A stretch of 39,378 nt of DNA from a virus (lineage: Duplodnaviria > Caudoviricetes). The stretch lies in the IMG/VR virus record IMGVR_UViG_3300025835_000012, positions 1 to 39,378 of that record. One strand, 5' to 3'. This document shows, piece after piece, positions 1 to 39,378 of the stretch; positions within the stretch are counted from its first letter, which is position 1, and each line of letters starts with the position of its first letter. The notes below the pieces were generated by a model that saw only the letters and a program-made list of their open reading frames with translations, searched no databases and was not told the origin of the DNA. The position numbers and the translations under genes are program-made.

Positions 1-68
1 TGCCGTAGCCGTTGCCGTCGCCGTTGCCGTAGCCGTTGCCGTCGCCGTTGCCGTAGCCGTTGCCGTCG
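1..68. repeat. Hexamer microsatellite (GCCGT[A/T/C])n at the left end
   Basis: Visible tandem GCCGTA/GCCGTT/GCCGTC units; the same repeat is at the right end. Confidence 0.95.
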
Positions 69-82
69 TTTACTGTTGCCAT
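1..82 (-). CDS. Gly-rich (G-N/Y/D)n repeat protein, 5' part; continues across the contig junction
   Basis: ATG at 82-80 overlaps the end of the upstream gene and reads MATVNDGNGYGNGDGNGYG...; joining base 1 to base 39378 keeps the frame to TAA at 39307-39305 (51 aa as assembled). Confidence 0.75.
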   Translation of the reverse strand, partial: MATVNDGNGYGNGDGNGYGNGDGNGYG

Positions 83-441
83 ACTGGTACGTTAGCAATA
101 CAAATACGCGCCTCTTCTGTCACATCCAATACCTCAATTACTTCCGTTAAATCAACCAAAGAAACCTCGCAAGGGAATTTGCAGTCATTCGGGTTCTTGA
201 CTCCTTCCATAGCAAGCTGTGATAGAGAAGACGCACCACTCCAGTACCACAAACGCCGTGCGTTTTTTAGTGTGGCTTCTTTCCCCTCACGGTGCGCAAG
301 ATAACCTGCGAAGACGCCTGCACTATATGTGCGAGCAATAACGTACTTCATCCCGTCTAAACTTTGTGCTGGTCTCATTTCCGTTCCTTTCGGTACGTAG
401 ACAACTCCGTTAATCTCTAACTCATTGAGCGTGGTTTTCAT
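70..441 (-). CDS. Conserved phage protein, DUF6948-like
   Basis: Motifs YVIARTYSAGVFAG, ARRLWYWSGASSLSQLAMEGV and LTEVIEV match a family I recall lying directly upstream of Gly-rich repeat ORFs, as here. Confidence 0.75.
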   Translation of the reverse strand: MKTTLNELEINGVVYVPKGTEMRPAQSLDGMKYVIARTYSAGVFAGYLAHREGKEATLKNARRLWYWSGASSLSQLAMEGVKNPNDCKFPCEVSLVDLTEVIEVLDVTEEARICIANVPVWQQ

Positions 442-484
442 GGTAAAATGAAAATAGGTAAATATATAGTCTGGTATAAAAACA

Positions 485-685
485 TCACATCGGCGGCGTG
501 TACCGCAAGTCCTCCATCTCGTCGTCCCGCCGTCTCGTGGCTATCTCTTTGAGGAGTTTGTCCTTGGACTCCTCTATAACAGTTTGTAGGAAGCGCTTGA
601 ACTCTTCTCTCTGCTGGAATATGGATTGCTCTTTGTCGTGGGCTATGTCCATAGCTTGTTGGGTGTAGGTGTCGAGGTTACTCAT
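485..685 (-). CDS. Hypothetical protein (66 aa, MSNLDTYTQQ...)
   Basis: Start placed at ATG 685 in the recurrent GACCATGAGTAA junction; the longer track ORF overlaps the upstream gene. Confidence 0.6.
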   Translation of the reverse strand: MSNLDTYTQQAMDIAHDKEQSIFQQREEFKRFLQTVIEESKDKLLKEIATRRRDDEMEDLRYTPPM

Positions 686-698
686 GGTCAGTAATATA

Positions 699-863
699 TT
701 ATTTTTTGGTAATCCAGTAGTGCCTCTCAAGGGTGGAGTCAAAGTTAGTATAGTACCACTGTTCCTTGCAACACCGTTTACAGCGCCGCTGGGGAGGTAG
801 ATAAGGGTTTGTGCTGTACTGCCATTTGTGCAACCGAAAAAGACATAAGAGTACATCACTCAT
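699..863 (-). CDS. Small Cys/His protein (54 aa), DUF1660-like putative Zn finger
   Basis: Translated by hand: MSDVLLCLFRLHKWQYSTNPYLPPQRRCKRCCKEQWYYTNFDSTLERHYWITKK; C-x4-H-K-W...C-x2-C pattern; start overlaps the upstream stop; below the track length cutoff. Confidence 0.65.
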   Translation of the reverse strand: MSDVLLCLFRLHKWQYSTNPYLPPQRRCKRCCKEQWYYTNFDSTLERHYWITKK

Positions 864-1128
864 CTTGTTTGGGGTTACTGGTAAGGGAGGAACGGGCTTG
901 TTCTAGCTTGTCAATCCACGTAGAAAGTGACATTTTTTGGCCTACCTTTTCCATCTTTGTAGCCTCATCAGTAGCGTTGTTTAGCTCTTGATGGCGAACG
1001 TTCCAATCCTGCTTCATATCATCTATGATGGCGTCTAGCAGGTCTCTCTGAGCATTGGTCACCACTTCCTGCATCCCCTTGATAGTCCAGACTTGGTGCT
1101 TTTGGATTGCTTCCTGTATTTTACTCAT
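856..1128 (-). CDS. Hypothetical helical protein (90 aa)
   Basis: ATG at 1128 coupled to the upstream stop (ATGAGTAA). Confidence 0.65.
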   Translation of the reverse strand: MSKIQEAIQKHQVWTIKGMQEVVTNAQRDLLDAIIDDMKQDWNVRHQELNNATDEATKMEKVGQKMSLSTWIDKLEQARSSLTSNPKQDE

Positions 1129-1303
1129 GGTCGGTAGTGTAAAAATGTAGGCATCTCGCTGGCACGTTTCGTACTGAGGTGTTGGGGAAACGTGTCGCAA
1201 ACTCGGCACATGTCATATTCCTTTCGTTAACGTATGAGGCAACGACGACGGCCACCCATAGGAAAGCCAGTACACAAAGCGCCCAAAGTAGTTGTTTACT
1301 CAT
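1121..1303 (-). CDS. Small membrane or secreted protein (60 aa)
   Basis: N-terminal hydrophobic stretch LLWALCVLAFLWVAVVVA, two downstream Cys, coupled start and stop at both ends. Confidence 0.7.
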   Translation of the reverse strand: MSKQLLWALCVLAFLWVAVVVASYVNERNMTCAEFATRFPNTSVRNVPARCLHFYTTDHE

Positions 1304-1622
1304 GGTCTTTCGTCTTGGTTAGGGATAGAGAGTTGCGGGCCATTTGCATCCTGTCTGCCACTTGTCGCATTGCAAAGTTAATGATTTCTTCGTATTGTCC
1401 GTCGCTGCTGTCCCCTATTCGTGCTGCCTCTGCTCGGGTGTCCTCAATAAACAAATCAAGTAGACGTTCCGCTAGGCTGTTTTGTAAATCCATAGCGTCC
1501 TGTAAGTCCACAGCAAATGTATGTACGTCACCTACTGAGACAGATATAGCACAGGATGCCATATCAAATCCTAGTTCCTCCATCACCTCCCGCACTCTTT
1601 CTGCCAAAGTGTTATTGGTCAT
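1296..1622 (-). CDS. Hypothetical protein (108 aa)
   Basis: ATG at 1622, 4 nt after the upstream stop; packs tightly in the operon. Confidence 0.65.
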   Translation of the reverse strand: MTNNTLAERVREVMEELGFDMASCAISVSVGDVHTFAVDLQDAMDLQNSLAERLLDLFIEDTRAEAARIGDSSDGQYEEIINFAMRQVADRMQMARNSLSLTKTKDHE

Positions 1623-1626
1623 CTGG

Positions 1627-1944
1627 TTATGTAAGCCGCGTCCTGCGGAAAATAAAATCCATGCTCTCCTTCGATAACTCAAGCGCACCTGCTTCTATTT
1701 TCTCATCTAGTTCCCACAAAAGGCGTTTTAGTTCTGTCTCATATTCGGATTGGTTCAGAATAAAAGTCACTGCATCGACCACCTCTAGGAACTTCATATC
1801 CCTTGTGCCCGACTCAATGCAAGATATTGCGCTTCGTGGCACTCTTAGATGATCTGCAAGTGTCTGTTGTGATACAGAAGCCTTTTCACGGAGACTTTTC
1901 AACGCCGCTGCTAGGTCTTTCTTGTCTATGGGGTTATTGGTCAT
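1627..1944 (-). CDS. XRE/Cro-CI family HTH regulator
   Basis: LKSLREKASVSQQTLADHLRVPRSAISCIESGTR is a typical HTH_3 signature; start at ATG 1944. Confidence 0.85.
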   Translation of the reverse strand: MTNNPIDKKDLAAALKSLREKASVSQQTLADHLRVPRSAISCIESGTRDMKFLEVVDAVTFILNQSEYETELKRLLWELDEKIEAGALELSKESMDFIFRRTRLT

Positions 1945-2110
1945 GGCGACGACTAAGTAAATAAGATTGGTAAGCTCTATCGCGTGCTCTACGCAGGTTC
2001 TCGCGATACTGCATATTGACTCCGCGCACATACTCTCGCGACTTTTTCTCACGTCGCTCTATACCAAGTATCTTTCGGAAGAACATGATAATAGGGTGTT
2101 GGGTGGTCAT
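1934..2110 (-). CDS. Small basic hypothetical protein (58 aa)
   Basis: Translated by hand: MTTQHPIIMFFRKILGIERREKKSREYVRG...SSRHDQ; fills the gap between neighbours with coupled junctions. Confidence 0.55.
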   Translation of the reverse strand: MTTQHPIIMFFRKILGIERREKKSREYVRGVNMQYRENLRRARDRAYQSYLLSRRHDQ

Positions 2111-2112
2111 GG

Positions 2113-2595
2113 TTACTCTTTAATACGAAGTACGGAAACATCCACCCCGATCTTGTCCGCCACTTCCTGCAAGGTGAGTTCTACGGTCTCTTTCTCCTCT
2201 GGCTGGACAGTGAAATCTTTCTGTATGTCTGATACGGTCCACCAAGTATCTTTCTGCGACACGTCATTCTCGTTTAGTTTGGAGAGGAACAAAATGTCGC
2301 CACATCTGCCAAGCACTTTTCTTGTATTGCCGTTTTGTGTAATAAACACGTCTCCTACTTTTACATCATCCAGCGTCTTTGGGCCTTCCCAGCGGGCGAG
2401 AAAGGAACCTTCTTCGTATACGTGTGAGCATCCATCGATATAAAAATGTGTTTCTGAGACCTCTGTTATTTCCACCTCATTGCTGCCTTCATCTTCCAAC
2501 TTCCCACAATTGTTATGTTTCCCTTCCACCGCCTTCACCCTGTCCCCCACTTTAATCACGCCTTTAAGCTGGTCGTAGCTGTATTCTTTCCACAT
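2113..2595 (-). CDS. Hypothetical phage protein (160 aa), possibly SH3/KOW-like beta domains
   Basis: Two (I/V)KVGD motifs and C-terminal ELTLQEVADKIG motif common in phage early proteins. Confidence 0.7.
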   Translation of the reverse strand: MWKEYSYDQLKGVIKVGDRVKAVEGKHNNCGKLEDEGSNEVEITEVSETHFYIDGCSHVYEEGSFLARWEGPKTLDDVKVGDVFITQNGNTRKVLGRCGDILFLSKLNENDVSQKDTWWTVSDIQKDFTVQPEEKETVELTLQEVADKIGVDVSVLRIKE

Positions 2596-2622
2596 GGTTT
2601 ACGTTGTTAGTAATAGGTTTTT

Positions 2623-2799
2623 TTAGTTGTCATGCCGTTGTTTGTTCAGGAGCCGTTTAATGGCGTCCTGTATATCCGACACCTCCTCTTGAAGGCAGAT
2701 AATCTGCTCCTCACTCATCTTCTCCCAGTTCTCGGCGAGATCTGTCTTGATGAGTTTGATCTCTTCGATTAATGTCCGCACTTCGTTGTTTGGTTTCAT
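2623..2799 (-). CDS. Small coiled-coil protein (58 aa)
   Basis: Translated by hand: MKPNNEVRTLIEEIKLIKTDLAENWEKMSEEQIICLQEEVSDIQDAIKRLLNKQRHDN; first ORF after the promoter at 2827-2855. Confidence 0.6.
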   Translation of the reverse strand: MKPNNEVRTLIEEIKLIKTDLAENWEKMSEEQIICLQEEVSDIQDAIKRLLNKQRHDN

Positions 2800-2826
2800 A
2801 TATGGTGAATTACTTGGTACATCTTG

Positions 2827-2855
2827 AGTGTATACACTTAGTTTACAACTGTCAA
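2827..2855 (-). promoter_or_regulatory. Sigma70-like promoter with an overlapping palindromic operator
   Basis: TTGACA (2855-2850), 17 bp, TACACT (2832-2827); perfect palindrome AGTGTATACACT at 2827-2838. Confidence 0.75.
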
Positions 2856-3082
2856 TCTTTTATATACATTTTTTCAAAGTCTTCTACGGGAATCCCTATT
2901 GAACGGGTGATAGTTTTCAACTCACGTGCTACTTGATCTGGAACGGGGTACTTGCCAGACTCAATATGCTTGAGCTGTCCTTCTGTGAGCGACAGATACC
3001 GGACGAATTGCGGAAGCGAGAGATTGAGTTTTTTACGTAGCCAGCGTGGAAACTCTTTATGCGTGAAAGGAAATAATTCCAT
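2852..3082 (-). CDS. XRE-family HTH protein (76 aa)
   Basis: LRKKLNLSLPQFVRYLSLTEGQLKHIESGKYPVP HTH_3-like pattern; start at ATG 3082. Confidence 0.75.
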   Translation of the reverse strand: MELFPFTHKEFPRWLRKKLNLSLPQFVRYLSLTEGQLKHIESGKYPVPDQVARELKTITRSIGIPVEDFEKMYIKD

Positions 3083-3464
3083 AGAAAGCAAGACAGAAAA
3101 AGATAAAAGTGAGTAGCCCAAACACGCCAACAAGGATTCGTTGTGTTGTTCTCGTCGTCTTGATCTGTGGTTTTTCGTTGTATATCGTGATAATCTTGTT
3201 TTTGAGTTTTTGTACGATCTCTTCGTGGACGTTGCGTCGTGGTGTATTCGGATAGTTCGGGTGGTCCATGTGAAGGAGAATATAATAATCTCCGGTGGTA
3301 TACCCTAGTTGTATAAGAACTTTGAGAAGAGTTGTATATGTGAGTTGCCTGTCACGCTGCATGATCCTTTGTGCTGTTGTGCGCGACGTGACATCACGTA
3401 GTGTAAGATGTTTTCTGCGGCATAGCTCTTCGATAATCGCACACAAAACATTTTTTCGGTCCAT
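3057..3464 (-). CDS. Putative HTH-like protein with a C-terminal transmembrane helix
   Basis: Cro/CI-like helical N-terminus (IIEELCRRKHLTLRDV...LTYTTLLKVLIQLG); hydrophobic C-terminus ILVGVFGLLTFIFFCLAFYGII. Confidence 0.6.
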   Translation of the reverse strand: MDRKNVLCAIIEELCRRKHLTLRDVTSRTTAQRIMQRDRQLTYTTLLKVLIQLGYTTGDYYILLHMDHPNYPNTPRRNVHEEIVQKLKNKIITIYNEKPQIKTTRTTQRILVGVFGLLTFIFFCLAFYGIISFHA

Positions 3465-3491
3465 GGGAAGATGGAGAGAGAGTAAAAGTAT

Positions 3492-4142
3492 TTATTCTGT
3501 GATGATTTCAAAACGTTTCAACACACCGGGGCTGTACGCATTCGCCATACCGTGCCACTTCATACCGTCTCGCGACCGCCAGTCTCTCCATCTCGCGGAA
3601 AAAAGTACATCATTTACATCAGCAACAGCACGAAAATCACGACAACCTTTCTCGATTTGTTTTTCGATGCTGTGAAAATCTTGAGAACGTACAAACGCAA
3701 TATTGTCTTTATACCGCTTGTTTCCAGTGAACCACTGGAACAAGCCATGATCTGAAGTCGGCCCCTTTGCGTACATGTCCCACCGTGATTCTGCCTCGAC
3801 CATAAACACAGCATCAATACTGCCACACTCGCGAATAAGCTTTGGAATCATTTCATTGATTTTGGCAAGGTCCGCCTCAGTGTGGAACTTGTCCTTCAAC
3901 CTCTTCACTGACACAATCTTTTTGCCAACAAATGGGTTTTGGTAGTGTAACGTCGGTGCCTTGATATACCTCCGCAGTGTCACCGTTCCGTCGGCGGCCA
4001 AATAGCTCTGATATGCCGTGAACTTCACGGGCTTGTCTGCCACCGTGTGCGGTGAGGGCACAGGGAGAATCGCGGCGTTGCTCGCTGGAAGCCAGCATAG
4101 AACAACTCCCAGAAGAAACAGGTAAAAGAAAAATCGGTACAT
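3492..4142 (-). CDS. Secreted lytic transglycosylase (SLT/lysozyme-like fold)
   Basis: Signal peptide MYRFFFYLFLLGVVLCWLPASNA; SLT motif I (AES, catalytic Glu) and motif II (GLFQ). Confidence 0.75.
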   Translation of the reverse strand: MYRFFFYLFLLGVVLCWLPASNAAILPVPSPHTVADKPVKFTAYQSYLAADGTVTLRRYIKAPTLHYQNPFVGKKIVSVKRLKDKFHTEADLAKINEMIPKLIRECGSIDAVFMVEAESRWDMYAKGPTSDHGLFQWFTGNKRYKDNIAFVRSQDFHSIEKQIEKGCRDFRAVADVNDVLFSARWRDWRSRDGMKWHGMANAYSPGVLKRFEIITE

Positions 4143-4153
4143 AGAAAAGAAAG

Positions 4154-4504
4154 TTACGAGTTGAGAATACACCCGCGCACCGTACGTTTCCCCCACTGGT
4201 TTGCGGCAAGACGTCCAGCGTCACCGTGCCCCATCCAAATATCCAGACGATCGTACGCGTATCCACGCTTCCCAGCAGGAACAATCGCACCACCACGGTC
4301 TTCGACGGTATACGTCTTTCCGTTGATCTGGATCTTCGTGCCAAACGCGTACTTCGCAGGAGCCGCCATCATACCATCAAAAACAGGTTTACGGGACGCA
4401 CCATGTGTGCCGTTTCCTTGCAACCGTTTTTCTTTGGCAAGTGTTCCCATGTTATAGGCGCGTTGGCCGGGGAGAGGAGAATAGTATGCTGTCACCACAA
4501 ACAT
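4154..4504 (-). CDS. 3D (three-Asp, MltA-like) domain protein; probably the frameshift extension of the upstream ORF
   Basis: VTAYY...AAP..Y.FGTKI...VEDRGGAI...RLDIWMG...WGKR are 3D hallmarks; no signal peptide of its own; frame open through the slippery site at 4579-4573. Confidence 0.85.
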   Translation of the reverse strand: MFVVTAYYSPLPGQRAYNMGTLAKEKRLQGNGTHGASRKPVFDGMMAAPAKYAFGTKIQINGKTYTVEDRGGAIVPAGKRGYAYDRLDIWMGHGDAGRLAANQWGKRTVRGCILNS

Positions 4505-4566
4505 CTGGCATGTATCCAGTTCTGCTGCATGTGCTTGCGGGAGAATAGTTTTCGACGGTTTCGCGT

Positions 4567-4875
4567 CTATTCTTTTCCCAACGCATCGGACTTCGCACGC
4601 AACTCTTGGATTTTCGTTTTCCGTTCGTTGGCAAGTGCGTTGACCTCTGCTTGTTTCTGCTGTGCTTCAGTGATAATCTTCTGCTTCTCTGCCCACGTTG
4701 CTTGTAGGCGCTTCACTTCAATCTCCAGTTCTATTACTTGTGCTGCATACTCGCGGTACTTCGCTGCTGCTGGATCAAAGACATTGTTCCATGCTGCACC
4801 GCCGGCGACAAGAGCAATCGCGCTCGCGACGCCTACCGCACCCAAAACAAATTTGTTGAAAAGAATGTGTGTCAT
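4567..4875 (-). CDS. Membrane-anchored coiled-coil protein (102 aa)
   Basis: N-terminal hydrophobic helix FVLGAVGVASAIALVAGGAAW, then a heptad-rich Q/E/K/A segment; ends TTG GGA AAA GAA TAG. Confidence 0.75.
   Translation of the reverse strand: MTHILFNKFVLGAVGVASAIALVAGGAAWNNVFDPAAAKYREYAAQVIELEIEVKRLQATWAEKQKIITEAQQKQAEVNALANERKTKIQELRAKSDALGKE
4573..4579 (-). other. Candidate -1 programmed frameshift heptamer G_GGA_AAA
   Basis: X_XXY_YYZ in the correct phase, one sense codon before the stop; the -1 frame is the 3D-domain frame. Confidence 0.7.
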
Positions 4876-4882
4876 GTTTGTA

Positions 4883-5242
4883 TTATTGTAAAGGAATGAA
4901 CACGCCTGCAACATGCAGGATACTCATCAGTACCACACCAAGGAACACCACCCATGCAACGATATTGGTCCAGTCTATAGAGGGGAGAGATCGTCCTACA
5001 GGACGTTTCGCCCATTGATCTTTTTCCGACTGTGGGATTACCTGCATCATGTGTTTCGCCATAAGATTCTGCACATCGCGCAGTATCAGTGGGATATACT
5101 TCTTCCCGTATTTTGTGGCCGGGTTCAACCGTTGTGACATAGCACCTTCACTGATCCCGTACATAGACGCAAGATCTCTTTGTGTGAGTTTTAAGATTGC
5201 CATGTCACAGACGAGCAGTGCCTTTTTTTGTTGAATAGACAT
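4883..5242 (-). CDS. HTH protein with a C-terminal transmembrane helix (119 aa)
   Basis: LTQRDLASMYGISEGAMSQRLN is a clear Cro-like HTH; C-terminal IVAWVVFLGVVLMSILHVAGVFI; TAATG coupling with the upstream gene. Confidence 0.8.
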   Translation of the reverse strand: MSIQQKKALLVCDMAILKLTQRDLASMYGISEGAMSQRLNPATKYGKKYIPLILRDVQNLMAKHMMQVIPQSEKDQWAKRPVGRSLPSIDWTNIVAWVVFLGVVLMSILHVAGVFIPLQ

Positions 5243-5484
5243 TAGATACGAGAGAAAAAAGAAGTATTTACATAATCCATCGCGGGGTTGTAGAACCGCT
5301 GGAAGAAATCTTCCTTCGTGCTCCATACACCGAGATGTGAAAAATCACCAAACAACTCCTCGCCGTCTTCAAACGTATACGGCTCGACTGGTGCTCCTTC
5401 GCGACGTGTTGCTTCGAGCAGTCCGCGCATATATAGCACGAGCTGGTCATAAACCACGGTCTCCACACGAGTTTTTTTGTCCAT
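5242..5484 (-). CDS. Hypothetical protein (80 aa), first gene of the leftward arm
   Basis: ATG at 5484, downstream of the leftward promoter; stop overlaps the next start. Confidence 0.65.
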   Translation of the reverse strand: MDKKTRVETVVYDQLVLYMRGLLEATRREGAPVEPYTFEDGEELFGDFSHLGVWSTKEDFFQRFYNPAMDYVNTSFFSRI

Positions 5485-5516
5485 AAGCAGTTGCGTGAAA
5501 AAGTAAGGACAGCACC

Positions 5517-5545
5517 ATCGTAGCAAACACCCTCCGAATTGTCAA
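5517..5545 (-). promoter_or_regulatory. Leftward early promoter
   Basis: TTGACA (5545-5540), 17 bp, TACGAT (5522-5517) with an extended TGn motif. Confidence 0.75.
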
Positions 5546-5573
5546 CTATTTTATTACAAATGTTCAGAAAATA

Positions 5574-5617
5574 TTGACAACAAAGGAGAGCATCTATAGG
5601 ATAAGGGTGTTCCTTAT
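5574..5617 (+). promoter_or_regulatory. Rightward early promoter with an inverted repeat at the start site
   Basis: TTGACA (5574-5579), 17 bp, TAGGAT (5597-5602); ATAAGG-N5-CCTTAT at 5601-5617. Confidence 0.75.
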
Positions 5618-5628
5618 TTTTTGACGTC

Positions 5629-6639
5629 ATGTCTATGAACGAACTAAGCACCGTACGGGCGGTGGACCTTTCAACGGTCAATCCCACAACACTGGAGACT
5701 ATCAAGCAGACCGTTGCAAAAGATGCAACAGATGCGGAGTTGTCGATGTTTTTGACACTCGCGGGGAAATACCAATTAGACCCCTTTGCCCGGCAGATTT
5801 ATTTTATGAAGACGGGCGGCAAGCCAACAATTATCACGGGACGTGATGGGTATCTTGCTATCGCGCAACGTGATGCAGGATTTGATGGACTTGTATCTGG
5901 TACAGTTTACGAAGGAGACATTTACGAACAAGACAACGAGAAGGGTACCGTCAAACATGTCCATGATTTTTCTCAACCCCGTGGGGCAATTGTAGGAGCA
6001 TGGGCGATTGCATACCATAAGCATCGACGACCTGCACCGGCGTTTGTATGGTGGGATGAGTATAAGAAACCAGTGAAGGATAAGTGGGGAAACACGACAC
6101 CTTGGGGGCAGTACCCTTCTTCTATGATAGAGAAGGTAGCGGAAATTCGCGCTCTCAAGAAGCAGTTTGGTATTTCTGGATTGGTCACAGAGGAAGAGAT
6201 CGGTACGGAAGCACCAGCGCAAGCACCAATGGAGTACGGGAACACGATAGAGATACCACGGAACCCAGCACCAGCAGTCCCAGCGGAAGTGGTGGACGAC
6301 GAGCCAGTATTTAAGCGTGGAGTCGAGGCAGTCTACATGGACGCAGGGCAAATCCTGCAAGACCTTTTGGAACACCAAGGAAATGACCCGACAAAATGGC
6401 AGCAGATGATTGCGGTCAAGGTTGACGCATTGTACAAGAAAACCGTCTACGCATGTACGAAGAAAGAGATGGAGACGATTCGTGATGGTATCCAGCTTGC
6501 ATTCCAGCGATTACAAGAAGCGCAGCAGGAGGTTGAACCGGAAGTCGTCGAGAACGCTCCCGTCTTAGACGAAAATACACGAAACGCAGGGGAGCTTACG
6601 TTCGAGGAAGCAGAGGCACTTTTTAACGGAGAGAAATAA
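5629..6639 (+). CDS. bet: Single-strand annealing recombinase, Bet/RecT family
   Basis: ATDAELSMFL...LDPFARQIY, GRDGYLAIA, IVGAWA and W...P..MIEKVAE..ALKK.F motifs. Confidence 0.9.
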   Translation: MSMNELSTVRAVDLSTVNPTTLETIKQTVAKDATDAELSMFLTLAGKYQLDPFARQIYFMKTGGKPTIITGRDGYLAIAQRDAGFDGLVSGTVYEGDIYEQDNEKGTVKHVHDFSQPRGAIVGAWAIAYHKHRRPAPAFVWWDEYKKPVKDKWGNTTPWGQYPSSMIEKVAEIRALKKQFGISGLVTEEEIGTEAPAQAPMEYGNTIEIPRNPAPAVPAEVVDDEPVFKRGVEAVYMDAGQILQDLLEHQGNDPTKWQQMIAVKVDALYKKTVYACTKKEMETIRDGIQLAFQRLQEAQQEVEPEVVENAPVLDENTRNAGELTFEEAEALFNGEK

Positions 6640-7613
6640 TGATCCAACACCTTAGCCCGTCGAGCATTATCGACTACGCAACAGACCGGCAGATGTTCTA
6701 CAAGAAGTGGATACGGAAAGAACGAGACAGTAAAACATGGCTCGGCACGATCATCGGGTCCGTTGTCCACCAAGTGCTTGATAGTCATATCAGTGCAGGA
6801 GGCAAAGCAGACATGTACGCAGAGCAGTACATCGCGGACCAAGTGAAGCTGTTTCAGACAGGTGCGATTGTCTTAAATGACTGTGACAACGTCGAGGATT
6901 TCCAGCGTGAAGTCCGCTCTGGTGTGTACCGCGTGTTGCCGAACGCATTGAGTTATATCAATACGACCTTCGCACAAAGCAAGCTGTTGACGGAGGTGAC
7001 GTACCGCACACAGATCGGGTCCGCAGTGGGCATGACGCCAACGCAGTTGCCGGTGAAGTGTATTGTGGACGTCGTCGATACGAAGCACCACGTTTTGTAC
7101 GACTACAAAGTCGTCAAGGAATACAAAGACGACCAAGCGGTCCGACTGGTCCAAGCGGTGATTAACGCACTGAACTACGCGGAACATACGGGCCAGTTGC
7201 CAGAGAAGTTCGTATTTGTCGAGATGCTCCGTCTTCCAACTCTGGAAGACAAACTCACCGAATACGAAGCGAACTTACTTTTGTGGGAACAACAGAAAGC
7301 AGCAGGGGAGAAAGTCGCGAAGCCACGGAAGCCAACAGGGAAGCCAAAACCACGCTTGCGGGAGATGGTGATTACCTTGGAAGAATGGCAGATCAAAGTG
7401 GTAATGCAGTTGATCAAGAACATCGTGGATGAACTCCACGGGATCAATATCATGGCAGAAGGCCGGGCAATCCCGAACCTTACGCCAAAGTACAGTGCAG
7501 AGGGATGGGAGGATTTTTGTACGAGTGTCTTAGGATACAATCCGTATAACGGCGAAGTCAGACCCGGGGCACGTGTGGACCAACCTATAACCGTTGATGA
7601 CTTACCTTTCTAA
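6639..7613 (+). CDS. PD-(D/E)XK exonuclease (RecB/Cas4-like partner of the recombinase)
   Basis: HLSPSSI, G(S)VVH, E...VD...DYK motif spacing; translationally coupled to bet. Confidence 0.8.
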   Translation: MIQHLSPSSIIDYATDRQMFYKKWIRKERDSKTWLGTIIGSVVHQVLDSHISAGGKADMYAEQYIADQVKLFQTGAIVLNDCDNVEDFQREVRSGVYRVLPNALSYINTTFAQSKLLTEVTYRTQIGSAVGMTPTQLPVKCIVDVVDTKHHVLYDYKVVKEYKDDQAVRLVQAVINALNYAEHTGQLPEKFVFVEMLRLPTLEDKLTEYEANLLLWEQQKAAGEKVAKPRKPTGKPKPRLREMVITLEEWQIKVVMQLIKNIVDELHGINIMAEGRAIPNLTPKYSAEGWEDFCTSVLGYNPYNGEVRPGARVDQPITVDDLPF

Positions 7614-7616
7614 ATT

Positions 7617-7868
7617 ATGGACATGATACTGAATAAAATCCGACAGCACGTAGAACGTGATACAAATCTCGTGGATATGGCGACGCATATCGGGAAATCC
7701 CGTACGACGTTGTATAAATACTTGGACAATATCACACAGCCAGATAAGGATACCGCGCTCAAAATAGCGCAGTATCTTGGCGTTCCTATGGACGCACTTT
7801 TTACCCTTGATGCTACCGACGATGGCAGAATTGATTGCGGCGTGCCCGAAGCCGAACATGGAGCTTAG
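7617..7868 (+). CDS. Cro/XRE HTH regulator
   Basis: MATHIGKSRTTLYKYLDNITQPDKDTALKIAQYLGVPMDALF. Confidence 0.85.
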   Translation: MDMILNKIRQHVERDTNLVDMATHIGKSRTTLYKYLDNITQPDKDTALKIAQYLGVPMDALFTLDATDDGRIDCGVPEAEHGA

Positions 7869-8031
7869 ACAGACTCCAAACGGGCAGTTTGTAGTGATTA
7901 TGAAAGGTCCCCACGACACGGTGCGCACGGCGATTGTGCTGGAACCACAGGATCTTGTGGACCTCTACAAATTCTTACATACCGTCAATGACTTATACCC
8001 CCTGCGGTATATCAAAACTGAACTTCAATAA
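7858..8031 (+). CDS. Hypothetical protein (57 aa)
   Basis: ATG at 7858 overlaps the HTH gene end; fills the gap to ssb. Confidence 0.5.
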   Translation: MELRQTPNGQFVVIMKGPHDTVRTAIVLEPQDLVDLYKFLHTVNDLYPLRYIKTELQ

Positions 8032-8042
8032 CAATTTTTCTT

Positions 8043-8507
8043 ATGGATATGAACAAAGTATGGCTGATGGGAACCGTATTCCGTGACCCAAAAAGCTACA
8101 AAGACGGGGCAGTGGCGAGCTTCACTCTCGCGACCAGCGAAACATCGAAAACAAAGGATGGCAACACGCGCTACGAGAACGCCTACCACAACTGTGCAGC
8201 GTTTGGCAACCTCGCAACAAAGGTGATAGCAGAAGTGCATGACCGTTCCCGCGTGGCCGTAGAAGGCAAAATAACACAGGAAAAGAAGGAGCGAGAAGAC
8301 GGGACCAGTATCACGTACCACGGGATCAAGATCGACAAGCTCCATATCTTCCCAGAAGTGGACCTGCAAGAGCCTGCTAAGGCGCCTAGAAAACAAGCAA
8401 GCGCACCGAAAGCAAAGACGCTAGAGGAAGCAGAAACGAATATCGAAAAACGTCAACCTGTGTACCAGAAACAGGACGATATTTCTATTGAAGATGTCCC
8501 GTTCTAA
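8043..8507 (+). CDS. ssb: Single-stranded DNA-binding protein
   Basis: MNKVWLMG...DP, VASFTLATSE, VAVEGKI OB-fold motifs and acidic C-terminus DDISIEDVPF. Confidence 0.92.
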   Translation: MDMNKVWLMGTVFRDPKSYKDGAVASFTLATSETSKTKDGNTRYENAYHNCAAFGNLATKVIAEVHDRSRVAVEGKITQEKKEREDGTSITYHGIKIDKLHIFPEVDLQEPAKAPRKQASAPKAKTLEEAETNIEKRQPVYQKQDDISIEDVPF

Positions 8508-8516
8508 GCGTACATT
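8488..8516 (+). promoter_or_regulatory. Candidate promoter for the replication genes
   Basis: TTGAAG (8488-8493), 17 bp, TACATT (8511-8516) preceded by CG, as in the late promoters. Confidence 0.5.
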
Positions 8517-8523
8517 ATAGGAG

Positions 8524-8607
8524 TCAATCAGCTTAAATAAGAGATCACTATATTTAGGAACGAGGACACAAGTGCTGATTGATCTCTTAGCTTGTGCCCT
8601 CTTTCCT
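8524..8607 (+). promoter_or_regulatory. Structured 5' leader of the replication initiator (hairpin plus two alternative loop pairings)
   Basis: Stem 8556-8572/8591-8607 (15 of 17 pairs); loop complementary to 8524-8532 (9 bp) and 8538-8547 (10 bp). Confidence 0.6.
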
Positions 8608-8618
8608 GCGTGTAATTT

Positions 8619-9287
8619 ATGGATAAAAAAAATAGGGGATATAGGAAGCCTGTACCTCTGGATATTTATAACTATCCAGAGTTTGGGTATCACGAACGAG
8701 CGCTATGGTTTGAGATATATTTCCAATGCGCGAATACTGCAAAACGCATAAAGGTCAAGCATGGAAATTGCTGGGTCTTCGTTACGTTGGAATGTGGTCA
8801 AATGCTACTTAATGTGAGTGAATATGCGGCCTTAAATCACTTCACACCATATTATGTCAAGTCGATGGTCGAGTCTTTGTCGTTTGGCTATAGCGAAATG
8901 CAAATCACAAGACACACGTGCGGCCTCATTATAACAGTGCTGGAGCACGAGGAGCTGAAAAAAATGCAAATCACAAGCACTATCACGACAACATCACGAC
9001 AACATCACGACGATATCACAACGACCAGCTATAGTAATAAGAGTGGAAAGAGTGGTAGATCGTTAAGATCTACCAACCAAGGAAAAAATAATTTTTCTGA
9101 CGAAAATTCTTTTTTTCCAGCAAAACACTGGAACACATGGAAAGACGTACCTGACAAGGTGATAGAAAAGTTTGACGAGAGATACTTTGACTTGAAGTTT
9201 TGGAGACAGGATATGCGTAACGATAAGGATAACCTACGACTGGTAGCTTTTAACTATTTCAAAAAAAACCCACATGAAACACTCTAG
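8619..9287 (+). CDS. Putative replication initiator (replisome organizer, lambda O-like architecture)
   Basis: Lies between ssb and dnaB; N-terminal winged-helix-like region; internal iterons encoding a Thr-rich linker. Confidence 0.7.
   Translation: MDKKNRGYRKPVPLDIYNYPEFGYHERALWFEIYFQCANTAKRIKVKHGNCWVFVTLECGQMLLNVSEYAALNHFTPYYVKSMVESLSFGYSEMQITRHTCGLIITVLEHEELKKMQITSTITTTSRQHHDDITTTSYSNKSGKSGRSLRSTNQGKNNFSDENSFFPAKHWNTWKDVPDKVIEKFDERYFDLKFWRQDMRNDKDNLRLVAFNYFKKNPHETL
8970..9120. repeat. Putative replication origin: 11-bp iterons followed by an AT-rich tract
   Basis: ATCACGACAAC (8982, 8993), ATCACGACGAT (9004), ATCACAACGAC (9015), related copy at 8970; AAGAGTGG twice; A/T runs at about 9080-9117. 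Confidence 0.7.
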
Positions 9288-10677
9288 TTTTGCAGAAGCA
9301 CAAACCAAACGCCTAACGCCTCAAGAGCAAGAGAAATCGTACTCGTTTATCGAAGCAAACTTCATTGCAACAATGTTCTGTCTTGATGGGAAGTTTATGC
9401 ACTTATACGCCAGCAGGGTCACAGAAGCATGGTTCTTATACGAACCCTTTGCTTTGATATGGAAACAGATGCGAGCGCATTACCAGAAGCATAAGAACTT
9501 GGATAAGGAAATTGTCCTGGATAAAACGTACCCGAACTGGGCGCGCGTGTTGGATACAGGCGTGTTCCAGGAATACACGCAGATAGCAGCGTATATATTT
9601 ACACTGACTGATTACTCACTTGGTACAGCACACGCAGCACGATACTACGACTTCCGTATGCAGTACCGTAAGCGACGTATGATGGAATTGACGAAAGAGA
9701 AAACAACGAAGCTGGACAACGTCGATGCAGACTTAGATGAAGTTGATGTGTGGTATGACAGAGCACAACGTGAACTCAAAGAGGAAACGGATGATATTCT
9801 GATAGACACACCACAACACGTAGCAGATGCAGCGTTTTCTAGTTATATCCAGCAAGCAAATGATAAGGAACTTGGCGTCTTTACGCAGACACGTTTTGGC
9901 GTCGACGCTATTGATCAATACACTGGTGGACTTCGTGGAGGACAAGTCTATATCCTCGCCGCACCAACAGGATGCGGAAAGAGTGCAGTGGCTATCAATA
10001 TCGCGAAACATGTAGCACAACAAGGACGGCGCGTCTTGTATTTTTCCTTGGAGATGAAGCAGGAACAAATTCTACATCGGCTCTGGTCGTCTCTTGGCAG
10101 ATTCCCGACAAAGAAACTTATGGAGCTGAACAACGAAGTGACGTTTATGCAAAAGCTGGAGACCGTCGTGGAACAAACGAAACAGTTACAAATCACCGTG
10201 GTAGATCGTGGATTTATAACTCCTGTGGTAGTAGAACGTGAACTGCAAAAGAGTATGGATAATCCGTATGACTTAGTGATTATTGACCACGTAGGACTGA
10301 TGAAGCAGGATGGGAAAAGATCGAGGTACGAACAGCAAACACAGCATATCAACGAGATCAATCAACTCTGTATGGAGTATGATACCGCAGCGCTGGTACT
10401 CACACAGTTGACAAAACAAGCGACGTTGAACAACGGTAAAGAGATAGATGAAGCACCAAAGATGGGACATATCAAGGATTCCAGTGCTATAGCTGAAATC
10501 GCAGAGGCTATTTTCTTACTCCATCGCCCCAGATCAGACCACGATTGCCGGCAAGGAAAGAAGATTATGCTGACGATCCCAAAAGCACGCAACGCGCAGA
10601 CAGACGATACCATCACGCTACACACAGACCTTGCGCAGATGTACGTCGATCCACATGCTGATGTACCGTTATTTTAA
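9274..10677 (+). CDS. dnaB: Replicative helicase, DnaB family
   Basis: Walker A APTGCGKS, YFSLEM, Walker B LVIIDH, LTQL, IKDSSAIAEIA and KARN motifs. Confidence 0.93.
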   Translation: MKHSSFAEAQTKRLTPQEQEKSYSFIEANFIATMFCLDGKFMHLYASRVTEAWFLYEPFALIWKQMRAHYQKHKNLDKEIVLDKTYPNWARVLDTGVFQEYTQIAAYIFTLTDYSLGTAHAARYYDFRMQYRKRRMMELTKEKTTKLDNVDADLDEVDVWYDRAQRELKEETDDILIDTPQHVADAAFSSYIQQANDKELGVFTQTRFGVDAIDQYTGGLRGGQVYILAAPTGCGKSAVAINIAKHVAQQGRRVLYFSLEMKQEQILHRLWSSLGRFPTKKLMELNNEVTFMQKLETVVEQTKQLQITVVDRGFITPVVVERELQKSMDNPYDLVIIDHVGLMKQDGKRSRYEQQTQHINEINQLCMEYDTAALVLTQLTKQATLNNGKEIDEAPKMGHIKDSSAIAEIAEAIFLLHRPRSDHDCRQGKKIMLTIPKARNAQTDDTITLHTDLAQMYVDPHADVPLF

Positions 10678-10680
10678 TTA

Positions 10681-10709
10681 TTGACACCGTACCGTCACCA
10701 TCGTACAGT
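10681..10709 (+). promoter_or_regulatory. Promoter upstream of the terminase genes
   Basis: TTGACA, 17 bp, TACAGT in the dnaB-terS gap. Confidence 0.7.
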
Positions 10710-10739
10710 GCAGATGATTCCTCCAATTTACCGCCAGAT

Positions 10740-11237
10740 ATGAGCGAGACCAAGAAGCAGAAGAGAAAAAAAACATCGAAACTTCCCCATGGAAGGCCGT
10801 CAAAGTATCTTCCTGCGTACGACGAACAAGTCTACAAAATGGCACTTCTTGGACTTATTGACGAACAAATGGCGAAGTTCCTAGAGGTTGACGTACAGAC
10901 GTTTAATACGTGGAAACATAAATACCCAAGTTTTCTCGAGTCCCTAACGAAAGGGAAGATTGCCGCTGACGCCAATGTAGCAGAGGCTTTGTACAAGAGA
11001 GCGACAGGATATTCGTACAAGGAAGAGGAGGCGAAAGTGGTGCCACAAGGACAAGGACTTGGATCAGAAATCGAAGTGATTGTGGTTGCAAAACACCAAC
11101 CACCAAGTGATATTGCAGCGATCCACTGGCTTAAGAACCGACAGAATAAACTTTGGCGTGATAAACAAGAACAAGATATTACGCACAAGGGCATTGATAT
11201 TTCCATTACCAAATTCCAACGTGAAGACCAACAGTAA
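10740..11237 (+). CDS. terS: Terminase small subunit
   Basis: GRPSKY, HTH (TFNTWKHKYPSF), VAEALYKRATGY and AAIHWLKNR...WRDKQE motifs; upstream of TerL. Confidence 0.88.
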   Translation: MSETKKQKRKKTSKLPHGRPSKYLPAYDEQVYKMALLGLIDEQMAKFLEVDVQTFNTWKHKYPSFLESLTKGKIAADANVAEALYKRATGYSYKEEEAKVVPQGQGLGSEIEVIVVAKHQPPSDIAAIHWLKNRQNKLWRDKQEQDITHKGIDISITKFQREDQQ

Positions 11238-11610
11238 AATCCTTAGTATTCCCGTCATTGACCGTGATGGAAGTATCCGCAAGAAAGCGTTGCTTGATGC
11301 AGCGAACCAGCCCACAGGTGAAGAGCGTGAGTTGCTCGTGCTGGATGTTGTCCTTGATGCCGTGTTCATGGTCGACACGATGCGGTTGATTACGAGCCGG
11401 GAGCAGGCAGAACAGATCCTTCCTGCGAAGATGAAAGAGAACTTCGAGCTTTGGCAAGCGCTTTTGAAGGGTGACGACTTGACGGTGCCACAGCGTGACG
11501 CGATCAAGGGATACGTCATTGGTATGCAAGGGAGCGACGTGGTCAAGCACCAAGTGGTGATGATGGTTGACTCACTGATCACAACGCATGACGATACTGC
11601 TGCCGCATAA
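11221..11610 (+). CDS. Hypothetical protein between terS and terL (about 129 aa)
   Basis: Open frame overlapping both neighbours; start uncertain (GTG 11221 chosen). Confidence 0.6.
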   Translation: MKTNSKILSIPVIDRDGSIRKKALLDAANQPTGEERELLVLDVVLDAVFMVDTMRLITSREQAEQILPAKMKENFELWQALLKGDDLTVPQRDAIKGYVIGMQGSDVVKHQVVMMVDSLITTHDDTAAA

Positions 11611-12928
11611 CCACCGGCCACGGGATTATATGATTCCGTTCTGGGAAGCACTGGATGCAGGCGTCAAGCGTATTGGATTGATTCTCCCACGACGATCCGG
11701 AAAAACAGTCACGAGTGTCAACGCGACGTTCCGGGATATGTACGAGCGACAAGGCGCACACTTCCACTACTTCCCAACATACAAACAAGGCCGCACGGTT
11801 GTCTGGGATGGTATGGATGGGAATGGGAACAGATTTCTGGACCACCTCCCGAAAGAACTTGTCTACGCACGGAACAACCAAGAGATGATACTGACGAGTC
11901 GTAGCACTGCGGATCTAGCGGAACCCGGATCAGTCTATCGTATCATTGGCTCGGATAACATTGACCGTAGTGTCGGATCGAATCCCGTCTGGACGTTGTT
12001 TGATGAGTATAGCTTGTCGGACCCCATCGCATGGGATTACGTGCGTCCAATCCTCGCGGAGAATGGAGGCACGGCAATCTTCATCTTCACACCACGTGGA
12101 AAGAACCACGCGTACAGGTTGTATCAAAGCACAAAGGATGACCCGAACTGGTTCTGGATGCGGCTCACGGTTGATGATACTGCGCACATTCCGAAAGCAG
12201 TCCTTGAGCAGGAACGCAAAGAGATCATAGCCAAGAATGGTGATGATGCTCTTTTTTGGCAGGAGTATTACTGTGACTTTGATGCTCCGGTGCAAGGTGC
12301 GATTTACGGCACCATGATGCGTGAGATAGAGACAGAAGGCCGTGTGCGTGATGTACCGCACGATAAAGCGCTTGTTGTCCATACGTCATGGGATCTGGGT
12401 CGTGGAGATAATACCGTTGTTTGGTTCGTCCAGCTTGATCCGTTTGGTGAGTATCGCGTTATTGATCACTACGCAAACAAAGGACACAATATCGAGCATT
12501 ACTTCGAGGTGTTGAAGAAGAAAGAGCGCGAGCTTGGATACTACTACGGCGGGCATTATCTCCCGCATGATGCAAGTGCAGAGCGTATCGACACGAAGAA
12601 AACCGTGGAACAGATGATGGCAGACTGGTTCCCCGCACGGGATATACACGTCGTCCCTCGTGTTGCACGGAAGTTTGACCGTATCCAGTTGGTACGTCAG
12701 ATGCTTCGTCGGTGTTACTTCGACACAAAACGCACAGAACCCGGGCGCGAAGCGCTTGTATCGTACCACTACGTGTGGGACGAGAAGAGGATGCAGTTCA
12801 AAGACGAGCCGGAACATGACTGGGCATCAGACCATGCAGATGCGTTTGGACAGATCTTCCAGTATATCTACCCGAGGAAAGCAGGAGGAAGCAGGTCGTT
12901 TGCGATGGAGCATGACCCGTACAAATAA
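11588..12928 (+). CDS. terL: Terminase large subunit
   Basis: Walker A PRRSGKT, Walker B LFDEY, motif III FTPRG, nuclease motifs WDLG and HDWASDHADAF. Confidence 0.95.
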   Translation: MTILLPHNHRPRDYMIPFWEALDAGVKRIGLILPRRSGKTVTSVNATFRDMYERQGAHFHYFPTYKQGRTVVWDGMDGNGNRFLDHLPKELVYARNNQEMILTSRSTADLAEPGSVYRIIGSDNIDRSVGSNPVWTLFDEYSLSDPIAWDYVRPILAENGGTAIFIFTPRGKNHAYRLYQSTKDDPNWFWMRLTVDDTAHIPKAVLEQERKEIIAKNGDDALFWQEYYCDFDAPVQGAIYGTMMREIETEGRVRDVPHDKALVVHTSWDLGRGDNTVVWFVQLDPFGEYRVIDHYANKGHNIEHYFEVLKKKERELGYYYGGHYLPHDASAERIDTKKTVEQMMADWFPARDIHVVPRVARKFDRIQLVRQMLRRCYFDTKRTEPGREALVSYHYVWDEKRMQFKDEPEHDWASDHADAFGQIFQYIYPRKAGGSRSFAMEHDPYK

Positions 12929-12932
12929 CGTC

Positions 12933-12961
12933 TTGCGACGCACCGACAGCACCCGTACAAT
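12933..12961 (+). promoter_or_regulatory. Promoter upstream of portal
   Basis: TTGCGA, 17 bp, TACAAT; shares CCCGTACAATAT with the 17895 site. Confidence 0.7.
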
Positions 12962-12990
12962 ATCCTTAGCAATTCTTTTTCCATAGCACA

Positions 12991-14928
12991 ATGGTGAACC
13001 GTGACGAGTACAAATTATCGGACCGGGGCAAAAAAACCGAAGCGCATAAGAAATTACTAGGGCGCGTGATCCAAGAATTTAATGCAGCGTTTGATACAAC
13101 GAACAACCTTTTCGACGAGTGGGAGATCCGCACGAAGATGCTGAACAACCAGATGAAAGACAAGAATTCCGTCGGTGTACCGCTTATGTACACGACGTTG
13201 AATACTGTCGTATCTGCGTTGTACGACGATAAGCTTGGTGTGACGCATATCCCGTATAGTTCTGCCGGATCAGATCGTGCGCAAGCGCTTGATCAGATGG
13301 CGCTCAACGATTACCGTGTGATGAAGAAAGGTATCACGGATTACCACTGGATATGGGACGCAGCATTCTACGGCCATAGCCCGCTCTTGATGCAGGGATG
13401 GTGTAAAGACAAGCAGGTCCCGGAAGTAGAACTCATGGACCCTATGACGTTTTTCTATGACCCTACTGCCGTGTTTGTGAATCCCTTCATGGGGAAAACC
13501 GGACTCCGGTTCTTTGGACGACAGCGTATTAAGTCGATAGACGCACTGAAAGGCACAGACTTGTACAAGCAATACTTCAATCATGCAGAGTTTGTCCCGC
13601 ACCGTGGATCTGGAGATCGTGTCGAGCAGGCAGATCTTACGCGTAAGGAGATGCAGAACTTGATAGCAAGTAGTAAGAACGTGATTACAGGCGGACCAAA
13701 GAGCGGTATGCTCGTAACAGAATGGTGGACGTTTGATGATGAGGGGAAACGTGTGTATATCGAAGTCATGGGTCAACTTTCTCGTGGACTGGATGAATCT
13801 TGTATTATCCGATACGAGCAACTGGACTTCCAAGACAATTGGCCATTAGTGAATCGCGTCTTGATCCCACTTGGAGAAACATTCCGTGGGATTTCTATTC
13901 CGGATTTAACAGAAGACAAGCAGCGGTACACAGCAAAGTTCTTAAATCTCGCACTCAAGTCCGCAGAGTTTGCGACGTACGGGCAGTATATTGTCAACAC
14001 GCAACGTCTCTCGTTGGATGAAGTAGGGACACCTGCACCGAATAAACTGATCGCGTCGGATGGTGATCCAACGAACGCGATGATCCCTGTGCAGCGTGAA
14101 GGACTCCGTGGTGAGTTCCAGTGGGTGATGAATTACATGGATCAAGTTTCACAGCAAGCGACGGCGACTCCTGCTATTGCACAAGGCATGACGCCCGACA
14201 AGAGCCGTAGTGCCACAGAAATAGCCCAGCAATCGTCCGGTGTTGATCGTCGGCATACTTTGTCGGCAAAGATCCTCGGATGGTCTGAGACTGAATACTA
14301 CGAGCAGTGGTACCGATGCTATAAGAAGTTTTTCCCGAAAGCTGGAGAGAAGGTGATTCGATTGATGGGGGAGATGGGAACATTGTTCACGACGTTTGGC
14401 CGGACGGATTTCATGGATGATAAGCAGCCGGAAGTGTATATCCAGTCTGCGGTGATGGGGGAAATCGAGCGGACCACGAAGCTTCAGAATATGACCAACG
14501 TCATGCAGGTGATTTCTGCGGACCCGAACGTGAATACCCGGTATATGTTCCGTAAGGTTGCAGAGTTGTCGGATTTTTCCAAGGAGGAAGTCGAGATGCT
14601 TCTCCCACGTACTCCGGAAGAACTCCATGCAGAAGGCGAGAACGATTTGATTCTCAAGGGAGAAACACCACGAATCAGTATGCGTGATGATCACATGGCG
14701 CACTTAGAAATCCACGCAAAGCTTCCAGAAGGTCCGCTTCGTGATGCGCATATCGCAGCGCATAAGAAAGCGATGTTACTTGCTCGTATGAATCCGGAGA
14801 TTATGCCGGCACCAAACGCGGTGAACCCGGCGAATATGACGGAGGCGAACCCAGAGGTCGCAGCACAGCAAGGCGTGACGCCGAATCCCACAGCGATGAA
14901 CTTCAAATCCCCTGTACAAACTGCATAA
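12991..14928 (+). CDS. Portal protein (P22-like podovirus type)
   Basis: 645 aa directly after TerL; FFYDP, GISIPDLTEDKQ, SATEI and DDHMAHLEIH motifs typical of this portal class. Confidence 0.85.
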   Translation: MVNRDEYKLSDRGKKTEAHKKLLGRVIQEFNAAFDTTNNLFDEWEIRTKMLNNQMKDKNSVGVPLMYTTLNTVVSALYDDKLGVTHIPYSSAGSDRAQALDQMALNDYRVMKKGITDYHWIWDAAFYGHSPLLMQGWCKDKQVPEVELMDPMTFFYDPTAVFVNPFMGKTGLRFFGRQRIKSIDALKGTDLYKQYFNHAEFVPHRGSGDRVEQADLTRKEMQNLIASSKNVITGGPKSGMLVTEWWTFDDEGKRVYIEVMGQLSRGLDESCIIRYEQLDFQDNWPLVNRVLIPLGETFRGISIPDLTEDKQRYTAKFLNLALKSAEFATYGQYIVNTQRLSLDEVGTPAPNKLIASDGDPTNAMIPVQREGLRGEFQWVMNYMDQVSQQATATPAIAQGMTPDKSRSATEIAQQSSGVDRRHTLSAKILGWSETEYYEQWYRCYKKFFPKAGEKVIRLMGEMGTLFTTFGRTDFMDDKQPEVYIQSAVMGEIERTTKLQNMTNVMQVISADPNVNTRYMFRKVAELSDFSKEEVEMLLPRTPEELHAEGENDLILKGETPRISMRDDHMAHLEIHAKLPEGPLRDAHIAAHKKAMLLARMNPEIMPAPNAVNPANMTEANPEVAAQQGVTPNPTAMNFKSPVQTA

Positions 14929-15212
14929 TGGAACAGCACCAAATGATGATGGAGGCACTGATCAAAAGCCCAGCATGGGATCTCTTGACACTGTACCTCA
15001 AAAAGAATATTGCTGAATTAGAGCGATATATCCTTGAGGGGCACTATGATAGTATCGACACGTACCAACGCGCGGTTGATAAACGGAAAGTGCTCCTTGA
15101 CATGTATGAACTCCCATTGAAGATTGCCGCACTGTCACCGCGTGAGGTGGCAGCGCCGCAGTCGTTGGACCCGTACGAGACGGTGGAAGAATCTCGCAGG
15201 AAGAGAACATAA
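14928..15212 (+). CDS. Small protein downstream of portal
   Basis: TAATG coupling; S-P-A-W helical motif common at this position in podoviruses. Confidence 0.7.
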   Translation: MEQHQMMMEALIKSPAWDLLTLYLKKNIAELERYILEGHYDSIDTYQRAVDKRKVLLDMYELPLKIAALSPREVAAPQSLDPYETVEESRRKRT

Positions 15213-15217
15213 ATCTA

Positions 15218-15291
15218 GGGGTGATGTGATGGGTACGCCTTATGCCCCGGTCTACCGTCACGTTGCCCCCGGGTGGATGTTTGTTCCACTT
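15218..15291 (+). promoter_or_regulatory. Structured RNA leader upstream of the scaffold gene
   Basis: 15-bp stem 15218-15232/15255-15269 with four G-U pairs and no mismatches; second hairpin GGGTGGA/TCCACTT at 15271-15291. Confidence 0.6.
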
Positions 15292-15315
15292 AGGTCTATT
15301 TTTTTTCAGACTACA

Positions 15316-15873
15316 ATGACCGACACAACTGTCGAGACTCCCGAGCAGGGGGACTCCATAGAGAGGAATCCAGCTACGGAGGCTCCGTCGACTACTGCCC
15401 AGCAGTCGGCACAGGAGAAACAAAACTGGTACGCGAGAAGGCAACAAGAGAAACTCCGCAAGAAGCAAACCGCTGAAGCAGAGGAACTCCAAGCCAAGAT
15501 TGAACGGGGAGAACTTTTTGCAGGACCGGACGACGTCGAAGAACTTGTTTTTGAAAAAGAACAAGAGAACCGGGTACTGCGCACAGAAATATTTCTTCGC
15601 GATAGTGGACCATTTTCTGCGTATAAGGACGAGATCCTTGCCGCAGCAAAAGAACCACGATACGCGTCACTCACCCCCGCCGAACTCGCAAAGGTTGTTG
15701 CAGCAGATAAACTCTTGGATTCGTCACAGAATAACCAAGCGGTCACTGCTCACGCAACTGGTACTGGTGCATCTGCACGAGAGAACATGCGGGACCAAGC
15801 AGTAGATTATAAGTCTATGCCGAAAGCCGATTTTGATCTCTACACGCAGAAAGTGATTAGTGGGCAACTCTAG
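15316..15873 (+). CDS. Putative capsid scaffolding protein (185 aa)
   Basis: Low-complexity acidic N-terminus and coiled coil, directly before the capsid gene; start reassigned to ATG 15316. Confidence 0.7.
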   Translation: MTDTTVETPEQGDSIERNPATEAPSTTAQQSAQEKQNWYARRQQEKLRKKQTAEAEELQAKIERGELFAGPDDVEELVFEKEQENRVLRTEIFLRDSGPFSAYKDEILAAAKEPRYASLTPAELAKVVAADKLLDSSQNNQAVTAHATGTGASARENMRDQAVDYKSMPKADFDLYTQKVISGQL

Positions 15874-15893
15874 CCTTTTTCTCTCTTTTGTGT

Positions 15894-16856
15894 ATGAACA
15901 GTACATCAAATATCACCAACGCGGTGAACAACTATTACGATCAGCTTTTGCTGCATCGTGCTACCTCTGAGCTTCTTCATGGTATGTTTGCGCAGAAGCG
16001 CCCTTTGCCTCGCAACGGGTCTACGAATACCATCAAGTTCCGCCGGTACTCTAACCTCTCCACGGCAACCACGCCTTTGGTAGAAGGACAGAACCCCGGA
16101 TCTGTACAGTTCACCATCGCTGATGTCACCGCACAGGTACAGGAGTATGGTAATTACGTTGAGGTTTCCTCCACGCTTGACTGGTCTGTGGTATCTTCCG
16201 AGCCTGCTGAATGGATGCAGATTCTTGGATACAACGCCAATGATACGCTGGATGTTCTGATGCGTGACGCATACAACGCTGGTACGAATGTATACTACGG
16301 TGGTAACGCAACACTGACGAGTAACGTGGATACGGCGGACCTTATTGATACGACTGCGATCAAGAAGTCTGTACGTCTTCTCAAGAACAACGACGCACGC
16401 ACGATTACCTCTTTCGGATATACGGACGATGCGCAGGATGTGAAGAATATCCGTCCTTGTTTTGTTGGTATTTGCCACCCAAACACGACGTATACGCTCA
16501 AGGGACTCACGGGATGGACGGATATTGAGCAGTACGCACACTCCACGCAGACAATGCCCGGAGAGGTTGGTAAGCTTGATGAAGTACGTTTCATTGAGAC
16601 AACCAATGCAAAGATCAAGACGGGTCAAGGAGATTCTGGTATTGACGTCTACACGACGTTGATTTTTGCACAGGATGCTGTCGGTCGAACGATGGTGACT
16701 GGTGAAGATCTCAAGACGATCTACCACCCTTTTGGTTCTGCTGGTGCGTCTGATCCTCTCAACCGTATCTCTACGATGGGATGGACGACGACCTTTGTTG
16801 CGATGATTCTGAACAACGCGTACCTTGTACGTATTGAGCACGCAGTCTCCGCTTAA
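15894..16856 (+). CDS. Major capsid protein, N4-gp56 family
   Basis: TIKFRRY...PLVEG, QEYGNYV, GICHP, GEVGKLDEVRFIET and DPLNRISTMGW motifs. Confidence 0.92.
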   Translation: MNSTSNITNAVNNYYDQLLLHRATSELLHGMFAQKRPLPRNGSTNTIKFRRYSNLSTATTPLVEGQNPGSVQFTIADVTAQVQEYGNYVEVSSTLDWSVVSSEPAEWMQILGYNANDTLDVLMRDAYNAGTNVYYGGNATLTSNVDTADLIDTTAIKKSVRLLKNNDARTITSFGYTDDAQDVKNIRPCFVGICHPNTTYTLKGLTGWTDIEQYAHSTQTMPGEVGKLDEVRFIETTNAKIKTGQGDSGIDVYTTLIFAQDAVGRTMVTGEDLKTIYHPFGSAGASDPLNRISTMGWTTTFVAMILNNAYLVRIEHAVSA

Positions 16857-16876
16857 ATTTTCTAAGAATATTGTTT

Positions 16877-17332
16877 ATGAAAACCACCAAAATGCAGGTA
16901 CAGCCCGTTGATTTCACAAAGGAGGACGCACCCGCTACTCCCGCTCGTGCTAGTCGTAGTGCTGCACTCACCCCAGCCCAGCGCGTCCAAGCTGGCGAAA
17001 AGATCTCTTTCGAAGAGCTGGAAGAACTCCGCAAGTCTGGTCGGTCTGATCTTTGGATTAGACACGAACTCTTGCACGGACAGAAAGAAGTCGTGACGAT
17101 CCCGCTGGATATGGGCGAAGGATTCGACAAAGTTGATCAGCGTACAGGAGAAGTCTTGTACCCTATGGAGTTTGTCGCAATCAATGGTATCACTGCACAC
17201 GTCCCCAAAGGCGTTCCTGTCGCGGTATCGTACTTGATTGCTCAGCAACTCAAGCCGTATATCAACAGCAAGATCCCTCGTAAGCATATTCCTATGAATG
17301 TGTCGAAGCCGCAGGTGTCTTATTCTTTCTAA
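16877..17332 (+). CDS. Conserved protein following N4-gp56-type capsid genes
   Basis: FVAINGITAHVPKGVPVAVSYLIAQQL motif and position. Confidence 0.65.
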   Translation: MKTTKMQVQPVDFTKEDAPATPARASRSAALTPAQRVQAGEKISFEELEELRKSGRSDLWIRHELLHGQKEVVTIPLDMGEGFDKVDQRTGEVLYPMEFVAINGITAHVPKGVPVAVSYLIAQQLKPYINSKIPRKHIPMNVSKPQVSYSF

Positions 17333-17345
17333 CTAGAACAACTGT

Positions 17346-17837
17346 ATGAGTAATTATTCTGACGGACATATTGAGTCCCGCAAGTCTCTGATCGAGCTTG
17401 CAAAATCTGCAAATCACACGCTTCTTTCTACTGGCGGTCTCGCGATCAAGGCTGGTGGATCTGCGCTGGTGAAGGCTGCTACGGCATGCCGCGCGTTTGT
17501 GAACGGTACGCTGGTCTCTATCTCCGCGAATACGGATATGGCTGCACTTGCTGGTACTATCACCGCTGACCTCTTCAATGTGTATGTCTTCTCTGTGGAC
17601 TCTGCTGGTACGCTGTACACGCAGATGGGTACAGAAGGTGCTGCACTTGGTGATATTGTGTTCCCTGTGGTTCCTGCTGACCGTGCAGTGATTGGATTTA
17701 TTATCGTCAATCCTACCGGTACTGGTAACTTCGTGGGAGGTACGACGGCTTTGGACGACGCTACTGTTGTCCCAAACGCTGTGTACGTGAACACGCCATA
17801 CCCTTTCAATCCTTCTCTGTCTCTCGCTGCTGCGTAA
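17346..17837 (+). CDS. Putative head decoration/cement protein
   Basis: Ala/Gly/Thr/Val-rich, last gene before a terminator in the capsid transcript. Confidence 0.55.
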   Translation: MSNYSDGHIESRKSLIELAKSANHTLLSTGGLAIKAGGSALVKAATACRAFVNGTLVSISANTDMAALAGTITADLFNVYVFSVDSAGTLYTQMGTEGAALGDIVFPVVPADRAVIGFIIVNPTGTGNFVGGTTALDDATVVPNAVYVNTPYPFNPSLSLAAA

Positions 17838-17861
17838 AGACAAGACTGATCACAACGGAAG

Positions 17862-17893
17862 AATACTCGCTCGAAAGGGCGGGTATTTTTTTT
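17862..17893 (+). terminator. Intrinsic terminator
   Basis: AATACTCGCTC-GAAA-GGGCGGGTATT hairpin followed by a T run. Confidence 0.85.
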
Positions 17894-17894
17894 G

Positions 17895-17923
17895 TTGCGT
17901 GCGTTCTACACACCCCGTACAAT
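17895..17923 (+). promoter_or_regulatory. Promoter for tail/adaptor genes
   Basis: TTGCGT, 17 bp, TACAAT immediately after the terminator. Confidence 0.7.
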
Positions 17924-17952
17924 ATACATAGTATGGGGCGCAACTTCTTTTG

Positions 17953-18669
17953 ATGAACGGTATACAGTTCGCGGCACTTGTCCGCACCACCACGAATCAA
18001 GACTCTGCAACGTTCCCGGATGCACGTATGGTTGCGTATACCAACGCTGCACTAGAAGAACTTGTCCCACGTGTTGAATCCGTCAACGAGGGATTTTTTA
18101 CGATGGAGTATTACCATGATCTGGTCGCTGATCAACGGCTCTACACGTTCCCGGACGATATGATGAACCGGATGGAAAAACTCGCGATCAAGTTTGAAAC
18201 ATGGGATGGGTATAAATGGTGTGAAGAAGATCGGTTGTCGATGACGGGTCTCCCTGCGGATGAAGCAACAATCCGTGCGCAGTACAGTGATAGCCGCCCG
18301 AAGTTCTGGCTCCGTCGTGAAGGGTTGTATATTCTCACGGGAAGCGCTATCCCGGACGCGACGGATGGTATCCAGTTTTGGGCGAAGAAGTACCCGAACG
18401 ATATTTCTGCGACAACGCTTGCGCAGTCGTTTGATATGTCTATCGCGCCTGCTGCGGATGGTGTTGGTATCCCACGCTTGATGCACCGTGTCCTCGCGAT
18501 GCGTGTGTCGATTATGTACAAGGAGGATCGTGACCGTCCGCTTCCTCTGACGCAGGCAGAACAGAACTTTGAGTTTCATGTCCAGAAGATGCTTGATAGT
18601 ATCGGTGGACAGAATCTTGAACGTTCTATTACGCCACGGTTCCCGTATGATGATGGTTCTCAATACTAA
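17953..18669 (+). CDS. Putative head-tail adaptor
   Basis: Size and position; N-terminal helical motif (YTNAALEEL), YTFPDD and IPRLMHRVLA resemble podovirus adaptors. Confidence 0.6.
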   Translation: MNGIQFAALVRTTTNQDSATFPDARMVAYTNAALEELVPRVESVNEGFFTMEYYHDLVADQRLYTFPDDMMNRMEKLAIKFETWDGYKWCEEDRLSMTGLPADEATIRAQYSDSRPKFWLRREGLYILTGSAIPDATDGIQFWAKKYPNDISATTLAQSFDMSIAPAADGVGIPRLMHRVLAMRVSIMYKEDRDRPLPLTQAEQNFEFHVQKMLDSIGGQNLERSITPRFPYDDGSQY

Positions 18670-18681
18670 CTTTCTTTTCGT

Positions 18682-19245
18682 ATGCTTCTCCGTTCACGAC
18701 TTAAAATCAAGAACAATGTCCGCGCTGTGTTGAAAGACGCAGATGGGAATATTGTTCCCGTGTTCCAGCCGAACGCGTTTGGACTCGCGTTCTTTAAGGC
18801 AACAGGGAAACTCCCGCAGTTGCCTGTCTTTGGCGCGATGAGTACCACACTCTCTTTGAGTAACCTTGTGACGACCGCAGGACGTGCGGCGCTTGCTGCA
18901 AAGATCGGCGGTGTTTCTGTTGTAGGGGATTGGAAGTATCTCGCGATTGGTACAGACAACACGGCTGCAACGATTGGCGATATTGCGCTTGGTGCAGAAA
19001 TCACGACAGGTGGCGGTGCTCGTGCGGTAGCAACGGCTGCACTCACGACGACAGATACCACGAATGACACATTACAACTTGATTATGAATGGACGTTCTC
19101 CTCGACGTTTGCAGTCAATGAGGTGGGTGTGTTTAATGCTGCATCTGGTCCTACGATGCTTGCTCGTGTGTTGTTTCCTGCTGGCGTTATCAACGTTTCT
19201 AGTGGGATGAAGCTGCATGTATATTGGAAACTTGACCTCGACTAA
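18682..19245 (+). CDS. Virion structural protein (tail-collar/fibre-like)
   Basis: LVTTAGRAALA, YLAIGT and NEVGVFNAASG..MLAR motifs. Confidence 0.7.
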   Translation: MLLRSRLKIKNNVRAVLKDADGNIVPVFQPNAFGLAFFKATGKLPQLPVFGAMSTTLSLSNLVTTAGRAALAAKIGGVSVVGDWKYLAIGTDNTAATIGDIALGAEITTGGGARAVATAALTTTDTTNDTLQLDYEWTFSSTFAVNEVGVFNAASGPTMLARVLFPAGVINVSSGMKLHVYWKLDLD

Positions 19246-19248
19246 CCT

Positions 19249-19785
19249 ATGGCTCGTATATTACCTCCAACACGGAACCGCACGAAGGTGCTTGTCTCTG
19301 GTACAATCAGTGCCGGAGCGGTTTCTATTACGCTCACGTCCGGACAAGGCGCGTTACTCCCCGATCCTGCAACGGAAGGCGAGTACCGGCTTGTTTTATA
19401 TGATGCGTCCACCTATCCAGATCCAACGGACGATCCAGATTGCGAAGATGTTACCGTCACGGCGAAGTCGACGGACACGCTAACCGTTGATCCCGTCGTG
19501 AATAACCATACGACGATCGGCGTGCAGTACGTCATGTACTTGTCTTTCGATAAAGAACAGATCGACGAGATCGATGATTTCTTACAGGACCTTACACGTG
19601 CAGTAACCAGCATCACATACACAGATGGGTACGCTACAACGATTACAACACCGACACGTACATATACGTTGACATACGACCAATATGGCGAAGTAGAGAC
19701 GGTCACGACAAATGATAGTCCTGCTGTTGTCTACACGATCGTAAGAAACAGGGAAGGACAACTTCAATCTATAACACGCGCATAA
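19249..19785 (+). CDS. Putative tail protein
   Basis: Thr-rich beta character; C-terminal YD-like LTYD..G.V motif; tail region. Confidence 0.6.
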   Translation: MARILPPTRNRTKVLVSGTISAGAVSITLTSGQGALLPDPATEGEYRLVLYDASTYPDPTDDPDCEDVTVTAKSTDTLTVDPVVNNHTTIGVQYVMYLSFDKEQIDEIDDFLQDLTRAVTSITYTDGYATTITTPTRTYTLTYDQYGEVETVTTNDSPAVVYTIVRNREGQLQSITRA

Positions 19786-19787
19786 AT

Positions 19788-21368
19788 ATGCTGACTATCA
19801 ACGCAACACCATTTAAAAGTCCTATTGGTCTTAGTACAGGGAAATACACACCATACGCAGTGCTCACCGATAATAAGTGTGTTGACCTTGATACATGGTC
19901 TGATGGGACCAGTGGAACACACGGGCTCTTGTATCCCATTAACTACGCGACAACAGAGCAGACTTTAATCAATACCAACATGACTGCTGCGCAGGGTATT
20001 TTCACGATTGACGATAACTCGTACGCTACTACTGCAACAAAGAAAAAGATTCTTGGTAACTTCTACAATGAGTACAAGAACGTTTCCCGTGTTGGACTTT
20101 TTTTGGATGATATGTTCGCGAATAGTACCACGTTGAACGCTTCGACAGGCGCACGTCGTATTGTAGAGATTGCTACCGATAAGGTTGCTGTTGTGTACAT
20201 AGACAGCGCAGATTCTAGTAAATGCAAAGTGCTTATTGTTGAACTCACAAACAATGGTACTGCGACGGCTGGCTCTGTATATACACTTGATAATACTGCG
20301 AGTTGTTATACTCCGAATGTTGTTGCTTTGGGTACGGATAAGTTTGTTGCTACATGGGGACGTAGTAATACGCAGCACGCTTCTGTATGTACTGTTTCTG
20401 GTACAGTTGTCACTGTCGGTAGCGCAGCATCTGCGACGACAAACTCAAGCTCACCAAACGGCATTGTAAAACTCGACACAGACAAGTTTGCTATGTCGTT
20501 TGTGGATAATACGTCTTCTAATATGGAAGTCATCGCAGCGACTGTTTCTGGTACAACAATAAGTTTTGGCACAAAGGCAACCGTACTTACGGGTACAGGA
20601 ACACCTTTCGTTGGTGGTAACTCAACACAAGGTTGTCGTTCTATGCAGCAGTTGGATACAAACAAGATTTTTTTAATTTGGAATGAGACAAGCACGTACA
20701 ACTACTGCGCTATTACTTTTTCTGGAACTACTCCGACGATTGGCACGAATAGCACCTTGTCGAACAGTTCGTTCCAGACGGTCCAGAGGACAGATACTGC
20801 ACTGGTCACCACTAACAAAGTAGTGGTTGTTGGAGGTACAGCTACTGCTACAAACGCAGTGATTATCTCTTTTTCTGGAACAACGGCTAGTGCAGGAACA
20901 ATAGCAACGGCGCTTACTACAGTGTCGACGATGTATTCTCGTAGTGTTATTGCGCGAAGTTCAACAGACATTCTCGTCGCATGTGTTGCGACAATTTCTA
21001 GTTCAACTGGGTTGTACGCAAACCAACTCTCCGTAAGTGGCAACAACTTTACGCGTGGTGATATGCACAATGTCGTGCCGTTTACGACCACTGTTTACGG
21101 GAATACACTGATCCAAACAACGAATTACAGTGTTATGGTTGCTTCTGCTGCTGCATCGCTTTCTATACGTATGTACGCTGTCCGCCACGGTAACGTGACT
21201 ATTACTGTCAACGGCGAAGCGTTTGCTACATCGTCTAGTGTAAAACTGCTTTCATATATTGGCAGTCCTGTCGCTATTGGTGGACGCAAAGTATACCTTG
21301 CTATTACAAACAACAACGCTTTTACACAGAGTATTCCTATGGGGTATGTATATGCTAACGTCGAATAA
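19788..21368 (+). CDS. Putative receptor-binding/tail spike protein with beta-propeller-like repeats
   Basis: About six repeats of roughly 50 aa (xxLxTDKF...hSGTThxxGT); Thr/Ser-rich. Confidence 0.65.
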   Translation: MLTINATPFKSPIGLSTGKYTPYAVLTDNKCVDLDTWSDGTSGTHGLLYPINYATTEQTLINTNMTAAQGIFTIDDNSYATTATKKKILGNFYNEYKNVSRVGLFLDDMFANSTTLNASTGARRIVEIATDKVAVVYIDSADSSKCKVLIVELTNNGTATAGSVYTLDNTASCYTPNVVALGTDKFVATWGRSNTQHASVCTVSGTVVTVGSAASATTNSSSPNGIVKLDTDKFAMSFVDNTSSNMEVIAATVSGTTISFGTKATVLTGTGTPFVGGNSTQGCRSMQQLDTNKIFLIWNETSTYNYCAITFSGTTPTIGTNSTLSNSSFQTVQRTDTALVTTNKVVVVGGTATATNAVIISFSGTTASAGTIATALTTVSTMYSRSVIARSSTDILVACVATISSSTGLYANQLSVSGNNFTRGDMHNVVPFTTTVYGNTLIQTTNYSVMVASAAASLSIRMYAVRHGNVTITVNGEAFATSSSVKLLSYIGSPVAIGGRKVYLAITNNNAFTQSIPMGYVYANVE

Positions 21369-21370
21369 CT

Positions 21371-21583
21371 ATGACTATGCCCGCTTTTAAGATCGGTGAG
21401 AATGTTCTGTTCCAGTCCGGGATCACGCTCAGTGTCTCGACAGGAAAGAACGAATGGATGGAAGTCCCTGCGGCGTTGATCACCGTGGCAAAAGTCCGGT
21501 TGGTTGACGGCGTATGGTACTACCATGACGCGTTTGATACGCAGACTTTATATCCAGAAGAAGCTGGACAACTCTTTGCATAA
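21371..21583 (+). CDS. Hypothetical protein (70 aa)
   Basis: Tight operon packing. Confidence 0.6.
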   Translation: MTMPAFKIGENVLFQSGITLSVSTGKNEWMEVPAALITVAKVRLVDGVWYYHDAFDTQTLYPEEAGQLFA

Positions 21584-21892
21584 ATGATCGCAGGCGCACC
21601 TCTTGCATCTAGGACCGTGACAGGACATACCGCAGAGTATTTCCCTATCTCTATTTTCCTTACGGACACATTGACGCTTGTCGATAGTCTTGGCGATACG
21701 GAAGTAGAGTCCACGTCGACAGATACAATGACGCTTGTCGACACGCTTCCTGCACCGGAAGTAGAGACAACTATCACAGAGATATTGACACTAAAAGATT
21801 ACATGGTCGCACTCCTTGATGGGAAACTCGTTGACGGGTGGCGACGTACTGACAGACCTTCTACTTCTTGGCGACGTGTCGATAGACCATGA
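21584..21892 (+). CDS. Hypothetical virion protein (102 aa)
   Basis: Internal (T)DT(L/M)TLVD repeats; ATGA overlap with the next gene. Confidence 0.65.
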   Translation: MIAGAPLASRTVTGHTAEYFPISIFLTDTLTLVDSLGDTEVESTSTDTMTLVDTLPAPEVETTITEILTLKDYMVALLDGKLVDGWRRTDRPSTSWRRVDRP

Positions 21893-23376
21893 AAAATGAA
21901 ATAGTCCTCAATCAGTTTCACCTGACGCAGAACATGGATGACCCTATGGCGGACGGATGTCGTGCGTCACGGTTTATACGCTGTACGCCTCAACGCCAGC
22001 TTGGGCTTATTATGCCTTCTACTGGACCTGCTGGATGGACAGACGGTGTTTCGCCGTTTACAACAAACATTGCCTCCGCGTTTCTCCCATGGACGTTTGA
22101 TGCAGGGTACTACTTCTTGCTCAATGATACCGTCTACGAAGGAGATCAAGACAACCAGACCGCGACACTCTTGCATACACGCACACCTGCTGCTGGTGCA
22201 AAAGATGTCTACAATGTCATCTCTTTTGGCGCGTATATCTACTACGCTATGGAGAAACGTCTTGGACGGCTTGATCCTGCGACGAATACGTTCAATGACA
22301 ACTTCGCAACGTTTACGAATGGTGTGAGTAGTATCTATCACCCCATGCGTATAGTGAATGATACGCTGTATATCGGTGACGACGATCTTGTCGCGCAAGT
22401 CGACAGCGCGGGGATCTTCACTGCAAATGCACTGGATATAGAGCCGGGGTTTTCTGTGACCGCGTTGTACGAATGGAATAATCAACTACTGATCGCTGCT
22501 GCTGCGGAGACAAACGGGACATCGTTCAATGAGCGTAAAGCGTCTTATAGTAAGATCTATCGCTGGAATACGTGGAGTGTTTCTTGGGATACGGCAACGA
22601 TTGTTCCTGAAGAACTCGTCGCTGGATTTATCGTGAGCGGTGGAGGGTTGTACATGTTGACGAAGTCCGACAAGGTACGCTTTTACCGGTACAACGAGCC
22701 ATACGCGGATATGGTGATGGAAATGCCTATCGGTGACATGGACACATCGAACAACCGTTATGCGACGGTATTCCCTATGGCCTTTCACGATTACCAAGGG
22801 ACCACATATTTTGCAATAGGCAACGAAGCCGCCGTGACGACATCGTATGAGTCTGGTATCTACACGTTCAAAGCAAAGAAGTCTGGGTATCCTCCAACGG
22901 TCCAACTGGAATATCAGTACCGAGGGTATGAGACAAACAACTGGGTTGACTACTACTGCTTAGGAAGTCTTGAGAATGTTGGACTGTTTTGGTCGTATCA
23001 CCAAACAGAGAATCCCGGTGAAGACGCTGCTGGAACGGATTACGTGAGTACAGGGAACTCAAATAGCGCTGTCTCAAGTTACATTGTCGACACGGGGTAT
23101 ATCACGGTGGATCGCGCGAACAGGAAACAGTTTCGTATCGCCGTTGATATGGGATACTGGACCAGTGGGACGACGTGTGCCGTTGGTGCGTTGCTTGACG
23201 GACCTTCTGGATCAACACAGAATATCACGATGTTGCGGGATGAGGAACGCCGGATGTTTGTCTCTGATCTTATCACCGATGAGTGCAACTTCATCAAGCT
23301 CCAAGTGACGATCTCTGATAGTAGTGTTGGACAGATGAACGATTGTATCCAAAGTATTCGTCTTTTATTCTCGTAG
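21889..23376 (+). CDS. Putative tail nozzle/hub protein (beta-propeller, P22 gp10-like position)
   Basis: 495 aa rich in aromatic beta strands, located before the ejection proteins. Confidence 0.6.
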   Translation: MKNEIVLNQFHLTQNMDDPMADGCRASRFIRCTPQRQLGLIMPSTGPAGWTDGVSPFTTNIASAFLPWTFDAGYYFLLNDTVYEGDQDNQTATLLHTRTPAAGAKDVYNVISFGAYIYYAMEKRLGRLDPATNTFNDNFATFTNGVSSIYHPMRIVNDTLYIGDDDLVAQVDSAGIFTANALDIEPGFSVTALYEWNNQLLIAAAAETNGTSFNERKASYSKIYRWNTWSVSWDTATIVPEELVAGFIVSGGGLYMLTKSDKVRFYRYNEPYADMVMEMPIGDMDTSNNRYATVFPMAFHDYQGTTYFAIGNEAAVTTSYESGIYTFKAKKSGYPPTVQLEYQYRGYETNNWVDYYCLGSLENVGLFWSYHQTENPGEDAAGTDYVSTGNSNSAVSSYIVDTGYITVDRANRKQFRIAVDMGYWTSGTTCAVGALLDGPSGSTQNITMLRDEERRMFVSDLITDECNFIKLQVTISDSSVGQMNDCIQSIRLLFS

Positions 23377-23377
23377 T

Positions 23378-23716
23378 ATGCAAGAAGATATTCGCCAGTT
23401 GCGTTCCCTTGTAGAGGCCATGTCACGTGATATACAATCATTACGTGATACGGTTCATGGACTCACACTCTCACAGAGAGATTTCCAACTTGGGAACAGT
23501 ATGCAACTAGGGAGCGGCGCAGAAGCAATGCACATGGACCGTCAAGGACTCTGGATGGGGACAAAAACGCTCGCAGAGATTACCGGTACAGTACCAATCC
23601 CCGGGTCGGCAATCCTTATGGACGGAACCATCTACGCGAAGGACGGGTTTACCGGTACGTTTACCGAGATGGGTGGTGGAAGTATAGACTTCGTCAACGG
23701 CATTTGCGTCGGATAA
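23378..23716 (+). CDS. Putative tail needle/fibre-like protein
   Basis: N-terminal coiled coil; C-terminal GFTGTF...FVNGICVG motif. Confidence 0.5.
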   Translation: MQEDIRQLRSLVEAMSRDIQSLRDTVHGLTLSQRDFQLGNSMQLGSGAEAMHMDRQGLWMGTKTLAEITGTVPIPGSAILMDGTIYAKDGFTGTFTEMGGGSIDFVNGICVG

Positions 23717-23734
23717 TATCATAACCTTCATACA

Positions 23735-26296
23735 ATGGCAGATAAGTATACGGTCCAGCCGGGTGATACCGTCGCAGGAATCGCACAAAAAGTGACGAGT
23801 GACCCTCTTGTTCAAGAGACACTGAAGCGCACGGGTATCTCCAATTTACTTCCCGGGCAAGAGATCCCTGTTCCCGCGCCCACAACAGGTGGAGTGACGA
23901 CGCCTCCTCCTTTGGAATTTGGTGCGCCTGTTGCTGCTGCTACACCCGGACTAGGGACGGTCACGCCTCCTGCTCCTACAGATACAGGACGGACACTTGC
24001 ACAGCTTCCTGTCGTAGGACAACCTCCTGCGCCGACGTACGAGAAACCTGCAATGAAAGGAGGCCAACAGACTTTTGATTTGTTCAACCGTCTTGTTTCT
24101 GGACAGGTAAAACCTGAAGGACAAACACCTGCGACCGTTGCGGAACAGGAAGCGTTCACGATGTACGGCAATTACCAGAAGTACAACACGGCAGACTCGA
24201 AGACATTATTTGACGCTATCCAGAAGGGCGAGATCACGCCCGATCCAAGCAACGTCCTTTGGCGTGCTATTAGTGCAGGTGGTGAACCGACGCCACAGAT
24301 GGTGGAGGCTTTCGGGTGGTGGAAGATGGCACAAGAACGGAACGCTGCGGGGAAACGTCCAGCGGATCCTTTCCTTGGTGGTGCGTTCCCGAAGCCTGCG
24401 AATCTTGATGAGGCCGACGCGCTCTTGAACGACGACCAGAAACGTATGAGTGAAGGCGATGGAGATACGACGGGGGCGATGGTCAATGAAGACCCTACAG
24501 CAACAAGTTTGTCCGGTGATGAGTACAGCAAGTATGAAAGCGAACTCCGTGCGATGTTGAATATCGCTGCACCTGCTGCGCCTGAGTATGAGAAGAATCT
24601 TCTCGCTTTACGTGGCCAGTACGGGGTCACAGCGCTTGAGTCTGACTTGGATACACTGCAAAAAGAATACGCGGATATGGAAGCTATTACCCGCCAGCGT
24701 TTACAGTATCAGACCGACCAACCTGTCGCGATGAACGTGATCTCTGGGCGTATGACTGAAGTCCAGCGCCAGCAGAAAGAACGGCTTGATTACCTTGGAC
24801 GTGAGATACAGTACCGGAACGATATGATCCAGACGGCGAATAGCGCGATCTCGATGATTATGAACGCAAAGCAGATGGATTATGGCGTTGCACGCCAGCA
24901 GTGGGAAGACGGTGTGAATGCTGCGAAAGGACTCTTGCAAGAGTTTGGCGCGATGCGGCAGGCAGAGATGGACGACGCAAATGCACGTCGTGATGACGCG
25001 CGTGCGGTATTGACAACGTACTACAACAACCTGACGGAAGGTACGATGAGTGCCGCTGATATGACACCGTCGGAGCAAATACAGGTAGCAAAGCTAGAAC
25101 TACAAGCAGGGATGCCTGTCGGGACGTTCGCGAATTTGCGTAGTAAGAATCCTACGATGGATGTCCGCACACAGGTAGAACGGCATGACGCTGCGGGGAA
25201 TAAGTATTTTGATATTGTGATGCAGGATAAGCGCACGGGGAAGGTGAGTATCCAGACCATCAAGGCAGGTTTTGATGCAGAGAAAGCTATGGGACTTGCA
25301 AAGGACGAGTTGGATATGATGAAGACCGTTGGCGACATCGCATACCGTGACGTGGAGACACAGTTGAAACAAGATGAGCTTTTGTATGATAAGCCGCTTG
25401 ACCGTGAGAATGTCCGCTCACAGATATTCAACCGTTCCGTGGACACACAGAAAGCACAGTATGAGATGGCTACAGACTATAATGTGAGTGGTCCTGCGGC
25501 GAACGCGAACACGTCGGATTACTTCAAGAACTATGGTGCTATCACTGGTCCGAACGGTAGCCCACTTTGGAAGTACGGGCTCGACGTGGATTTAAAGAAA
25601 GGAGATCCTGTTTACGCACCTGTCACGGGTGAAGTGGTCAAGGTAGGCACGAATGGTGGATTTGGCCAGCAGGTGCAGATCAAGGATGCACAAGGGAATC
25701 TTGTATGGCTTTCGCATCTTGATGGTGCGAGTGTACAAGTCGGCCAGAAAGTGAGTGCTGGTGCGCAAGTAGGTATTGGTGGCAACACTGGTAATACGAT
25801 CAAAGGCAAAGGCGGTGATGGATCACACTTGGATATAACGGTCAAGCGTCCTGATGGATCATACTTCTCTGCCCCTGATGTCCAGAATTATATCAGTAAG
25901 AACTACGCCGGAGAGGTAGGACGTGGCACGTCGGTCACGAAAAACGCGAATGCGAAGTCTGCAACAAAGACAGAGACGGAGAAGATGCTACGGGAGGAGT
26001 ATGCTGGGTACATCAAAAGCGAAAATATTGTTGGGCCTGACGGGAAGATAAGCCCGAACGTGTACAACAACATGCGTCAAGTTTGGACACAACAAGGTTT
26101 GGACCCGACTGCGTTTGATGATACGTTTGGTATGTACGCGAACACACAACATATCAATGACTATAACATAGGAACTACGGCACAAGTCGTGAAGAAGAAC
26201 ACTGCGTATGTTGGTGCAACAAGTGCTGCGGATAAACTCGCACAGGACGCACAATCTGCGGCAAAAAAAGCTATTACCTCTCTTTCCGGTAACTAA
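23735..26296 (+). CDS. Internal virion/ejection protein with an N-terminal LysM and an M23-like domain
   Basis: YTVQPGDTVAGIA...LLPGQEI (LysM); helical middle; GLD...VYAPVTGEV...GGFG...SHL...GNTGN...SHL (M23/LytM fold). Confidence 0.8.
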   Translation: MADKYTVQPGDTVAGIAQKVTSDPLVQETLKRTGISNLLPGQEIPVPAPTTGGVTTPPPLEFGAPVAAATPGLGTVTPPAPTDTGRTLAQLPVVGQPPAPTYEKPAMKGGQQTFDLFNRLVSGQVKPEGQTPATVAEQEAFTMYGNYQKYNTADSKTLFDAIQKGEITPDPSNVLWRAISAGGEPTPQMVEAFGWWKMAQERNAAGKRPADPFLGGAFPKPANLDEADALLNDDQKRMSEGDGDTTGAMVNEDPTATSLSGDEYSKYESELRAMLNIAAPAAPEYEKNLLALRGQYGVTALESDLDTLQKEYADMEAITRQRLQYQTDQPVAMNVISGRMTEVQRQQKERLDYLGREIQYRNDMIQTANSAISMIMNAKQMDYGVARQQWEDGVNAAKGLLQEFGAMRQAEMDDANARRDDARAVLTTYYNNLTEGTMSAADMTPSEQIQVAKLELQAGMPVGTFANLRSKNPTMDVRTQVERHDAAGNKYFDIVMQDKRTGKVSIQTIKAGFDAEKAMGLAKDELDMMKTVGDIAYRDVETQLKQDELLYDKPLDRENVRSQIFNRSVDTQKAQYEMATDYNVSGPAANANTSDYFKNYGAITGPNGSPLWKYGLDVDLKKGDPVYAPVTGEVVKVGTNGGFGQQVQIKDAQGNLVWLSHLDGASVQVGQKVSAGAQVGIGGNTGNTIKGKGGDGSHLDITVKRPDGSYFSAPDVQNYISKNYAGEVGRGTSVTKNANAKSATKTETEKMLREEYAGYIKSENIVGPDGKISPNVYNNMRQVWTQQGLDPTAFDDTFGMYANTQHINDYNIGTTAQVVKKNTAYVGATSAADKLAQDAQSAAKKAITSLSGN

Positions 26297-26298
26297 CC

Positions 26299-29200
26299 AT
26301 GTCTGAACAAGAATTTCTCAAGAAGCTGAGTACAAAGTACAATACGCCGATTGTTCCGCCTGTCGTCGCGCCAAAGGTGAAATCAACGAACCAGCAAGGG
26401 ATGGCGACGTCTAGTACACCTACAAAGGTAAAAACAACAACTGCTGAATCGCTCAAGCAAGAACTCCGTGCGTTGCCGTTTGCTGCACGTGAAGCGCTGA
26501 GAAAGAACGCGTTTGTTGACCAGCAGGGGATGATCAACTTGCCGTCGATGGACGCGGAAGAGTTGGGGAAATTTGGAGGACTGAAATTCTCTGAACAAGA
26601 GTGGACTCAGAACTATGCGTCTGTCTACGCGGAAGGACAAACTATTGGTCCTGCAACGGGGACATACGAGAGATTGCCGGAGAATGTGTTTCCAGAGGAC
26701 CCGTATAGTGAAGAGTTTATTGTCCGAGGCGAAGCGGAGCGCAACGCCGCAGATCGTCGTACACGCGTACAACAAGCAGAACAACAGGCGGGACTTGGAT
26801 ATATTGATTTGCTTCGTAGTGCAAAGCCAGTCGAAGACCCATACCGTGCGTTTGCATGGAATGACCCGTTGTCGTATATCGACCAGATGTCTCGTGCTGG
26901 TGATGTGCTCAACCGTGCAACACGTCGTGCTGGTGTTGAAGCGGTCCGTGGGATAGCAGGTACAGTAGAAACAATTGCTGGAGAAAATCCGTATTTACAG
27001 TTCGCACGGAACTACGCTGAGCGTATCAATACAGATCTTGGCGTATTTATGAAGTCACGTCCGGATGTCTTCCAGAAATACGATACGCAGAAATCGTTTA
27101 TGGAAGGCGGCTATGCAGATCCAACGTATTATTTAGACGCGATTGGAAGTGCTGTTCCGCACATGGTTGGTGCGCTTGGTGCGTCTATCGCTGGTGCTGC
27201 CGCTACAGGAAGTCCTGTAGGTGGTGCTGTTGCTGCGTTTACGTACGGTGCGAGTGTCGAGACGGGAAGTATGTACAATGAGATGTTAGACCGTGGGTTT
27301 AACTTGGATCAAGCACGTACTGCTGCTGCGGTATATGGTAGTGTCGCCGGTGCGTTGGATAGTGTTGTACCGGGAGAGATTGGTGGAAAGATTATGTCGA
27401 TGAATGCACGAAAGATTATTGACGAAGCAGCACGACAAGAAGTAAAACGCGGTGTTCTTGGTATGGTAGGAAAAGGTGGTTTGACCATGTTAAAAGAAGG
27501 AACAACAGAAGCGATGCAGGAGCTTGCAAACAATGTCACGATTTCATTTTACGACAAGTCACAGTCATGGTGGGAGAATCTTCCTGACGCGTTTGTTGGT
27601 GGTATGGTAGGTGGAGCATTGTTTGGCGCTGTCGACGTTGCGACTGATGGGACGGTAGACACCAACCTTCGCAAACCACCGCTCCAAGGAGACGACGGTG
27701 CGCCTGTCCAGCAGGTATCTGCGGAACCTGTTGAACCTATTGGACAAGTAGAACCTACACCTGCGGGAACACCACGTGAATCCCTTGAACAAGAGATCAA
27801 TACATTGTTTAAATCTGCTCGTGCAGAGGAAGCTGCGATCCAGATTGGTGAGACGATTCTTGCACAAGACGGAGACAACGCGGTCATTGCAGAGGCAGTA
27901 CAAGACGCCCGTGAGTCACTCCGGAAGTATGACGCTGAAGCGAAGTTGATTCTGGAAAAGTATGCCCGGGACAGCGCACAACCTGTTGTCGCGAATGAGA
28001 ATGTCCAGATCACGCTTGGTACACTACCTGATGGGCGGTTTGTTGCGTCCGGAGACATCACTATTGATGGTACAGGGTACTCAGTACCCTTTGATGTCAC
28101 GAACGCACAGCAGATGAAAGGAGAGGCTATAGCGTCGGTAGTAACTGACATGAACACGTGGATGATCGACCAGCTTAGTACAGAGGGGATTACCAATGAT
28201 GCTGCGGTGAAGAACGTTGTGGACACGTTGTCGAACACAGACACGTTGTATAGTAATATGCAGGACTTTGTCGCTGCGAATCAAGAGGCAGTCTTGTATG
28301 CACAGGACGCGATGACCGCAGAGGACTTTCAAGCGACCATGCAAGACGTTGCGCCGATCAATGAGAATATCGACCTGAATACATTCTTCAAGAAAGCGAC
28401 GAGCGCTGATGCGGTGTACCTCACGAAGGCCGCTGCGAAACAAGTGGCACAGGATCTTGCTGGTGATCTCGGTGTAGAAGTCCGGTTTGTTGATGAGATA
28501 GCGACGAACAAGCGAGCGTTGGGACGGTTTGTGCAGGACGTCTACGGTGGAGTGGTACAGCCCGGAGGTGCGATAGAGATGCGTGCAGAGGGTGATCGTA
28601 CACAGACAGGTGACGCGGTGATCCGTATGAGTACACCATACCATGAAGCTGCGCACGCGTACTTCCGCACCCTGTTACTCCCTGAAGAGCAGAAAGCTAT
28701 TTTGGACGAGCTTCGTACAGAGAAACGCAAGGAAAGTATTTCTGATGCAGAGGCAGAAGAGATCCTTGTCGAGGACCTGAAGAACACCGTGTTCAAGAAA
28801 AAGAAACGTGAGACACGGTACGGGAAGATCCTTGCACGTTTGATCGAGCTGACAGAGCGTATGATAAAATGGCTTGGTTTTGATCCTATGAGTAAGGTTG
28901 ACCAGTTCTATGAAGACGTCTTATCTAAGAAGCGTCCTTCCGAGAAACGTGCCGCAACACTTGCACGTCGTCGTCAAGGACTCAACGATGTCCGACAGGA
29001 GTATTTTCAAGAGCCTACAAGACTCACGTCAAAGTATCTCAAGTTCAAAGAGATTGCAGGTAAGGAGTTTGTTTCCTATCAGCAGGCGATGAATGCGGTC
29101 AAGGGCGCAGGCTTGAAGCAGGCGGAGGCGGATATTATTACCGCTGTCCTGGAGACACAGTTCAAAGACCAGAAGAAGATCAGCGTTGCGAATCTGACGG

Positions 29201-32200
29201 ATGCTATCATTGGCGAACTTCTGCCCTTGAGGGTATTGGATGCTCCTACGTATGCGAAGTACGGGCTAGAGAATGTCGGCTTGCAGGATAGCGACGATGC
29301 CGTGACACATATTTACGAGACACCCGTACGTCATAATTATGGTGGCCATTTTGATTCTAATAGTCTATTCGGCCATACCCGTATTGCTGATAATGGTAAT
29401 ACTAGGGCGATAACGGAGGTGCAAAGTGACTTCTTCCAGAAGTTACGTGATGGTATACCAAGGTTGGCGACACTTGCTGTCCGTGTACGTAGGGACCAGG
29501 CGGCGGTGGATTACATCAAGAGTTACAAACCAAAGGACGGCAAAGACAGTTCCTATGATGTAGGGCGCGATCTGCTTGGTGTAATCGGGTACGATGATTT
29601 CCAGGTTATTAAAGATAAGAATGTTCCTGATATGCTCGCGGCAATCTTAAAGATCAAGGAGAGTGATCTTGAGTCAAGTCGTGAAGATCTTGATGCTCTG
29701 GAGAGCGGTCTAAAAACACTCGCACCGTATGCGAATATCTGGCACGAGCGTATGATTAAGGAGGAAATACGTCTTGCAGCTATAGATGGCATAAAGACGT
29801 TCCGTGTGCCAACTCCTCGGACTCTTGCTTCTATTGAAGGGTACGAGGGAACCACAACAGAGGTTCCTTACGACTACAATGACGAGGAATTTGTTGATGG
29901 TGTATTGCCATTAGGCGCTGTGATTAGTATGGACGGTGATGATTATTACGTTGTTGAGTCACGGGCGGATAATATGGTTGTTGTCCCGAAGAGTGTTATG
30001 ACAGAGGTTGAGAACAGCAATTCTTATTCTTTGGATGTACTTGGCGAGCAGTTTTTCTTTCCTCGAAATTATGCAGAGACAGTACCACAGCCTGCTTCTT
30101 ATGCAGCGGGCAAGGCGTTCAGTATTGATAATCTTCCGAGCCAGCAGATGGCGGTGGTAAACTTCTACCAGTCCAAAGTCAATCCATACTTCAAAAAGCT
30201 ACGCAAGGACGCTCGCGAGGTGACGGACGAAAACGGATTTACGTGGCTAGAGACTGATATTACAGCGGCAGATAATGCGGCGGTGGAGGCGTTTCAGACG
30301 GAGGAGCCGGTGATGTACCGTGGTGGAAAGATACAGTCTATAAGTGAACTTGATCTTACAGCAAGCGCTGATCTTGTTCGACAGGGCGTATTGAATCTTG
30401 GTAGTGTTTTTGCAGAAGGTCCCGGGTACTACTTTTCTTCAGACAAAGAAGACGCGAACCGTTATGGTGACGTTGTCCTTAAAGTGAAAGGCAAGGAAGG
30501 CGTGCGTATTCTCACAAAGGACGACAAGCTGACACAGCGAGAGGTAAGTCGGATATTAGATAGCATTGACGAAGAGGTACTAGAAGGTGCCGCAAGTAAT
30601 TGGTCGGAGAGTCTTTTCGCAGGGCGACAAGCATTGATGCGTGAGATTATGAACGGTGACAGCGCACTAGATCAGTTGATGTCCGTATGGGCGGATGTGT
30701 ACTACTGGCAGAACCCAGATCAGTTCCTAGAGGTGATGCAGAAAAACGGTATAGACGGTATTCGTGTAGATAAGCCGGGTGATGTACAGCACACCATTAT
30801 GTACAACAAGGAAGCATTGATCGAACTAGCTGATGAAGTCGAAGCCTTCCAAGAGTTTGACGAAGTAGAGATGCCCGGAGGACAGCTTGATCCTATGAAG
30901 CTCGTTGGATACCAGTCGTTCCAGCCGCTACACCAGCAGCACTATGTGGGTATAGCACGGGAGATTGTGGAGTCGACGAAACTTGCAAAGAACGGTGGCG
31001 ACGATCTAGTGCGTGCAGCAAACACGGTAGAACTTGCGTATAAATACGAAGAGTTCCTTTTGCGCACGTATGGGTTTGGATACGAGGACCGGTTGCGTAG
31101 TCTTCTGGATACGCTGGAAGGGAACGTAGAAATGTACATGAGTATGGAGGTAGATACATACGGTGATGGGAACAATGCTACATCGACGATTACTCCTGCA
31201 CGTGTTGCTTCGATTGCAAAGTACGTGGGTAAAAACCTTGGTACCCTTTCTCGTGCGTACCGTGCGGTAACAACACGCAAGGTTGTTGTGGGTGATATAA
31301 CTGATTTGCGCGACGTCCAGAGCACACTCGTGAGCTACGCTGCAAAACGTGGAGAAGTAGAACCTATTGTGAGACAGGCTATAGATGTGTTGAAAATCGT
31401 TGAGTCTATGATGGAAGACGCGTTGATTGATACGAGTGACTTGGATCAAGCATACGAGGGTGTGCAAAACATGGTGCAACGTGCGATGGGAGAGACTGGG
31501 CGAGTACGTCTCAATGCAATCAATGAAGAAGTCAACGCCCATAGTGTGGCGATGGACAAAGTGCGTAAACAAAGCGAGCGTACGGATATGGTGAAGAACC
31601 GGTTGTTGACGTTGCGCAAGAAACGTATCGAACGTGAAGAGTTGCGATTGGGGCGTTCACTGGAAAAGAATACGAAGCGCCGTATCCACCAGAATATTAT
31701 GAAGAACGGAGCGCCGTCTATCACGATGACACAGCGTGAGTTCTACGGTGCGCAGGCAAAGACCGCAGAAGAAGTAGCACGAGTGACGAAGAAGGAAATG
31801 CAGGCACAGTATCGGCTCGCGAAACAACGTGCAGACTTGATGCAGAAGATTGACAACGTGAAGAAGAAGTACAAAGCCGCGATCAAAGAAGGAAAACTGG
31901 TTGATGTACAGTATGCACAGACCATTCTTGACTTGTTTGATTCTTTCCAAAAATCACAGCCGTCACAAGCGACACTGGAGAAACTAGATGCTCTTTTAGA
32001 GATGCAGAAGAAAGCACAGTGGTCACAGGTTGGTACACACTACGAGAGTACGCAGGACGATAAGGAGTCTATCTTCACCAAGGAAGACGCACAGGCGATG
32101 GACGATTATATATCCGCAGTCCAGAAGCGTCTCACACAACGTGCGTTGAGTAGTATGACGAACGACGAGTTGTCGGAGTTGTACAACCATATCCAGTCGG

Positions 32201-34560
32201 TCATTGAAGAAGCACGGGTATCCTTCCAGATTGGGAAATACGTGAAAGAAGAAACAAGAAAAGCACGTATTGCAGCAGTAACGACGCAGACTGTATCGTT
32301 GGATGATAAGAAAATCACGCAGCTTGTTGAGAAAGCGTTTGGTGAATCGTATGGAAGAATGTCAGGGAACTTGAAGCAGAACGCGCAGGACTACCTTTTG
32401 GCGCCTGTTGTTGTTGATGAAATGGATGGAGGTAAGTTTGGACAAGGTGTGAATAGTGAGATGCTTCGTGACTTGAATCAAGGTGAGTACGCGTACAGTG
32501 AGGAGAAAGAACGATTTGCCAATGTCTTGATGCACAAGTACCACGAGCTTGGGTTACCGGAGAGTATGACGGAAGAAGAGCAGGCGTTTGTCTCATTGTA
32601 TATTCGTATGCGTGAAGAGAACGGACAGTTCCCTGCGCAGTTAATTCTTGATCAACATTTTGGCGGAGAAGTTCCTACACAAGCTGGTCGTTTGAACGCG
32701 TCGCAAGCAGAAGCGTTGGTCGATGCCTTACTAGAAACACGGGAAGAATTTGAGGTCACGAACCGTCAAGCTGGTACGTGGCAGGCTCGCACAAATAAAA
32801 TCTTCCCACGGGCGAAGAATTATATTATGAAAAGCGCGTTCAAAAATCCACCGAAAGACTGGGTAGATGCGGAAGACGGCGGCATAGATATGATGCAGAC
32901 GTTTGGACGTGGTGGTACAGGTGTATCTGATAAGTTCTCTTTGGAACGTCGTGCGGAGAATGAGAACCTTGTCCCACGCGTTGACTTTATGAATCTCTAC
33001 TTAGAGACGGTCGATCATGCGATGTGGTATATCCATATGCAGCCGTCGATTGATATGGTGCAGCAAGTGGTCGGGTCGAAAGAATACACGCAACAGGCGG
33101 GTAAAATTGCGAGTACATGGTGGAAGACAACGTTGATGTTGACTGCACAGCGTGGAGCACGCGTTGGCGCACGGAAGATCGCCGCAGTGGATAAGTTTCG
33201 CAGTAATGTCACGACGGGTATTCTTGCGTTCAAACTCAGTACAATCTTAATGCAAGGCACACAGCCTATTACCGCGTCATTGGTCGCATTACCGTATGTT
33301 GGCCCTCGTGGAGCTGCACGGATTTTGTTTGAGTCTATGAAGTCTATGATGCCCGGGTATGTGAAGCGTATGTCTGAACAGTCGGGAAGTGTTGTCGCTC
33401 GTGGTAGCACGATGGGGTCGTACGATGTACAAGATGCACGTCGACTGATGATGCGAGACAAAAACCGGGTACGAAACTTTGCTTCGACGACATTGAGTCA
33501 AGCGGCAGAATACGGTATGTGGACGATGCAACGGCTTGACGTTGGATTCTTTGCGGCAGCACGTGAAGGTGCGTACCAAGAACTTCTTGCACAAGGGAAG
33601 AGCGAAGAAGAAGCGGCACGTATGGCAGATTATATCGCAGAGGCGGGGAACAGTTCTGGCCTTGTCACGATGCGTCCGCACGTGTATTCCGATGGTAGCT
33701 ATACACGGCTTTTCTTGATGTTGCAGTCATTCTCTATCGGATGGTTTTCCACAATGAGTATGTTGGTACGTGGTACGGTTTCTTCTGGTAGCACTCGTCA
33801 ACGACTCTACGGCGCGGTGGCAGCACTTTCTGCACCGATACTACAGTCGATGTTCGCGGATCTTGTTGCTCAGTTGACACGTGGTGGAGATGATGAAGAA
33901 GAGAAGAACCTTGCACAGCGTCTTATGAGTGAGTACCTCTACAACGTGCCGTTGTTCGGTAGTGTCGCACGTGGCGTATTTGAGTACGGAAAGACAGAAA
34001 TGACGAACAGCGCCGCACTGAGCACACTCGGAAAACTGGTGGAAGGGTTGACTACTGCTATGAATACAGACGGAGAGCGACAAAAGAAAGCACTTATGCG
34101 TGCGTCGGAAGCGTTCTTTGTTTCTATGGGTATACCGTTTAGTGCGCAGGGGTTTGACTTACTAGAGCCTTTGTTGAAACGTCCGGACGAAGAAGTGAAA
34201 GATTTTTTACAAGAGAACGGTAAAAAACTTTTACATTCGACAGCGACAGATAGCGAGATTGACGACGCAGTAGAAAACGCGTACATGCGTGCGTATGGTG
34301 ATACACTCCCCGAGATGACAACGAGTCAAAAAACCGCAGCACGCAAGAGTGTCATAAAAGCAATGGCCGTTGCAGACAAGAATAAATACGTTGGCATGGT
34401 GGCCAAATCAACGAAGAACGACGACAAGGCACGTGTACTTCTTGAAGCAAAAGGCGCATTGAGTGTAGGTGAGTTTGATTCGATGGTAGAGCGGTTACAA
34501 GAACTTCGACTCCTCTCTGAAGATGGATATAAAAAATATCTTGAACTGCAATATAAGTAA
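26299..34560 (+). CDS. Giant (2753 aa) polyvalent ejection protein with zincin-like peptidase and ADP-ribosyltransferase-like modules
   Basis: Gly/Ala-rich hydrophobic N-terminal region; HEAAH at 28642-28656; EVQSD at 29416-29430; YRG...GPGYYFS...ANRYG...GIDGI at about 30310-30825; long helical C-terminus. Confidence 0.8.
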   Translation: MSEQEFLKKLSTKYNTPIVPPVVAPKVKSTNQQGMATSSTPTKVKTTTAESLKQELRALPFAAREALRKNAFVDQQGMINLPSMDAEELGKFGGLKFSEQEWTQNYASVYAEGQTIGPATGTYERLPENVFPEDPYSEEFIVRGEAERNAADRRTRVQQAEQQAGLGYIDLLRSAKPVEDPYRAFAWNDPLSYIDQMSRAGDVLNRATRRAGVEAVRGIAGTVETIAGENPYLQFARNYAERINTDLGVFMKSRPDVFQKYDTQKSFMEGGYADPTYYLDAIGSAVPHMVGALGASIAGAAATGSPVGGAVAAFTYGASVETGSMYNEMLDRGFNLDQARTAAAVYGSVAGALDSVVPGEIGGKIMSMNARKIIDEAARQEVKRGVLGMVGKGGLTMLKEGTTEAMQELANNVTISFYDKSQSWWENLPDAFVGGMVGGALFGAVDVATDGTVDTNLRKPPLQGDDGAPVQQVSAEPVEPIGQVEPTPAGTPRESLEQEINTLFKSARAEEAAIQIGETILAQDGDNAVIAEAVQDARESLRKYDAEAKLILEKYARDSAQPVVANENVQITLGTLPDGRFVASGDITIDGTGYSVPFDVTNAQQMKGEAIASVVTDMNTWMIDQLSTEGITNDAAVKNVVDTLSNTDTLYSNMQDFVAANQEAVLYAQDAMTAEDFQATMQDVAPINENIDLNTFFKKATSADAVYLTKAAAKQVAQDLAGDLGVEVRFVDEIATNKRALGRFVQDVYGGVVQPGGAIEMRAEGDRTQTGDAVIRMSTPYHEAAHAYFRTLLLPEEQKAILDELRTEKRKESISDAEAEEILVEDLKNTVFKKKKRETRYGKILARLIELTERMIKWLGFDPMSKVDQFYEDVLSKKRPSEKRAATLARRRQGLNDVRQEYFQEPTRLTSKYLKFKEIAGKEFVSYQQAMNAVKGAGLKQAEADIITAVLETQFKDQKKISVANLTDAIIGELLPLRVLDAPTYAKYGLENVGLQDSDDAVTHIYETPVRHNYGGHFDSNSLFGHTRIADNGNTRAITEVQSDFFQKLRDGIPRLATLAVRVRRDQAAVDYIKSYKPKDGKDSSYDVGRDLLGVIGYDDFQVIKDKNVPDMLAAILKIKESDLESSREDLDALESGLKTLAPYANIWHERMIKEEIRLAAIDGIKTFRVPTPRTLASIEGYEGTTTEVPYDYNDEEFVDGVLPLGAVISMDGDDYYVVESRADNMVVVPKSVMTEVENSNSYSLDVLGEQFFFPRNYAETVPQPASYAAGKAFSIDNLPSQQMAVVNFYQSKVNPYFKKLRKDAREVTDENGFTWLETDITAADNAAVEAFQTEEPVMYRGGKIQSISELDLTASADLVRQGVLNLGSVFAEGPGYYFSSDKEDANRYGDVVLKVKGKEGVRILTKDDKLTQREVSRILDSIDEEVLEGAASNWSESLFAGRQALMREIMNGDSALDQLMSVWADVYYWQNPDQFLEVMQKNGIDGIRVDKPGDVQHTIMYNKEALIELADEVEAFQEFDEVEMPGGQLDPMKLVGYQSFQPLHQQHYVGIAREIVESTKLAKNGGDDLVRAANTVELAYKYEEFLLRTYGFGYEDRLRSLLDTLEGNVEMYMSMEVDTYGDGNNATSTITPARVASIAKYVGKNLGTLSRAYRAVTTRKVVVGDITDLRDVQSTLVSYAAKRGEVEPIVRQAIDVLKIVESMMEDALIDTSDLDQAYEGVQNMVQRAMGETGRVRLNAINEEVNAHSVAMDKVRKQSERTDMVKNRLLTLRKKRIEREELRLGRSLEKNTKRRIHQNIMKNGAPSITMTQREFYGAQAKTAEEVARVTKKEMQAQYRLAKQRADLMQKIDNVKKKYKAAIKEGKLVDVQYAQTILDLFDSFQKSQPSQATLEKLDALLEMQKKAQWSQVGTHYESTQDDKESIFTKEDAQAMDDYISAVQKRLTQRALSSMTNDELSELYNHIQSVIEEARVSFQIGKYVKEETRKARIAAVTTQTVSLDDKKITQLVEKAFGESYGRMSGNLKQNAQDYLLAPVVVDEMDGGKFGQGVNSEMLRDLNQGEYAYSEEKERFANVLMHKYHELGLPESMTEEEQAFVSLYIRMREENGQFPAQLILDQHFGGEVPTQAGRLNASQAEALVDALLETREEFEVTNRQAGTWQARTNKIFPRAKNYIMKSAFKNPPKDWVDAEDGGIDMMQTFGRGGTGVSDKFSLERRAENENLVPRVDFMNLYLETVDHAMWYIHMQPSIDMVQQVVGSKEYTQQAGKIASTWWKTTLMLTAQRGARVGARKIAAVDKFRSNVTTGILAFKLSTILMQGTQPITASLVALPYVGPRGAARILFESMKSMMPGYVKRMSEQSGSVVARGSTMGSYDVQDARRLMMRDKNRVRNFASTTLSQAAEYGMWTMQRLDVGFFAAAREGAYQELLAQGKSEEEAARMADYIAEAGNSSGLVTMRPHVYSDGSYTRLFLMLQSFSIGWFSTMSMLVRGTVSSGSTRQRLYGAVAALSAPILQSMFADLVAQLTRGGDDEEEKNLAQRLMSEYLYNVPLFGSVARGVFEYGKTEMTNSAALSTLGKLVEGLTTAMNTDGERQKKALMRASEAFFVSMGIPFSAQGFDLLEPLLKRPDEEVKDFLQENGKKLLHSTATDSEIDDAVENAYMRAYGDTLPEMTTSQKTAARKSVIKAMAVADKNKYVGMVAKSTKNDDKARVLLEAKGALSVGEFDSMVERLQELRLLSEDGYKKYLELQYK

Positions 34561-34569
34561 GAGGATAAT

Positions 34570-34599
34570 GGCGGTAGCTTACTTACTACCGCCTTTTTT
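34570..34599 (+). terminator. Intrinsic terminator abutting the endolysin start codon
   Basis: GGCGGTAG-N8-CTACCGCC-TTTTTT, then ATG at 34600. Confidence 0.8.
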
Positions 34600-35271
34600 A
34601 TGGGGAGTACCAATAGACCATCATGGATCGTCGTCCACCATACTGCTGTATCGTACGATAAGAATCCAAGCCAACTCAGTGCGACGAACACCTTTCATAA
34701 AAACAAAGGGTTCCCGCAGTCGTCGCTTGGATTTTTTGTCGGGTATCACGCGATGGTAGAAAAAGACGGGCGTGTTATTATCACCCGCAAGGATAGTGAT
34801 ATAGGCGCACATACGTCGCAAGACAACATGAACTTTAACTCTGTGGCAATCTGTTTCACCGGGAACTTTGATAAGGAAGAACCAACACTGGAGCAGTGCA
34901 AGGCAGGACTATCGTGGATTAAAGGCAAGATGTCTAGCCTGCATATCCCCGCATCGAAAATCAAACCGCACCGGAACTGGGCGCCAAAGACGTGCTGGGG
35001 TAGCAAGGTCCCTGATGATATTATTTCTTATCTTGAACAACGTTGTATGGTCGTCGATGAAACACCTTCTTCTTGGGCGCTTCCTTCTTTTGCGAAAGCA
35101 GCAAAACTCGGCATGAGTGATGCACGTCCGAAAGAAGAAGTGGGGACAAGCCGTCTCCGGTTTATCCTCAATAAGTTGTATCAGAAACAGGTGATTGAAG
35201 AAAAAGACGCGCCTGTCACCTACGAAGAATATATCCACGCCCTCGACAAAGCGGGCGTATTACCTGCATAA
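34600..35271 (+). CDS. Endolysin, N-acetylmuramoyl-L-alanine amidase (Amidase_2, T7-lysozyme-like)
   Basis: IVVHHTA, GYH, GAH, N..SVAICFTGNF and PHR...KTCWG motifs; C-terminal SLH-like segment (SSWA...RPKE). Confidence 0.9.
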   Translation: MGSTNRPSWIVVHHTAVSYDKNPSQLSATNTFHKNKGFPQSSLGFFVGYHAMVEKDGRVIITRKDSDIGAHTSQDNMNFNSVAICFTGNFDKEEPTLEQCKAGLSWIKGKMSSLHIPASKIKPHRNWAPKTCWGSKVPDDIISYLEQRCMVVDETPSSWALPSFAKAAKLGMSDARPKEEVGTSRLRFILNKLYQKQVIEEKDAPVTYEEYIHALDKAGVLPA

Positions 35272-35274
35272 ACT

Positions 35275-35493
35275 ATGTTTCAAGAATTTCTCCAACTCTT
35301 CAAGGACAAAGAACTCGTTGAATTGCTGAAGACAGATAGCTTGATTATCGGAGGGCTGTTCATGTATGTCTTGTCCGGCGTGCTGTTCACGGACCGAGAG
35401 TACATATTCTCGCTGGTATACTTTGTGACGGGATCGTTCGTGATTTACCTTCGCACTCTGCGCAAACATGTTGAACGTCAACGCCAAAAGTAA
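35275..35493 (+). CDS. Putative holin (two TM helices, basic C-terminus)
   Basis: Two hydrophobic segments and a RTLRKHVERQRQK tail, next to the endolysin. Confidence 0.55.
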   Translation: MFQEFLQLFKDKELVELLKTDSLIIGGLFMYVLSGVLFTDREYIFSLVYFVTGSFVIYLRTLRKHVERQRQK

Positions 35494-36052
35494 CATCATT
35501 GTTTTAGGTGGTGCGTTCTCCACGGGGAAAAGCACGATGCTGGAACAGATCCAGTATGACTTTGGTGATAAGTACAATTATATTCTGGACGGTGGACGGG
35601 AGATGCTAGAACTGTACGCGAACGGTCGAACGCCGGAAGAGCTTGACGAATGTGAGTTGGAAGTCGTACAACGGGCTATTATGGCGTATTATCTCGACGC
35701 AGAACACAAAGCGATGCGTGACCCACGTACCACGATAGCGGACGGTTCTCTTGTGGAAGTGGCAGCTTACTCGCAGTTTATTCTTGGACCGCGTGACTTC
35801 CAGAGGTTGAACGCGGAGCTACGGTATCGGTCGTTCAAGAACATCTATACGTACATCAAGTTCCCTACCACGTTGCCCATAGAATACGACGGCGTGCGAC
35901 ATAGTGACTATGAACACCGTGAGCTTATTGATAAACGTATTGATCGTGTTTTGTCTAAGAATGATTTTGACGTTGTCCGTCTTGTATCAGATAATATGAT
36001 AGAACGGTACACTCAGATTCTCACGACGCTCGCTTTCCATGACTCCTATTGA
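35468..36052 (+). CDS. P-loop NTPase, AAA_28/NadR-like nucleoside or nucleotide kinase fold
   Basis: IVLGGAFSTGKST Walker A, IADGS and IEYDGVR motifs. Confidence 0.8.
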   Translation: MLNVNAKSNIIVLGGAFSTGKSTMLEQIQYDFGDKYNYILDGGREMLELYANGRTPEELDECELEVVQRAIMAYYLDAEHKAMRDPRTTIADGSLVEVAAYSQFILGPRDFQRLNAELRYRSFKNIYTYIKFPTTLPIEYDGVRHSDYEHRELIDKRIDRVLSKNDFDVVRLVSDNMIERYTQILTTLAFHDSY

Positions 36053-36308
36053 TTTCCTCAATGCCTACTGGCAGATCAGTGCGAGCCTGCTCACTTTTAT
36101 CATTGGATATTTCAAGTTACGCTATGACGTGGAAGCACTACAAAAGATCGCGATTGCACAGGATACGAAGATAGTTGCCCTTCAAGAAAACGATCAAGAT
36201 ATTATGATCAACATCGCGGCAATCAAGCAACAGATTGACAACACGTCAAACAATATCAACGATATACGCCGCGTGTTGGAGCGCCTCGACGAACGTCTCC
36301 ACAAGTAA
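36039..36308 (+). CDS. Membrane-anchored coiled-coil protein (lysis accessory or holin-like)
   Basis: N-terminal TM segment and heptad repeats; last gene of the rightward arm. Confidence 0.6.
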   Translation: MTPIDFLNAYWQISASLLTFIIGYFKLRYDVEALQKIAIAQDTKIVALQENDQDIMINIAAIKQQIDNTSNNINDIRRVLERLDERLHK

Positions 36309-36647
36309 GAGTTCAACGCGAGGGTTTGTTTTGTCTGTCTTGTAGATATGGATCGTTGATGCGATTTCTTTTCGTGTGTCGTTGCGCAGTACACCAGATT
36401 CGACAAGGCCGTCAAAGAAAAACTTTGTAGCAAACGAAACATTGTCCGGGTCCTTTCGTTCCGTTTTGGTATACCAAACGAAGACGGTATGGAGAGGGTA
36501 TCTGGTCAATGGATCAAAGTCTTGTGCTATATACTGCGCACGTGCTGTCTCTTCTTTCTTGATCTTTGCTCCTATGAACCGGTTGCGTCGTTCTGCGTTC
36601 ACGTATTCGTTGAGGGATATGTACTCCCCCGGGAATATGATCGTCAT
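36246..36647 (-). CDS. rusA: RusA-like Holliday junction resolvase
   Basis: SLNEY, KDPDNV...K...DGLVESGVLRND and NPRVE motifs. Confidence 0.85.
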   Translation of the reverse strand: MTIIFPGEYISLNEYVNAERRNRFIGAKIKKEETARAQYIAQDFDPLTRYPLHTVFVWYTKTERKDPDNVSFATKFFFDGLVESGVLRNDTRKEIASTIHIYKTDKTNPRVELLLVETFVEALQHAAYIVDIV

Positions 36648-37144
36648 TTTTTGAAGTTGATACGAGATTGTAAGTCCTCGTTTTCTGCTTTGAGCTCTTC
36701 GTTCTCTATTGCAAGGACGCGGATCGTGCGAAAGTTAGACATGACGGTAAGTACCAGCATCTCCTTGAACTCTTCTCCTACTTTATCGATGAGGTTGGTG
36801 ACGTACTCTTCCATGAGTATCTCGTCAATCTCTGCGATTTGAGCCTTGGCTATCTTTGTTTTTTCTTTGTCGCGGATATGTTTCTTAATGAAGTTTGCAA
36901 GATGGATACGTCGCCCCACGAGCTTGCTATCTTTGGCGTTGCATACTGCATGGAGATACTCGTGGAACGCCCTGTATAAGATTATGTAGTTTTCTTGCAA
37001 GTCCGGACCAGAAAACAAGCGAGGCACCACGTGGTGAGCAGCTAGATCGTGGCGTTTCCCTGTGATCTCACATTGTGGCGTAGGCATTTGTTCTAGCTTC
37101 TTTTCCCGTTCCTCTCGGTGTTGTTTCCCGTATCCATTCCTCAT
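36644..37144 (-). CDS. HNH endonuclease-like protein with a C-terminal coiled coil
   Basis: CEITG...HHVVPR..GP...NYI.L...H..LH; ATGA overlap with rusA. Confidence 0.7.
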   Translation of the reverse strand: MRNGYGKQHREEREKKLEQMPTPQCEITGKRHDLAAHHVVPRLFSGPDLQENYIILYRAFHEYLHAVCNAKDSKLVGRRIHLANFIKKHIRDKEKTKIAKAQIAEIDEILMEEYVTNLIDKVGEEFKEMLVLTVMSNFRTIRVLAIENEELKAENEDLQSRINFKK

Positions 37145-37202
37145 GGTGGTATTGTAAGCAAGTATCGTGAAAATTATCCTCTTACTTGTGGGAAAGGGCT
37201 AG

Positions 37203-37454
37203 TTATTCTGTCGGATTTTTATGGTCAAAAATCACCTCAAATATTTTTTGGTAGTGGTACTGCGCCTCATTCACACGATGCAGGAAGCCGTCCATGATAG
37301 GAAGGAGCTGCGCTATTTTGTTCCGCGTCATGGCAAGGTGGAGTTCCGCTTCGATGGGGATTTTATTGCAGTCGATGTGGTTGAGCTGGTCGTTGGCCTC
37401 GATGAGCCACTGGTGGAGTTCGTTGAGGTGCATAGAGAGTTGGTAAGGAGACAC
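37203..37454 (-). CDS. Hypothetical helical protein (83 aa)
   Basis: GTG start; operon packing; possible paralogue of the upstream gene. Confidence 0.6.
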   Translation of the reverse strand: MSPYQLSMHLNELHQWLIEANDQLNHIDCNKIPIEAELHLAMTRNKIAQLLPIMDGFLHRVNEAQYHYQKIFEVIFDHKNPTE

Positions 37455-37461
37455 AAAAAGT

Positions 37462-37710
37462 CTAGTCCTGCTCGTCGGTCAAATCAACATCCTCCTTGCG
37501 TGGGTAGTTCCCCAGTAAAAACCCTTCATATTCTTCGTAGGCGCTTTCCGCAGCACCCATGATGGACAAGAGAGCGTTGCGATAGTTGCGAAGCGTCTGG
37601 TAGGCAATCACGAAGGAAATTTGCTGTTCAGTGTCCATACCTTCGTAGGTGTGGTCTTCCATGTGGGTGATGGCTTCGTTGGCCCAGAGGTAGTGGTCGG
37701 AAAGGTTCAT
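37462..37710 (-). CDS. Hypothetical helical protein (82 aa)
   Basis: ATG 37710 in an ATGA overlap. Confidence 0.65.
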   Translation of the reverse strand: MNLSDHYLWANEAITHMEDHTYEGMDTEQQISFVIAYQTLRNYRNALLSIMGAAESAYEEYEGFLLGNYPRKEDVDLTDEQD

Positions 37711-37925
37711 TGTTTGGGTGTAAGGATATGAGCGCGGGTCATTTTTGCATACTCCACTGCTTTTTGTTTGCGCCTTGTGCGCATATAAAACTTTTGCTTG
37801 AGCGTGTAGCACGGCTTGCAGTAATTGCCCCGCATGGTGTTTCTCTTAAATAATTGGTCACACACCGTGCAGATGTGGACGGTGCGCAGAAACTCTTTTA
37901 GCTCTGCTTCTGTTTTTGGGAACAT
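37707..37925 (-). CDS. C4 zinc-finger protein with a basic tail
   Basis: CTVC-x12-CKPC followed by a Lys/Arg-rich helix. Confidence 0.7.
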   Translation of the reverse strand: MFPKTEAELKEFLRTVHICTVCDQLFKRNTMRGNYCKPCYTLKQKFYMRTRRKQKAVEYAKMTRAHILTPKQ

Positions 37926-38200
37926 GGGTCACAAATGACATGGGATATTTTTCTTTTGACGTACTCACTCACCCCAGTGTGCATGGACTCAATCCACTTT
38001 TTCATCTCGACAGCATGAGCAAGGCGCTCTGCCTCTTCCTTATCAGGGCACCATGCGCAAATGTGGTGGAGCTTATCATCAGCGTACTGGTACGCCTTGG
38101 GGAGATTGTCGCTCATTCTTGCTAGTGTAGTAATGTAGTGGATATGCTTTGCGTCGTGGACGTGTTCCTCGACGTAGCGGGCGGTTTCGTAGATGTTCAT
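37898..38200 (-). CDS. Hypothetical protein with a split Zn-binding motif
   Basis: CAWC...SHVICDPC. Confidence 0.65.
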   Translation of the reverse strand: MNIYETARYVEEHVHDAKHIHYITTLARMSDNLPKAYQYADDKLHHICAWCPDKEEAERLAHAVEMKKWIESMHTGVSEYVKRKISHVICDPCSQKQKQS

Positions 38201-38535
38201 GTTTTGAATTTACTTTTTTCAGCGAGCCAGTAGTGGTCAAGGTTCAGGTACGGCGAGACGGTCATGCCACGCTCTATGGCGTAGTCATACCACGCAAATA
38301 GGACGTTCTCGGGGATTTCCTCCTCTAGAGCAAGGACAATGTCGTTGATAGAAAAGAAATAGTCGCTTATCTGCCAAACTCCAAGCGTATCACCGCCTAC
38401 AGGAAAAAAGTTGATACTAGCGAAGTCCTCCTCCTCCTCGCAAAAATAGGTCTCAATGAAACGTGTCACGACAAGTAACTCGTCTTCGTAAAAGTCTTCT
38501 AACAGGTCTTTGGTAGGTCTCATATCAGTTCGCAT
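38197..38535 (-). CDS. Hypothetical acidic phage protein
   Basis: W-V/GG...DYFFSINDI...WYDY...NLDHY pattern; ATGA overlap. Confidence 0.65.
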   Translation of the reverse strand: MRTDMRPTKDLLEDFYEDELLVVTRFIETYFCEEEEDFASINFFPVGGDTLGVWQISDYFFSINDIVLALEEEIPENVLFAWYDYAIERGMTVSPYLNLDHYWLAEKSKFKT

Positions 38536-38746
38536 AGTATTTAAGATGGCTCATCCCCTGCCCGCCATTCTTCTTATCCTCCTTCGCTGCAAGCCATTTC
38601 TGGAGATTCATCATCCCTAGCCGCTGCATCTGTTTGTAGATAGTATCTCGGACAATGTTGATTTCTCTTCGTTTGAACGGGTCAACGGCGAGGTTGAGTT
38701 TCTGGAACGCATCGGTGCTGCGTTCTTGGTGGGGTGTTTGATTCAT
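38525..38746 (-). CDS. Hypothetical protein (73 aa)
   Basis: Start reassigned to ACCATG at 38746, downstream of the structured RNA region. Confidence 0.6.
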   Translation of the reverse strand: MNQTPHQERSTDAFQKLNLAVDPFKRREINIVRDTIYKQMQRLGMMNLQKWLAAKEDKKNGGQGMSHLKYYAN

Positions 38747-38770
38747 GGTGTAGTTTGTAATGTAAAGGGA

Positions 38771-38916
38771 GACCGTGGGCACGATTTCACGTGCATTAGG
38801 GCTGTTAGTACCCCATTTTGCCCTCATTTACCTGCCCGCCTCACTTGGGCAGCACCCAGGGATTTCTGATCAATCAAGCGTTTCCCCTTGTGTCCTCCGA
38901 CAACTGGCACACGGTC
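38771..38916 (-). ncRNA. tRNA-like structured RNA B (146 nt)
   Basis: Closing stem GACCGTG/CACGGTC and 3' hairpin GCACG-TGAAAT-CGTGC; internal hairpin CTGCCC/GGGCAG. Confidence 0.55.
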
Positions 38917-38924
38917 ATGTAAGG

Positions 38925-39000
38925 TGGGGAGGGCGTGGATTTCACCATGCTAAGCGTCCTTAGGCGAGACAAGTTTACGGCTTATGTCGCCACCTCCCCA
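38925..39000 (-). ncRNA. tRNA-like cloverleaf RNA A (76 nt, non-canonical)
   Basis: Stem GGGGAGG/CCTCCCC followed by ACC; arms GGCGA...TCGCC, CTAAG-GACG-CTTAG and GCATGG-TGAAAT-CCACGC. Confidence 0.6.
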
Positions 39001-39004
39001 TGTT

Positions 39005-39030
39005 GAGCAGTTTATCGTCGTGCTTAGGAC
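39005..39030 (-). ncRNA. Small H-type pseudoknot motif, copy 2
   Basis: GTC-CTAAGCAC-GAC-GATAAAC-TGCTC. Confidence 0.5.
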
Positions 39031-39037
39031 TCACCAA

Positions 39038-39241
39038 CTAAGCTGTCCAGTGTTTCACTGCCCACATGACAGACTCTTCGAGTTTTGTTTTTGCAAGCGA
39101 CAATTCGCGACTGCCTGCCTGTGTGCTACCATTGTCGTCAACCATAAGCGCAAGCAACACTTCTGCCTGCTCTTTAATCTTGTCGATCCGTTCCTTAGTT
39201 GCCTCGGATAGCTCTTTGTAAACTGGTCTAAATGTACTCAT
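39038..39241 (-). CDS. acb2: Acb2/Tad1-like cyclic-nucleotide sponge (anti-defence), 67 aa
   Basis: YKELSE...I..IK in the first helix and RELSLAKTKLEESVMWAVK in the second match the Acb2/Tad1/Vs.4 helical-hairpin signature; start reassigned to ATG 39241. Confidence 0.7.
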   Translation of the reverse strand: MSTFRPVYKELSEATKERIDKIKEQAEVLLALMVDDNGSTQAGSRELSLAKTKLEESVMWAVKHWTA

Positions 39242-39272
39242 TTTGTAGGAGTAAAAAAAATTAGGTGAGAGT

Positions 39273-39302
39273 GAATAGTTTTTTGTCATACTCAGGACAA
39301 AA
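39273..39302 (-). ncRNA. Small H-type pseudoknot motif, copy 1
   Basis: TTTTGTC-CTGAGTAT-GACAAAA-AAC-TATTC; stem 1 has 7 bp and loop GAGTA pairs with TATTC. Confidence 0.55.
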
Positions 39303-39304
39303 CT

Positions 39305-39378
39305 TTAGCCGTTGCCGTTGCCGTAGCCGTAGCCGTTGCCGTCGCCGTCGCCGTCGCCGTAGCCGTTGCCGTAGCCGT
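39305..39378 (-). CDS. Gly-rich repeat protein, 3' part
   Basis: Reads ...GYGNGYGDGDGDGNGYGYGNGNG-TAA, in frame with 1-82. Confidence 0.75.
   Translation of the reverse strand, partial: GYGNGYGDGDGDGNGYGYGNGNG
39308..39378. repeat. Hexamer microsatellite (GCCGT[A/T/C])n at the right end
   Basis: Directly visible. Confidence 0.95.

What the first reader, a model, noticed from the sequence alone, without database searches (positions are those of the whole stretch)
2852..5484. Early cell-envelope operon: membrane-tethered HTH proteins flanking two exported peptidoglycan glycosidases
Seen: first operon from the leftward promoter, in order: hypothetical, HTH+TM, TM+coiled coil (3D by frameshift), signal peptide+SLT, HTH-like+TM, soluble XRE HTH. 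It is far from, and opposite in orientation to, the amidase lysis cassette and the virion genes. Known: 3D and SLT domains cleave or bind peptidoglycan glycan; tethered HTH regulators link envelope state to transcription. Inference: a non-lytic wall-remodelling or sensing system, for example superinfection exclusion, division or dormancy control, DNA tethering, or action on the wall of the host's own host if the host is an episymbiont. I know of no described phage system with this composition.
Basis: partly seen in the sequence, partly recalled or inferred. Interest (0 to 1): 0.85.

Follow-up and report, generated by a model that had tools for sequence, protein, structure and literature searches.

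The report
Frameshift-dosed wall enzyme in Patescibacteria phages
A phage that likely infects an ultrasmall Patescibacteria host carries a gene for a predicted membrane-anchored cell-wall-cutting enzyme that is split one base out of frame at a classic slippery sequence, and the same kind of split recurs in 14 other loci, so ribosomes likely make mostly an enzyme-less anchor and only a little full enzyme, probably to loosen the host wall during infection without bursting it early.

Summary
The operon is real: seven leftward ORFs between two sigma-70-like promoter matches in a circular 39-kb phage, binned with a Gracilibacteria genome whose own 3D autolysin is 61% identical to the phage's. Its core is the membrane-stalk/3D gene. 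The 3D domain lies in the -1 frame behind G_GGA_AAA, 3 nt before the stalk's stop. Two other assemblies and two Logan contigs show no indel. Homologous stalks carry 3D, SLT-like or glucosaminidase-like heads in frame. In 14 other loci a membrane stalk overlaps an SLT-like domain, always in the -1 frame. Of 15 split loci, 10 have an X_XXY_YYZ heptamer near the stop (17 of 168 control ORFs). This is likely a programmed frameshift dosing an exported wall glycosidase. The neighbouring SLT-like gene is adjacent in one relative and probably three more. The HTH-membrane genes are weakly supported, lack a sensor domain and had no homologues in the loci read, so the tethered-regulator system is not supported. 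Exported early phage glycosidases are known (SPbeta YorM, kayvirus Tgl). This scan found the same frameshift before in other phage DNA (e1-1068127, e1-8104760); ten paper searches found no description. Function and frameshifting are inferred, not shown.

The parts
5517..5545 (-). sigma-70-like leftward promoter match (TTGACA-17-TACGAT, extended TG), back to back with a rightward one at 5574-5602 that faces recT/exo/ssb/dnaB
   Evidence: consensus match only; count not above shuffles; for the rightward genes
5242..5484 (-). 80-aa soluble ORF of no known family
   Evidence: no homologue
4883..5239 (-). 118-aa ORF: probable N-terminal HTH and a C-terminal TM (residues 97-115) with only 3 residues beyond it
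   Evidence: Pfam HTH_24 E 0.013, PHROG E 0.002, both weak; hydropathy
4567..4875 (-). 102-aa short form: N-terminal TM/signal anchor plus coiled-coil stalk, ending at TAG
   Evidence: homologous to the stalks of in-frame hydrolases P0139 (E 3e-9) and P0135 (E 8e-5)
4573..4579 (-). slippery heptamer G_GGA_AAA in register with the stalk frame, 3 nt before its stop; predicted -1 frameshift site
   Evidence: no indel in L001, L013, X1, X2
4517..4546 (-). conserved stalk-to-head linker (I-L-P-Q-A-x-A-x-E-L type) read in the -1 frame; the same motif follows the stalk in in-frame relatives
4154..4573 (-). 139-codon -1-frame extension: linker plus Gracilibacteria-type 3D (MltA/Sps-like) domain; predicted long form of 240 aa
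   Evidence: 8 synonymous and 2 non-synonymous codon changes in a low-depth variant
3492..4142 (-). 216-aa predicted secreted protein with an SLT/lysozyme-like domain; invariant Glu116 in A-E-S
3057..3464 (-). 135-aa ORF with a C-terminal TM (residues 110-128); HTH not supported by any library
2852..3082 (-). 76-aa soluble XRE/Cro-type HTH protein; its stop overlaps the next promoter match
   Evidence: Pfam HTH_19 E 4.8e-7
2827..2855 (-). second leftward promoter match (TTGACA-17-TACACT) that marks the start of the next gene run

Best explanation
The core of this early operon is a gene for a predicted membrane-anchored stalk whose wall-cutting 3D head lies in the -1 frame behind a slippery heptamer, so that ribosomes likely make mostly a 102-aa enzyme-less stalk and a minority 240-aa full enzyme, which with the neighbouring predicted secreted SLT-like enzyme probably loosens the host's own peptidoglycan at low dose during infection. 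Shown: the split, the heptamer, its presence in several assemblies, in-frame relatives with exchangeable heads, the -1 split in 14 other loci, and the retained catalytic residues. Inferred: that ribosomes shift there (about 0.85); that the long form is the minority (from the usual low efficiency of such sites, own knowledge); early expression by host polymerase; Sec export; activity on peptidoglycan; and the purpose, which is pre-weakening or enlarging the cell before the late amidase lyses it, with the frameshift keeping the dose sub-lethal (about 0.5). The HTH genes are most likely lineage-specific early regulators or host-takeover genes sharing the promoter.
For: Split: stalk stop at 4567, 3D frame at -1, G_GGA_AAA 3 nt before the stop; no gaps against L001, L013, X1, X2. 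In-frame relatives: L005/P0135 (glucosaminidase-like head), P0142 (3D head) and P0139 (SLT-like head); the P0139 and P0142 stalks are 92% identical over 83 residues. Recurrence: 10 of 14 IMG/VR SLT-like loci are split, 3 in frame, 1 spurious; L040 is split; in a later set, with the cut-offs already fixed, 3 of 11 were split, 6 in frame, 1 cut by a contig end, 1 spurious. All 15 splits are -1 and none +1. Heptamer within 24 nt of the stop: 10 of 15; the other 5 have T_TTT or A_AAG within 6 nt. Controls: 17 of 168 and 40 of 168 ORFs (Fisher p 1.6e-5 on the first 12). The 3D part is under purifying selection in a variant. The catalytic Asp (YuiC D162 equivalent) and the D151 equivalent are kept; Glu116 is invariant. 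Precedent: kayvirus Tgl is an early-promoter, secreted transglycosylase that assists lysis (PMC7150955). Amidase-like genes lie 1-2 kb from the gene in L010 and L072.
Against: There are no protein or ribosome data. The motif cut-offs were chosen after seeing the first 12 loci, and the 15 loci form only about 10 stalk groups. The window's downstream hairpin is no stronger than shuffles (z -0.7 to -1.3); only 3 of 12 sites have z below -2.4. The closest 3D relative (P0142) is in frame, and one extra base in the A run would explain the window alone as a recent mutation. 0 of 25 other viral 3D loci are split, so for the 3D head the window is my only case. The first of the three 3D aspartates is Ala. 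SLT fold matches are modest (best Z 5.7, rmsd 4.3, 118 aligned). In the window the genes are not beside the amidase. Nothing tested distinguishes action on the host's own wall from exclusion or from action on a partner cell.
Confidence: 0.47

Rival explanations
1. Same frameshift-dosed enzyme, but its job is superinfection exclusion or receptor remodelling: the abundant short stalk crowds or binds entry machinery in the membrane, and the enzymes alter the wall that incoming phage must cross.
For: Early-type promoter; the short form is a small single-pass membrane protein; many small TM-only ORFs flank the gene in relatives; the virion module has its own LysM+M23 hydrolase that must cross the wall.
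Against: Cutting the wall more simply helps than hinders entry (own knowledge). No integrase appeared among the PHROG hits, so a long lysogenic state is not evident. Heads with different chemistry are exchangeable, which fits general loosening better than a specific block.
Confidence: 0.17
2. The enzymes act outward on the wall of the bacterium that the Patescibacteria host parasitises, raising the nutrient and nucleotide flow to the infected cell.
For: The 3D head is 61% identical to a signal-peptide 3D + three PG-binding-domain protein in the binned Gracilibacteria genome, and named top hits are nearly all Gracilibacteria. Groundwater Gracilibacteria express transglycosylases proposed for host contact (PMC11452946). 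Splits occur in Gracilibacteria-class genomes, including code-25 ones.
Against: TM/coiled-coil-3D genes are common in phages of low-GC, apparently non-CPR hosts (host guess by eye), and earlier scan notes report the same frameshift in gut and rumen phages, where no partner cell is needed. The stalk of about 70 residues is short (about 10 nm, own estimate). Gracilibacteria make their own peptidoglycan, so a self substrate exists.
Confidence: 0.12
3. No programmed frameshift here: the window's gene is a recently broken or phase-variable copy (one A lost in a run), and the 3D part is silent or made alone from its internal ATG at 4504.
For: In-frame relatives exist; gene callers list the 116-aa 3D ORF separately; the local RNA structure is weak; the variant showing purifying selection does not span the junction.
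Against: 15 of 15 splits are -1, with motifs bunched at the stop. A related stalk family keeps U_UUU right before three different stop codons (L067, L076, L128). No length variant of the A run was seen in four other assemblies. A product from 4504 would have no export signal.
Confidence: 0.12
4. One reading: the HTH-membrane proteins, the XRE protein and both glycosidases form one conserved envelope-sensing circuit.
For: They share one promoter-bracketed run; unrelated TM-coiled-coil-HTH genes sit next to the split gene in L074 and L077 and, by eye, L132.
Against: No homologues in any locus read; one HTH is unsupported and the other weak; at most 7 residues lie beyond each TM; 15 of 17 TM-bearing neighbours scanned have no HTH.
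Confidence: 0.07
5. Dormancy or growth signalling: released muropeptides wake the host or keep it growing, as proposed for Rpf/Sps proteins.
For: The 3D head is Sps-like; Sps proteins support stationary-phase survival, and SPbeta carries one (PMC4499186, PMC1084345).
Against: No muropeptide sensor was looked for in the host; the exchange of heads that give different products argues against one specific signal.
Confidence: 0.05

Closest known systems
Kayvirus Tgl (secreted early lytic transglycosylase, accessory endolysin; PMC7150955, passages read)
   Same: Phage-encoded, signal peptide with A-x-A, lysozyme-like domain with conserved Glu, host-type promoter, separate from the main amidase-type endolysin.
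   Different: Tgl lies a few genes from lysK and is one uninterrupted ORF; here there are two enzymes, one of them frameshift-gated and membrane-anchored, in the early arm opposite the lysis genes, and no sequence homology was tested.
Sps/3D proteins: B. subtilis YuiC and prophage SPbeta YorM (PMC4499186, PMC1084345, passages read)
   Same: Minimal MltA-type 3D domain; profile match to YuiC at E 3e-7 with the catalytic Asp kept; a prophage-borne member is known.
   Different: The first Asp is replaced; Gracilibacteria-type insertions; reached only through a -1 frame; the head is exchangeable with SLT-like and glucosaminidase-like domains.
Phage tail-assembly-chaperone G/GT -1 frameshift (PRFect, PMC10885494, passages read; lambda site recalled)
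   Same: X_XXY_YYZ heptamer close to the 0-frame stop, giving a short and a long protein with a shared N-terminus; one relative uses G_GGA_AAG.
   Different: The gene is an exported wall enzyme in the early arm, not a tail chaperone; in PRFect's set 2397 of 2476 annotated joined genes are chaperones and 79 are hypothetical.
Gracilibacteria chromosomal signal-peptide-3D-PG_binding protein (L015)
   Same: 61% identity over 116 residues of the 3D domain.
   Different: The host protein is soluble-secreted with three C-terminal PG-binding domains; the phage version is N-terminally anchored on a stalk and has none.
Membrane-tethered one-component regulators (ToxR/CadC type; recalled)
   Same: A probable HTH and one TM in a single chain.
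   Different: No outside sensor domain; HTH class differs or is unproven; not conserved with the enzymes.

Membership tests
Programmed -1 ribosomal frameshift (X_XXY_YYZ class) | In-register heptamer inside the overlap of the 0 and -1 frames | tested here: met
   G_GGA_AAA at 4579-4573
Programmed -1 ribosomal frameshift (X_XXY_YYZ class) | Direction and position conserved across divergent sequences | tested here: met
   15 of 15 splits are -1; 10 of 15 heptamers vs 17 of 168 controls
Programmed -1 ribosomal frameshift (X_XXY_YYZ class) | 3' stimulatory hairpin or pseudoknot | tested here: inconclusive
   window z -0.7 to -1.3; 3 of 12 sites below -2.4; pseudoknots not modelled
Programmed -1 ribosomal frameshift (X_XXY_YYZ class) | Upstream internal Shine-Dalgarno stimulator | not tested
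   no scan run
Programmed -1 ribosomal frameshift (X_XXY_YYZ class) | Two protein products observed | not testable with these tools
   needs a reporter, proteomics or ribosome profiling
3D/Sps domain (PF06725, MltA-like) | Catalytic Asp (MltA D308, YuiC D162) and substrate-binding Asp (D297/D151) | tested here: met
   alignment to YuiC 4wli; residue roles from PMC4499186
3D/Sps domain (PF06725, MltA-like) | All three aspartates | tested here: not met
   the D129 equivalent is Ala, as in the host-type proteins aligned
3D/Sps domain (PF06725, MltA-like) | Pfam gathering score | tested here: not met
   15.5 bits vs cut-off 23.8; Atlas feature score 0.95 to a cluster with 3D on 14% of members
SLT / family-1 lytic transglycosylase (PF01464) | Catalytic Glu in E-S at a helix end, followed by a G-L-x-Q motif | tested here: met
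   E116, S119, D131, L134, Q136 invariant in 14 of 14; the Glu and Asp invariant in 18 of 18 wider members
SLT / family-1 lytic transglycosylase (PF01464) | Pfam gathering score | tested here: not met
   no hit for the window protein; distant relative P0153 passes (26.1 vs 21.3)
SLT / family-1 lytic transglycosylase (PF01464) | Lysozyme-like fold | tested here: inconclusive
   top VIA rows are lysozyme-superfamily but Z is at most 5.7 (rmsd 4.3, 118 aligned); Foldseek has none at E 0.001
Tgl-type secreted accessory endolysin | Signal peptide and host-type promoter | tested here: inconclusive
   hydrophobic N-terminus with A-x-A and a consensus promoter match only
Tgl-type secreted accessory endolysin | Located in the lysis module | tested here: not met
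   amidase at 34600-35271 on the other strand, about 7 kb away round the circle
Tgl-type secreted accessory endolysin | Muralytic activity and contribution to lysis | not testable with these tools
   needs assays
Membrane-tethered one-component regulator | DNA-binding domain plus one TM | tested here: inconclusive
   TM yes for both; HTH weak for the 118-aa and unsupported for the 135-aa protein
Membrane-tethered one-component regulator | Extracytoplasmic sensor domain | tested here: not met
   3 and 7 residues follow the TMs

The most novel reading that the evidence does not exclude
Phages of Patescibacteria have captured their host's parasitism-related surface autolysin, put it on a membrane stalk with swappable enzyme heads, and use a recurrent -1 frameshift as a dial, so that the infected episymbiont bores harder into its own bacterial host to feed phage replication: a viral gene that acts on a third organism's wall.
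Probability: 0.12. Interest if true: 0.88.

Novelty: new variant of a known kind. Interest (0 to 1): 0.66.

Why it matters
Annotated phage frameshifts are almost all in tail chaperones. A recurrent -1 site in an exported wall enzyme, kept across about ten stalk groups, two kinds of catalytic head and two genetic codes, would be a different use of recoding: setting the dose of a self-lethal enzyme, or the ratio of anchor to enzyme. It explains why databases hold many short 'signal-less' SLT and 3D ORFs next to orphan TM/coiled-coil ORFs. It also offers a cheap way to test recoding in Patescibacteria-type sequences, and it makes a standing question testable: why phages carry early, non-virion wall glycosidases (YorM, Tgl) at all.

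Tried and rejected
Assembly artefact: rejected; X1 and X2 may be the source samples and L004 is the window's own record. Stop readthrough of the stalk's TAG: the 0 frame hits another stop. Code 25 for this phage: several genes end in TGA and the binned genome's 3D gene reads under code 11. Rz/spanin reading: PHROG hits at E 0.001-0.008 cover only the coiled coil; set aside. CRISPR link to the binned genome: no spacer-like match, best E 0.08. The single-sequence fold of the 3D domain failed (pLDDT 38) and was not searched. Complex prediction of two stalks with the SLT-like protein gave no answer (score 0.02); this is no evidence either way. No RNA holder was listed. Runs X3 and X5-X8 do not bridge the junction, nor does X4. 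Scans that found only the phage itself or nothing; could not build patterns. Dropped before counting: L080 and L130 (spurious matches), L121 (contig edge), and self loci. Of 16 non-self genomes I read loci from 8; L065 and L066 were fetched but not read, and L058 was left unresolved. The SLT-domain tree is poorly resolved: split and in-frame rows interleave (10 changes, at least 3 forced; 311 of 500 shuffles as low), so I claim no order of events. One search was in the wrong frame and was not used. Paper searches found no description of this frameshift or operon. No supplementary files were read; the 79 hypothetical joined genes in PRFect and the RSA-ATP1 annotation table may bear on novelty.
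Full report
Setting. The window is a circular 39.4-kb tailed-phage genome (12-nt end overlap; CheckV 100%). It has recT, ssb, dnaB, terminase, portal, capsid, a LysM+M23 protein and an amidase on the + strand. The same phage occurs as a circular scaffold in a record titled Candidatus Gracilibacteria bacterium (L013; 6 mismatches, no gaps), and in groundwater runs. Named top hits of its 3D domain are nearly all Gracilibacteria, and the binned genome has its own signal-peptide-3D-PG-binding protein, 61% identical over 116 residues. A Gracilibacteria-class host is therefore likely but not proven: binning can mislead, and no spacer-like match was found.

Observation. The seven ORFs are there, in the order given, between promoter matches at 5545-5517 and 2855-2827 (matches not above shuffles). 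XRE is solid (E 5e-7). The first HTH+TM has only weak HTH hits, and the second has none in Pfam, PHROGs or NCBIfam. Both TMs are real but C-terminal, with 3 and 7 residues beyond them. The 216-aa protein has no family hit itself. Its 14-member family keeps A-E-S (Glu116) and D-x-x-L-x-Q, wider members hit SLT, and an AlphaFold model (pLDDT 78) matches lysozyme-superfamily folds only modestly (MltF Z 5.7, rmsd 4.3, 118 aligned; Foldseek none at E 0.001). The 3D domain misses the Pfam cut-off, but a profile aligns to YuiC at E 3e-7, keeping the catalytic D162 and D151 equivalents and replacing the D129 equivalent by Ala (roles from PMC4499186, passages).

The split gene. The 102-aa TM/coiled-coil ORF ends G_GGA_AAA GAA TAG; the linker and 3D domain follow in the -1 frame. 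L001, L013 and Logan contigs X1 and X2 have no indel. In L005 a homologous stalk, the same linker and a glucosaminidase-like head form one ORF upstream of the SLT orthologue, with a 51-aa TM ORF between them. P0142 has stalk-linker-3D in one frame, and P0139 has a stalk 92% identical to it (83 residues) with an SLT-like head. So stalk and head are one modular gene with exchangeable heads. A low-depth variant of the 3D part shows 8 synonymous and 2 non-synonymous codon changes, but it does not span the junction.

Recurrence. Searching Patescibacteria genomes with the wider SLT-like family (17 of 401 matched; 8 of 16 non-self loci read) gave L040, where a TM/coiled-coil ORF overlaps a start-less SLT-like domain in the -1 frame. 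An IMG/VR scan gave 14 loci: 10 split, 3 in frame, 1 spurious (six read under table 25, chosen by coding density). In these first 12 splits, window included, 8 have an in-register X_XXY_YYZ within 24 nt of the stop, and the other 4 have T_TTT or A_AAG within 6 nt. Control ORFs from the same loci gave 17 of 168 for the heptamer and 40 of 168 for either motif (Fisher p 1.6e-5 and 1.2e-7). Those cut-offs were set after seeing the data. A later set from Gracilibacteria-class genomes (11 of 401 matched) gave 3 splits, all -1 and all meeting the fixed rule, with 6 in frame, 1 truncated and 1 spurious. Total: 15 of 15 splits are -1, in about 10 stalk groups. Against: downstream structure is weak in the window; 0 of 25 other viral 3D loci are split; split and in-frame rows interleave on a poorly resolved tree.

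Co-conservation. The SLT-like gene and a stalk-hydrolase gene lie together in L005. Three more pairs share contig count and longest-contig length (P0011/P0136, P0014/P0016, P0166/P0137), which is indirect. The HTH-TM, 80-aa and XRE genes had no tblastn match in six phage records and four loci (a weak test, since these share few genes with the window). L005 has a 25-aa TM-only ORF upstream and an unrelated soluble ORF downstream. Small TM-only ORFs are frequent neighbours, and 2 of 17 scanned are unrelated TM-coiled-coil-HTH proteins.

Mechanism. Most likely the host polymerase transcribes the run early. Ribosomes mostly stop after the stalk and sometimes slip back one base to add the 3D head. 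The anchor and both enzymes leave by Sec and loosen the host's own peptidoglycan at a tolerated dose, before the late amidase acts. The frameshift is strongly indicated (about 0.85). The purpose is inference (about 0.5), resting on kayvirus Tgl (PMC7150955, passages), on the exchangeability of heads, and on amidase-like genes 1-2 kb away in L010 and L072. Rivals are exclusion (0.17), action on the episymbiont's partner (0.12; Gracilibacteria express transglycosylases and also make peptidoglycan, PMC11452946, passages), a merely broken gene (0.12), the sensing circuit (0.07) and dormancy signalling (0.05).

Known and new. Exported non-virion phage glycosidases are known: YorM (PMC1084345, passages) and Tgl. 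-1 frameshifts in phages are known mainly from tail chaperones (PMC10885494, passages). The searched passages of two Patescibacteria-phage papers mention no such gene (10.1101/2024.03.08.584096 and its journal version PMC13059738, and PMC12911398). Ten searches found no report of this frameshift (listings only, apart from the papers named). No supplements were read. Two earlier scan notes describe the same TM/coiled-coil-to-3D -1 split in other phages. I met them after my own counts, they are unchecked, and they are not used as support; one pointed me to YorM and YuiC. What this window adds is the Patescibacteria setting, SLT-like as well as 3D heads behind the shift, its use under two genetic codes, and direct evidence of head swapping on near-identical stalks.

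Verdict.

Noticed in passing
window 4517-4546 (-); P0015, P0016, P0135-P0140, P0142; L015 signal peptide: The linker after the stalk ends in P-x-A-x-A, like a signal-peptidase site and like the end of the host 3D protein's signal peptide, but it lies far from the membrane; it could release the enzyme head.
   Followed up: partly
L055, L056, L058, L060 (Patescibacteria genomes G550, G467, G511, G490): Chromosomal members of the same SLT-like family share a neighbourhood: an AbrB-like/Fic-Doc-like gene pair in all four, a SpoIID/LytB-like gene in three and an FtsB-like gene in two (labels by eye, recalled); G550 has two copies.
   Followed up: no
L074:3479-3922, L077:4648-5187, L132: TM-coiled-coil-HTH genes downstream of the split gene in one code-25 phage lineage; opposite topology to the window's HTH-TM proteins.
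   Followed up: partly
L067, L071, L076, L128, P0141: A stalk family with paired cysteines ends in C-D-F or C-S-F right at the shift site, with U_UUU before TAG, TGA or TAA; an in-frame member (P0141) carries a glucosaminidase-like head instead.
   Followed up: partly
P0015, P0016; L129: Stalk genes with two heads in series: an M23-like domain plus 3D (P0015/16) and an amidase-like domain plus SLT-like (L129); labels by eye.
   Followed up: no
window 39296-39378 and 1-69: Array of GCCGTT/GCCGTA/GCCGTC hexamers spanning the circular junction just after the DUF6948 gene; probably a low-complexity coding repeat.
   Followed up: no
window 23735-34560: An 853-aa LysM+M23 protein and a 2753-aa protein in the virion module; likely entry proteins, so the virion has its own wall hydrolase.
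   Followed up: no
L007, L008: A close relative (TerL 93%, capsid 98% for L007) in IMG/VR whose fetched DNA starts just before the terminase, so its early operon could not be read.
   Followed up: partly
window 36644-37144; L005:1972-2481; L072:3088-3579: A 166-aa protein with an HNH-like motif (by eye) is shared with L005 and L072, where it lies within 1 kb of the SLT-like gene.
   Followed up: no
L063 (G582): A Patescibacteria prophage-like region with recT, a replication gene, a TM-SLT-like gene in frame and small early genes: the same early-arm position without a split.
   Followed up: partly

Follow-up and report, generated by a model that had tools for sequence, protein, structure and literature searches.

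A candidate programmed -1 frameshift joining a membrane-anchored coiled coil to a predicted lytic transglycosylase domain in a Caudoviricetes phage

Results

The locus studied here lies at positions 4154–4875, on the minus strand, of a complete 39.4-kb phage record (Duplodnaviria, Caudoviricetes; IMG/VR IMGVR_UViG_3300025835_000012, positions 1 to 39,378); the window is this whole stretch of 39,378 nucleotides. We confirmed the anatomy of the locus. A zero-frame ORF of 102 aa (4567..4875, (-)), hereafter the stalk, begins with a transmembrane (TM) anchor, a helix predicted at aa 9–27 (4795..4851, (-); best 19-aa KD 2.11), and continues as a predicted coiled coil at aa 37–99 (4579..4767, (-)) in one continuous heptad register, with a KD of +1.34 for the a/d register and negative values for all six others. 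The ORF ends TTG GGA AAA GAA TAG, and its stop (4567..4569, (-)) overlaps an ATA codon of the -1 frame (4570–4568). One sense codon upstream of the stop, Gly100–Lys101 is encoded by the slippery heptamer G_GGA_AAA (GGGAAAA; 4573..4579, (-)) in X_XXY_YYZ phase relative to the stalk ORF; the first-pass annotation had reported an in-phase heptamer at the end of this TM/coiled-coil ORF, and both its positions (4579–4573) and its phase were verified. The open stretch of the -1 frame extends from 4666 to 4154 (-), reads GKRIDAKPSKTILPQAHAAELDTCQMFVVTAYYSP and overlaps the stalk by 33 codons, within which G_GGA_AAA is the only site with full re-pairing of both tRNAs. The -1-frame portion of the predicted fusion (4154..4573, (-)) comprises 139 aa, a linker plus the 3D domain, and with 101 residues of stalk amounts to 240 aa, matching the earlier estimate of a stop-free passage into the 3D domain and a fusion of about that length. 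Stop readthrough and a +1 shift were both rejected as routes into the domain: the zero frame and the +1 frame each close ahead of it.

In-phase heptamers occur 26 times in the 12,307 codons of the 46 phage genes. For a given gene, the chance that one falls among its final three codons is P = 0.006, the chance of one anywhere in the 33-codon overlap is P = 0.067, and two gene-end heptamers were observed among the 46 genes against 0.29 expected; given these figures, the heptamer by itself is suggestive only. Gly100 and Lys101 are invariant in five of five stalk sequences at the protein level, conservation that would arise by chance with a probability of ∼0.26. The second gene-end heptamer, T_TTT_TTC, lies three codons upstream of the stop of the ORF at 5242–5526 (-), whose -1 frame remains open for 125 codons and enters the following HTH gene, with a TAATG overlap; this heptamer is probably due to chance and the overlap to translational coupling.

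Programmed -1 frameshifting commonly, though not universally, involves a 3' stem-loop or pseudoknot 5–9 nt downstream of the slippery site. Two downstream stems, AGAATAG/CTATTCT and GACG/CGTC, can be drawn here and had been proposed as a stimulator, a proposal not borne out by their stability, which was no better than chance (z -0.36 to -1.05 in five of five windows). The GACG/CGTC pairing is a weak 4-bp hairpin (4554..4567, (-)) located 5 nt past the heptamer (-4.0 kcal/mol, z -0.36, not significant), while 285 of 362 background 45-nt windows were as stable as the downstream hairpin region or more so, and the AGAATAG stem begins without a spacer from the heptamer. A 5' internal Shine–Dalgarno stimulator was likewise absent from the 25 nt upstream of the heptamer. 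In E. coli, AAA in the A site shifts less readily than AAG, as in A_AAA_AAA versus A_AAA_AAG (PMC5009743). The missing stimulator and the weaker A-site codon would suit an origin of the joined product in unselected, background-level ribosome slippage, or in transcription, with RNA polymerase inserting an extra base at the G3A4 run. However, this run holds only four A, which is short for transcriptional slippage, and the purifying selection on the 3D frame described below points to a useful product level, leaving both forms of slippage very unlikely.

The junction is identical in two further sequences, L002 (6,423 nt, 100%) and L027 (9,874 nt, 6 mismatches, 0 gaps), and in contigs of runs X1 (16x) and X2 (10x). 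An indel, which the first-pass annotation had named as an artefact to be excluded, is thus absent at the junction in four assemblies, an agreement that rests on contigs, not reads; the window itself may have been derived from X1 and X2. No contig from runs X3–X7 or X10 spans the junction. Relative to the phage, diverged strains in X7 and X10 carry 17 scored differences across the two ORFs, 15 of them synonymous, and 12 of the 14 differences in the 3D frame were synonymous; this comparison drew on low-depth contigs and excluded both a partial match stemming from a different organism and two duplicated X6 sites. Both halves of the locus therefore appear to be under purifying selection. An indel introduced by assembly, or a pseudogene left when a natural frameshift recently disrupted an ancestral in-frame fusion, would account for the in-frame fused relatives presented below, and the reliance on contigs, with X1 and X2 as possible sources, leaves it some room. 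Against it stand the agreement of the four assemblies, the synonymous bias in the 3D frame and the fact that stalks at 62–82% identity stop at the same place, and we give this explanation hardly more than a slight chance, marginally below that of background slippage.

The 3D frame contains no ATG, GTG or TTG upstream of 4504, and the ATG at that position (4502..4504, (-); Met26 of the -1-frame portion) was the start chosen by gene callers. As the earlier annotation had stated, this frame lacks an export signal of its own: no hydrophobic segment is found in its first 30 aa (maximum 13-aa KD 0.85). Shine–Dalgarno cores precede only one of 31 true phage starts, which are G-poor and SD-less, with a mean of 1.8 G in the 20 nt before true starts versus 5.7 before internal ATG codons. 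The contexts of ATG 4504, ATT 4546 and ATA 4570 each score under 30 of the 31 true starts, and Met26 is replaced by N, K or P in five of six relatives and is an internal Met in P0066. Upstream of this only ATG lies the linker motif ILPQAHAAE (4520..4546, (-)), which resembles a signal-peptide c-region; P14, A16, A18 and C24, all of which precede Met26, are invariant in seven of seven phage-type clade sequences. Strand 1 of the structure model also begins ahead of Met26, at residue 23. ATG 4504 is therefore probably not a real start.

Cys24 (4508..4510, (-)) and its predicted disulfide partner Cys137 (4171–4169, (-)) are each invariant in seven of seven clade sequences. Over 130 scored family members, 13 carry both cysteines, 108 neither and nine a single one (P 9e-7 with 10 phage-type rows dropped, a statistic that ignores relatedness), and this co-occurrence suggests a disulfide and hence export.

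Two separate genes could also be read here, with the 3D ORF starting or re-initiating at ATG 4504, ATA 4570 or ATT 4546, its product a cytoplasmic enzyme and the heptamer a coincidence. ATG 4504 would yield most of the domain, the ATAG junction resembles an ATGA coupling overlap, three relatives (P0004, P0058, P0059) were called from a Met directly before LPVAHA, and both the overlap-wide chance of a heptamer and the missing stimulator fit this picture. The poor contexts of all three codons and the lack of conservation of Met26 speak against it, as do the Cys24 and conserved motif that would be lost, a product without an export signal, unlike 159 of 169 homologues that have an in-frame hydrophobic segment, and the in-frame fusions P0066 and P0001. 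We regard two genes as improbable, though as the strongest competitor of a joined product.

The conserved A-H-A within the linker had been likened to a signal-peptidase site that could release the enzyme. While the motif is indeed conserved, and the metagenome-assembled genome (MAG) holding the phage encodes SPase I, ordinary signal peptidase I cleavage requires a site adjoining the h-region, and the A-H-A lies 89 residues past the end of the TM helix here and about 280 in P0066. Given these distances, release by ordinary signal peptidase I is doubtful, and release of the tip from the stalk by any route is possible but rather the less likely outcome; the motif may be what is left of a signal peptide that came with the captured domain, or it may serve release through a different route. 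A similar K/R-T-I...H-A-E stretch after a TM segment was seen by eye in two distant phage 3D proteins (L022, L118).

The 3D domain (4163..4513, (-)) is a 3D/MltA-type double-psi beta-barrel, modeled with a pLDDT of 89, and a predicted lytic transglycosylase. MltA and YuiC were the top hits in structure alignment by VIA-align (MltA: Z 10.2, rmsd 2.2, 105 aligned; YuiC: Z 9.4, rmsd 2.8, 85 aligned), Foldseek matched MltA (E 0.001), a profile search matched YuiC (E 0.0025), and the nearest ESM Atlas clusters carry 3D (0.94–0.95). Pfam PF06725 (3D) scored 15.5 against a gathering threshold of 23.8 bits (E 0.02). The aspartates of the reference enzymes are MltA D297/YuiC D151 and the catalytic D308/D162 (PMC4499186); D94 (4300–4298, (-)), the predicted substrate-binding Asp, aligns with the first pair, and D113 (4243–4241, (-)), the predicted catalytic Asp, with the second. 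The first 3D Asp (MltA D261/YuiC D129, the YuiC numbering being our deduction) is replaced by Ala73, and Ala occupies this position in 19 of 19 family sequences. With D94 and D113 matching YuiC and Ala at the first Asp, the domain is predicted to function like a 3D lytic transglycosylase that lacks one name-giving residue and falls below the Pfam cut-off.

A gene encoding a signal peptide, a 3D domain and peptidoglycan-binding repeats was found in 355 of 401 Gracilibacteria-class genomes and is thus near-core. In this class-wide cellular gene, including the copy at G001:C3:68240-68662 (L028), Ala stands at the first 3D Asp, and Pfam 3D fails to detect most copies. The cellular proteins, ∼400–580 aa with wall-binding repeats, are each encoded by one in-frame gene, and the MAG's own copy shares 62% identity over 115 aa with the phage domain. 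Proteins of the phage clade, in contrast, stop directly past the barrel, and a quick tree places them on a separate branch that is not sister to the MAG's gene. From these comparisons, the phage clade appears to have captured a Gracilibacteria-class domain, lost the wall-binding tail and exchanged the signal peptide for a stalk. An in-frame hydrophobic segment is also encoded at 67 of 95 unique viral 3D loci, and predicted export is the norm for the 3D family.

In-frame fusions among homologues, to which the first-pass annotation had pointed as a check, were recovered. P0066, the best of 626 hits in a 50% library, encodes in one frame a TM helix, a coil, a middle domain, IIPVANAAE, C..F and the 3D barrel, and P0001 encodes a coil, ILPQANASE and the 3D barrel in one frame; the P0001 coil does not significantly resemble the stalk of the window, and P0001 as called lacks a TM. 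P0066 and P0001 fall in one clade with the phage domain (SH-aLRT 90; quick tree, 62 rows x 121 columns). The P0066 middle domain has an M23-like HxH motif by eye; its M23 nature was not confirmed, and P0066 is possibly a two-enzyme version of the same gene. Stalk homologues P0062, P0064 and P0065 (80–82% identity) are of the same size and end LGKE-stop, and P0063 (62% identity), also of the same size, ends VGK-stop. On the 3D side, clade members P0002, P0050, P0054 and P0004 were called without any N-terminal signal. The start-less 3D calls P0002, P0050, P0053 and P0054 match stalk homologues in the length of the longest contig (9,737; 2,921), from which a shared contig is deduced, and given that two 3D calls were matched to the contigs of stalk homologues in this way, the stalk/3D split probably recurs in a relative.

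Longer fused forms of the stalk were absent among 939 candidates. The -1 arrangement was not found at any of 95 unique distant viral 3D loci (119 in total, from 28 of 64 parts; filter plus 10 by eye), so the design is not, at least in this sample, general among phage 3D genes. At three of the distant viral loci, a TM-bearing ORF lies in another frame (+1 type; L130, L204) or is cut off by same-frame stops (L132); these arrangements may represent errors or other recoding.

When viral sequences were scanned with the 3D frame, with the stalk, with the neighbour gene and with alignments A1, A2 and A3, the only matches were distant 3D genes and this same phage. A metagenome scan of 48 of 64 parts gave 13 loci, among them the window's own sequence (L012) and no second split locus, and a genome scan returned only the same phage in a MAG. 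The stalk was absent from the three other order genomes and 400 phylum genomes searched, and phage-type 3D from the 400 class genomes searched; INPHARED gave one weak match. A DNA pattern combining heptamer and linker matched 44 viral loci, one being the present phage and 43 looking like chance; a phase excess (30 of 44) stemmed from near-copies and was set aside. With no junction DNA of any relative found across the viral, metagenome and genome scans, the heptamer is documented in one phage only.

The phage encodes RecT, SSB, DnaB, terminase, portal, capsid, an M23/LysM virion protein and a late amidase, and the ORFs scanned included no integrase. Both window ends (1–70, 39330–39378) fall within the same GCCGTTGCCGTAGCC-type short repeat, and L027 joins them, consistent with a circular genome opened inside a Gly-rich repeat. 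Genetic code 25 was rejected in favor of code 11, given that TGA terminates eight of the 46 genes. The same phage is present as a 39.3-kb scaffold (L027) of a MAG titled Candidatus Gracilibacteria, and this binning, together with gene ancestry, suggests a Gracilibacteria host. A host without ribosomal L9 was rejected, as L9 is encoded in three of four order genomes, the MAG among them.

Structural genes occupy 11.6–34.6 kb and a late amidase endolysin 34,600–35,271, and the stalk/3D locus sits in the leftward non-structural arm, as the third gene past a sigma-70-like promoter match (TTGACA-17-TACGAT, extended TG; 5517..5545, (-)) that heads the leftward gene run. Promoter calls here are consensus matches only, with three sites found versus 3.3 expected in shuffles. 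The matches at 5545–5517 and 5574–5602 stand back to back, each with a perfect TTGACA, and the pair (5517–5602) separates the leftward arm from the recombination and replication genes. This setting also bears on whether the locus is a lysis cassette, in which the stalk would act as a holin or Rz-like spanin and a cytoplasmic endolysin would come from the 3D ORF. The stalk does have weak matches to Rz-like PHROGs (best E 0.001; Atlas 0.77). However, these matches reflect a generic TM plus coil, the locus and the late amidase endolysin lie on opposite arms, 30 kb apart, and the Cys pair argues for export. Moreover, the overlapping ORF encodes a 3D domain without a lipobox and, in contrast to Rz/Rz1 spanins, the locus has no outer-membrane lipoprotein partner. 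A lysis cassette is the least probable of the explanations we considered.

Discussion

The first-pass annotation had proposed that a -1 frameshift joins the stalk to the 3D domain outside tail and capsid genes. We found indirect support for this fusion in the absence of an indel and of a credible start, in protein conserved ahead of 4504, in fused relatives and in the terminal Gly-Lys of the stalks. From these sequence comparisons, we consider it likely that the locus uses a programmed -1 frameshift to dose a membrane-tethered predicted lytic transglycosylase, expressed from a probable early operon.

Under this frameshift model, the stalk gene and the 3D frame would be one recoded gene, transcribed early. 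Most ribosomes would halt at TAG and produce the 102-aa membrane-anchored coiled coil as a bare stalk, while a minority would slip by -1 on G_GGA_AAA and produce the 240-aa protein, the tRNA-Gly re-pairing from GGA to GGG and the tRNA-Lys from AAA to AAA. The slip rate would presumably be low, as no RNA stimulator takes part in this scheme. The TM helix would adopt an N-in/C-out topology and export the C-terminal part, in which Cys24 and Cys137 could form their disulfide. Bare and armed chains may then assemble into mixed coiled-coil bundles in which few tips carry the enzyme, held ∼60 residues, or roughly 9 nm, off the membrane. Such a small tethered dose could remodel the host's own peptidoglycan early and without lysis, separately from the late amidase endolysin. 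A bolder extension, in which recoding that arms a few stalks is a repeatedly evolved class, with shedding at P-x-A-x-A far from the membrane and a tip that acts on the wall of the prey cell of an ultrasmall, probably epibiotic host, seems to us unlikely.

One known comparison is the lambda gpG/gpGT frameshift, which the first-pass annotation had attributed to the same heptamer class. The lambda site is G_GGA_AAG (PMC7618472), not G_GGA_AAA, and the ratio is 30:1 (PMC5009743; PMC7618472), so the parallel holds for the class but not for the exact heptamer, the last base being A here rather than G. The two systems are non-homologous: the phage locus would join a membrane protein to a predicted enzyme, not chaperones, and it lies outside the tail region, not between the major tail and tape-measure genes. 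Ig-like domains added by frameshifting to capsid and tail proteins of phages T3, A2, A118 and PSA (PMC5009743) offer another likeness, as a C-terminal accessory domain placed on some chains that relatives may encode in frame (PMC5009743). In contrast to these additions, the domain added here would be a predicted wall-cutting enzyme, and a stalk in the host membrane would carry it. The phage domain shares its fold and the two Asp equivalents with MltA and the YuiC/Sps family, which includes YorM of a B. subtilis prophage, and differs from them in the Ala at the first Asp (D129/D261), the sub-threshold Pfam score, the missing signal peptide and the frame change. Its similarity to the Gracilibacteria-class cellular proteins is likewise accompanied by the loss of wall-binding repeats and of the single in-frame gene structure.

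The phage frameshifts covered in a review are nearly all in tail chaperones and capsid or tail proteins (PMC5009743), and SEA-PHAGES reports 2,397 of its 2,476 annotated frameshifts as tail chaperones (PMC10885494). In the titles and abstract openings of the literature searched, we found neither a published frameshift that links a muralytic domain to a membrane stalk nor one in a Gracilibacteria phage. The mechanism, already known from phage tail and capsid genes, is thus likely put to a new use in this type of gene. If the frameshift is real, recoding would extend to remodelling of the host envelope via a dosed, exported muralytic enzyme, and this would be a first candidate in a phage of Patescibacteria (CPR), one whose translation is SD-less and without the usual bacterial 5' stimulator. 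Gene callers would also mislabel such loci as a hypothetical protein followed by a truncated cytoplasmic 3D protein.

The gene downstream of the locus (3492–4142, (-)) has no Pfam, PHROG or PDB match, and its single-sequence fold has a pLDDT of 34. It encodes a signal peptide of its own (MYRFF...ASNA-A) and, on visual inspection, what we take to be an SLT-like Glu motif, and may represent a second exported wall enzyme.
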